Assembly (NCBI RefSeq): GCF_020745735.1
Contig: NC_083408.1
Location: 10,788,484 to 10,852,483, forward strand
DNA length: 64,000 nucleotides
Direction of reading: 5' to 3'
From: Hemiscyllium ocellatum
Lineage: Eukaryota
Of the stretch, positions 1 to 64,000 are shown one piece after another. The notes under the pieces were generated by a model. The model made no database searches. It saw only the letters and a program-made list of their open reading frames with translations, and was not told where the DNA came from. A program made the position numbers and the translations under genes. Numbering within the stretch: position 1 is the stretch's first letter; each line of letters starts with the position of its first letter.

Positions 1-577
1 AGAGTTATGCTACAGTTCTGCAACACCTTGGTTAGACCACATTCAGAAAATTGTGCTTAGTTTTTTTTTGTCTCATTCCAGCAAAGTTGTGGAAGCTTTA
101 TCGAAGGTGCAGAGCAGATTTACCAGAATGCTGCCTGGAATGGACGGCATGTCTTGAGAAAAAAAGTTTGAAGGAGCGAGGGCCTTTCTCATTTGAACGA
201 AGAAGGATGAGAGATGACTTGATAGAGGTGGACAAGACATTGAGAGACATGAATAGAGTGGATAGCCAAAGACTTTATTTTACCCAGGGCAGAAATGCCC
301 ATTACAAGGGGGCATAATTTCAAAGTGATGGGAGAAAGATTGAGGGGAGATGTCAGAGGTTGGTTCTTCACATACACGGTGGTGATTGGAATGCACGGTG
401 GGCAGTGGTAGTAGAGTCAGATACCTTAGTGGACATTTAAGCGACTCTTGGATAGGCACATAGATGATAGTACAAGGAAAGATACGTAGGCTCTTCTCAT
501 GTTCCAGTTGGATAAAAAACCATGACAACATCAAGGGCTGAAGGGGTGGTACTATGCTGTACTATCCTATGATCTAT
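1..577 (+). mobile_element. CR1-clade LINE, 3' end (decayed ORF2 C-terminus and 3' UTR)
   Basis: Translates as VMLQFCNTLVRPHSENCA*, matching the CR1 ORF2 LYKTLVRPHLEYCVQFW motif. ERRRMRDDLIEVDK follows, and it ends in a GGCTGAAGGG...CTGTACTATCCTATGATCTAT CR1-type tail. Confidence 0.85.
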
Positions 578-799
578 TTAAACTGCTCACTGTGCTCCAG
601 ATGTGCAATGACGAAAACCTTAGACAGTTACAGTTAAACGTCTTGACACTAAAACGTCAAACCTTTTGAAATGAAAGTACACGTTCCATGAGCCGTTGTA
701 GTTAACTGTTAAGCCTGAATTGCTCATTTTTGTGTGTGTTCCATTTCCAATATATAGGTTGTAAGTTTCTGCGGTTTATTCCCGATTAAATAGCAATCC

Positions 800-1090
800 T
801 TTCTTCTGTTCTTCCTTCCAAAATGAGCAACTTCTCATTTTCCCACATCACACTCCATTTGACAGCTCTATGCTCCATTATTTAACCTATAAATATCTTT
901 CTGAACTATGTGTAATCCTCTCGCAAATTGCCTTTACCCTTTGTGAATATCTGTCAATTTCCAGGACATTGGCTTTCTTCCTCCATGGAGGAAATTGAAA
1001 AATAACCCCTGAGCCCCACACCTTTCTTGCTGTGCAGTAGTCAATTCTCTTTCTACGCCAATTTAATGTCATCAAAGATTCGTTCCCCAT
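800..1090 (-). mobile_element. CR1 LINE RT fragment, highly decayed
   Basis: The reverse complement resembles CR1 RT sequence (WQMEFNVGKCEVxHFG-like at ~810-870). Confidence 0.55.
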
Positions 1091-1159
1091 AACTGCCTCG
1101 ATTCTATTTTAAAGAGTCCATATTATCTTCGGGATTCCATATGGAAAACCCCCTTTTTA

Positions 1160-1485
1160 AACTTATTCATTCACCCGTTGATGGCGTCAGTGGCCAGGCC
1201 AGCATTTGTTACTCATCCCTTACGACCCAGTTAAGCATCAACCACTGCTGTGGGTTTGGCATCAATGTTGGCCAGTCCAAGAGAGAAAGGAAAGTTTCCT
1301 TTCCTAAAGGACATCCATGAACCAGATTTTCTTTAATGTTGTCAATCCATAATGGTGTAGTTGTCATCATTACGCTTTGAGTTCCAGATTCTAGTTTTTA
1401 ATTGATCCCAAATTCCAACATACGCCAAGTATTCCACCAAACAATATCTGGGTCTCTGGACTTAGTCCAGCGATGATATTCCTCA
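1160..1485 (-). mobile_element. tRNA-derived SINE with LINE-derived tail (SacSINE1-like shark SINE), decayed
   Basis: The minus strand reads ATCGCTGGACTAAGTCCAGAGACCCAG...GATGTCCTTTAGGAAAGGAAAC...GGGATGAGTAACAAATGCTGGCCTGGCCACTGACGCC...GAATGAATAA. The family assignment is from memory of shark SINEs. Confidence 0.6.
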
Positions 1486-1719
1486 CTAGTTTCATCATGT
1501 GATTTGCTTTCTATCTCTTTACCTTTATATCTCCCCTTCGCGCACTCGACTGGTTTTTAACATTTAACTTAACCTTTTGTGAGGTAACTTGTCGAATGTA
1601 CTCTGGAAGTCCAAATACAACATAAATATACTGCTAAGAGTCTATCCAGTATCGTTGAGACTTCTTGAAATTTATCAATTACTGCCGCATTTTTGTTATT
1701 GCACTTTACCTTGATCACA

Positions 1720-1912
1720 TACGTCAATGGGCCAATGAATAGCAGGTGGAGTGTGGGTAAGTGTGAGATACTGCATTTTGATATGGCAAAACTGGTCGGG
1801 AATGTACAGTTAATAGTAACGCTCTGGGAAGTGTTCCCGAAATGAGATACCAGGAGGTGTAGGTTCACATTTCCGTGAACGTTCAGTCGAGTGGACAGGA
1901 TGCTGAAGGGTG
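1720..1912 (+). mobile_element. CR1 LINE fragment interrupted by a PLE
   Basis: WANE*QVECG*CEILHFDM-like decayed CR1 RT thumb sequence. Confidence 0.55.
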
Positions 1913-2770
1913 CTGAGTCCAGAGTGAGATGCTGGAACAGCAGAGCAAGTCAGGAGCATCTGAGTAGGAGGCGAAACAATGTTTCAGGCGTCAGCACTTC
2001 ATCAGGAATGAGACTTGTGTGCTGGGGGCTCAAAGATAACTAGGCGAAGTGGGTTCAGGGGGAATGTAGCTGAGAAAGCGCTGGGTGGTTGAAGGTGAGA
2101 GAGAAGGTGATCTGTCGGAGAGGAGTCTGGAGCAGATAGATGGGAACAGTGATGGAAATGAAGGAGATTGTTTCTGAGTTAAAGACATGGGACCGGGATA
2201 ATATGAGTGGTGGGCAAATGAGGAAACTGCTGAAATCCAATTCATCCAGTGTGGGTTCAGGGTCCCAAGGCCGAATATAAGGCCCTTCTCCTCCAGGCGT
2301 CAGGTGGAATCACTTTGGGGGTGAAGGACCTCCAGAACATCCATGTCCATCATCGAGTGGGAGGAGGAGTTGAAGGCTTCAGCCATGGTGTGGTTGGGTA
2401 TGTGGGCCTGGATGTTCCAGATAGGTTCTCTGAATCGATCTGCAAGAAGGTGTCCTGCCTCCCCGATGCAGTTGATGATATTGGTAGAGGTACAAGTGAA
2501 TTCCGGCTGGATGTGCTAGAATCCCTTGGGGCCTTGAACAAAGGTGAGGGGAGTGGTGTGGGCGCAGGTCGTGTACTTCCCAAGAGGCAGGGAAAGGTGC
2601 CCGAAGTGCGGTGTGGGCTAGTGGGGAGTGCGGACATGACGAGGGAGTCAAGCAGACTTTTCAAGAACTCTAGTAGGAGTGGGGATGGAAATATATCTTT
2701 GGTGGTGGGATTCATTTGGAGTTGAAAGAAGTGGCGGAGTATGCTTTCTCGTATGTAGAGGTTGTTGGGT
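1913..2770 (-). mobile_element. Penelope-like element (Neptune-type), 3' part with GIY-YIG region and terminal hammerhead motif, decayed
   Basis: ORF 2350-2715(-) NPTTKDIFPSPLL...DSLV...GTFPC is homologous to the 53714-56558 element. The terminus carries a decayed ATTCCTGATGA...GAAAC motif on the minus strand (~1975-2009). Confidence 0.75.
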
Positions 2771-2779
2771 GAGGAGTGA

Positions 2780-4870
2780 GTTGCTTAAGAAGACGTAATT
2801 ATTGGGTCAGTGTTGACATCACGAGCGGAGGTGGTGTTTGTGACTGTGTTAACAGAGGCAGAGGAGGCGTCATGAGTAGGAAGGCATCATTACTCGTGGG
2901 TAGCCAGCTGCTGACATCGCCAGCTGCGCGTGACGTCAACGACAGAGACGACCAGTCACCACTGCCCTGCTAGTTGTCTCTATCGTTGATGTCACTTCAA
3001 CTGCCAGTTACATCATCCGCCAAGCACACAGTAATCATTGCCTTTTCTAACAGGACATCACTTCCACCCCTGTAATGACAGCCATAAACACAACTTCCAC
3101 CACGTTTGTGAACGTCACTTCCCTTGGGAACGTCACGACCGACGCTATAACCGACTCCAGTTCCAAACTCCCATCACATCTGGAAGTCCAGCCCCACTGC
3201 AATTCCAAGATCCCAACCCTTCTGTGTCATCACCATTCCCCCAGGCCTCCCCCTCACTGAGGACGAATGTTTGGTCTTCAGTAAAGGCCTCACATTAATC
3301 CCATTACGGTCCCAGCTAAATGAGTTTCTACCACCACCTCTGCCTCCGCGCCTATTGTTTTAACCAAGACACCCGCTCACCCACCGACAATCACTTCACC
3401 CGTCTCCGACCCACCACATCCACCTGTACATCCCGTGCTGGCCTGCTACCCACTCTTGACCTCTTCACTTACAACTGTTGGTGTGACATTGACCGCCTCA
3501 ACGTGTCAAACTACCTCACCCACTCCAACATCTCGCTATCACAACGTGCCATCTTCCAGTCACTCTGCTCCAACCCCCACCCCACCATCAAACGTGCAAA
3601 CAAGGGAGTGCAATAGCAGTCTGGCACACTGACCTGGACACTCCTGAAGCTTGGCGCCAGTTCTCATATCCTTCCTCCTCCTGTCTCCATCATCACAACT
3701 TCACCTCACATCCCTTACCCCATCCACAACCTCATCACCTCTGGGGATTTCCCATAAGCACCCTCCAAAATCATTGTTCATGATTCTCGCACCATCCGAT
3801 TCTACTTTATACCAAAGATTGACAAATTTGACTGACCGGTGGACCCATTGTCTCAGCCTGCGAAAGTGTACCACCTAACTCGTCTCTTCAGTTCATCTCC
3901 TACAGTTACACCAGTTCTCTGCTACCTCGATGACCTTATCGGTACTGCCTCTTCATCCCACAAGGAGGGTGAATAGCTCATCAACTTTGCCACGACATTC
4001 GACCCCGACGTCAAATTTACCTGGACCTTCATGGACACCTCCCCCCGCCCCTTCCTGGACCTGTCCATCACCGTCTCTGGCAATGAATATCCATAGGCAT
4101 ATACTACAAGAACACCGACTCCCAAAGCTACCAAGACTTCATCTCCTCCCTGCTTATCACCTGTTATAAATGACATTCCTTATTCCTAATTCATTCGGCT
4201 CCACTGCATCCATTCCCGGGAGTGTCAATTCTACCTCAGAATGTCCAGTTAGCCTCATTATTCCACGTTCACATCTTCCCTTCCCACTTGGTTTACCATG
4301 GCCTCCAGTGCATCACTTCCACTTCGCGCACCACTGCCCTTGAAACCTACCCCTCACAGCGCAACAAAGAACAGAACTCACTAGTTCACACCTTCCACTC
4401 TACCAAACCTCGCTAACAATGCATTATCCTCTGCGACTTCCGCAACTCCAAACCACCAAAGATATATTTTTCTCCCTACACCTATCAGCGTTGCAAAAAG
4501 ACCTTTGACGACTCACTCTTCAAGTCCACCACCCCCACCAGCCACAACTCAAACCTGTCACACTTCTCTGCACTGAAGGAAGTGCAAGACCTGTGCTCAC
4601 ACCGCTTGCCTCCCCTCCATCCAAGGCCCCACGGGATCTATCCACATCCATCAGAAATCCACCTCTACCTCTACCAATGTCATCCACTGGTTTCTTTGCA
4701 CACGGTGTGGTCTCCGCTCCATCAGGAAGACAGCACACATTCTTGAGAATCGTTTCAAATAATATTTATGGGACACCCTCACCCACCCACCCCACAGTCG
4801 CGTGACTGAAGCCTTCAAATGCCCCTCCCACTCCATCTGAGATTTCCGAGTCCTGTGCCTCGTCCTTTAC
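2780..4870 (+). mobile_element. Penelope-like element (Neptune-type), decayed RT and GIY-YIG, opposite orientation to 1913-2770
   Basis: PTIKRANKG (normally IKPADKGG) at ~3580, RFYFIPKID at ~3800, FTWT...PFLDLSI at ~4015, and a GIY-YIG-like region at ~4560-4860. Confidence 0.7.
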
Positions 4871-5335
4871 AGCTGACATTGCTCGAGTAATTGGACATGA
4901 GGAATAAGATCAATATTAGGCGATGACCACATTCTAACCAGGCAAGGCTTTTTTTTTACGATAAAAGTGTTGTATGTGTGCACTGTACCTTTCAGAGAAA
5001 GTGAAAGCTGGCAACAATTGAACAAGCACATAATGTGCCAATCAGTTTAAAACTGCAATAGGTGGCTGTGAAACAAATATCTGAAGCTTAGTTACTATGT
5101 TACATAACAAATTCGCATGTGGTTAATCAGTTTAAACTATGCCACAAGATACCAAAATCGAATCGAATTTGAACGCTAATGTTTTGGTTACATCAAATCC
5201 GTGAGACGATCCGACATTTTGACATATGAAACAGCACATTTTGATTAGTCAGTAAGAGTAGCAAAGAACACCAACAAACACAGATGGCCCACGGAATCGC
5301 TCTCTTAAGGGTACATATTCATGTGATCTCTGCAC

Positions 5336-5672
5336 AATCAGGGAATATTAGATGAGAATGTTCCAATAATAGATCAGAACCGGAGAACATTGGACAAGAG
5401 TGTTCTAACAATTGATCAGAATTTGTGAATAAAACACTGGAATGTTTGGACAATAGATCTGAATCTGAGAGCAATAGACTGTAATGTCCCAAGAATGGAT
5501 CAGAATCTGAGAACATTACGTTGGAATGTTGCAATAAACGGATTGGAATCCGAGAATATTAGAATGGAATGTTTTAGCGTTGGAGCGGAATCTGAGAACA
5601 TTAGACTGGAATGTTACAACAATGGATCAGAATCTGAGAACATTAGGCTGGAATTGTGCCATCGATGGACAG
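5336..5672 (+). repeat. 42-bp tandem repeat, ~8 diverged copies, encoding 14-aa units (consensus ~MDQNLRTLDWNVTT)
   Basis: The unit GAGAACATTAGACTGGAATGTTACAACAATGGATCAGAATCT is seen directly, with neighbouring copies in phase. Confidence 0.9.
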
Positions 5673-5797
5673 TAGAGTATTGTATGGTTTTTACCGGCTT
5701 TCTCAGGATTGGATATAGTTACCATGGCAGATAGAATTTCTTCTGATGATTATTCAAGCAGTCTGCTATCCAATCCTCGCGATTTCTGGTGTTCATG
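5336..5797 (+). pseudogene. First coding exon of a GPR139/GPR142-like orphan class A GPCR, pseudogenised (N-terminal repeats plus TM1 start)
   Basis: Ends ...LLMIIQAVCYPILAISGVH at a phase-1 boundary (G|GCAATT, decayed donor). It is homologous to exon 41712-41888 (IIQYFYYPFLAIAGVP G|GTAAGT), and contains stops and frameshifts. Confidence 0.7.
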
Positions 5798-6600
5798 GCA
5801 ATTCTATCTATGCCTAATTATTAAGTCAGTGAACCATTGTGAACGCCATCACTATTTCTATTGTCTCTATTTATCAAAGATACAAACTACTGTATTCACT
5901 TTCAATCACAAGCTCCATTCCTATTCCATGGCTTTCATGCCAATCACTTACAAACATCAGGGGAGCAATAAAAGTGTTCAGAACCAAGATTACCACATTG
6001 TGTCCTGAGCTAAGTTATGCCTTAATTATCCCTCCATCATCAACCGCTACCTATTCCCAGTCTTCACATCTGTCTCAGGGCTGTTTCTGAATAAACTGTC
6101 ATCCACACCTTTCTGGTTGCGGTTCGCTTCTAGACTGTCTTCCAAATACAAATACTTTGATCACAAACGTAATCCTGTGTCTCCCTTGGCCTATGCCAGG
6201 TGTAAATTGTAAATTCCGTTTGATTCAAAATGGTGTGGTCACAGTTTTATGTCATCTCTGTCAGCATAAACTGTAACCTAAATTTAGATAGAGCACTGTG
6301 CTCTCAGTGACCATGAAGTGACACTTTCATTGAATTGTTTTGATTCTGAAAGTTTCCGAGCAGAGTTGGTACCAAGTTCATCAACTCTCATGTGCACTCA
6401 GTGATGGAGGCAATCTATGAAAAGCACACACCTCCACCTCCGCAGATGGGAATATATTAGCTGTGTCTCTACAGATGAAGATACACAAAATCTTCCAGAA
6501 TGTTTACGCGAAATAGTGACTGATGAAACTGAGAAACTGTGGGAGATTAAAATGAATACAGTGAAGTTAATAGAAATATTGAAGTGAAGGTTGGTAAAGG

Positions 6601-8176
6601 ATAGAACATAGAACATTACAGCGCAGTACAAGTCCTTCGGCCTTCGATGTTGTGCCGACCTATCATACCAATCTGAAGCCCAACTAACCTAGACTATTCC
6701 ATTTACGTCCATATGCTTGTCCAATGACGACTTAAATGTAATTGATGTTGGCGAATCTACCACCGTTGCTGGCAAAGCATTCGATCCACTTACCACTCTC
6801 TGATTAAAGAAACCCCTCAATTTAAAGCTAGACCCCCTCATGCTTGCCGTCATTATACTTTGAAAAAATGTTTTTCCTGTCCACTATATCCAATCCTCTG
6901 ATTATCTTATACGTCTCTATTAAGTCACTTCTCAACCTTCTTCATTCTAACGAAAACCTTATTCCCTCAGCCTTTCCTTGTAAGACCTTCCCTCCATACT
7001 AGGCAACATCCTAGTAAATCTCCTTCGCACCCTTTCCAAAGCTTCCACATCCTTCTTGCAATGGGGTGAGCAGAACAGTACACAATACTCCAAGTGCGGC
7101 CATACCAGAGTTTTGTACAGATGCAGCAGAACCTCTTCGTTCCGGAACACGACCCCTCTATTAATAAAAGCTACAACACTTTATGCCTTCTTAACAACAC
7201 TGTCAACCTGGGCGCCAAATTTCAAAGATCTGTATACATGGACAACGAGATCTCTGTGCTCATCTACACTAAAGAATCTTACCATTAGCCCTGTACTTTG
7301 TATTTCAGTTAATCAGACCAAAGTGAATCACCTCACAGTTGTTCGCATGAAACTCTATTTGCCACCTCTCAGCCCAGCTCTGCAGTTTATCTGTGTCTCT
7401 CTGTAACCTACAACATCCTTCGTCACTATCCACAATTGCACCAACGTTCGTGTCGTCTGCAAATTTAACCAACCCCTCTGCACCCTCATCCATATCGTTC
7501 ACAAAAATGACGAATAGCAGTGGACCCAACACCGACCCTTGCGATACACTACTAATGACTGGACTGGAGGATGAACATTTCCCATCAAACACCACACTCT
7601 GTCATCTTGCAGCAAGCCAATTACTGATCGAATCTGCTATATCTCCCACAATCCCATTTGTCCGCATTTTGAACAACAGCCTACTGTGGAGATCCTTATC
7701 AAACGGCTTGCTGAAATCTACTTCTGCTACATTAACAGATTTACTCTCATCTACATGTTTGGTCACCTTTGCAAAGAATTTAATAAGGTTTGAGATGCAC
7801 GACCTACACTTCACAAAACCGTGTTGACTATCCCTAATCAAAATACGCTTTTTTAGATTATTTTACATCCTATCTCTTATAACTTTTTCCAACACTTTAC
7901 CAACAACTGAAGTAAGGCTCACTGGTCGAAAATTACCAGCGTTGTCTCGACTCCCCTTCTTGAACAATGAACCCACATTTGCTACTCTTCAGTCTTCTGG
8001 CACAATTCCTGTAGACAATGGTGATTTAGAGTGCACTTCAAGAGGCTCGGTGATCTCATCGATGGCTTCACAGAGGATCCTAGGATAAGTGCCATACTGC
8101 CCAGGGTATTTATCTATTTTCACACTCTTCAGGATTTCTAACACCTCTTCCTTGTGAACCTCAATCCCACCCAGTC
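6601..8176 (-). mobile_element. CR1 LINE, 5'-truncated
   Basis: ORFs 7602-7841 (IRDSQHGFVK.RSCISNLI), 7305-7595 (SVSQGSVLGPLLFVIFVNDMD...KFADDT) and 6959-7150 (LYKTLVWPHLEYCV). The tail is (TTCTATG)-like at 6601-6615. Confidence 0.92.
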
Positions 8177-9581
8177 TAGGAGGTTATATATGAGTATTGG
8201 ACAGGGATGGAAAATAAATCAAGTTTAAATACGGGACAACTTGGTGTCTGTGCTGAGGAAAATATTGTAATCTGTTGTTTGGAATGCGACAATTTGAAAC
8301 GGGGCGGGGGGGGTGGAATCATGACATGACTTGGCAGAGTCAGCTGAGCTTCAGGAAATGTAATCACCATTGCGAAAACTGTGGAATTTGTACTTGCTGA
8401 GGCAAATTTGTCTCATTCACAAATGCGACCCAGTAGGAGCAGTGTAAATGAATTTTCAAAATAGTTTTGACGCCATTAAATGAGAGGTGCCGGGAGGTTA
8501 ATGTGTACAGGAGATATACAACATGAATTGTTAATTTGGTAGCAGACACAATACAGAGAGCAGTGCCAGTTACTGGACTGAAGACCGTTATTCTCGGGTT
8601 TTCACATGTATCAGTGTTTGGTCCAGGTCAATTTGCAATATGGATACATAATTTGGTTGTGATTACCAAATAGCAGAGATCTCATTTTGTCTTGATTAGT
8701 TTATGCGAGGTTGGGAAATGCCGTTGTCCGAAAGTGCCTGCATGTCCTTGATCATGAGTCAACAAAAATACATGCAGACATGAATGAGTCACTAAGTCTT
8801 AAGTACGCAAACGTGTCCATGCTGACCTGTTACAATGTCGACTGTTTTGCTCATTTCAAAGTACAGCCACAGCTGCTAGCATGTGATCAGGCTGTTCCAC
8901 ATATAACAAATAGCTGCCAAATGGATACCTAAGTTTTGGTTGTTTATTTTAATCATATCCATGATACCTGAAGCCATTGGAAGTCGAATTTTATTATTTA
9001 CACACCTGGAACCAATCAAGTTATAAGAATTCAATCTGTCATAGGGAGAATATATATTGTGTATTTCGAAAATAAGAGGGATAGCAAATGCCAAGTGTTG
9101 TAAAACCGGTGAACTATCTGATCATCGAAAGTCTTGGTCTCAAGGAAAGTACAAAACACTCTCTATCAAAGATAACTTTTCATGGAAAACGTACTTGCAA
9201 TTAAAAACAAGAAAGTGGACTCAGGGAGCAAAGCAGCTGGAAGGTTGAAGACAGGGGAGGAGACAGAGACTGCGTGGTGTTAAGATTAGGTGAAAGTTAA
9301 TATTAATTAGTGTGTTATTGGAGCAGCAAGTATTTTTATAGATTTGGCGTCAGATTGTGAGTAGTTAAGAAAAATAATTCTTGGTTTTGTGAAAAGTTGT
9401 TATGTCGTGAATCCTGGAATTTGGGTTTTCTTATGTTACTCGTATTTCAAAAGATTATGAGGTGTGGTGAGCTTCTCTCGTTGAGTGGTTTTAATTTAAC
9501 AGAGGTTCAAACCTTGTGAGAAGTTTTGTAGCTCGGGTGATCGTTGTTGTGGTTCTGTTCGTTGAGCTGGGAGTTTTTGTT

Positions 9582-9621
9582 GCAAACGTTTCATCCCATT
9601 TCTAGGTGACATCTTCAGTAC
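9582..9621 (-). ncRNA. Minimal type I hammerhead ribozyme motif (Poseidon PLE terminal repeat)
   Basis: Minus strand: GTA-CTGAAGA-TGTCACCTAGAAATGGGAT-GAAA-CGT-T-TGC. This has the CUGANGA/GAAA core, a short stem I and a palindromic stem III. Confidence 0.6.
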
Positions 9622-10149
9622 TTGGGAGCCTCCTGTGAAGCGCTTCCGAGCTGATTCCTCCGGCATTTATACTGGTTTGAATCTGCCGCTTCCAGTTGTC
9701 AGTTGCTGTCTGCTGCAGTGGCCTACGGGCGAGACACGCTAAGACAAGCCAAGAAATGGGAATCCTGTGGTAACCGCCTAAGCGCCACACATGAACAACT
9801 CTGATTCCTGCATGAATGCTGAAAGAATCGAATCCTTCCAAAATGTGTCAGATACAGACCACCAGTCAACAATCCACAAGCCAGGGACACAGCCAGACAG
9901 AATGGACGCAGGATGATCCAGGTAATGATGACAGATGCTCACAACAGACTCCACTAATACACAGACAAGAAATTGCGCGCCAAAAATCGTTAATTTTAAA
10001 AACTACCAATCAGGCATAGACCCAGCCCATAGAATAGGCTGTCACCATAGCACAGAACAGGACCACACACTGCAAAAAAACGACACTAAAAGAAAAAAAA
10101 AAGACCAAACTAACACACAACGAAAAGGACACCACAACACACACCTGGG

Positions 10150-12005
10150 TTAAAAACCTCTCCCTCAGACAGCTCACAGAAACGGAAAGAACAATACTGG
10201 CCAAGGGACTTAACTACAACCACAGGGACGCCAAGACAGCAGACTTCCTAGCAGCACGAGAATGCACACTCAGGAATAATGGATTGACAGAAGAGCCACA
10301 ACAAACAGTGAGACAAAGTATCATACCGATGATAACATTGAAAAGACAAACGCACAACCTCAACACCAAGGAGAAAGAAGCACTAAAATCACTAAGAAAC
10401 GATAAGACCATAATCTTACTACCAGCAGACAAAGGTGGAATGACTGTGATACTGGACAAATCAGATTACATTCAAAAAGCTGAACAACTACTTGCAGACA
10501 CCAACACCAACCAAAAGAGGGAGTTTGACCCCACTGCACAGCTCACCAATAGGATAAACAACACACTGAGAAATGTACAAAAAAACGGACAGATAACCAG
10601 GACTGACCTACAAAGAATAAAACCGGAAAGCAACAACACCCCCAGATTCTATGGACTACCTAAAGTACACAAACCAGACATCCCATTCAGACCCATAGTA
10701 TCACTACCAGGAACACCATCACACAAACTGGCTAAAGAGCCACAACAGAAACTGAAACACCTGATCAGCGGATCCAGACACTTTATACAGTCAACACAAG
10801 AATTCTTGGACATCATCAGAAATATACACATAGACAAGGAAGAAACCATGGTCTCATTCTATGTAACCGCACTGTCCATTTCTATTGACAAAGCCCTAGC
10901 CAGAGAAACAATATCCAAGCTGCAGGACATACACAACAGACAACAGGACGCTGAACTTATTAACAAAGACGCCATACTTAAACTACTGGACCTGTGCCTC
11001 ACAACACACTTCACATTCAACAACCAGATGTATGAACAAATCAACGGAACACCCATGGGCTCACCGATCTCCGGATCATAGCGGAAGCAGTCATGCAAAG
11101 GTTAGAAAAAACAATTTTAACGCAATTACAACCCAAACTCTGCGTCAGATACGTGGACGACACCTTTGTAATCATTAAAAACACAGAAATAGAGAACTCA
11201 CACCGGATCATCAACGCCACACTCACAGGAATCCGATTCACTAGAGAGGAAGAAAAGAACAACCAGCTCCCATTCCTGTACGTGATGGCACAAAGAACAC
11301 CGAACGGAGAATTCACCACGAAAGTATACAGAAAAGCCACACACACAGACCAAGTCCTGAACTATGAAAGCAACCACCCAACACACACAAACGAAGTTGC
11401 ATCAGGACATTATTCAAAAGGGCCACAACACACTGCAGCACACCTGAACTACAAAAAGAGGAAGAAGAACACCTATACAAGGTATTCACCAAAAACGGAT
11501 ACCTGCGCAATTTCATCACCAGATGCCTTAGGGAAAGACAACGAAATGAGGACATACCACAACCCAAAAGACTGGCCACACTCCCATACATCAGGAGCAT
11601 TTCTGAACTGACAGCCAGACTCCTGTGACAACTAGGACTAATAACAGCACACAAACCAACAGCCACTCTCAGGCAACAACTCACCAGGACAAAGGATCCG
11701 ATACCCAGCATGAGCAAAACCAACGTAGTGTACAAAATCCCATGCAAGGACTGCACGAAACACTACATATGACAAACAGGGAGACAACTAACAACGCGCA
11801 TCCATGAACACCAACTAGCCATGAAACGACACGACCAGCTATCCCTAATAGCCACACACTCAGATGACAAACAACACGAATTCGATTGGGACAACACCAC
11901 TATTATAGGGCAGGCCAAACAGAGAACAGCCAGGGAATTCCTACAGGCATGGCACTCATCAACAATTTCTATCAACAGACACATCGACCTAGACCCTATG
12001 TACCG
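10150..12005 (+). pseudogene. Poseidon PLE RT and GIY-YIG endonuclease ORF, broken by a few frameshifts and stops
   Basis: ILLPADKGG, PRFYGLPKVHK, PFRPIVS, YEQINGTPMGSPIS, RYVDDTF, FTTKVYRKATHTD, and NVVYKIPCKDCTKHYI*QTGRQLTTRIHEH (GIY-YIG) at ~11720. Confidence 0.92.
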
Positions 12006-13211
12006 GCCACTGCAGCGGACAGCAACTGACGACCAGAAGCGGCAGATTCAAACCAGTATAAATGCCGGAGGAATCAGCACATAAGCGCTTCACAGGAGGC
12101 TCCCAAGCCTTGAAGATGTCACCTAGAAAGGAACGAAACGTTAACAGAGGTGTTCGACATCAGCGTCGTAACAAGTTTTATTTGATGTGCGAATCAGTAT
12201 TGGAGCAAATTAGAACTGATTTGTGATAGGAAAGATCCCAGCACATTCCAACACTCGGCTGTTAGTGTCTTAAATAATTAAGTAAACCTTAGTTGAAAAA
12301 CACTGTTTAGTTAGAATTACTTCCGGTTGGTTAAATTGAAAGTGAGAGAAATGGCTCTGCACCTTGCTTAAGAAGTCCTGGGGTTTGAAGATGCTTTCCA
12401 AATTTGCCAAGAAAATTTAGAAAAGCAGAGGAAAAGCACATTGTTTGAATTAATGCGTAGTATAAGAATTGGGTTTAAACAGCGACAAAGAAAAGGCTAA
12501 AATTTGATTGGACTTGTTCAGGCACTTCTGTGTAACTGAGAATCAGAAATAAACTGCAGAGTTAGAAAAACTTAAATTGCAAATGCGACAACTAGAATTT
12601 TAAGACAAAGAACGCCATGGAAAGAAAGAGAAAAAACAGAAAGAGAGGGAGCACAAAGAAATAGAAGGAAAAGTTCAACTACAGTAGTTGGGAATTAGTC
12701 AGGAATGTCAAGTTAACAGGATGGAGATCTAAAGAGAAGGTAAGGATACATAGAAGGATATGAGAACATTTGCATATTTCAACGAGAAAAATGTCGAAGC
12801 CTTCTTCATTTCATTTGAACAAGCGGCTAACACAATGGAGTTGTCAGAGAGCTAGTGGGTAATATTGGTTCAGACTAAGCCGGTGGGCAGGTCAAGTGAG
12901 GTATGTGCAGCGCTGTCAGTTTAGGAGTCAATACAATGTGAAGGAGGTCAAACAGTGCTTATGCATTGGTAGCAGGAGCAGAGACAGAGGTTCAAAAACA
13001 TAAAGATGGAAGCAAGTGGGGCTCATGTTGAGTTCCAAAGAGTGAAGCATAGTAATGTGATAGATGGGCGCATGACTTAAAAATAGACAGATTTTTGAGG
13101 GTGCAAGGGAAGTTATTCAGCTGAAGGAATTTGAAAAAAATAACTTCCAGAGATGATAAGAATTCGTGTGAATAAACAGAAGGCTCAGAAGTGAATGAGT
13201 AGCAGAGATAG

Positions 13212-13343
13212 NNNNNNNNNNNNNNNNNNNNNNNNNNNNNNNNNNNNNNNNNNNNNNNNNNNNNNNNNNNNNNNNNNNNNNNNNNNNNNNNNNNNNNNNN
13301 NNNNNNNNNNNNNNNNNNNNNNNNNNNNNNNNNNNNNNNNNNN
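13212..13343. other. Assembly gap (N run)
   Basis: Run of N between the Gypsy gag and integrase. Confidence 1.
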
Positions 13344-15444
13344 GAATCAGAGTGTATTTTCTAGCAGTATTAACTGAATGATATAAACCTACAATGAAAC
13401 TGTAGACCCCGGCAGGTTAGTGCAGAGGAGAAATGAGCAGAATCACACCAGATTGTATTGCCAGTAGCATGCTTACAGGAAGTGTTACAGGTAGCTCTTG
13501 AGCACCTGTAGGATGTCACCTATGTGTATGGAAGACTCCTGGTAAAGTACAAACGCATTTTTAATGATCTGGAATGCACAAGGATGTGGTTAGTTTTTGC
13601 CATGCATGTCATACATTCCAAATATTAGGTAAGCCACAGGCAATAGTAAAAACTAGCATCTTTGTTGCTACTTCCTGATTTCAAAAAATATTTCACAGTG
13701 GTTATGATTCAATGTATAGGTCCCCTTTCTCAACTAAAATTGGGAACCCGTGTTTGTTAACCAATATGGGCGTGTCTACCAGATTTCCCAAGAGAAAACA
13801 ATGGGCAGTGTTAAGGCAAAAAGGTTGGCACCCAAGTGGTAGCTTTCTTCTTATGGGATTGGCTGCCCTGAGAGATTCAGTCGGACAAAGAGTATGAATT
13901 TAAGGGAATTATTAATAGATTAATACTCAGCATTTTAGTTCAAGTTCCTACCATCTTGATTTGCAGAGACCCTTTGAAAGTTGGCATCAGTCCCTGAAGA
14001 CCGTGTTAACAGCATACTGTCAAGAGAGTCCGAATGATTGGGATAAATGTATCACATTTGTATTATCGGACATTAGAGATGCCTCCTCAGTTCTCCCCTT
14101 TTTGTAAATATTCAGATATGAAGTGAAAGACCCTTTGAAATTAATTGAACAGAAATTGACAGGACCGAAGTCAAAGATCTCACACTTGTATTTTTTATGT
14201 GAGGTCAGGGAGAGATTAGATCGTTTAGGTGAGTTAGGAAAACAGCACCTGAAGATGGTATAAGATAGAATGAAGCAGGTGGCAAATCAAAATGCTGAAA
14301 CTGTGCCGTATATCCCTTGGGGTGACGTATTAGTATTGCTAACATTGGTGGCAAACCTCTTCAAAACCAGGTTTAGTGTCCCTTCCAAATTAAAAAATAT
14401 AGAAATTGTGTCAGTTAATCTATCTGATAAAGATAGTGGATTTTTTTCTAAAGTTTATCGAGTACGTCATGTGAATATGTTGAAACCTTACTAGAGTAGA
14501 GACAGGAAAATGGCGAAATAGGTGTTACGTTCAGCCCTGCAGAGTCAGGAAGCAAATCCAGATGTCATGAAGTTCGATGTGCCTCAAAATACTTTAAATA
14601 ACTAGCAATTCATTGAGGTGTGGGAGAGGATAGTGAGCTAATCGTTACAGGAGCAAAGAATACGATTCTTAGTTGCATCAATGTAAAGACACATCCAGAA
14701 AAATAATAGTGGATTTATGCTATTATGCATGAGGTGGAATTAGCGAATACTGATGTGATAAAACAACGACACAAGTGTAATCCTTTCAAAGCCACACAGG
14801 TGCAGGCGGAATGAGATGTGATTCTCAATGAAGATATCATTGAACTGAATTAGAGAGAGTGAAGTTCACTGACTCTGATATTTCCGAAACCTGACATGAT
14901 TCAACAATTTGTGTGGACAATCGGAAAGTCATCGCTGCAAAAACATAGGATTGCTATCCAACACTAAGTTTGGAGGACGGCATACATGTAGTTTCACAAG
15001 CCCCACATCTTATAGAGTTGGACTTATGGCATGGTTACTGGCAGATACCATAATCAGAGAAAGAGAAAAAAGTTCATGCATTTCTTACCCAAAGAGGCTT
15101 TATCAATTCAAAGTGATGGTCTTTGCAATGATTAATGCACCAGCCACATTCCAAAGACTCATGAACAGAATTGTGTTCAGATGAAAAAATTAGGCAATGT
15201 ATTTGCATGACGCAGTGATCGTTTGCAAGTGATTGTAAGGTAACATATTACAGTTGGCAGAACACATTAAATGATTATAAGAAGCATAACCTACCATAAA
15301 ATTAAAGAAAACATGATTAGCGAAGGCAGAGCCAACGGTCTTGGGACATTACATTGGACATTGAAAGTTGATCAGAAGGAACGTAAAGTGGAACGCCATT
15401 GAGGGATTTCCACCACCAACCTCGAAGAAAGAACTCCTCTGGTT

Positions 15445-16520
15445 TGATTAAAGAGGAATTCTAACTCCTCCTTTTAAATGTCCATCCACTCTAACAACAT
15501 CTCCCTGCGCTTAACCCTTACCCTTCTCGTTCATTCGTATTAATAAATTTGACCAAATGCTTTACAAATGTTGTTAATTTACCCCATGCCCTTTATTGTA
15601 GTCACTGGCAGCATATCCGTGTAGCAGCCTCAGTTTTTTAAAAAAATACCCTTCAGGTTCGCTTTTATTCCTACCCCTCTAACCATAAGCGGATGTCCTC
15701 CAGGTTTCAATTCTACAAATCATGGAAAAAGACTGAGAGATTTCACCCTACCCATGCCCGAACTGATCACGTACAACTTTATAAGATCCTCTCTCATTCT
15801 CCTACACTGGAAATGAAAGGTCCAAGCTGGTTTAACCTCGCCCTAGAATTCAGTCTGTTAGGTCCAGGCAACCTTCTTCAGCACTCTTTCCAATTTAATG
15901 ATTGCTTTGCTATCTGAGTACACAAATGCTCCAATGTTTCTCTGGTCCACCGCACTACTTAACCCTTACAATTAACCATTCAATTCCTACCTTGCATCGA
16001 CTTTCCAAAATGCAAGATCTCAAACTAATCTATATAAAATTGCATTTGACATTTCTTCGCCCACTTCCTCAGCTGATCAAGGTCCTGCTTCAATTTCAGC
16101 TAAATTTCCTCATTTAACACGATACCATGTATTTTAGTGTTATCTACAAAATTACTAATCATGCCTAAACCATTGATATAGATAACAGTAAAGATCACAG
16201 CGTCAAACTCTGAGGCACTCCACTTATCACAGGCTTCCAGTCTGAATAACATCCTTCCACATTTACACTCTGTTTCCTCCCAACAAGGCAACTGTGACAG
16301 CAATTTGGCACCACCCCCTTGACCATGAGATGTAACCTTACCGAGCAATCTACCATGTGGAATCTTACCAAAGGCCACACGGAAATGTATAGTGATTATG
16401 TCTACCGCTTTGCACTCATCAACCTTCCTTGTAACTTCACCATAGAACTCTAACAAATTTGGGAAGCATGACCTCCAACTCACAAAACTATGCTGACTGC
16501 TTCAAATCAAACCCTGTGTA
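15445..16520 (-). mobile_element. CR1 LINE, decayed, truncating the Gypsy RT
   Basis: ORF 16100-16483 (RSCFPNLLEFYGEVT...AFGKIPHGRLL) and 16195-16380 (WKPVISGVPQ). Confidence 0.8.
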
Positions 16521-17434
16521 AGCAATAAGTGCAGTGAATGGTATGCTGTACTTCGCTGTAAAATTATTCAAGTATATGAATAAAGTCACCTTCCTGCAGT
16601 CGTAGAGCCTTGCTGAGAGAATATTTGAGGCAGTCTCTACAGTTTTGCTCTACTCTGTAAGGAATGATCTCCTTACCATAGACACAGATGATAGTACCAT
16701 GAGGAGAGAATGAAGAAGCAGAGTGTTTATCTTGTAGAGCTGTGACATAAAAAGAAATATTTGCGGTGATCCTTGAGGACTGGCAGCGATAACTTATTTC
16801 CAAAAGCGACATAGCAAAGGTGAGAAAGTGCAGACTTTACCCAGGATTGAATATTTTGATTAATTATCATGTGTACCTCAGTACAGGGAAAGACACTTTA
16901 TTTGTGAGCAGCAGAGGCAGGTCATTGTAAGCATGGACAGACAGATAATAGCTTGAAAATAGACTTGGACAGCATAAAGTATGTAAGTTACAATGCACAG
17001 GACACGCACTCGACAACATCAACATGAATAACATCAGCATTGTTTGGATTTAGAGAGTTCATTCATCAGTCTAACACGGCGTTCTTAATAGCTGATCTGC
17101 TTGAATTAGCTCTCCCTATGTTAATGTGAGTTTGACTTCTGAATCTGTACTGAATGCCATGTTGTTCGCAATTCCCAACAGCAGCCAAAGGACCTTACTT
17201 CAGAAACTGGTAGCTATTCCCAGCATCTTCTGACCTCTGCAGAGAACTGCTGTCTGTCTTCTCGGAGATGGAAGATGACTTCTGGAGACTTCACACAAAA
17301 CATTTTGCTTCCACCCTCAAACCTGGAAAACCACATTAAATTCCCACGTGTGTACCATGAGCAATTGAGCCACGAGGAACAGTGTGTGTCAGCATCTGCT
17401 CCACTTGTTTATCATGTTCGATCGACAGTTAGAC

Positions 17435-17560
17435 GAAAGTGAGGACTGCAGATGCTTGAGATCAGAGTAGAGAGTGTGGTGCTGGAAAAGCCCAGTAGGT
17501 CAGGCAGCATCCAAGAAACAAGAGAATTGACAATTCGGGCATAAACCATTCATCAGGAAT
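17435..17560 (-). mobile_element. Solo Neptune-type PLE 3' terminus with decayed hammerhead motif
   Basis: Same terminal sequence as the fold-back elements (AAAGTGAGGACTGCAGATGC...CATCAGGAAT). The minus strand reads ATTCCTGATGAATGGTTTATGCCCGAATTGTC. Confidence 0.8.
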
Positions 17561-17740
17561 CAGCATCAAATACCTCGTTCTGTGCCTATGGAAGTGACTT
17601 GATGGGCTGAATGGCGTCCTCCTGTTCTTGTGTGAGTGACTTAAGGGAGTCAATGGCTTCTTCCTCGTCCTATTGAACAGGATCAAGGGCCTCATTGGGT
17701 TACCCCTCGTTCCGGTATAACAGTTGGATGTGCTGACTAA

Positions 17741-18378
17741 TGTGATAATGTTGAAACTTCAAGAGTTTAATTTATCCTAGTTCCTTTTAAGAGAGATTAA
17801 ACGGTGGTTACCAAGCAGGTTAGTTAACTCCACTTGCGTTAACAGCATGGGACGCCTTATTTTTATTTTAACGCCCCCTAAATGGGTGTGTTCAGCTCTC
17901 ACAGATTAGGATTGTTAAGTTTTTGTTTCTCAGTAACAGCACAAACTAATGGGGTCTCAACAGAATTCGAAGCTTTAGTGAATGTCTCCTGGCTGCTACT
18001 CTCTCTGAATTTTCCCTTGATGCTGTTTTTTTTCCTTCGTGGATTGGAGAAATGTTTGTGACAATCTCCCTCTCTGAATTTTCCTTTCAGCCAAGGAGTG
18101 AGTTTTCGGCATGTTCTCATATTGGAACAGTTAATTAGTAGTAGTTCCTAATCTATTATTGTGTTAGTTGTCCAATAGAATTACATTATTTAAAATTCCT
18201 CTTTCTTTGTTTTAATTTCATCTGCAGCGTTTAAGTAAATTGTTTTGTTTCACTGCGAGTAGTTTGACCAGTCACATTGCATCTTGGACACACACTTTAC
18301 ATTTTCTATAAAATAAGACATTACAGTCTCGGAAACTGCCTTCAAATATTTTCGAGGGCTCTCGTGCGGTCCACCACA
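17741..18378 (+). mobile_element. Probable solo Gypsy LTR inserted in a CR1-tail-derived tandem repeat
   Basis: TGTGATA...CCACCACA termini with near-duplicated flanks CTAA/CTAG. It resembles the LTRs at 57125-57722 and 60702-61408, and is flanked on both sides by CTGAATGGCCTCCT-type repeats. Confidence 0.5.
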
Positions 18379-19889
18379 CTAGACTGCATCTCATCCTGAA
18401 TAACAGAATGGGCTTGAAAGATTGAATGGCCTGTCGTGTTCTTCTGCAATTTGTCAATGGCCAGAATGGCTTCCTCATATTACTGTGAAACCAGCGTGAT
18501 GTGCTCAATGAACTCTTCATTTTGCTCTTGCAAATTGCAGTGTCAGACAGTACTGCTACTGTCACAGCAATGCTACCGACACTTTAATAGTGCAAGCCTG
18601 ACTGTTTGTCCATGTCCAGCTGCACATGGGCACAGACAGGCCAGGGAGATGAGGGCGAACAAATTATTCTGTGTGCAATATTCAGTGAAAATTCCAACTT
18701 AGCAGCTGAAGATGCTTTTGCTGACGAAGCTACCCTGATGACCACAGAAATGACCCAGGAAATAGATGATTAGCATTCAGGAAACACAAATATCTTCCTT
18801 TGTGCTATGACTCACTCCATACTCTGGCGAGTTTACTCTGATTCCCATTATTTCCAGTAATGTTCAGCTCTTTGATGTCAACCTCAGTCTTCCACACAGT
18901 CAATCCGGGCCAGTCACTCTTCCCTGAACCCTTGTGTTCACATCTATTTTTCATCTTAAAAGGTCATGTTGAGGAACAGGGAATGTTTTCTTCAAACAGG
19001 GAGATTTGAATGTCAGGTTTTTTTTCTTTTCCAGAGAATGAGCGGAGCTAGAACACTGAAAGTATCTGCAGAGAAGGTAGATAGATATTGATGAGTCAGA
19101 CAGATAAGCGCTTTGAAGGATTGTACATTAAAAAGGATTATGACGGAGAGCAGATCAGCCATAATCTTAGTGAAGTGGAAGTCATGCTTGGGTTTGGGGG
19201 TGGGAGGCGTGGTGAATGGCGTGCTCATTTTTCCGATGTTCTGACATTCTGTTATTGCAAATTTAGTGGCTGGTATCTTCCTGGAATGTCTATTATGGAA
19301 CGTTGCAGACAGGGAAATCAGATGATGTTGTGAGCCTTCTCAGGGTCAGGTATCAGCGCTGTATTCACAGTAAATCTGAATGTACAACAAGACCAACAAA
19401 TGGAACATAAGGTGCAGAAACTGGAAGCGCGGTCAAGAGATGTGGGGGTGAGGTGGTTGTTTCGTAAGAGCCTGGAATTTCCGATTACATTTCTCATATA
19501 ACCTCACACCATGTGTTACAGTCTTGAAGGGCTGCATGGTCTCCTCTGTTTCTGGGCACAAGGTTAAAGCAGTAAGTGGCCTCTCTAATTGCTCCTGACC
19601 AGCAGCTTTGAGGGGCTGAATGCAGCATAGGAACATGGAACTGAGGAGCAGGAGATGGTCATTAGACACTTAGAACCTTATTCACCAGGCACTAAAATCG
19701 TGGATGATGAGGTTGTGTCTCAGCCACATTTTCGTCTCTGTATCCTACTATCCATGATTCACTGTCTGTCATATATTCAACTAACACACTTTTGAATCAA
19801 TGTGAATAGAGGGGCACGGTAAACTTCCAATTAAGACAGTTCTCTCTCCAAAACACCTTTCAGAATTTCTCATCATCCTTCTTTCGAAT

Positions 19890-21170
19890 CAGAGAGTCAT
19901 ACAGGATGACAACAGAGCCATTCTTCCAATCTGTCCAGTCGGACCAGACATCCGAATCTGATCTAGTTCTATGTGCTAACATTTGGCCCATATCCCTCCT
20001 ATTTCAGACACTTTTAAATGTGCAATTGTCACTCGCGCCACCACTTCTTGTGACAGCATTTTGCACCCACACGACACTCTCTGCGTGAAACATTTGACAC
20101 TAAGGTCCCTTCTAAATCATTTCCCTCTTGACTTCACCTTAAGCCCAATTGTTTTGAACTCACCTATCCTGGGAAATAGACCATGGCGATTCCGAAGATC
20201 CATGTCGTGATGATTTTATAAAGCTCTGTAATGTCATCCCTCAGCCTCTGACACTCCAGCAGAAATCACCTCAATCCATTCCACCTTTCCCTGCAGCTCA
20301 AACCGTCCAGTCCTGGAACATCGTGTAATTCTGCAACCAATCGAATAGTATGCAGTATTCTTAACGTGATCTCAGAAGCCTCCTGTGCTAATGCAGCATG
20401 CAACTACAATTCCTATACTCAATGCACTGACTGATTAAGGTAAATGTGTCAAATGTGTTCTGCACGACTCTCTCTACCTGCCACTCCACTTTCAAGGAAC
20501 TATGCAATTGCATCCCAAAGTCTCAGGGCCTTACATTGTGTGTATAATTCCAGCCCTGATTTGCTTTTCCAAAATATAAAACCTCATATTTATCTAAATT
20601 AAACTTCATCTGTCATTCGTTGCCTCTTTATCCCATCTAATTGTAGTCACGTTGTCGTCTGAAAAATCCACTACACCACCTTTATAATGTCATCTGTAAA
20701 TGTGCTAATTATGCCTCAGATGGTCACATCCAAATCCTTTACAATAATCATGAACTGCAGTGAAATCAGTACTGACTCTTCCAGCACTCTGATGGTCGCA
20801 AGCTTTCTGTCTGAAAAACAACCCTCTTCCTTCAAGCCAATTGTGAACCTAACTGAGTAGCTTCCTCTGTACACCATGTGACCTAATTTTACGGACTGTC
20901 TATGAATCAGAATGCTACGAACATCTTGCTGAAGTCTTTATTGACAACGTCAGCCAAAAACCCTTCATTAATATTCTTTTTCACCACTTCAAAAACACAA
21001 ACTAATAAATGAGACGTTTTTCCCACGTACAAAGTCATGTTGACCATACCTAATCAGTCCGTGCTTTTCCAAAATGGATCAAAATCTTATTCATCAGGAT
21101 TTGCTCCAACAACGTACCCATCACTGGCATTAGGCTCACAGGTATGTTGTTCCGTGGATTTTTGGGTCAC
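19890..21170 (-). mobile_element. CR1/HER1-type LINE, decayed
   Basis: Colinear with the better-preserved copy at 36489-37905 (same 3' UTR and RT region). Confidence 0.8.
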
Positions 21171-21399
21171 TCTTTCTATTACTAGTCCTATTCTTCTGCT
21201 CACAACAATTTTTAACTGTAACCATGTTGCTGATAACGCCAATAATACAGGTCTCAGACTGATCCAGTGTCAGCTTTAGTAACAAGCCTAGCTGGTTTCT
21301 TTAATTTACTCAAATAACACGTTTACAATCCAAAGCAAAGTTCCTCAAATTATGTTGGAAAGATGAATGACAAGCTCGTTAGACAATGTGAATATGTAA

Positions 21400-21561
21400 N
21401 NNNNNNNNNNNNNNNNNNNNNNNNNNNNNNNNNNNNNNNNNNNNNNNNNNNNNNNNNNNNNNNNNNNNNNNNNNNNNNNNNNNNNNNNNNNNNNNNNNNN
21501 NNNNNNNNNNNNNNNNNNNNNNNNNNNNNNNNNNNNNNNNNNNNNNNNNNNNNNNNNNNNN
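21400..21561. other. Assembly gap (N run)
   Basis: Run of N. Confidence 1.
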
Positions 21562-23187
21562 TACTTTGCCCGAATGCAAGTGTAATTCATGGCAAAATGA
21601 AATATTGAAAGATTGTCCAACGTATTCAGCTTCTGAAGTTGTTTTTCTCACAGAAGCTACTAACAATGGGATTTCTTTCTGGAACTATTATATTTTACAA
21701 AATTCCCTGTGCTTTATGGCAGTGAGTTACTTCCAAGAAATTCTGGTCATTAATCCTCCACGAGTGGTGAAGATGGCTGATACGTTTTTATTTTCAGTTG
21801 CACACATTGCTGTGATAAGGAACAATGAAGAGAGGGAGTGCAACAGGCCGTTCATTCCCGAGGAGATCACATCTTCTTTCTCTCTGAGTTGAATCATACA
21901 GTCATGTTGCTCCCTCCCAAACTGTGCCATATGCAGTCTCGTTGTACATTGTCCAAACTTCCTTGTTCCATGCAGTTGCATCATTGCTGCTTTCATATAC
22001 ACAGCCATATTGTTAGCAGCAAAAAGACCCACTGGATTTGAAAATGCGTTTATGTGTACATGCGACATTCAACAATTGTAGGTTTATTGTATTAGAACAC
22101 CTGTGTTAAACTGAATGCATTTTATTTTTTAACAAATACAGGTATTGCTGGATAAGCTCGGCAGGTCTTACGGCATCCAGATGCCTTTTAAATGTTGTAA
22201 ATGAATCAACATCCACCACTTCCTTTTGTAGCTGATCCCATGTACGCACCACCCTCTGCGTGAAAAGGTGCCCTCTCCGCCTCATCTTCCCTTCTCATTT
22301 CCAACCAATGCCCACTTGTTTGGAAGTCCCCTACAAGAAGGGGAAAAAAAAACTAACTACTCTCTCTGTCCATACTCGTTATGATCTACAGACGTCTGCT
22401 GTTGGAAAATGTGTTTCTAATCAACATGAACGGCTGTGCTTTCAGTCATCCCCGGCAAGAATTCTGAAATTCAACACTGACACCTCTTCCTTCTCCATCG
22501 GGTCACAAATCTAACACAATTTAAATCATTTTGTTCGCACTTATTATGAAACACTTCTGTAGGGTTTGTATCTAGAGCTTTGTACCCGGGGGTAGGGTAT
22601 TTTTATATGAGAAAACAAAGGTCAACACAATTCATATGGGGTAATTATTTTCGACAGAAGATGGCTTGTGTGTGGAATGAAGTTGCCGAGCAAATTGTGA
22701 AAGCAGGCACAGTCACAAGAGTTGAAAGTATTTTCAATCAGTGAATCGGAAAGGAATCAGTCTGGGTGGCGCTGTTAGCACCTGCCTTTTCCCTCTTCCT
22801 CTCTGAAGGAATCCCTGTTGGTTTTCACCCTCTGCCAATGCATATGCAGTGGCCTGAGACGTCAGCAGAGAGGATACAGATGCATACACAACAACTGTTC
22901 GGACACGGCGTTGAACCTATCTCCTAATTGAAGCTAAATGCCCAGAACAGATCCAGCTAGCTTATAACCTGCTGAAAACGAGTAACAGAGATCTCCCAAA
23001 TTCCATTGTTTAAATGAATCATCAGTTTATTTTTTTGAAACTGAAAGTGTACATTAAATAACAACTTCTCACAACACCGAGCCTCCTTTCTTTGAAACGT
23101 TTATTACCTGCCTCCAATTCGATATCAATATACTGATACAATAAGACACTTATTAAAACTAGCTGCGCGTTTGATCAGCTTCCCTAC

Positions 23188-23348
23188 ATTGTGAAAACAG
23201 GCCCGTCAGCCCAACTAGTCTAAACCGACCCTGCTAGGATTAATCCAAACAGACTAACTGCACACCGACAGTGGCCCGATATTGGAATCGAACCATGGTC
23301 AGTGGCGCTGGGATGTAGCAGTGGTAACGACTGAGCCACCGTGCCGCC
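23188..23348 (-). mobile_element. HE1-type V-SINE, internally deleted
   Basis: The minus strand begins GGCGGCACGGTGGCTCAGTCGTTACCACTGCT (A box) and has GGTTCGATTCC (B box), then a CR1-type tail GGGCTGACGGGCCTGTTTTCAC. Confidence 0.8.
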
Positions 23349-24129
23349 CTAAAGGCATTCATAACTTCAAAACCACACTGTCACTTTCGTTATTGGTGAT
23401 TTCTTCCGGCTGAAGATGTACCTTGGTCATTTTATTTCTTTTCACTGCGAATCTCTTTCATATGAAAAGTGCCTTGGGTACAGAGTGATTACTAATTTCT
23501 TGGATCTGTGTTGATGGCATTTTTTTATGTCTGAAATTTTCAAAACTTCCCCATTTTTTATATCCCCAACATCCGACCGTCTCATTGGTTTGATGCTGGA
23601 CGAACAGGACATTCAAACACGAATCGTTTCTCGAGTCGTGGGGCATAATTTAAACTGATTATTTAAATTCAAATTGTTGTTCGAACAGAAAGCGACTCAG
23701 GTATTTAAGTTACAGCCAAATGTTACTTTTTCAATTTCATAGTGCATTCTGGAACTGCCATCTTGTAATTTACAAAGGAGTTTGTTAACACTCCGTTCAA
23801 AGCAGCATTCACTGTCTCTTAATGGGACAGAACGTGCCTTCAACTTGATAATATCAATACCCTGATGAAGAGAGACAAGCGGACTCTATCAGGATTTCTC
23901 TTGCTCCATGTTGTGCCAATACTTCATGCAATCTGGTGTTTGTCAGTGTTTTCGTTGCTCCGTTGATAGCATGTCGTCATTTGACTCACTCTGTGGGACT
24001 ACAACAGTATTTCATATGCTCACACGAGTGAGTGTAGCGGGATTTTAGTTGCTCTATGCAGACTGTGATGCTCTGACTGTCTCACGTCGAGCTATTCTGA
24101 GCAAATTAGCAGCTCAGATTGATGATATC

Positions 24130-24950
24130 TCTGCAAGTTAGCTCGCTGAGCTTGAAGATTTGTTTTCAGACATTTCATCACCATGACTACGTAACATCAT
24201 CGTGAGAGTCTCTGGTGAAGCGCTGGTGGTATGTCCAGCCTCTCAATTTATCGTTTCTTAAGTTGGGCGATGTCATTTCCAGTTCTTTTTTATAAGCGAA
24301 GTTAGATGGGTTCTAAAGTGATGTGTTTTTGATGGAGTTCTGGTTAGAATGCCAGGGCTCTATAAATTCACGTGTGTGTCTTTGCTTCGCCCGTCTTGGG
24401 ATGTGTGTTTGCCCAAGTCCAATTGATGTCCTTCTTTATCTGTATGCATGAAAACTAGTGATAATGGGTCATGTCATTTCGTGGCTAATTGGGGTTCATG
24501 TATCCTCGAGGCATGTTTCCTGCAAAAGTCTCCGATGTAGTATGACATACTTGCATAAGTGCATGGTATGTTGGAAATGACGTTAATTTTACTGGTGGTA
24601 TTAAATAAATACTTAAGGTTCATTAGTCACTGTTTAAGTGTGTTGGTAGGTGTGTGGGCTAGAGGATGCCACACATAGTCTGGAAGTCATTTCTGATATC
24701 TCTTTGGTGCAAGATAATGTAGCTTTAGTTTTTGGTTGCGTTTCGTCTGTTTGATTGGGGTTGTTTCTGAGGAATCGGCAGATTGGGTTCATGGGGGACA
24801 TAGTTTTCTTTGACAGCATTGTGTAGATATTATTCTTCAGCTGTTGGTATCTCTTTGGTGCTGTAGTGTGATACAGTTCATAGAAGTAATGTCTTGCTGC
24901 AACTCCGTTTGCATATGGCTCCAAAACTGGAAGAATTGTCATGTGTGTGG
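24130..24950 (-). mobile_element. Poseidon-type PLE 3' fragment, decayed
   Basis: Minus-strand homology to the 11400-12140 region (KATLSCTKEISEMTSRL). It has a decayed terminal motif GATGATGTTACGTAGTCATGGTGATGAAATGTCTG. Confidence 0.7.
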
Positions 24951-25779
24951 AGGACAGTGTGGAGCTCCAACAGGACAGTGGCAATTTGGTGTAGTGTTCA
25001 GGTGTCTGGGAGATGAGAATCAATGCGGAGCAGCGTGAGATGATGCACATTCGTAAGAAGGACATTGGAAGATAATATTAAATTGAATGTGCAGTTAGAA
25101 AGAGGTTGCAGGAGCAGAGGGCCCTGTATGTATGTGAATACAGATTAATGAAGATATCAGGATAAGTGGGCAGAGCAGTAAATAACAAGAACAGATTCAT
25201 ACTCTGAACTATTTACCGGAGAAGGTGTAGGAGGGAGCCTCCGTGTTCTCTTCCAGGGAAGTGGTGGTGACGATGTGCTGTGAGCACACCCTCCTACCCA
25301 CCGAGACAATTGAGATCCCATTTCTACTAGCACTACACAAAAGAGAGATGGAATCAGGGCCACGGCTTCTATGTTACCCCTGGGTGGAATGTAACTGACA
25401 GTTGGTTTACATTGAGAATTACCTTTCACTGAACATTGCTCCTTCCTTCATTGCTGAGATGGGAATGTTTCAGAAACTCCACACGAGGTGTCCTGGTCCT
25501 CTCTGGCTTGTACCATGGTCCTCCCAATATGACGAAGGAAGGTGGGTGAGGGAACAGATATCAGGCAATCCACCACCCAGCTTGGCACTTTCTGTCGAAT
25601 TCCAGGCTCTTTGTCTGGCATGCGAGAAAGGGAGCGAGGGAGTGAGGATGGGAATGGGTGGCTCTGCTGATGTAGATGATAGAGGGAGCGGAATTGTGAG
25701 GTGTTCAGAATGAGTCCGTCCACAGTGCTGTATCCGTGCATTGTAATTAGTGTGGGCGGAAAAAAGGGAAGGGTAGGTT

Positions 25780-25818
25780 GAGAGAGAGAATTAGAGAGAG
25801 AGAGAGAGAGAGAGAGGG
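25780..25818. repeat. (GA)n microsatellite
   Basis: Seen directly. Confidence 0.9.
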
Positions 25819-26892
25819 AAAGTGAAGGCTCTGCATGCAGTAGAGAGAGAGTGGTGGAACATATGCCTTGGTTGTGAATAGGTGCTATAACAGACATACA
25901 GTGAGTGTGAGGGAGCAGAGAGAATGCGATGAGGATCTTGATTGTTGTCCATACTACTGGACATTTCTCCAGAATAGATACTGCACTGAGCTAGATTATG
26001 AGCTCACACCATGTTCTGTGGTTCTGATACTGTGGCTTACTCTTGGAAGAGAATGCTGCTCTTCAGTCCTCGTCCATTCCCCAGAACCTACGTGCCCCTG
26101 TCAACAGATCGTGGTGTAATAACCCCTTATCTGCCATGTTCTCGATGTGTCCATTGGCCTTTCAATGATGGCGAATATCCAGTGGCAGCTGGGCAATGGT
26201 GAGTACCTCCAGCCATAACAGGTGGTAGAAGCCGGCTGGCATTGAATGACAGGGACACCATGGGGTTAGGTAGGTAGTTAATAAGGTGAGTTTGATAAGA
26301 TAACATCAGGAAAGTATGTCGGACTCGTGAAGATAATCTCTGTCGCACTTAGTGCAATTGTTGCTGAGAAATATTTTTCTTAGAATCAGCCCAATGAGTC
26401 GCAGACTGTGCTGAAATCTCTCCCAGTTGCAAAGCTGCAGAACACATACTCATTCAACACTCTCCAACATCTGTCCTCTCACGAAAATCGTGTTCTCCCA
26501 TTTTTCCTGGGAATACTGGTTCATGCTCAAAATGTCTACGTTCCAGTATTCTTAAACCTGTGACCACATTGTTCGGTAATACTGTCTCTCCATCTCCTCA
26601 ATTCTGTCTATTTCGTAAACCCCTCCCTTTTGTTTTTATTTAAACTGGTTTCCCCACAATCTCTCTCTAGCAGTGACTTTCGAAGCCACAGGATCCATTG
26701 TCATGGCACAATGAAGATATGGAGTTCCAAATGGATGACGCCTTCACATTCTGTCACTTCCAGCAATGACAGTAAGTTTCCCCACGCTGGGCAGCAATCT
26801 AACAGAGTGTTACTGAATATTGCACTGAGGTGTCGTGCACAGCTCTACATGCTGGAAGGGAAACTCCTCCTGGTTTACAAATTAATTCATCG

Positions 26893-27262
26893 GTGATCAC
26901 TGTACAATTGACTGTGCTGCTCAGACTATGTATTTGATTTTTATAGATCATGCAATGGTGTGGTCTACGCAGTTTCTTATGCTGGATGGATATTAATTTC
27001 AGGTTTATAAATCAATGGCCTGCTGTGTTCTGTACAACTCCTAGTCCAGGTTTATAGATCAATGCATTGTTGTCTGCATAGCACCGAGTGCTTGGCATAT
27101 ATCTAGTCCAGTTTAATTGATCAATGCACTGCTGTTTTCTGTATATCTCCGAGGGCTTGACAGAAATATTGTCCACTTTTGTCGATTAAAACGATACTGT
27201 GGCATGCATAGTTCCCAGTGTTGCACAGATACCTAGTCTGTGTTTATTAATCAATGCACAGC
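26893..27262 (+). repeat. ~60-62-bp diverged minisatellite, ~6 copies
   Basis: Recurring CTAGTCCAGGTTTATAGATCAATGCA-like core at ~26940, 27000, 27045, 27105, 27170 and 27235. Confidence 0.7.
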
Positions 27263-27274
27263 TTCCCAAGCTGA

Positions 27275-27484
27275 ATAGGCAGGAGTGTGGAACAACACAG
27301 CAGACCAGGCAATATCAGGCGGTGTAAAAGTCGATGTTTCAAGTGTAACACTACTTCAGAACTTCTGAAGAAGGGTTACACCTTAAAAGCTCCCTACCTC
27401 ATGATGCTGCCTGCCTTTCTGTGGTCTTCCAGCTTCCAGCCTGACTATTTTGGATACAATCATTTCTCGTTTTTTTGTCTCTCT
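27275..27484. mobile_element. Fold-back PLE-terminus element, family B, old
   Basis: Central palindrome GTGTAACACTACTTCAGAA-C-TTCTGAAGAAGGGTTACAC with diverged outer arms. CAGCTTCCC is duplicated at 27259-27267 and 27487-27495. Confidence 0.65.
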
Positions 27485-28454
27485 CCCAGCTTCCCGTACT
27501 CGACATATGTGTACTCCGTGTTTCAAGGTAAATGCTGCGATATGGTCTGTGCAGTGCTTCGGTCTGGACAGATTGCCGATTTTATTGACCAGCACAATGG
27601 GCGAATCGGCACAGTGTTGCACTCTGGGTCGTATGAGAAATACACGAGCCCGGTCTAGACACTGTTCTACTTGGAACATGTCTCTCCTCTGGAGTTATGG
27701 TGATTGTCTGTGGTGGATTATGAATATGCCAAAATTAACTATTTCAGCTTATCTGGCAAGGCCTTTAGTTCTCATTCTTGTGATTGGACCCTCCATCTCT
27801 CACTCCATTAATTTTGCAGCATGAGCATGCACAGTACATTATACCCACTCTGCTGTCAGGATCCATGGCCTCTTCATCCAGAAGCAGTCAGATATTCCCA
27901 TCGTCTTCTGGTATCCATCGAGAAATGAATGATAGCCTTTCAGATAAACGCCAGCCCCTTTGTACAATTATCAAAACACCCTCTTCCTCATGAACTCCCA
28001 TCACTAGGCAATCACATCAAAATATCCCGTGTTCAATGAGAGGAGTGGGCCCACTTGGAACAAGAGGGAACAGAACAAGGGAAGCAACACTTTCGATGTC
28101 TGTACGGGTCTGAGTGAATTTTCCAGTACTCAGTATTTCATTTAGCTTTTAATCTCTCTCGATTTTTGCAATGTAGAGACATTTTTCCTTGCTGAAAATA
28201 ATCACAGGTACAGAGCTACCCACGTTATATTCTATTTCCCAAGTTTCTGTCTATTGCTTATCCATTTATAATTTCAGTACCTCCACTTGATAACTTCAGT
28301 TCCTAACTATCCTAGTGCCATTCTAAATCTAGTTCGTACATGTTCGTTCCATTTCTGGAAATAGGTGATATTATTTGTAAATAGTTGAGGCCAAAGCACT
28401 GGTCACTGTGTCACTGCAGTATTAAACTGTGTTAAACTAGTAGAGAATGTTATA

Positions 28455-28671
28455 GCTGAAAATGTGTTGCTGGTCAAAGCACAGCAGGCCAGGCAGCATC
28501 TCAGGAATAGAGAATTCGACGTTTCGAGCATAAGCCCTTATTCCTGATGAAGGGCTTATGCTGGAAACGTCGAATTCTCTATTCCTGAGATGCTGCCTGG
28601 CCTGCTGTGCTTTGACCAGCAACACATTTTCAGCTGTGATCTCCAGCATCTGCAGACCTCATTTTTTACTC
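28455..28671. mobile_element. Fold-back PLE-terminus element, family A, with 13-bp TSD
   Basis: ~86-bp inverted arms (28454-28539 and 28550-28635) with one mismatch, a 10-nt loop and a 36-bp extra tail on the right. The TSD AGAGAATGTTATA is at 28442-28454 and 28672-28684. Confidence 0.93.
28540..28575 (+). ncRNA. Minimal type I hammerhead ribozyme motif (one stem II mismatch)
   Basis: ATTC-CTGATGA-AGGGCTTATGCTG-GAAA-CGT-C-GAAT, with stem I ATTC/GAAT. Confidence 0.7.
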
Positions 28672-29969
28672 AGAGAATGTTATATACCTAATGTATCCAT
28701 GCTTTTGGCTCAGTAACCTGTTCATCCCGTATACCTGTGCAGCGTTTTTGATAGGCTGCATATTCCCTTCCATTTCCTATGTAACATGCATGAAAGATTA
28801 AAAGCTCCAATTCCTGCATAACAGCCTCGAATGGCTAAATGGATCCTGTTGATGTTAAAACAAAACCACTTGATTGGCTGAATAGCTTGCTTCAGTGTCG
28901 GTGACGTTGTGAATGGTGCTGAACATTTATTTCCAATAAATGATCAGCCCACTTCTCCCTTTATGATGGAGAGAAGGCCATTGATGCTGCAGGGTCTGAT
29001 AGCCCGCAGTCCCCCATGGATGCCCAGTTTCCATTTGCTCGATTCTTTACAAATATGTCTAAATTCACAGGAAATCGTGCCAGATAAAACAATAGGCAGT
29101 ATTTTCAATATGTGGCCGAGACTTGTCCTCCACAAGGACTATGTGTTGGCTCCTCCTTCAGATACACTTAAGGACACATCTATCAGTGACACGGAGTGTG
29201 GTAAGAATGTTTCGCTCTTGTCAGTTCCTCTATCACTTCCGATAGTATGGCTGCCGTGTATTTGAGGCCTCTCCATGCTCAGTCAGTGAAGAGGATGTGA
29301 AGACACTGTTAAGGATGGACATTGAAGTGCCACGGCCAGAGTTCGTTCTGTGACCTTGTCACCTTCAGTGCTGCCCCTGGTTTCTTTTCCGCATCAAGGG
29401 GAACTGAGTTATCACTGTGGGGGTTGTGGAGGGCAGTTGATGTCCACCATCAGGCGATTTCCTTGACTGTATTTGACGTGTTGCCATGGGAACTCCTTGT
29501 TTCTGGAATTAATGCTGTGGAATTGCAGGGTAACTCATTCCCTGACTAAGTCCCCACCCCTGGTGGGTATGTCCTTCCGGTGGGACAGGACATATCCCAG
29601 GATTGGAATTGGGTTTTATGAAATATGTCCCATGATGTTTCTTTCTGTGAGAATCACGGTATCAGACGATTTTCTGACCGGGTCAATGTGAAGAATATAG
29701 GTGACAATGGATCAAGAAATAATGGGTAAAAAAAAACTGATTGAAAGGCACTCTATCTTGATGGGTTTTATATTCTGACTAAAGATTGAGGAATGGATAT
29801 GATAGTCAGAGAGTCATTTGACAGAGATACCACTTTTAGCAAATGAACGTCCAGCATATTTTATATTTAGGTATATTCTACAAAACTAAAGGTTTGACTT
29901 AGGATAGCCCTCCCAATAAAAGGACGACATCTGTATGATTGTAAAGTCGGACCTTACATCAAATGTCAA

Positions 29970-30860
29970 GGAATTGCAGACAAGATTTCGAGTGTGACGA
30001 AGTTTGCAGATGACAGAGAATGGGTTGTAGAGCAAAGTGTGCAGAGTGCACTAAATGTCTGAGAGGGACAAAGATAGCTTCGGCGAGTGGGCAAAGGTCT
30101 GGCAGACGGAGTACAATGTGGGTAAATGTAAGGTCATCCATTTTGGTTTGGTCTAACTGTCAAAAGCACAGTTTTTAAAATAGTGAAAAAATTATGCATG
30201 CTGATGTGCAGAGGAAGCTCAGTGACCTTGTGCAGGACTCAAAAAAGTTGGTTTTGAGGAATTAAGAAGACAAATGGATATTATCCATCATTGTTCAAGG
30301 GATGCAGTTTAGAAACAAGAAGTTTATGTTGCAGCGGCACACGGTGCGAGTAACACCACACTTAGAGTACAGTGTACAATTTTGGTTGCCTTATATGAGA
30401 ATGAATATACCAGCACTACAGTACGTACAGAAGAGTTTCACTATGTTGATTCTATAGTTGATAGGGTTTAATAGTGAGGGAAGATTAAGGAGACTGGAAT
30501 TATTCTCATTAGAGTTTAGCACAATAATTTTCTTCCAGAAACATAAAATTGGAAGGTGATAGATAAGGTCAAAGCGGGAAAGTTGTTTCAAGTGGTGGAT
30601 GAAACTAGAACTAAGTGGAAGAGCCTCAAAATGAGGGGAAACATATTTACAACTGAATTGAGGATGAAAATCTTCCCCTGAATGTGTAGAATTCTCTGCA
30701 GAGTGAAGTGGTTGAGGCTACTTCGCTGAATGTTTTTTACAAAAATGTAGATTTTGGACCATTAAATGAATTAAGCTTCTGGTGAGCAGGCGGGTAAGTG
30801 AAGTTGCGTCTATGAAAACACTACCATGACCTTATTTAATTACTGACCCAGTTTGAAGGG
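29970..30860 (+). mobile_element. CR1 LINE 3' part, decayed; tail interrupted by the ERV
   Basis: KFADDRE...WAKVWQTEYNVGKCKVIHFG and PHLEYSVQFWLP motifs. Confidence 0.8.
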
Positions 30861-31212
30861 TTTAATGGAAAATTAACAATTTTTATATTTACTGTGAAAT
30901 TTGAAAGAGAATGCGTTTCTAAAATTTAATGCTGTCCTGAGCTTTGTAAACGATACTTTGATGATGTTTGCAACCAGACTGTCTCTGTTTGAAATTTGTC
31001 ACCATTCAACTTGACCTTGCAGCAGTCGAATTCAGCAAAAGCTGAAGGACCGCTTAGACCAAGATCAGGCATGAAAGAATAACAACTTGAGTTTTCCCAG
31101 ACTTTGTCCTTGAGAGAGTGATAAGAAACAGTATAAGACAAGTATCTTAATTATGCTCAATTACCCCCTGCATAATTCTTCTTGTCAAGTGCAGAGGGTC
31201 CCTTTGAAAACA
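30861..31212 (+). repeat. 5' LTR of the class I ERV
   Basis: Clear alignment to 35110-35451 with many substitutions. The 3' boundary is approximate. Confidence 0.85.
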
Positions 31213-34200
31213 CCACTGAGTTGTACGCGCCAAAGACGTACCAGGTACAAGGTTTCTTCGTTTACGAAAACCAAGGCAGTGAGGCGGACGCACCCAATGC
31301 GAGATAGGACATCTGGAGGTAAAATGACGTCAAAGGGAAAAAAGATAATGGTACCGCGAGAAAGAGAGAGAGAGAGAGCTGAACACGTTTCCACTAACAC
31401 AGAAAGTGGGCTCTGGTAAAAGCAAACCCAAAGTGGGTCCGACGAGGAATTGGAGCGGCCAACCAAAATACAGTACATGTGAAGTAATTGTGGCCCAGAG
31501 TCTGTAAAGCAGTTAGAATTGTGGATCAAGGAATGTGGATTTCCAGAGGAGGGGGGGATTTTAGTAAAAGGCAGTTGGAAGTATTGAGGTCAGGTTGGAG
31601 GAGAGAGAGAAGGAGAAACGGAAGGGAAGAATAGAACTTGTGCATTGAAGTACTTATAATAAGTGGAAGGTTGAGGCAGATATCAGAGAAAGGAAATCTG
31701 AAGTAAAAGGTAGATCAAATACCTGTAAAAATACTAGTGCACACGCATACGCGTGTTGAAAACACCCTAAACCTTGATGATTGCCTTCCGAGACTTACAG
31801 CCCCTCTACGAGACCAATTTGGCGAAGGTTCCAAGTTAGCATCGGCCGCCAGAGGGTATGCTGGATCACGCATATCAAATCGTACCCGCAAGCAACGGAA
31901 GCACGAAACTTAAAATGACAACGACCAATTCAAGATGAAAAGGCCTCCAGGGCCTATTCACGATATCCCCAAGACGGACCATGAGTCAGACAGTAAGGAG
32001 TCTGGCATTCGGTTATCATACCAGGTAGTCGGCCAAGAAGGATTTGGAAACTGTCAATGTGTTTATGCCTGACCCACATGAAGTTGGAGATTATAAGTTC
32101 GCCAAAGAAGTGGCAAATTTCCGTACAGTTTTCAGTCGCACGTCACAAGAGATGAGACGTCTTCTGGGACGAAAACTGGGCGCCAATGTCTCGAAAATGA
32201 AGTATAAATGGCTAACTGTAAACATCCACGCCAGAGCAAAAGACCCGCAAGCAGAAGAGGTGGAGGAAGAGGTCGCGGAAGAAACACTGGAAGAGTTAGA
32301 TCTGGCGGGTGCTTTGTTTGTGGAGCAATGGACAACTGCACGAGACAGGCAGACTCAGTTGGCCCTGGAGGATCAGCAGCAGGGTGACTGACAGTGGAAG
32401 GCTGAAGTGGAGGTGGGCAGCCCGAAAGGAACCGGTAACACTCTTTCCTTGATGCTTGGCAACGAAGATTCGCTTATTCTAATCTCTTCTACTAACCTTA
32501 CGGGCACTGAGACATGTTCCACATCTATATTGTGTGCTGAGATTGCGAAGTGTGGGCAGTATGTCCAAAGTAACAAATATGCGTGTAAGTAAATGCCTAT
32601 CTCTGTGTTATATGTGGAAGGTGCACCAGTTACCTTTTTTGGGAGATACAGGGGCAACATATTCAATCCTTAAATCAAACCAGTTCAGAGAATCAACGGC
32701 AATAAAGATGAGTGGAAGCTTCTGAACTGAAGGGGTGCAGCAGGAGTCGTACTACGAGAGTGATTTACCACGTCCTTGCAGAGCACAATGTCTGCTAAAA
32801 CCCGAAGCTATCGGAGGAATTATACCAGTCTTTAAATCCCCTGTGAGAACTCACCGGTGAGCACACGCATTTTTCTGGTCAGGAAAGCAAACATTGCAGG
32901 TGAGCTGGAGGAATGCGGCTTCGGACAAGACCTTCAGGCAGTCAATAGCGCAGTTGTCCCGCATGCCCCAAATGTTCCGAACTCCTATACTATATTAACT
33001 CATTTTCAATCGAACAGTAAATGGTTCTCTGTTGTGAACTTAGCAAATGCCTTCTTTAGTGTACCAGTACACCCAGATAGTCAATTCTGGTTTGCTGTTT
33101 TCATTCAAAGGGAAATCATATACCTTCACGAGACTTTGTCAAGATTACTCTGAGTCTATATAATGAGGCTCTACGCAGGAGTCTAGAGACTCTTGTTTTA
33201 AACCCCTGATTAGCGCTTCTACAGTATCCATACTGCTTTTCAAGTAAAATATAGCACAGATGTCGGCAGCAGGTTGACTGAGATACAATACGCAGTTATT
33301 TGAGATGTCGAATATAACAATAAAGCGATATAACGTCCTTAACCCTGCAAGCCTTCTCTCCTGAGAAGGAGACGGAGACGCACATTATCGTGTCACTGTA
33401 ACTAATGACATTGGCAGCCCCAGGCGAGATTTGCAGGATTCACCACTTTAGAATCCTGTTATGGAGGATTTTTTTGGAAGGTCACCATTCAAAAACAACG
33501 AGGCAGAGCAGAACTGTGTTGAATATGCTGTAGTGACGACTCATGAGATTGTCAAAGCGGGATCACTCCCTTCTCTTCTGTCAGTGCAAATAGCGGACCT
33601 GATTACCTTGATAGAGGCGTGTAAATTGGCGAAGGGAAAGACAGTGAATATTTACACCGATACAGATATGTATTCGGGGTTGTACATGAAACTTTGGAAC
33701 CCTGTGGAAACGCAGGGGTTTCTAAACCTCCACCGGAAAGACACACCTTGGTCTGATTTCTGACCTCCTGGAAGTCGCCCGAGTGACCAGATCAATGTCT
33801 ATGTGCAAATGCAAAGCCCACACAAAAAAATAAGTTTCTATTTCTCAAGGCAATGCAAGGGCGCACTCAGCGTCAAGAACGACAGTCCAGCTGCCGCCAA
33901 GTGATCGCATTGACAAATGTATGACAAAACTTTGTAACCCAACAGCGGACGTACAGGAGTTAAAGTCACATTTCACGCCGGAAGAAAAGCGAAAGTTGAT
34001 GAAACCAGGATGCAGTGCGAGTGAAGATGTATGGTGTGGCCCCAATGGCAAACCCTGTCTACCACGATCATAATTTACTGTCTATGCCATACTCACAATC
34101 GTTAAGGATCCTGTATAAAAAAGAGGGGATGTATGACAGTATTTCGACACATCAGTTAACTGAGGGATTTACTCTTTACTCGCAGAAGTATTGTGTACGA

Positions 34201-35109
34201 TGTGCTGTCTGTGCCACTAATAATGTGGGCTGTCGAGAACAGATGAGTCAGACAGCACACCCCCAACGCAAAGCCCTTTGAACATTTACAGATGGATTTT
34301 ATTGAACTAACACACATCGAATGGAAAAAAAAAGTATTGTCTGATAATATTTGATATGTTTTCCAAATCGGTGGAAGTACTCCCCACGTCTACACAGGAT
34401 GCCAGTGCAGTCGCCAAGGCTCTGCAAACTTAAATAATCCCGAGAGGGAGCAATCCTGAAAGGCTTAGTAGCGATAATGGGACACCATTTAGCAATAATG
34501 CCCTACAGCAAATCAGTGAATATTTGGAATAAACATTAGAAAACATTGTGCCTACATTCCAGGGAGCGGTGGGGCAATGGAAAGAGAAAATTGCTACGCT
34601 AAAAAAAATAAATTCACGAAATGTTTTGAGGAACTGGGGGTGGCATGGAAAAAGGAAGTTGAAATGGTGCTGACGTAGATGAGATCTAGGTGGAGGGGAA
34701 GAGCTAATGTTAGTCCGTTTGAGATTTGTTCGGTAGGCCGCCTAAACCAGGAATTGGCCCAAGACCTAAGGTAAGGCAGGTAACAAGCCGCTGTGAGGCT
34801 GAGATGTTCTATCACTATCTAAAACTCTCTGCACTTTTGTCTCAAATATAAAATTAAGAGAACACAAAACTACTCCAACCAGCAGAAGGGAAGCTGCACG
34901 ATTTTAACCTTGAGACTGGATAGTGGTGAAAGACTTCAGGATTAAAAACTGGAAGGAGACGAGATGTCTGGGACCAGTTCAAGTGCTCCTTACAATGCAG
35001 AAAGCTGTTAAGATCGCCGATTTTTTGTTAACTGGCTCTGTATATTTTAAAATCTGCCACTTTTTTTGTTGTTGCCCTTCTTGACATAAAAGGACAAAAA
35101 GGGGGAAAA

Positions 35110-35451
35110 TGTAATGGAAAATTAACAAATTTAACATTTACTGTGAAATTTGAAAGCGGATACGTTTCTAAAATTAAATGCTGTGCTGAGCTTGGCAAAC
35201 AATACTTTGATGAGGTTTGCAGCCAGACTGTCTCTGTTTGAACTTTGTAAACATTTGACTTGACCTTGAAACAGTCGAATTCAGCGAATGCTAAAGAACT
35301 GTTACGTCTAAAGCCAAGAGAATAATAAGTTGAATTTTCCCAGCCTTTGCCCTTGAGAGCGTGATAAGAAACACTATAAGACAAGTCACTGAATGATGCT
35401 CAAGTACCCCTTGCAGAAGGCATTTTGTCAATTGAAGAGGGTTCCTTTACA
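35110..35451 (+). repeat. 3' LTR of the class I ERV
   Basis: Starts TGTAATGG directly after the polypurine tract and aligns to the 5' LTR. Confidence 0.87.
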
Positions 35452-36488
35452 AAGGCCTGTAATAGTTGTTTCATTTGTGCTTGCTCGCATTTGAGGCGAG
35501 TCGATTTAGTTTCCACGGAAATGGGCCAGATGGCCGAAACATGCTTCTATTCCTAATGCTCCTATGGATTAATCTTAGCAATTAATTTTTGTACAAAGTG
35601 CCATTTGATTTGAGTTTGGGACTGGGAAAATCTCAACAAACTCCCCGCATTAATTGGTGTTCGAACCCTAAAAGTGAGAGTCATGTTGGGATTCCCCAAT
35701 GTCTTACTGTGTCACATTCCCAAATCACCTCCCCACTCAACGGAAATCCCGAATCTACCCAGCATTGCGAGAATCAGCGCATTATTTGAAGGAATAATGC
35801 ACCAGGGCAAGCAGATGCAATGCAAGCGTATCCTGCACAGACTCTGATATTGAGCCCGTATGTGGCAGGCAGGAATAATTCCTGCATCCCGAAACCTGCA
35901 TTGTGGGCAGGGGCATTGAGCTCCTCCCAGCTGGGGAGGGGAACAGGCATGAATTCCTCCATTACCCAGCACCAGGATTGGGAGCAATGACACCATCGAT
36001 CCCTGTCTGTTCTGAAGTTGCCACCCAAGTTATCGCAGTCTCAGCCATTGGGAGGAATGGACAGCTTGTTAGGAAGGTATTTGTCCTTCTCCATTCCGCC
36101 AGTGTCAGCGGAGTCCCAATGTCAATCTCACTATTCCCCTTGAAAAGAGGAAGCACACGGCAGCGAGTTTGTCATAACGTCAAGTGATACCTCAGGAGAC
36201 ATCTCATCGAATCTATTGTTCTCACCACAGCCACAAGTTATCAGATTACACAGACACATTTTGGGTAGCGCTTAGAAACAGCAAGGAGAAGCAAATCCTG
36301 TTTGGAGTTATATACTGAAAGCAATACAGCAGAGCAATTTTGTGCATGATGTAAACAGTGAATGAGATCTGCAACAAATTTCTGGCAAAACGCAGCGGGT
36401 CTGTTCGCATCGGCAAGAAGAAAGCAACGTTGACGTTTCAAATCTGGGCACTCTACTATCACAACACATTTTGTTTCAGATCACCAAC

Positions 36489-37905
36489 ATAGAGTCACAG
36501 AGTCATAGAGATATACAGCATGGAAACAGACCCTTCAGTCCAACCCGTCCATGCCAACTAGTTATCACAACCCAATCTAGTCCCACCTGCCAGTACCCGG
36601 CCCATATCCCTCCAAACCCTTCCTATTCATATACCCATTGAAATGCCACTTAAATGTTACAATTGTACCAGCCGCCACCACATCCTCTGGCAGGTCATTC
36701 CATACACGTACCACCCTCTGTTTGAAGCATTTGTCCCTTAGGTCTCTTTTGTATCTTTCCCCTCTCAACATAAACCTATGCCATCCAGTTCTGGACTCCC
36801 CGACCCCAGGGAAAAGACTTTGCCTATTTATCCTATCCATGCCCTTCATAATTTTGTAAACCTCTATAAGGTCACCCCCTCAGCCTTCGACGCTTCAAGG
36901 GAAACAGCCTCAGCGTGTTCAGACTCTCACTGTAGCTCAGATCCTCAAATCCTGACAACAACCTTGTAAATATTTTCTGAACCCTTTCAAGCTTCACAAC
37001 ATCTTTCCGATAGGAAGGAGACCAGAATTGCACGCAATATTCCAACAGTGGCCTAACCAGTGTCCTGTACAGCCGCAACATGCCCTCCCAACACCTGTAC
37101 TCAATACTCTGACCAATAAAGGAAAGCATACCAAACGCCTTCTTCACTATCCTGTCTACCTGCGACTCCACTTTCAAGGTGCTATGAATCTGCACTCCAA
37201 GGCCTCTTTGTTCAGCAACACTCCCTTAGACATTACCATTAAGTGTATAAGTACTGCAAAGATTTGCTTTACCAAAATTCAGCACCTCGCATTTATCTGA
37301 ATTAAACTTCATCTGCCACTGCTCAGCCCATTGGCCCATCTGGTCAATATCCTGTTGTATTCTGAGGTAACCCTCTTTGCTGTTCACTACACCTCCAATT
37401 TGGTGTCATCTGCAAACTTACTAACTGTTCCTCTTATGCTCGCATCCAAATCATTTATATAAATGACAAAAAGTACAGGGCCCAGATCGATCCTTGTGGA
37501 ACTCCATTGGTCACAGGCCTCCAGTCTGAAAAACAACCCTCCACCAAACCTCTGTCTTCTACCTTTTAGCCAGTTCTGTATCCAAATGGCTAGTTCTCCC
37601 TGTATTCCATGAGATCTAACCTTGATAATCAGTCTCCCGTGGGGAACCTTGTCGAACGCCTTACTGAAGTCCAGAGAGATCACATCTACTGCTCTGCCCT
37701 CATCAGTCTTCTTTGTTACTTCATCAAAAAACTCAATCAAGTTTGTGAGACTTGATTTCCCACTCACAAAGCCATGTTGACTATCCCGAATCAGTCCTTG
37801 CCTTTCCAAATACATGTACATCCTGTCCCTCAGGATTTCCTCCAACAACTTGCCCATCACCGAGGACAGGCTCACTGGTCTATACTTCCCTGGCTTGTCC
37901 TACTA
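36489..37905 (-). mobile_element. CR1/HER1-type LINE, 5'-truncated, relatively young
   Basis: ORFs 37387-37875 (IRDSQHGFVSGKSSLTNLIEFF...LDFSKAFDKVPH...KFADDTK), 36872-37195 (LYRTLVRPLLEYCVQFWSP) and 36577-36849. The tail is (TATGACTC)-like. Confidence 0.95.
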
Positions 37906-38203
37906 CCCAGGTTTCATGTTTGCCAACCTCCAGTGAAGTTCTTTGTTTTATTTTTTACAAGCAATTAATTAATTAATTACTTGATCTGGGCAGGAGGGGA
38001 AGAGTTGAGGTCAGACGTTCAGGCAATGAGTCAGTTACAGACTAAGGTACTGCCCACCAGATCTTTTGAAGGGCGGTATGAAACCTGGTGTGAGGGAAGA
38101 GGAGGGCATGTCGTAAGTGCTTCATTGGGATTCGACATCATCTGAAGACATGTGAGGATTCCCGAGAAAGTGGGATAATGCAGTCACTCTGAGCTAAGCA
38201 CTG

Positions 38204-38560
38204 GAGTGGCACTGTGGCTCCATTATTAACACTGCTGGTTCACAGTAACAATGTCGCAGTTTAGATCCCACTCTTCGGTGACTGGCTGTGTGGGTCTTGC
38301 ACACTCTTCCTGCGTCTGCATGGGTTTCTTCCCTTTGATTGGTTTTCTTCCCACTGTACGACAATGCGTAGGTTAGGTGCAGTGGCATTTCTAAATTGAC
38401 CCGCCTTATTCAGGGATGTGCAGGTTAGCGGGAGTATGAGTGGTCAATACAGAGTTACCAGGGTAAAGTAAGGTTGTCCCTTGTGGTATGCTATTTGAAG
38501 AATCAGTGTGCAATAGATGGGTTGAATGGACAGTTTCATCATTCAGAACTTCTATTGACG
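38204..38560 (+). mobile_element. HE1-type V-SINE, decayed
   Basis: tRNA-like head GTGGCACTGTGGCTC, V-domain CTGTGTGG..TTGCACACTCTTCCTGCGTCTGCATGGGTTTC, and a CR1-type tail. Confidence 0.75.
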
Positions 38561-38599
38561 GGACAATCTTTGGCACCACTTCCTAGGATCCTACCAAAA

Positions 38600-40620
38600 A
38601 GTGCTGCCCTGATTTGACTTACAAAAATGGTATACTTCCCGTTTGACTAAAACAAACTTCATCTGTCACTCCTCGGCCCTTCAGCCTATTTGATCACTGT
38701 CCCGCTGTACTCTGCGTTAACCAGTTTCACTGACCACTGTGCCACCAATTTGGTTTTATCTGCAAGCTGTCCAGCAATTCGAACCATATTCACATTGAAA
38801 TCATTTATATAAACGGCAAAGTCAATTGGATCCTTGTGCACATATTGGGAAAAGGCCTTCAATAAAAATACATATCTCAACCATTACCACCGTCTCTTTC
38901 CTGAGAGCCAATTACTGCCCCACCTGCCCAGATCTCCCTGGAATACAGATTATCTAACCTTGCTAACCTGTTAACTATAAGGAACCTGTTCGAGTGCCTT
39001 ACTGAAGTCATGTCGTCACTCTCTCCTGCTGTACCTCCATCAATTTTCTTCATCACTTTTTCAAACCAAGCAATCAAGTTGGTGAGAAATGATTTCCCAT
39101 GTTCAAAGCAATGTTGACTATCTCTAATCAGTACTTGCCTGTCCAAATACAGTATACCCTCTCCTTGAGAAACCTTCCCCCACAACAAATTACTAATGAC
39201 TGGCGTCAGGATCTGCGTTTTATAATTTACTAACTTTTGCTTCCCACCTTTCTTATCTAAAGGCACATCATTCGCCACCCTTCAGTGTTCCAGCAATTGA
39301 CCTGGACAATCCATGCTGTGATATCTCATCAATGTATCTGTCACTTTCCCCAGCTTCTCACAGCATTCCAGGTACATTGATCACTTCACAGAGAATTATC
39401 TATCTTTATGAATTTTAAGAATTCCAGTTTCTTCCCTTCTGTAATATGGACACATTTCAAGATATCATTGTTTATTTCCTCAAGTTCACTACTGCCCAGA
39501 TCCTTCTTTGTATTAAATACAGGTGTGAAATATTCACTTAGCATGTCACCCATGGCCTGTATTTCCACAAATAGGTGGCCTTGCTGATCTTCAAAACCCT
39601 ATTCTCTCCATAATTACTCTTTTGACGTTCATATGTTTTCAGAAGCACATTGGATTCTCCCTTACACTGTTTGCTGAAGATTAGGCATGTCTGCATTTTG
39701 CCATCCTGATTTCTCTCTTGAATATTATACCATTGCCCTTGATTCAGTTGATTCCTGCTGTCTATAGCTACTCCTTACTTTTCTTGAGCAGAACCACAAT
39801 TTGGCTCGGCAACCAGCAGTCCCCACGCCTATCAGCCCTGACCTCCTCGTTAACAGGAACATGCTGCCTCTAGACACTGAAATCTCATTTGTGAAGGTGC
39901 CTCACTTTCTGCCACTGGCTTCGCCCAGAGACATGATAAACTGCAGATGATGGAATCCAAAATAGACAGCCAAGAGGCTGGAAGAACACAGCAAGCGTGA
40001 CAGTTTCATGAGCTGGAGAAGTCAACATTTCGGGATTGATCCTTTTTCAGGACTGTGAGAAGGCGGCGGGTGGGGGGGGGGGGGGGAGCTGCAGGTAAAC
40101 GAAGTAAATGAGCAATGTGGTGTAGTTGGGAGAGGCCAAGAGAGACACTTTATTTTCTTGCTAACCGAGTTCATCCCACTGCAAAGTTTCTTAAAACGAT
40201 GCGCACTTTGAAGATGTTCTCTGCCTCCTCAGAACTGAGCCCGTCGCTCTGCTTTCCGCTGCAACCTGTAACCAACCGGATTCAATCCTCACATTGACCA
40301 AACAGGTCGTGCCCTCTACTTGTCTCCACCTGTCACCATATCACAACCTTGCCTCTGCCTCCCCCTACACTCACCTCGACTTCAATAAAGGGGTTCGACC
40401 CGAAATGTCGATTTCTCCAACTATTTGAAGTTGCCTGGCTTGCTGCGATATTCCAGATTCCCGACAGTGCTTCGCTTCAAGCCTCCTAGCTGTCAACCAG
40501 GTTCTACCAAATACCTTTTCAAAGTGGTTGCTTCAAACGTTCAAAATTGGCCATATTCAATTTAGAACTTTAGGCTCTACATTAGGAATATTCTTCTCCA
40601 TGATTATATTTAAACTAATA
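38600..40620 (-). mobile_element. CR1 LINE, decayed (endonuclease-linker-RT), interrupted by a fold-back element
   Basis: ORF 38877-39278 (ANDVPL.KKGGKQ...IRDSQHCFEHGKSFLTNLI) and 39386-39568 (LSEYFTPVF). Confidence 0.8.
39925..40464. mobile_element. Fold-back PLE-terminus element, family B, old
   Basis: Left arm CTGGAAGAACACAGCAAGC...GTCAACATTTCGGG and right arm CCCGAAATGTCGATTTCTCCA...GCTTGCTGCGATATTCCAG. The degenerate TSD is CACTGGCTTCGC / CAGTGCTTCGC. Confidence 0.7.
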
Positions 40621-40669
40621 GTCACTGCATCAGTCTCAAGAAGCATAATGACGTTCCTTTGTCTCCGTG

Positions 40670-41210
40670 TAACAGGCATGATACGGCTGAATAGCTTCCT
40701 ACTATCAATCTGCAACTGGCACCATGGGGCTGAATGATCCCCTCCTGTCCCTCTGTTACAAGCATGATGGGGCTGAATGGTCTCATCATGTCCCTCTGTA
40801 AATGGATCCAAAAACCGAGAGGTCCCTCTGTCCATCTGTAACAGGATAGAAAGCTGAATGTTTTCCTTCTGTTCCTCTGCAGCAGGATTGAGAGGGTAAA
40901 TTGTCCCCTCCTGTCATTCTGTAACAGGCTCAGCAGGATAAATGGCCTCATCCGTTCCCATTGAACAGGCACAATAAGACTAATGCCCTCCACCTGTCTC
41001 TCTGTCACACGGTCGAGGGATTGAAAGGCTTCCTTCTGTCCCTCTGTAACACGCACGCTGAGGCTGAATGGTCTCCTTCTGCCCCTCTATAACAGATGCG
41101 AGAGGCTAAATGGCTTCCACATATTCCTCTGTTTCAAGCATTGTGGGGACAAAATTCCTTCCTCCTGTTCCTGAGCAGCAGTCGTGATGCTCTGAATGAT
41201 GTCTTCATGT
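40670..41210 (+). repeat. ~42-bp tandem array (~13 diverged copies) derived from the CR1 3'-terminal sequence
   Basis: Unit ~GGGGCTGAATGGCCTCCTCCTGTCCCTCTGTAACAGGCACGA. It resembles the CR1 tail at ~53220-53280 (GCAGGCTCGAAGAGCCGAAT...CTGCTCC). Confidence 0.8.
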
Positions 41211-41711
41211 CATGAAAGAATTTCACAATTATGAATTTAAACTAGTCGCAGCACTACACAAATTCAATGGGCAAGAAATATGGTCTCTGGAAATTTCCCA
41301 TCATCTTAGACAGTTGGTCAGTTAAATTATCCCTGTCTACCTGTACGAACATGGTGCAACATATGCAACTGTGCAGTGTTCTGGCACTATTCTCACATAC
41401 TGAGAAGAAAGATTTTAAAAAGATTGAAAGTTTTATCGTCCTTCCCTAAGCCGCAATCATTCATTCTACCCAGACTGAGTAAATATTCCCCTTTATTGTG
41501 ATATGAAAAGTGCTAAGGGAGGGGTTAACTGAACCTGTCTGTTCGGTGACTTGCACTGATGTCAGTCTCCATGGAATTTGCATTATCCCAGTGGAAAGTT
41601 TCTATCTGTAATGATAATGTCGCTCCATTCGATATGTTATCCCATAGTCTGAGTGGAACCACCAACGACAGAGCTAAAAGGGATCAGCAGCTTCAGTGAG
41701 AGAGACGGAGT

Positions 41712-41888
41712 GATCAGAATCTCAGCACCTTCGACTGTAAAGCTCCAAGAATGGACAGGAAATTACATTGGGATATTTGGCTTTTTCGACATTTTATGAT
41801 CGATGGTCATTGCCAAATCGGATCATACATGCAATTTACATTATTCAATATTTTTACTATCCATTCCTGGCTATTGCTGGTGTCCCTG
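41712..41888 (+). pseudogene. First coding exon of a GPR139/GPR142-like orphan GPCR; one frameshift (pseudogene or assembly error)
   Basis: ATG at 41751 gives MDRKLHWDIWLFRHF, then a -1 shift gives YDRWSLPNRIIHAIYIIQYFYYPFLAIAGVP. A perfect donor G|GTAAGT follows at 41888/41889. The YYPxLAxxGVP TM1 signature is present. No downstream exon was recognised in the window. Confidence 0.72.
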
Positions 41889-43009
41889 GTAAGTCCCACT
41901 TCTTAGCCATTGATTCTATAAACCGTGTTTCACTGTAATACTGTTCTTTTCATTGACTCTACTATTCTTACAGCTGTTATTGGTCCTGCTGAGTTACTAA
42001 ATCCAGATATTCAATCCAGAGACCACTACTAACTGCATCAGGGAACTTTTTTATTCACTTTCCCTCTTTTTCCTTCTGGCAGAATCCCTCGTAGATCTTT
42101 ATGTTGACCTTCTCATTTTCAGCTGTAAACCACGTTTCATGGTTTCACTGCCCTTATTATCTCAGTGTTGACAGGTCGCTGTCATATTTTCAGATTATAA
42201 ACTCAATTTACTGCGTCTGACTCCATCCCATCCCTGGTCAATATCTGAATCTGAAACAGACGAATCACAAGTTTGGTTATCTCTTTGGCAATGAGCTGAT
42301 TCCTGACATCATACCTCGACCATTCTGACTTTCAGCTGGCACCTTCAGAAGAAATTTCACTGTTTCGTCTCATCTGCTATTTAATACTTGAGCTACGCTG
42401 TACAGCCTTAATGACAGCAATAATCTGTTTCCCAGTCTCAAACCTGCAGAAGGAATTCTGAGTCGATAGTCCATGGCTGGGATCCATACTCACATAAAAA
42501 TACCATCCATGTATTATTCCTGAGCGGATTGATTTATATAGATATTGTGCCTGGCGTTGCCTTTATTATAACATACTCAAGCCCATCCTCACATCTGTCC
42601 ATCGTCTATTCCTCTATCTTCCTGTATCAATTCTCCCAATGTCTGCCATTGTTCGTACATAACCTGATTTTTTTCCATGTGTATTCTCTGTCAGACAATG
42701 ATACAACTATATGTGATTCCTTTAAACTCCTCCACCATAGGGTCGTGGGCACAACTAACTATATGGCACTTCGAGGCCAAATTAAATGCAGAAGTTAACT
42801 AACCTTAATGACAATTGGGAGACATGATCCTAATTACCATCACCCCAGATGGAATGAAATTTTCAGCGGATGGGTAGAAACATGCTACATAACATTGAGA
42901 AGTGACATATGCAAATGCAAATATATGGAAATTAAAAGGTAAACAGAAATTTTGTTTCAAGCTTAAAATATATATGATAACAAATGTCATCTGTTGTCAT
43001 CGAAAATAA

Positions 43010-43299
43010 GGCGTCACGGTGGCACAGCTGTTCGCACTGTTGCCTCACAGTGGCAGAAACCCGGGTTCAATCCTCCCTCAGGCAACTGTCTGTGTGGAAT
43101 TTGCACCTACCCCCTGTGTCTGTGTGGGATTTCTCCAGGTGCTCCGGTTTCCGCCCCATAGTCCAAAAATGAGTAGGTTAGGTGAATTGTCTGTATTCTT
43201 ATGTGGAGCCGAATGGGTCTGGGTGGGTTGCTATTCAAAGTGACGGTTTGGACCTTTTGGACTGAAGGGCCTGTTTCCACGCTGTAAGTAATCGAATCA
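43010..43299 (+). mobile_element. HE1-type V-SINE
   Basis: GGCGTCACGGTGGCACAG head, B box GGTTCAATCC, V-domain, and tail GGACTGAAGGGCCTGTTTCCACGCTGTAAGTAATC. Confidence 0.88.
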
Positions 43300-43952
43300 T
43301 GACACTTGCACGAATAAATTAAATATCAATCTGCCTGGTATGTGGAAGCGTATCAGGATTGCAGTAACAAATTGGAAGTTTCATTATGGGATCTCTGGTT
43401 GTTAAATTCGTATTATCAGGATTTTTCTAGATGGAGATATCATTGGATCTCTTTATTTGGAAATAAAAATCGAATGTCAAGGGAGAATGTGAATAATACG
43501 CAGGGGAAAGACACGATGAAATATAATTATAATTCATGACTTCCCTGGATATATTCTCACTATACCGTACACATTTTCCACGAGGGAAGGAAATCAGCCA
43601 GCAGATAATCCCTGAGTTCCTCGTGTTTATTTTCCATTTCATAGCAGGAATCACGATAAATGATTTCCTGTGGGTATGAAGCATAGCTTGAATATCCCGG
43701 CTTGTGAGAAACGTGGCGAAATCAGCGAATGGAGCAAAACAACTGATCAGCCTGAATGAAATCTGTGAATTTATTAACTTCACGCTGACCTGAGAACCCG
43801 CAAATCCAGTGCGAGAAATGGAAAGGAAGTGTTTTATTAACAATGGCATTATCGGATGGCAAAAAATGAGGTCTGCAGATGCTGGAGATCACAGCTGAAA
43901 ATGTGTTGCTGGTTAAAGCACAGCAGGTTAGGCAGCATCCAAGGAATAGGAA

Positions 43953-43988
43953 ATTCGACGTTTCGGGCATAAGCCCTTCATCAGGAAT
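43953..43988 (-). ncRNA. Minimal type I hammerhead ribozyme motif, best-preserved copy
   Basis: Minus strand: ATTC-CTGATGA-A-GGGC-TTAT-GCCC-GAAA-CGT-C-GAAT. Stem I is 4 bp, stem II is 4 bp, stem III is the palindrome ACGT, and the cleavage triplet is GUC. Confidence 0.8.
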
Positions 43989-44325
43989 GAGGAGAGTGTG
44001 CCAAGCAGGCTAAAATAAAAGGTAGGGAGGAGGGACTTGGGGGAGGGGCGATGGAGATGTGATAGGTGGACGGAGGTCAAGGTGAGGGTGATAGGCCGGA
44101 GTGGGGTGGGGGCGGAGAGGTCAGGAAGAAGATTGCAGGTTAGGAGGGCGGTGCTGAGTTGAGGGAACCGACTGAGACAAGGTGGGGGGAGGGGAAATGA
44201 GTAAACTGGAGAAATCTGTCCATTTTCCTCACCTTGACCTCCTTCCACCTATCACATCTCCATCGCCCCTCCCCCTAGTCCCTCCTCCCTACCTTTTATC
44301 TTAGCCTGCTTGGCACACTCTCCTC

Positions 44326-44361
44326 ATTCCTGATGAAGGGCTTATGCCCGAAACGTCAAAT
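44326..44361 (+). ncRNA. Minimal hammerhead ribozyme motif (G>A change next to the cleavage site)
   Basis: ATTC-CTGATGA-AGGGCTTATGCCC-GAAA-CGT-C-AAAT. Confidence 0.7.
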
Positions 44362-44639
44362 TTCCTATTCCTTGGATGCTGCCTAACCTGCTGTGTTTTA
44401 ACCAGCCACACATTTTCAGCCATTATCGGATGGAGACATGGTGTGTCTGTGCATGTTGAATAACCAGAAGCAATAAGAGTGTGTTCAGAACGGAAGTGAA
44501 AGTTGCGGGTGACTGCAACTTTGTCTGCTTGTGCTCCTTACCCCATTGACAACCTGTGATATATTTTGAGTGAGGAAAGGTGGCAGTGTGTGTGTGTATT
44601 GTACAGACGTGTGTGTCGCTTACATCGTGATACGTGTTT

Positions 44640-46200
44640 GCCTCCCGTCCACAGCAACTTCTTTCCTGCTCCCACTCCTATAACCACGACGGAGTGAAAG
44701 TAACCAAAACTAGCAGATAGAACAATAAATGGAATAGTGTTGATAAATGACGAACAGACATTAAATAATAACGTAAAATTGGGATTGTACCCGTTCTGAT
44801 CAATATTGCAGACGTCCAGGTGCTGGAGTATTGCTTAAAAATGGAAAATGAAGTTTGTTAAATAATGCAGTATTGCAAAACTCTGCTGAGAATCACCGGA
44901 GCTACGAAATACATAGAATGCCAGTCTTTCATTTCAGGAGGCACAGAGGGAGACACTGAAAGACATTGTCACGCGAATTAATACCTGATTTTCCATCGTT
45001 TATTTAGTAGATATGCTGCTGGACAATTAAAGTATACAGTCTGAAACAGATTATCAGAGAATTAAAGCTGTAGGATGATGAAACTCAAATGGAATAAGTA
45101 CGGCTACAGAGGAAGACAACGAAGATGCAGTTAGATGGAGGAGCCATAATTGAAGTACTTGCGTTAACAATTAATCAATTAATTGAGAGAGAACAAGAAG
45201 ACACTTGAAATCGTCAACAAAATCAACCGTGTCATGCCTATGGGTTGTGGATGATCCGCCAGAAAATGCACAACTTGTATCAAACAACGAGTGAAGAGGT
45301 ATGTGATTGGGTCAGCTTTACTCAATTAGCACAATTGATTCGTTTGTAGAGGACATTAGATGATTGCACATCAGAGGTACTAAAGAAGGTCGATCTATCC
45401 AGTAGTCAGGCCATTTTCCCTGTAAAATACGCTCATTTTCACACGGTGAATGATGTGGTATCTAAAGAAATGACTTTCCCCATTACTACCTCTGAAGACG
45501 TAAATGTATATTGAATTAAATCACTCTATGGCGTCACTTGTTTTATAATGAAAAGACTACCATACATCTATACCGAATCTGACTAGGAAACCGAGATATG
45601 TGTGAATTTGGCCATACTGAAAGGAGCATGCTTGAAATCACCCAAGTCACCATATACTTTACTCACTCAAAATATCAGTGGAAGAGGACAGTATTGCGTA
45701 CCTTTGAATGAAATGACATACGGACATGGAAGCTTAAATTATTCTATTCCATTTCCTGATTTTTCTTCGCTGCCTGCAAGTCATTTACTATTGGCCAAGT
45801 TCCGATGATGCACATCAAGCAAGGAAACTGGGAAGTCCTTCCGTTAGCTGGTACGCTTAGTGATAAACATATAGATATTAAAGAAGTGGACACAGTCCCT
45901 ATTCCACATTTAAGTGAATATTTCAGGACAGAAGATAAGTAGTACAATTGCACCACGAGCTACAAAGAAACCGAAGTTCTTGAAGAAGACAGAGGATGAG
46001 AAATGCAGAAATGAATGTGGAGGGAGTAAGCATGGAACTGTGGAATACACATTACTATAAGTCACTGGATCAGGACAGTGTGCCATACAGTCGCAGGAGT
46101 TCAGGGTGATGACTCGAATGTCACATCAACAATATAGATTTAACAGAAAAGTATGGAACCTGATAAAGGAGAAACTAAAAATGCGAAAAGGACTCAGTCC
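44640..46200 (+). pseudogene. Decayed env/class I fusion-glycoprotein-like ORF (retroelement-derived, possibly lokiretrovirus-like)
   Basis: Pieced translation: NGIVLIND..IVPVLINIADV..YC; basic RRHRGR then LKDIVTRINT*FSIVYLVD; heptad-like IIEVLALTINQLIERE; CHAYGLWMIRQKMHNL..DWVS; GRGQYCV; WIRTVCHTVAGVQ near the end. There are many stops and frameshifts. Confidence 0.45.
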
Positions 46201-48499
46201 AAAATACCAATTTCATTTAATTGAAAGGGATTCCTCAAACGACTTGCCAGGGCAATGAGGCAAGGAATACTGAATAAAGAATTGACACCAAAGTTCATAT
46301 TTAGGACTTTGGATTCGCAGAACTTTCCCAACGGAAGGGATTTTTCGGGATGCCCATGACTGTATAGCAGCATAAAATGGCCTTCCATTCATAGTCTTCG
46401 AAAACCTGGCAGACTGTAGTTCAAAAGCCTCGGAAAACATTTGATTACTGTGCTCTTCAGAAGTGCAACTATCGTGGCTCCAAATAGTAAATCCAAAGTA
46501 GCACAATTATGATAAGTTATGCAGCTGCAGGTAATAATGCTGAAGATACAGATCAGAAAAGTCCACAGCACGTTCAATTCGTGAATGTCACATCAATTTT
46601 TAATTATAGGTTTTAAATAAAATCCTGCGATGGTTAATGTCTAATTGTTTATTTTTAGTTAACCTATATAGAAAATGTCACGAAATCCAATCTACTAAAC
46701 GATTCAAACAAAGTGTGAGGGTCAATCAGCCTCAAATATTAAATAAATTCTCCATATCATTACAGGATTAATAAATCACAGGTACACACACTAGTCGATA
46801 ATGGAATGTGGTATGAATGAATCCATTGTTGAAAACACAAGGATAAAGTTAGGACTGGCTGGAAAATTAACATGGTTTCTACTCGTAAATGTTTGGGGCA
46901 GTATGCACGAGACTATTGTGTCCATCTTGAAAACTCCAAATAGGGAGCTCAGAGAGGATAGAAAACATAATGAGTCTCATGATGTGCGAGGGATTGACTG
47001 CAGCCTTGCACATAGAGTTCCATAGAAAAATGTGACCATCTTAATTGAAAACTATGTAACTATACAATCATATCATTGGTTTGTAAATGTTAAAGAGCGG
47101 AATGAAATAAATATATTGAAAAAATGTTTCCTTTGTTCAGAGAAGACCTTTTTATATTTTGTGATAATCACTTCCCACTGGTGTAACATCAATCAAAAGC
47201 TTTGATGCTGGTTTTGGTATTTTCTACCCAAACATATTGCTCTGACAATTGAACCATACATCTTTTGCTGTTTAGATATCTGAATAGGCTGATGGAACTG
47301 CATCAAGGCGACTCAGATGCAAAGTTATTCATTCAATTCTACCTCGATTCATGAATTCGTGGATCATTCTGACTTTTTGAAGCACACAATTTTAGAATTT
47401 ATCATCTACTGTCTGGGTATAACTAGAAATTCAAACCATCACCAAGGATGAATTACTGAAAGATTAGACAGCTGAAGTCTTTGGGGTGAATGTACTGCAC
47501 TGGTGGCCTGAGACAATCGAGGCTCTGGAACTTATAATTATATGGAAATTAGTGCAGGTTTCCAAGTTAATTTATATTCTGAAAATAAAATGGAAAACCT
47601 TTCTATCTTTGCATTAACAGATCAGGCGTCCCCCACTATGCCCATTCTCTCCAAAGTAAATATTCTGGCGATTACCATCGACTGGAAATTCAGTTGGACA
47701 CTCTTTCCAATAAAATGGCAACAACAGCAGGTCAGAGATGGGTAGCCCTGTAGCGAGTGACTGGGGACGTGATATTTCAAATCCTGCACTCCACCTTCAA
47801 GCAACAACTCAGAAGTGTTGTGTTAATGATGCAGATCCAAGAATGTTGAAAATAAACTTGGGTCCGTCCTGAACAAATGAGCTCACGTGATTGGCACATT
47901 CACCAACAAGCAATCTCTCCAAAGTAAACGTTGAAAGTGAGCAGCGCACATTATGGACAAGATGCACTGCCAAATTTGAACAACAATGCTTTTCCACACC
48001 CATGGCCATTATCAACTTGAACAATGGTTACACTCGTACATGCAAAATTATTTCCAAGCCAACAACCGGGTTTAATGTGTATACTCATTCAATCACTATT
48101 GCTAATTCAAAATCAATCATTTTCTGTGAACAGCATGGTCGATAGACACACAGCACATGATTTGTTGCTGTTCTGGGAGGCAGACTATACCCACCTGTTC
48201 ATGACAACACAGGGACTAACGATAATTTCTGGAACACAAGCGACACCCACTTCCCATGAAAGTGTCAATGAATTTGCAAAGAATCCATCTGGGTTTAACG
48301 AGGAGACAGAACAAAATTGTTCATCCTGCAGTACAGGCGATGTCACCAATTTTTCCATTGATCAATAAGAAGAGAATATATTGATTCTTGTCATTAGCGA
48401 CTGCAAACAGAGTGGAAGCACTCGGCTGCTTATATCAGAAGTATTGATTGAATTATCCGTAGGGCGCATTGACTGTCTTATGCAAATGGTGATATTAGA

Positions 48500-48840
48500 G
48501 AAAAAGAGCCGCTAGTGTTTAGAGCAGAACCGTGTTTAAGACTGCTGCCAGTGATCCAGGTTCAATGCCACCCACGGGAAACTGTACGATTGCAGTTGTC
48601 ATGTTCTTCTTCAGGTACTTCGGTTTCCTATCATTAGCTAAAGAAATGCAGATTATATGGATTGGCCATGTTAAATTTCCGATAATGGCCAGTGACATGC
48701 TGTGAAGTTGGATGAATCATGGGAAAGACAAGGACATATAAAGTAGGGTTTTTATATGGGTAGGATGCTCATCCGAGGGTCTGTATGTATTCGGTTGCTG
48801 AAATAGGTGGTTTCACAGTATTCTTTGAATCTATGCTTTT
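48500..48840 (+). mobile_element. HE1-type V-SINE, heavily decayed
   Basis: B box GATCCAGGTTCAAT, then CAGGTACTTCGGTTTCC and GGATTGGCCATGTTAAATT as in the other HE1 copies. Confidence 0.6.
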
Positions 48841-48859
48841 TGTTTGTTCAGAAAACTCA

Positions 48860-49555
48860 CCATTGTGAGGTGCCTGACAGGGATGTATGCATTGTCTGCT
48901 ATCGACCGAGCAACATGGTCATTGTGAAAAGTATTTCACAGACATAGTGCTAAGTGGATATTCCAAAATCGTAAAACATGAATTACTCAAGGATTAAACT
49001 GTGCAGCATCATCTGTCCTGATCAATTTTCTGGAAATTACTATTGACCAGAAAGTAAAGTGGATTCACCATATAAAAATAATAGCTGTAAGTGTGAAGCA
49101 GAGGCTAAGTACAATAAACACGTGAATCACGTTGAGACTCCGACGACTTCCCACCTTAAATCAATAGTGCGATCGGATACAACACATCTGCCCAGACGAA
49201 TTCATTCCAACGACAGACAAAGCACGTTGACCCAGTTCAGAAGAAATCAGCTCGCTTGAATGACACTATATAGAAGGACAATGGCATCATATATTCGGTC
49301 ACACGAGAACCAAAAATATAACCTCCAAGTTACACACTATTCCGACTTGGATATATTTTATCGTGCAATTATCATCGCCTGTTCAAAATCCTGGGAATCC
49401 CTCCCTGGCAAAATTATGGATTTGTCAACAGCACAGAGGCTGCAACAGTTCAAAAACACAACTTTCTGCCACCTTCTCGAGCGTATTTGGGATGAATTTG
49501 AAATGCTCGCCCGCCGGTGACACTGCTGTCTCACAAGAAGGAATTATAAAAATGT
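48860..49555 (+). mobile_element. CR1/L2-type LINE 3' fragment, decayed
   Basis: ILEITIDQKVKWIHHI and SKSWESLP..IMDLSTAQRLQQFK motifs. The tail resembles that of the SINE at 1160-1485. Confidence 0.55.
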
Positions 49556-49879
49556 AGGATACGCATGATTGCCAATGGAAAAAGAAACATGATTGTTTCT
49601 AAAATCTTCAGGACGTTTCGTTTACCAAACCTGACTACGACATAGGAGAAGGCTTATTTTTTTGAGTTGGATACGACTCATAGAAGGAAAATAATGGACT
49701 TTGTTATGAGAAACATTGTCGTGACTTTCCAGAGAACAGTCAAATAAACAAACAAATATGCAAATACACAAAATATGACATAGATCAGATACCAGGAATA
49801 TCGGCGAATGCAAGATTCAATGAGAGGTAAGAGCAGAGGGAGATCAATACAGGTTCAATTACCGTGTTGGTGACATTGA

Positions 49880-51945
49880 AGTGATTGGAGGCGGCTAAAT
49901 CCCCAGGTCCTGAAAACTTATATCCAATATAACTTCACGAACTGGCTGTGAAAGAGTGGATGCATAAATGGGCAATCATGCTTCCCAAATCTGATGAAAT
50001 CCTATAAATATGTAACAGATGACAAATGACATTTTGAGACTTGTTAATGAGGAAAATGAAGCATAAGTAAGATCTAGGCGACTGAGAACAAACTACGTTT
50101 GGAAGAATATCGGGAAAGTGAGATGAATTAAGACGGCTAAAGGAGAGTCATGAAAAATCTTTATCAAACAAGGTTAAAGAAAATCAAAACCATTTTATTT
50201 GTACAAAGGATCAAGATGGTAACTTGAGCAATGTTTGATTCACTCATGGAAAACAGGAGTGAAATTGTGTGTGGAGTCATAGAGATGCTTGAGAAGTTAA
50301 TGGCATCGATATTCACCAAAGAGACCGACATGATGGTTGTTGAGGTAATTGGAAGATTTTTGGTTGCTGGTGGTGATGTTAGCATAAATGGAGAGGAAAT
50401 GTTGGGTATTCTAAAAGGCATTAGGTGGACAATATCTCAAGTACAAATGGGATCTAGCGATGGTTAGTGAGGAAAGAGAGACGAAAATGCTGTGCATTTA
50501 ACAGATATCTTTACAGCATTTTTGAACACGAGTGGGGTGCCAGAGTACTGGTGAATTGCTAACATTGTCTGCTTGTTTCGGAAGGATAGCAGGAATAATC
50601 CGGGGTAATTAGAGACTGGTGAACCTGACGTCAGTCAGAGGGAAGCCTCAGGAAATGATACTGAAGCATCGGTTATATTTCCTTTTGCAAGAATATGGGT
50701 TTGTCATTCTTAGGTAACAAGATTTTGTGCAAGGAAGATCATGACTTACCAAACTATTTGAAATCATTTGGGGAACATTGATTGACGAGGGAAAGGCTGC
50801 AGATGTGGACACTTGGACTTCAGTAAGGCTTTTGGGAAGTTTTCAAATGCATGACTGATGGAGAATGTGAATTCGCTTGGGGTAAGAGGTGCATCAGCAA
50901 GATCAGTAGAGAACTGGCTTGGCAGCAGGAGACAGGAAGGATGAGTGGACAGGAATTTCTCAAAATTCAGAATATTGACAAGTGGAATTCCCCAGGGATG
51001 CGTGTTGGGACAATTGTTGCTTTTGATATACATAAATGATTTGGTGGAAGGTAGATGTGGTCTGAATAACAAGTTTGCAGGTAACACAAAGGTTGGTGGA
51101 ATAGCAGATAGTGAAGTGGATTGACAGATAATTCCGCCGAATATAAGACGTTTGCAGGGTTAAACAATAAAAGCAAAAGGATTTCAATGCAGACAAATAT
51201 GAGGTGACACATTTTGGAAGACCTAGATAAAGAGGGAACTATATCGTAAACTAAAATCCATTGTGCAAATTAGTGCACAGAGTGATCTGTGTGTTAATGT
51301 TCATTGTACCACAACGGTTACAAGAAGGAGAGGTCAAGAAAGCATTCAGCATTTTTTCATTCATCAGATGGTGCATGAGTACAAGAGTTGGCAGGTCGTT
51401 CTACAGTTATATAGCAGTTCAATTTGGCCACATTTAGCGTATTGCAGAAAGTTGTTGCCGCCCCATTACCAAAATGATGTGGGAGCTTCATTAGGATATT
51501 GCCGCGTATGGAGGGTGTGAACTATGAAGAGACGTTAACGAAGTTAGAATTATTTTCATTAGGAAAATGGACGTTGAAAGGGCAGCCAATTGATGTCGGC
51601 AACGTCGTGAGAGGGAGCGACGGACTGTACATCAAAAAGCATTTTCCCAGACTCGGGGAGGTCAGTTATAAGGGGTCACGAGTTCGAGCTGAAAGGTGAA
51701 AAGTATGCATGAAAAAATGCTTTATGCAGAGGGCGGTGGCTGCCTGGAGCGAGTTGCAAGCGGAGAAACTAGAGGAGGACACAACAACGTCACTTTAGAT
51801 ACATTTAGGGTGGTACATGACTGCGCAGGGAAAAGAGGTCTACAAGCCCTTTGCAAATCGGGCACAGATTTAGATAGTATACCAAAGTTGGAACATGCTT
51901 TGAGGTGATCAGGGCCTGCTCCTGTGCTGTAATTTCTTTGTTTTT
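49880..51945 (+). mobile_element. CR1 LINE, decayed
   Basis: LMASIFTKE, ANIVCLFRK, DFSKAF, SGIPQGCVLG, KFAGNTKVGG and WPHLAYC motifs in order, followed by a CR1 tail. Confidence 0.8.
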
Positions 51946-51959
51946 TGTTCTAGTCAAGT

Positions 51960-53280
51960 TCACCAGGGTGAGCCATTCCATGTGGTGTATTTGGATTTTA
52001 GGAAATCGTTTGTCAGTGTCCCTCGTAAGTGATTATTCTGCAAGATTAAAAGGCATGTGATTGGAGTAAGTGTATTGACATAGATAGAAAATAGGTTGAC
52101 TGAGAGGAAATAAACTGGAGGAATTAATGGGTTTGTTGAATGTGGGAACAAAATGTTTGCTGATGATACCACTGTGGTAAGATGGTGATTAGTAATGTGG
52201 ATGCAGAGGTCATTCAGTAGAATCTGGACAAGTAGTGCAATTGTGTAAATACATAGCAGATGCAGTATTAATTATACAATGTGAGTTAATGCACTTTGGA
52301 AGCAAAAACAAAAACAAAAATGCAGACTATGATCTCAACGGCTGTAGGTTTCAATTGGGGAATGTGCAGGGGGACTGGGATCCCGTGCAGAAATCGTTGA
52401 ATGTCAGCATGCAGGTGCAGCAGATGGTACAGAAGGTAAAAAGTATGTTGGCTTTTAGCTGGAGATTTCGAGTCCTGGAGCCGGCTTATTTTGTTGCAGT
52501 TGGTTATTGGCAAGATAACATCCAGAATATTGTTTGAAGGTGTTTTTCACCGTGTCTCTCGCTTTCGAAGGAATGTCTTGAAATTTAGCAAGATTGATTT
52601 TGGGGTATGTGAGATAGATGCATACCCAGAGATTGACGAGGTTAGTGGTTTTATTTGCTGGAGTTCAGTCGAATGTGGAATGTGGAGGAAATCTCGTGAA
52701 GTCTAGTGCATTTCCATAGGACTAGATATGGTAGATGCAGGATGATGTTCCCTGTTATGTGCGTGTGCAGAACCAAGTGTCATATGTTGATGATACAGAC
52801 AGAATCATTTCGGACGATGATGAGCAAATTTTTTGTCATCCAGAAAGATTTGAGTATGTGTCAAAAATTGAGTCAAGAAATAGTAGTTGCCAAAGCATTG
52901 AATACATTCAAGTGATGGCTGGACATTACAATTGGAACAGTGGACGGCAAGATTTAAGGGGGACAAAGGAGGAACAGGCCACTGAGGTGGTGAGCAGGAG
53001 AAAGTGAGGACTGCAGATGCTGGACATCAGAGCTGAAAATGTGTTGCTGGAAAAGCGCAGCAGGTCAGGCAGCATTCAAGGAACAGGAGAATCCACGTTT
53101 CAGGCTTATGCCTGATACGTCGATTTTCCTGTTCCTTGGATGCTGCCTGACCTGCTGCGCTTTTCCAGCAACATATTTTCAGCACTGAGGTGGTTAATCA
53201 GCTATGGTCGTGATGAATGGCGGAGCAGGCTCGAAGAGCCGAATCATCTCTATCTGCTCCGATCGTCTCGGTTTCTGTGT
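51960..53280 (+). mobile_element. CR1 LINE, decayed; 3' UTR interrupted by a fold-back element
   Basis: VVYLDFRKSF, MFADDT and CELMHFGSKN motifs. The tail resumes at 53184. Confidence 0.75.
52994..53183. mobile_element. Fold-back PLE-terminus element, family A, folded at the ribozyme stem II loop
   Basis: Arms 53032-53105 and 53110-53183 around a TTAT loop, with the tail on the left only. The TSD ACTGAGGTGGT is at 52981-52991 and 53184-53194 (13 bp with one mismatch). Confidence 0.9.
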
Positions 53281-53713
53281 AAAATAGAGGAGAGGGAAAG
53301 AGCAGAGATAGTGCCAATACATCCAGAAAACTCACCATTATTTGATTCCTGACAACCTGGCTGGCATCCTCCACTCTTCATTGTATAAAATTAGGAGTAT
53401 CAAGAGACGGAAACCGTGACTGTATTGAATTGAAAATCCTGCTATTGCCAAAGGTTAAGAATTCAAGATAAACATGTACAATATTCCGGAATGGGGTAGA
53501 CAGATAGAAGGTTCGACGCTGATCAGTAAAGCTGTTGTAACTAATAAAGATGTCAAGTAATTCTTTCCAAATCTCAAGCACGTCTCGAAATAGTGCACTT
53601 GCAATCCGAAACATTGCGTCAAGAGGTCGAGGATTACCATTACTCTTCGATATAAACTTTCTGAGGATTACTGTAGAATACATCTGCATTGATTCGCCAT
53701 ATAAATGGCTATG

Positions 53714-56558
53714 CAAAAGTGAGAATGGCAGATGCTGGAAACTAGAATTTACATCAGAGTGGTGCTGGAAAGGCACAACACGTCAGGCAGCACTCGAGGC
53801 GCAGGAGCATCAATGTTTCAGGCAAAAGACCTCCAGCAGGAACTGAGGCAGGAATCCTCCATGGTGGAGGGATAAGTGGGTTGTGAGGGACTGGGGAGAA
53901 GTTAGCAAAGTGTACAACACGTGATTAGGCGTGGGGATGGAGGTAATAGTTCAGAGAGGAGGATGGGGAAGTAGCAAAGAGAACAGTAGATGAATTTGGC
54001 GTGGGGAAGTGGTGATTGGTCAGAGGGAAGGGTGGGGCGATATGTGGGAAGGGAGATTGGCAGGTTGGACAGGTCACGAGGACAATGCCGAGCTGGAAGT
54101 TTAGAACTGATGTACGGTGGGGGAAGGGGAATTGAAAAAAATGGTGAGGCCACATTAATGCCCTGGCGTTGATGTGTTCCGAGGCATAAGACGAGGCGTT
54201 CTTTCTCCTGGCGTCGGGTGGTGAAGTAGCGGTGGTGGATGAGGCCCAGGACCTGCATGTCCTCAGCAGAGTGGGAAGGGAAGTTCAAATGTTGGGCCAC
54301 GGGGCGTTGGGGTAGTTTGGTGTGGGTGTCCCGGAGATTCCCTGAAGCGCTTTGCGAGGTGATGTCCAGTCTCCCCAATGTGAAGAAACAGACACAATAA
54401 ATGACATTGGTGGATGTGCAGTTGAAACTTTGATGGACGTGGAAGGCTCCTTTGGGACCTTGGATGGATTTGAGGGAGGAGGTGTAGGCGCAGGTTTTGC
54501 AATTCCTGCGGTAGCAGGGGAGGTTGCTAGGATAGGAGCGTGGGTTTTTGGGGGGCGTGAACATTGCCAGGTAGTCATGGAGGGAACGGTATTTGTGGAA
54601 AGCCTAAAGAGGTGGGCAGGAAATATATCTCTGGTCGTGGGGTATGTTTGGAGGTGGCAGATATATCGTTGCATGACGTGGTTAATGCAATGTTTGGCAG
54701 GATGGAAATTGAGGACTGCGGAGGTCTGTACTTGTTACGGTTGGAAGGGTGGGGTTTGAGGACAGATTTGCGGGATGTGGATGAGATGCATTGGAGGGCA
54801 TCTTCAACAACGTGGAAAGGGAAATTGCGATCCCGAAAGATGGAGGCCACCTGCTGTGTTCTGTGGTGGAACGGGTCCCTCTACACCTCCACCTGCCTCG
54901 ACCAGTGCCTTCAAGCACTCCGTTGCTTCCTCTCCAGACGTCCCCAACAGTACCCTTCCACTGACACTCTCATTCGTTTGGCTGAACTGGTCCTCACCCT
55001 TAACATTTCCTCATTCTAATCCTCTCACTTCGTTCAGAACAAAGGGGTAGCCATGGGTTACCAATATGTGCCCCAGATATGTCAGTGTCTTTGTCGGTTA
55101 CGTCGGACAGTCCATCTTTCATAGTTACACCAGCACCAATCCCCACCTCTTCCACCGCTAAACTGATGACTGCAACGACGTCACCTCACGCTCCTGCGAG
55201 GAGTTTGAACAGTTCATCAACTTTGCCAATGCATTTAATCCAGACCTTCAATTCACCTGGACCATCTCTGACACCTCCATCTCCTTCCTGGACCTCACCA
55301 TCTCTATTAATGACGACTGAATTGAATCCGACATTTGTTTACAAATATACTGACTACAAAAGCTACCTGGATAACATCTCTTCCCACCGTACCTTCTGCA
55401 GGAATACCATCCCATATTCCAATTTCCTCCGCTGCCGCTCTATCTGCTTCCAGGAGGACCAGTTCCACCACAGGACATAGCAGCTGGCCTCCTTCTTTAG
55501 AGATCACAAATTCCCTTCCCACGTGGATGAAGATTCCCTCCAACGCATCTCATCCACATCTCGCACGTCTGCCGTCAAACCCCACCCCTCTAACCCCACA
55601 GTAACAAGGACAGAACCCACCTGGTCCTCACTTTCCACCCGAACAAACGTTGCATTAACGCAACATACGCCGACATTTCCCGCACTTCCAAACGGACCCC
55701 ACCATCGGAGGGATATTTTCCTCCCCTCCCCTTTCTGCTTTCCGTAAAAAAACCTTTCCCTCTGTTACTACATGGTCAGGTCCACTCCACCAAAACAACG
55801 CACCTCCTGTCCTGGCACCCTCCCCTGCCACCGCAGGAATAGCAAAACCAGCGCCCACAGTTCATCCCTCACCTCCAACCAAGGCCCTAAAAGAACCTTC
55901 CACATTTATCAAAGTTTTAGCAGCACATTCACCAATGTCAAATATTGTATCCGTTGCCCTCTCCATTGGGGAGATAGGACACCTCCTCGCAGGGCGCTTA
56001 CAAGATCATCTTCAGGACATCCTCACCAAACAACCCCACTGCCCCGTAGCACAACATGGCATCTTCCCCTCCCACTCTGCGAGGATGTGCCGGTCTTGGG
56101 ACTCCTCTACCCCTACCTGCTCACTACCCGACGCTTGGATGAAGAACGCCTCACTTTCAGCCTTGGAACACTTCAACCCCAGTGCATCAGTGTGCATTTC
56201 ATCAGTTTCTTCATTTCGCCTCCCCCCAACTTACTTCAGTTCCAACGTTCTGGCTTAGCACTGTCCACCTGAACTGTCCTACCTGCCAATCTCCCTTCCC
56301 ACCTACTGCTCCACCCTTACCTCAGACCTATCACCTCTATGCCCACTCCAATGAACGATTGTGCTCTTTGCTACGTTATTGCCAGCTCCTTCCCGTTTAT
56401 CTCTCCACCCTGCTGGCGTCTGCCACTATGCCTGATGAAGGTCTTTTGCCCAAAACCTCGATTACCCTGCTCCTCGGATGATGCCTGACTTGGTGTGCTT
56501 TTCCAGCACCACTCTGATGAAAACTCTGGTTTCAGGCACCTGCAATCCTCACCTTTGC
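53714..56558. mobile_element. Head-to-head pair of 5'-truncated Neptune-type PLE copies (minus 53714-~54872, plus ~54875-56558) inserted in a minus-strand CR1
   Basis: ORF 53902-54564(-) has CYRRNCKTC...FNCTSTNVIYC (Zn linker plus GIY-YIG). The plus copy has RT motifs LIRLAELVLT.N, GVAMG and SFLDL and the same GIY-YIG. Both outer ends are the hammerhead-bearing terminus. Confidence 0.88.
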
Positions 56559-57124
56559 CAACATTCATCTCGTCTCCAATCTGACAAATGCGCATTGAAT
56601 ATCCATTTACTGTCATTTTGTCAATGTCTAATTCATGTAGCCAAGCACTGCTCAATCTCAGTTATTTCGAAGTTGCTGCCAACTGATCACTTACATTCTG
56701 AATGTCGAAGTACACAATGCCCTCAAAACAACTCAAATCCCGTGCCTGCATCTCGTCCTTAAAGAACTCGATTAACTTTGTCAATTATGACATGCCTTTG
56801 AAAAAGCCATGTTGACTGTCTAATATGAATTTGCTTTTCCCTCAGTGTATGTTTACGTTTTTCTGTGTTGTGGGCCCATCAGTTTCCCCCCCTTGCTGTC
56901 AAGCTGACAGGTTTTTAATTTTCGAGATTATCCTTTCTCACATTCGTATTGTAGTTTCCCATTTGACATCCTTTAGTTACCAGACGAATCCTATCTTCTG
57001 AGAGGTGTGGATTTTTTTGGTCAATGGCTTCATAATTTCCGCTTTAACTAACTCTGCAATCTAGCATCCCGTGCAGTTCAGGTGACTGGAATGTGCTCTG
57101 GATGAAGACAGACCCCTAAAAATA

Positions 57125-58620
57125 TTTGATGAAGATAGACCAGACCATAACTTTGATAATTGTTGTAAGCAGGTGTAAAGTGGATATTCCAGAAGACAAC
57201 CAGCTGATCAGACCACTTAGTTTTAAACAAAACAGATTTTTTACAACATTACTGAATGAAACAAACAAAACAGAAAAAAAGAGAATACGGAATAACTTGC
57301 CCTATCCCCAAACCTAACAGACTATTCCCAACTTAATGATGCTGCTCCTGATACTTACAACAATCCCAAAATCACCCTTGGCACAAGAGGCAATCTCAAA
57401 CAAGTTCTTAAAGGATCGATGTCAGAGGGAGAGTACCAGCCTGAGCCTGCTTCCGGATCAATGTGCCATTTCAAACTACAGCTAAAATAAACAAAAACAA
57501 GCCCGGACACTGAGAGTCGAGAACTGGCCACTCCCCTTCCATTGGGCAAGTGTGTATTTTTTAAAACTTGAAAACCTTCTTCATGACGTAGTATCTGTCA
57601 GTTATAATCAAATTTGGCCTAACACCCTTCACCCACTTGACTTTCAGGGTTGGTGTCATTTACGACTTATCTGTAAAAAAGCCAAGGACTACATAACCTT
57701 GCTGAAGATGAACTTCATCAAACACCGCTCCCCCAATAAAAATCGAACCATCAACATCCAAAGATGGCTTCGTTTTAAATACCCTTAAGAATCGTTAGTA
57801 CTCTAAAAAATGCATAGAAATTACACTGACTGTGAACTGCAAACATACACAACTACAAATTTAATGGAAGTACCTACATGCTCAGTCTAAGCCATCTGAA
57901 ATTTTGTCTTTAAATTTCTCCATAAATTTCAATCGTTTACGATCTCTGTACATGACCTTCTTTGAAAAGTTACTAGTAACATAAACGCTGAGATGTTATA
58001 ATGCCAACACCAAGCTGAAAGTCTCTTTCTCAACCGTCTAATATTTCTGGTGACGAATGTTCAATTTCCTGAAGAAATCACAATAGATCTTTCTATCTTC
58101 TCGTTTTCTTCTTGAAATTGCACAGCACTCACAACCACATCACTTGTATCAGTAGCCGACTAGAATGACGTTACGTACTTATGCCATGGTAAATACTGGA
58201 GCAGTGGTTAATGCAGATGTCAGGGTGTCAAATGCCTTCTGCTAGTCCACATAACATTTTTGCTGCTTTTTAGCAATTCACTGAGTGGAGCATCCACACT
58301 GCTAAACTTTGATAAATATTTTAGATAAAATCGACTCAATCCCAGGAATTTTCGGCATGATCTGTTTTTGTTGTTGGTGTAGGCAAATTCCCAATTAACT
58401 TTATTTTTTGCAGCATATGGGGCCATTTGTCCGTGTCCAATAGCATGGCCAAAGAAGTTGACTTGGGCGAAGGATAATTCACTTTTCGCCAGGTATATCA
58501 CCAAGCCCGTCTTCTGAAATTGATCAAACAAGTCTGATAGATGTTGCAATTTTTTTCCATGTGTGACTAGAAATCACCAGGTAAACTATATAAACAACAC
58601 GGTTGGCTAGTCCAGCAATG
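57125..58620 (-). mobile_element. Ty3/Gypsy (Gmr1-like) 3' part: RT/RNase H remnant, PPT and 3' LTR (57125-57722)
   Basis: ORF 58220-58549(-) GLVIYLAKSE...VNFFGH...RKFLGLSRFY...APLSELLK. The LTR is bounded by the inverted TTTGATGAAG/CTTCATCAAA, with an adjacent purine tract GGGGGAGCGG on the minus strand. No integrase lies between RNase H and the LTR. Confidence 0.75.
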
Positions 58621-60701
58621 ACGCATTCTCGCATTACTTTACAGCATCCCCAAACCTTGTGCCCCCAATGTAATACTGCTCCAACTCATATGTTGCACTC
58701 CCACCCATGAAAATATTGTTCCCTCAGATATTGCATTTCTTCAGTTAAATATTGTGCCTATAGTTTTTCGGCTATTACAACTTTTCGAGCTCCCAGCTTA
58801 TGTACCCTCAAATATTTCCCTCCTACAATTTGTGCGCCCTCTTTAAATGTTATTCACTCCGAATTTTACCTCACAAGCATGTTGCCCGTCATAAAATGCT
58901 GCAAACTCTAACTTTCTAATTCCACCCCGTGCAGCAACCACCTCCCAACTCCGATTTCATTCCTGACACCTTCCCACCACTGATTATAAATCAGCTTAGG
59001 TGTACAATACCTCCCAGCCCCTCGCCCCCTACCTGAGTTGCTGCGCTCATTCTGGGGGCTGGACGTCACAGAGAGTATGACCCGAGACTCAAAGGTCTTT
59101 TTACTGACCGCCTTGCTGCATCGCAAGTACCCATTCCTCAGGAAGACAAACTGCCCCCAAAAGAGAAATGTATTTTGTCTAACACACCCCTTCACTTTCA
59201 CGTTGGAACATGTGAGGGTGGGAATAACACACAGGGCTTGGGGAGCAGTAAGATGCCTCTGTATTATCGATGGAAAGAGGAAGTGAGGGAGTGAGATGGA
59301 TAGTGAGACTGAGTGGAAGAAAGAAAGAAACCGGGTCAGAGATAATATGAAACCTAGAATGAGGAGAGGACGGGCAGATAGATACATAGAAAAAAATATA
59401 TTGAAAGAGAGAGAGTGAAACAGTTCGGCAGAGTGAAAGAGGAACAAGAGAGACTGAACAATCCTTGCACAAAGACCGAATGAGAAACTGCAGGCAGTTG
59501 GTTTTGGGGATGTGGTATAAGGTGAGAGAGAGCAATTAAGGAAACAAAAATACTCCAGGAAGAAACTGAAGGATAGACAGAGGGGAGAAAAGAGAGGTCG
59601 CATTAAAAACGAGAAAACTACAGAGAGAGAGGAGAGGGAAAGTAAACTTAGGGAGACAGCGATCAATGACAGTTAGAGAGCAATGGAGATACAGGAGGAC
59701 AGACTGGAATCGAGGAAGTTCAATTGAGATAACATGGATTGCTAATGATGGCCGGGGCATTATGGATAGACTGACACTCAGGCAGGAAGGCCACGTTCAC
59801 TTAGAACAGTGAGACAGAAACGTGTGCAGAGAGCTGAACTCTGAAGCTTAGAGACGTGCAAGACTGAACGATGCAACAGTTCCTGAAAAAAACGGCGAGA
59901 ATGTGAAGATTCTGGGGGATATGAAGATTTGTAGAATGAATGGACAGGCAGCTGGGAATATGGAGGCAGGGAGAGAGGGAGGCAGTGAAATGTGTGATTG
60001 GACTGTGCAAGAGAACGTGTTTTCCTCTATTGTCTCACCCACCTGCAGACCAGAGCTCATCTCCTTGTGGCACAGTTACTAGAGACAGCTTGAGCCCCAG
60101 GAATGTCGTCACAGGTGAGCTTATGGGTGTGTCTATGAATACAGATTTTTTTATCATAATTCTCTAGGTCCCTCATCTATTGTATGTGGATCCCACATGG
60201 CAGAGTAATTTGATTCTGTATTCTCTGTGTCACAGGAGTTCCAGTTCTCAAATGAAATTCCCTCGGGCTACGAGGAGTTTCTACTCCTTTGTAATGTGAA
60301 GGCCTTTTTTTACCTTCCCAGTTGCAGAACTAGTGCTGACGGCCTCACCATTCTCTCATCACCCTGAAGAGAAAGGAACGATTGTCATTGGGAAGACATT
60401 TTTTCGTTCCACTTCAAGCATCACAGACTGAAGAAGAGAGCATACATGGAATGTTGGGATCACACCCACTTTGCAAATCCTGACTATGCCCACCATGTTT
60501 CCCATTAAAATGAAACGGACTTCCACCCGGTCAGTTGACATTTCCTGCAATTCAGATTTCAAGCCCACAGAGGCCTCGCCAGAGACCAAACTGACAGACT
60601 TTGCAATGTGTCAGTGGTAGAGTTAGCAAACGTCTCACAGAAAATTAATATGTGGAGCATTTTTTTCAGTTCACTCTGAAACTCTTTTATCCATCTCCTG
60701 C

Positions 60702-61617
60702 TGTTACAACAAGGTGAAAACCCCTCTGCTAATTTCAACCAGAAAAACGAAAAGAAAATCAGCCCGTGCTGTCATCTGTTAAAATTCGAGAGCAAAAGAT
60801 TACCAGAGTGGTGACTAATTACAGTCAAGATTAACAACTTTCTTACTTATGTCCGAAAGGACAAATTTAAACCAAAAATTATTTACAATTCTTTCCTTTT
60901 AACCTGATATTTTCCTTCCACTCTACAATACAAGTCCAATAACAATACCTTGACTAAGATCTACAAAAAAAAACACCTATGAAAACCAGTCGGCTGTCGA
61001 GTATTTTCTTTGAATTTTCCTGTGCCGATCTTTCTGTGTCTTGTTTGCGATATTCTACTGTGCAAAATTTTATACACAAGTACCCTTCAGAGAGCTGTTG
61101 TGCTGGCAATTGTGACTCTTGGTAGCTTGGCAATTCAAAAGTATCTGGTATTACAGCCCAAAACATCGGATCAATTTAACTTTATCAAAATACGAAATTC
61201 AAACATGATTGGAGTTTGTGATCTTGGGGCATACTTTAAACTGATGGCTGAATTTATTATTTATTTTTTTTCTCATCGCAAACCAGCTGCTGATAGCTGT
61301 TTTGAATAAAAAAAGTTACATTATTACCTTGTTCAGAACTCTATGTGCTGTTCCCTGAAAACTTTTTGTATTTTTCTTAATGGTGCAGTAGCTCTCCAAC
61401 TTCATAATATCTCCCTCTTAAGAAAAAATGAACTGTCATGCATTCATGTTTTTCTCTATTCCGAAATCACTTTATGATGCCGTATGCATGATTTCTATCT
61501 AAGTTCACGTGAACTTCTTCCAACATAAATATAACATTGAATCGATACCTAGTTCATTTGTACTTGAAAAGATAAATTTGCAAGAATGAACCTTTGATTA
61601 CATATAGCCGAACATAT
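60702..61617 (-). mobile_element. Probable Gypsy 3' LTR (60702-61408) with adjacent internal remnant
   Basis: TGTTACA...CTTCATAATA termini, and a minus-strand purine tract AAGAGGGAGA next to the LTR. Confidence 0.5.
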
Positions 61618-62236
61618 TGTTAGAAATGGGGTAAAGTATTGTTTTTACAGATATAGAAAAAGCATACAGAAAAGGGGTACAACAAGAGAACTATTAACAC
61701 TGCGGGTATTTAGGGAAGAGTATCTCTACTTTTCAGTGCATAGTTATGGATAATTATGTACTAACTTTAACGTAGATTCATTAAAGAAAATAATTCCTTT
61801 TACCATAATGTTTGAAATACCAGTTTCAGCAAAATGCTAAGATAAGCGAAGCACGAAAAAGATACATTGTTAAGATGTATATACAAGAGTGGAATGTACC
61901 TATCGACAATGAAAGAAATTACAAAGCGAACATTGAGATAAGAGTGTAGCCTTACGACAGCACGTGCAAGGGGGAAAATTGCCAACTTGGAAAGCAGGGG
62001 GGAATGGGCGTGGAGCATGGATGGGCTGAGGTGAAATCGTAAAAAAGATTGGTAAAGTAGCGATCAGAAGAGGTGACCTCACGTAGCTCAAAAGCATAAC
62101 TGTGTAATAGTTTGAATAATCATCACTTCAATTGCTTTCAGAAATTGGGGTCCGTTTATTGCAAGATTGTAGAATAAATTGTCTTGTTTCCAGCTTTGGT
62201 GGTCTCGTCTAAATTTTATCTATTTGTTTTCTAACA
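61618..62236 (+). repeat. 5' LTR of a gamma-like ERV
   Basis: Perfect 9-bp inverted termini TGTTAGAAA...TTTCTAACA, AATAAA at 62173, and a PBS following. Confidence 0.85.
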
Positions 62237-62241
62237 GATTT

Positions 62242-62259
62242 TGGGGGTCGTTGCAGGAT
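62242..62259 (+). promoter_or_regulatory. Primer-binding site, tRNA-Pro-like, decayed
   Basis: TGGGGGTCGTTGCAGGAT versus the canonical Pro PBS TGGGGGCTCGTCCGGGAT, 5 nt after the LTR end. Confidence 0.65.
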
Positions 62260-62489
62260 TCCCAGTTCCGGCCGCTCGGCATTCTTTGAGAAACAGATAA
62301 GGTGCACCTCGTCGATTTCGGCGATCTCGAGTTTCCCATTGTTGCCGAGGTGGCGTTGGGCGAGTGTGATCCGGACTCGGAGACCTTGGACGCAGGACGA
62401 GCAGACACGACGGGTTCAGTCCGGTGACTCTGGTGTGCACAAGACCCGAGTAAGCAAGGTCTTAAAAGATTTATCTGGGTCACCAGGGT

Positions 62490-62945
62490 AGGCTGCGCTA
62501 CTTGCTGTCATTCGGATATATCCGGGGAATACGGGTGCTGGTGACTGGAATAGGCTACTCCAGTCAGCCAGGATGGGTAGCTATTGATACTGTTGCCAGC
62601 TGGATACATTTGGGAGACCAGCAGTGGTATTTACTGCCAAGTAGATGCGTCCACGTATCTGGGCGAACGGGGTAGGTAGTGGTAATTGCTGTCAGTTGGA
62701 TATATCTGGGTAACCGGCGTCCGGGGCTGGTAGCGGTAGGTGCTGCAAGGTGGATACATCCGGGAGACTGGCAGCGGTATTTGCTGCCAGGTGGATGTGT
62801 CCACGTATCCGGTGTCAGTTAAAATATCCGGGGATCTGGGGAAGCGTGGTTCTGACGACCGGGTTATGCAAACCCGATCAACCAGGGTAGGTAGCATTAT
62901 CACGGTTGCCAGGTGGATATATCCGGGGTATTGCTGCGGGATAAG
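62490..62945 (+). repeat. Diverged tandem repeats in the ERV leader
   Basis: Recurring TGCCAGGTGGATA(T/C)ATCCGGG-like core at ~62515, 62600, 62698, 62752, 62822 and 62914. Confidence 0.7.
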
Positions 62946-63276
62946 CGCGCGCGAATTCGAACAGGCAACTCTTGTGCACAGACCAAGGGAAGAAAAGGGA
63001 CCTTTTAGTGTTGCCTTGGTGGTCCGTGACATATGAGAAATATGGGACATACGAGAACTATGGGTAATTGGCCACTCTTAAATTAAAGTGTTTAATTGGC
63101 TAAGAGTAATCTGATGAATAAGGTGTCTTCCTGATTCGATCACCCAGCCTTCGACCGGTTGTTAAGAGGGAAATCCCCCACGTGAATGTCAGGTCCCTGA
63201 AGTGGGTGTGGAAGCAGGTGACGTCAGACCTCAGTTCGGTTAACTAAATTACATAAAGAAACGGCCGATCATAGAA

Positions 63277-63432
63277 ATGGGGAATAAAAATAGTGCTTTA
63301 AGTTTAGAAGGGGACATGAGAGGGACGTCCGAGGACCATATACAAACGGACAGTACTTTACGAAAAATGTTAAGAAATTGGAAGTACAATCCTCAGATGC
63401 GGGGAAAGGATAAAAAAAAATGATAAAATGTC
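63277..63432 (+). pseudogene. gag: ERV gag matrix N-terminus, truncated
   Basis: MGNKNS...IQTDSTLRKMLRNWKYNPQMRGKDKKKMIK has a myristoylation-type MG start and the PxDSPLGxMLxxW-type class I matrix motif. The rest of gag is not seen. Confidence 0.7.
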
Positions 63433-63616
63433 AATGAAAAACAGCCTTACAGTCAGGGCGAATCAGATCATGCATCATGTCAGAAGACGAATGGCTGGAG
63501 GGCTGCTGGGGGGAACACTTCGTGACTAACTTGTGGCCAGACGCCCAGAGAAATACTCAAAAGCTAGAGGAGTCGTTGTGAGAAACTGAGAGTGTCTGTG
63601 AGACATGGTCACTCTC

Positions 63617-63651
<35 letters not shown>

Positions 63652-63690
63652 TGGTGTGCATGTGTGTGTATGTGTGTGTGAGAGAGAGAA
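63617..63690. repeat. (TG)n/(GA)n microsatellite
   Basis: Seen directly. Confidence 0.9.
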
Positions 63691-64000
63691 AAAAGGGCAG
63701 TACAGCTAGTAGAAAGTTTAACCCTTTGTGATTCAGTGTGAATGCACATTCGTTTGTTGGTGATTGAATGCTCTTTGGAGCTTGAGATCCGGGACTGTTT
63801 TGAATCTGATTTATATTATGGAAATTTTATCATGATTTCTTTTAAGATAAAGGATTTTGCAAGATTATGAATTAAAATGTTCTTTTCAAAGGTCATGACT
63901 GCCTTACTATCAGTTTCTAACTAATCTCTTTTATCCTTGTATAAAAGCGATTTATGACGATCACTTGAAGTTTTAATTTGAATTGACAAATTCTTTAAGG

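Follow-up and report, generated by a model that had tools for sequence, protein, structure and literature searches.

A hairpin-shaped insert in the Hemiscyllium ocellatum genome, apparently two 5′-truncated PLE end fragments joined head to head

Within the window analyzed here, a 64-kb stretch of Hemiscyllium ocellatum DNA, a hairpin-shaped insert of 587 bp occupies positions 43847-44433. Its features, from left to right, are as follows (PLE, Penelope-like element; TSD, target-site duplication).

43847-43859, strand not applicable: left copy of the TSD, an exact 13-bp direct repeat (CATTATCGGATGG) that adjoins the element
43860-43893, minus strand: tail of 34 nt, sense reading TGTGATCTCCAGCATCTGCAGACCTCATTTTTTG, present on the left arm only and missing from the right arm
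43894-44218, minus strand (antisense on the plus strand): longer 5′-truncated PLE copy, containing the terminal unit with hammerhead, the 3′UTR and the last endonuclease codons
43953-43988, minus strand: left copy of the minimal hammerhead motif, with an intact helix I of 4 bp (AUUC/GAAU)
44219-44226, strand not applicable: junction filler of ~8 nt (CCATTTTC) that matches neither copy and at which the arm alignment breaks
44227-44420, plus strand (sense): shorter 5′-truncated PLE copy of 194 nt, without tail, with the short end ...TTTTCAGC
44326-44361, plus strand: right copy of the minimal hammerhead motif (AUUC/AAAU), in which a G>A change at 44358 removes the first pair of helix I
44421-44433, strand not applicable: right copy of the TSD, the exact 13-mer CATTATCGGATGG, adjoining the element

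A repeat search placed the inverted arms at 43887-44087 and 44227-44427 (201 nt, 96% identity, 139 nt in between). Trimmed to the element proper, they span 43894-44087 and 44227-44420 and are identical at 188 of 194 nt, the six mismatches being three transitions and three transversions. An earlier note on this DNA had described near-identical inverted arms of ~194 bp, an exact 13-bp TSD, a tail on one side and no ORF, and all of these were confirmed. The TSD surrounds the whole unit and abuts both element ends, the right arm's ...TTTTCAGC (44420) running directly into the 13-mer; the tail is present at 43860-43893 only; and no ORF of at least 120 aa lies within the element. Among 20,000 random placements in the window, 0.3% had an exact direct repeat of at least 11 nt within ±40 nt. 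Together with its tail, the longer copy measures 359 nt (43860-44218) and begins just past the EN domain; the start of the filler is marked by the consensus of related copies, which diverges from the target past 44218. Contigs of run X1, whose coded organism label is shared by most runs containing this stretch, match both outer junctions (43720-43884 and 44377-45000) with 0 differences, indicating that the insertion boundaries are no assembly artefact. No bridging contig was found for the inner fold junction among the contigs listed. An internal TSD was looked for inside the structure and none was found; the single 13-bp duplication brackets the whole.

Both arms can be traced to PLEs. A profile search with the terminal unit (nhmmer) gave 17 matches in the window, and the terminus that the earlier note had seen on RT/GIY-YIG copies was recovered at 1912-2014 (minus), 53714-53843 (minus) and 56427-56557 (plus), with E-values of 1e-13 to 2e-22. 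At 1912, 53714 and 56557, the unit adjoins decayed endonuclease ORFs, downstream of them and in the same orientation, which supports the proposal that both outer ends of the insert are PLE 3′ ends. The decayed ORFs upstream of these termini share the pattern C..C..C ... NVIYC.C ... IGE.G ... VAQH ... LGT..P.G.N. The ORF at 53902-54564 (minus) had 457 relatives by exhaustive HMMER search, and four long relatives (P0012, P0017, P0036, and P0046) carry Pfam RVT_1 followed by a C-terminal GIY-YIG domain, some of these matches falling below the Pfam curated cut-off; all four end in ...LGT..P.G.N. As judged from these sequence comparisons, the terminus corresponds to the 3′ end of a canonical EN+ element, part of the domain evidence lying under the Pfam cut-off, and the arms read as 3′ ends of a canonical PLE with RT plus a GIY-YIG at the C terminus. 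Pfam searches of 14 different decayed window ORFs returned nothing usable, a homologous-protein search with the EN ORF returned nothing, and an Atlas search gave weak GIY-YIG leads only (0.90).

The 139-nt loop between the arms belongs to the same picture. Its reverse complement translates as ..DFSSLLISPPPTL.., similar to the ORF ends of the larger copies (56180-56272 and 53925-54100). Beyond 44218, related contigs carry on with AGTTCATCCCTTGTGGTTGGAGGGTTCC (26, 5, and 49 contigs in three runs), the reverse complement of which encodes GTLQPQGMN, the last conserved EN motif, found at the end of PLE EN domains. The loop is a continuation of the left copy and no separate part. Because it consists of ORF-end sequence and related copies run into GTLQPQGMN, the left copy is a 5′-truncated PLE, and its ORF-end and 3′UTR sequence indicates that its template was a PLE RNA with an ORF. 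The locus thus displays the 5′ truncation with an adjacent inverted 5′-truncated copy (359 nt, minus; 194 nt, plus) and the 30-40-bp tail, often at one end only, of PLE insertions. The earlier description of the insert as MITE-like in look but retro-derived is borne out by arms that are PLE 3′ ends and include the end of an ORF. A further decayed PLE 3′ portion lies at 1912-2800 (minus), with its terminal unit at 1912-2014; there, an ORF at 2350-2715 (minus) reading ..NPTTKDIFPSP..SGTFPC.. resembles, by eye, the stretch preceding the zinc-finger-like EN motif of the relatives.

Each arm contains a motif with the minimal hammerhead layout. The 28-nt sequence CTGATGAAGGGCTTATGCCCGAAACGTC is present at 44330-44357 (plus) and 43957-43984 (minus), with a 2-mismatch copy at 28544, and no occurrence is expected by chance (100 shuffles). 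The left motif is composed of CUGAUGA, a bulged A, stem II GGGC-UUAU-GCCC, GAAA, CG, and UC; both arms have the catalytic boxes and the cleavage triplet (CUGAUGA ... GAAA ... CGUC). In minimal hammerheads (min-HHRs), a nucleotide is left unpaired between A9 and G10.1, G10.1 pairs with C11.1, loop 3 is lacking and 15.2-16.2 is palindromic (Cervera and de la Pena, 2014; PMC4209133), and the corresponding structure is seen here (A / GGGC-UUAU-GCCC / GAAA-CG-UC). At the level of sequence, the motif agrees with every one of these criteria and with the published minimal PLE hammerhead, so that the claim of such a motif on each arm stands and the motif qualifies as a candidate ribozyme. With no loop 3 and a palindromic 15.2-16.2 (CG), its ACGU forms helix III between two molecules only. 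Rfam hammerhead families gave no match at the gathering score across the whole window or at E≤10 in the element, which, by our own reasoning, is to be expected of a motif without helix III; the sole low-E Rfam match was Hsp83_3_UTR, of low complexity and far under threshold. Among 11 decayed window copies, helix I and II positions were paired in 75% of cells vs. 73.5% in shuffles (21-49% in slid controls), with one two-sided pair change (AUUC/GAAU vs. AGUC/GACU). Since covariation in these copies does not exceed that of shuffles, structural support consists of the fit to the published descriptor.

Published min-HHRs cleave poorly and need dimers (PMC4209133), and that of Anolis needs the PLE protein (PMC11167929). 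The transcript of 43860-44420 is predicted to form a hairpin of -428 kcal/mol (z = -32.5), in which the sense and the antisense motif are paired with each other, an arrangement that disfavours ribozyme activity. The idea of a ribozyme on each strand is correct in that the motif lies on both strands, but it is overstated, since this is the automatic outcome of inversion and each transcript has one sense and one antisense motif. In the same way, a hairpin RNA is indeed predicted, but the two motifs that it contains would be mutually paired, which, according to the folding model, is the reverse of what min-HHR dimer action requires, namely two copies in sense. Hammerheads in a read-through transcript would be locked in a duplex of ~190 bp, and such an RNA is more likely to be a Dicer or piRNA substrate than an active ribozyme. 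Most likely, the hammerhead motifs came along as passengers with the terminal region of the PLE.

The target is one of six head-to-head pairs in the window, listed below.

53713-56558: arms of ~1.1-1.3 kb and ~79% identity, EN-bearing and old; no TSD found; tail-like sequence at both outer ends
43847-44433 (target): junction 44218/44227; TSD of 13 bp; tail of 34 nt on the left
28442-28684: turn at ATTC before CTGATGA; TSD of 13 bp; tail of 37 nt on the right
52981-53194: turn in the stem II loop GCC-TTAT-GCC; TSD of 11 bp; tail of 40 nt on the left
27288-27434: another PLE family; turn at the 5′ edge of helix I; no TSD found
39940-40456: old, other PLE family; no TSD found

The pair at 28442-28684 has its TSD (AGAGAATGTTATA) at 28442-28454 and 28672-28684, arms that differ at 1 of 78 positions, and a 37-nt tail at 28635-28671 that is homologous to that of the target. 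In the pair at 52981-53194, the 11-bp TSD is ACTGAGGTGGT, and the 40-nt tail at 52992-53031 is again homologous to the target tail; because the turn lies within the stem II loop, neither arm has a CUGAUGA box. The turn at 27288-27434 reads ...CTTCAGAA, then C, then TTCTGAAG..., and helix I and stem II in this pair and in that at 39940-40456 are unlike those of the target (AGUC/GACU, GGAU/AUCC, GGGU/ACCC). The TSD search was negative at the three older fold-backs (27288-27434, 39940-40456, and 53713-56558), and the tail-like sequence at both ends of the last of these indicates that a one-sided tail is not obligatory. Arm identities from 98.7% down to ~79% suggest that the window fold-backs are separate events of different ages. 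The fold points that could be placed were all different: one lies ~1.1-1.3 kb in, another 99/230 nt upstream of ATTC, a third at ATTC itself, a fourth within the loop of stem II, and the last at helix I of another family. An identical fold point or junction was therefore not found in independent copies in the window, and the suggestion that the insert belongs to a self-propagating fold-back family is not supported.

Genome-wide evidence came from Logan contigs, whose depth is not copy number: ~46,000 contigs in organism A and ~44,000 in organism D match the element (43813-44439; runs X1, X10, X11, and X15) whereas organisms B and C have only ~1,200, and the PLE family of the target appears to have expanded unevenly across related species. 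Head-to-head junctions occur in at least 71 and at least 206 contigs, and the best-supported joints connect 43978-43989 with 44321-44335, that is, two copies starting at or near the ATTC/CTGATGA boundary. The preferred genomic junction lies 4 nt upstream of CUGAUGA, whereas the target folds elsewhere (44218/44227). The filler at the common junction varies by contig (A, T, TTT, GGAA, CTTTT, CCTGT, and others). A further 126 contigs match up to 43988 and then run into unrelated sequence (agreement 0.33); together with the joints at ATTC, they point to a sharp 5′ boundary of this family, which lies 4 nt upstream of the catalytic box. By the earlier note's own yardstick, the variation in fold points, along with the target's avoidance of the common ATTC junction, favours independent insertion by-products. 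Taken on its sequence, the insert is best described as two 5′-truncated PLE end fragments placed head to head, a known PLE by-product, and is probably not a new self-propagating ribozyme element. The search for an empty site recovered none: organisms B and C yielded the repeat only, without the flanks, and organism D yielded the flanks at ~92% identity with no bridging contig among those listed.

Inverted PLE insertions have been described before. An adjacent inverted 5′-truncated PLE copy with a tail at one end only was reported by Craig et al. (2021; PMC8557442, Fig. 2), and an inverted pLTR with an 8-10-bp TSD, a 31-bp tail and palindromes at inverted junctions by Arkhipova et al. (2013; PMC3846280), both papers documenting the one-sided PLE tail of 30-40 bp. 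As in these insertions (see also Evgen'ev and Arkhipova, 2005, as well as Arkhipova, 2006), the target has PLE 3′ outer ends, a truncated inverted partner, a one-sided 30-40-bp tail, a TSD around the unit and a hammerhead per terminal region. It differs in that both copies are cut to a few hundred nt, without ORF or direct pLTR, and its TSD is 13 bp vs. 8-10 bp in the rotifer examples. We conclude that the target represents, on a small scale, an insertion form already known. Also on record are dual min-HHRs that lie 100-700 bp from each other on opposite strands (Cervera and de la Pena, 2014). The target shares with metazoan PLE min-HHRs the CUGAUGA and GAAA boxes, the unpaired nucleotide between A9 and G10.1, the palindromic CG and a 4-bp helix I; its stem II is 4 bp vs. 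7-8 bp in Schistosoma, and its right arm is short of one helix I pair. Non-LTR retrozymes (de la Pena et al., 2020; PMC7229834; Li et al., 2026, preprint, 10.64898/2026.07.22.740005) are, like the target, short, ORF-less, PLE-derived, and hammerhead-bearing. However, they are direct tandem repeats in which same-sense hammerheads excise a monomer that circularises, whereas the target motifs lie on opposite strands, in opposite sense, so that no monomer can be excised; assignment to the retrozymes was rejected.

The closest biochemical parallel is the PLE of the lizard Anolis, whose purified 'PAc' protein cleaves and extends both target strands and uses two internal RT start sites, the interval between them being the tail (Frangieh et al., 2024; PMC11167929). 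These two start sites match the two 3′ end points seen here, which are 34-40 nt apart and downstream of the hammerhead, although PAc is from a different clade and species. In vitro, neither start site showed a strand preference, whereas the three young fold-backs in the window each have one long and one short end. The earlier proposal that cDNA synthesis was primed at both nicks is compatible with these data. What the sequence shows is how the insert is built, exactly where it begins and ends, that both arms derive from a PLE, and that the longer copy is 5′-truncated; priming from both nicks is what we infer by analogy with the in vitro work on the lizard PLE.

We consider it somewhat probable that the whole 561-bp insert stems from a single integration event of a canonical PLE, with priming from both staggered nicks. 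The PLE endonuclease would nick the two target strands 13 bp apart, and each 3′-OH would prime reverse transcription on PLE RNA. One RT start at the distal internal site would give the arm with the 34-nt tail, and the other, at the proximal site, the arm ending ...TTTTCAGC. Both cDNAs would stop early, at 359 and 194 nt, their 3′ ends would be brought together head to head by end joining with ~8 filler bases, and fill-in of the stagger would create the TSD. This account is favoured because it explains the long and the short end without extra assumptions. The six arm differences could reflect two template RNAs or decay after insertion.

A rather less probable route to the same PLE by-product begins with one primed cDNA, the end of which folds back and primes itself, a process that Arkhipova et al. 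(2013) inferred from palindromes at inverted PLE junctions. A start at the distal site at one nick would yield plus strand 43860-44226, the 3′ end of which would fold back; copying from 44087 back to 43894 would yield plus strand 44227-44420 and stop before the still-occupied initiation region, and the end would lastly be joined to the second nick. The whole plus strand 43860-44420 can indeed be read as one continuous strand, and the exact turning point of the fold-back at 52981-53194 is the palindromic loop of stem II (GCC-TTAT-GCC), as would be expected of a hairpin-primed cDNA. At the target junction, however, an internal snap-back 139 nt away would have just 2 of 6 bases available for pairing, and the route requires the extra assumption that self-copying halts with 34-40 nt left to the cDNA 5′ end; what has been observed in vitro is a pair of discrete RT start sites (PMC11167929). 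Under self-priming as under priming from both nicks, the product lacks an ORF, and the insert was most likely dead on arrival.

Given the huge repetition of the terminal unit (~46,000 and ~44,000 contigs in organisms A and D) and the many contigs with head-to-head junctions (at least 71 and at least 206), one could also envisage a self-propagating non-autonomous fold-back family, in which the palindrome RNA is recognised in trans by PLE protein and re-inserted as a unit or regenerated. We regard this as very improbable. The target does not share the common fold point, its longer arm includes the end of an ORF and 3′UTR sequence, fold points differ among window copies wherever they can be placed, and the variable filler at the common junction is as expected of de novo joining each time; moreover, a hairpin RNA with a predicted -428 kcal/mol would be a poor RT template. 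PLEs are very dense in the window, with at least 14 termini in 64 kb, so that two independent insertions in opposite orientation at one spot, or a later inverted duplication, come to mind; the single exact 13-bp duplication around the whole, the lack of an internal TSD and the identical bracketed anatomy at 28442-28684 and 52981-53194 make such a history highly unlikely. Least credible of all are two readings, an artefact of assembly and a DNA-transposon MITE bounded by terminal inverted repeats. The likeness to a MITE is one of superficial shape only (inverted arms, TSD, no ORF), as the arms are PLE 3′ ends including an ORF end and the two ends are asymmetric by 34 nt; a fold-back DNA transposon with symmetric terminal inverted repeats reaching both ends was rejected on account of these 34 unpaired nt. 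An artefact is contradicted by the six differences between the arms and by independent contigs that reproduce both outer junctions exactly.

Going beyond priming from both nicks, it is conceivable, if doubtful, that the terminal unit (ATTCCTGATGA to the RT start site) is a SINE-like template, with the hammerhead acting as an RNA-dimerisation device for paired priming rather than as a cutter. A fold-back joined at ATTC would then have two units transcribed outwards from its centre; the RNAs would pair via the palindromic ACGU of the hammerhead, and a dimeric PLE protein would copy them from both nicks, regenerating the palindrome with a fresh junction each time. As to a possible ORF start within the unit, the open frame running through it showed no resemblance to the N-termini of distant full-length PLE proteins. 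A solo copy at 17432-17561 (minus) consists of the terminal unit only, from ATTCCTGATGA to the tail (~130 nt), and its sequence upstream of ATTC is unrelated. TCATTC fits the initiator consensus, with A+1 at 44326, the start of most genomic copies of the unit, and an AT-rich, TATA-like CTTTTAT(C/T)TTAG lies ~30 nt upstream of 44326 amid GC-rich sequence (44291-44329; mirror 43985-44023). PLE transcription may start at the TCATTC site. Scanning for sigma-70 promoters and terminators has no relevance in a eukaryote.

For a PLE-rich genome, the element itself is ordinary; its value is that it allows a poorly understood integration mechanism to be read from natural insertions. When a fold-back is small and young and its TSD is intact, a single locus preserves the stagger between the nicks (11-13 bp), the two RT start sites, which lie 34-40 nt from each other, and the way in which the cDNA ends were joined, by filler or by the palindrome of stem II. 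Surveying fold-backs across the genome could test whether the start sites are used independently on each strand, a question left open by the in vitro work, and could tell whether transcription starts at the sharp 5′ boundary found upstream of the hammerhead. In annotation, masking as fragments of PLEs is appropriate; such structures should not be called MITEs, hairpin RNA genes or ribozyme genes. At the left edge of the insert, an ORF of 140 aa (43427-43849, minus), without a Pfam match, has an ATG that overlaps the left TSD copy and is probably fortuitous.
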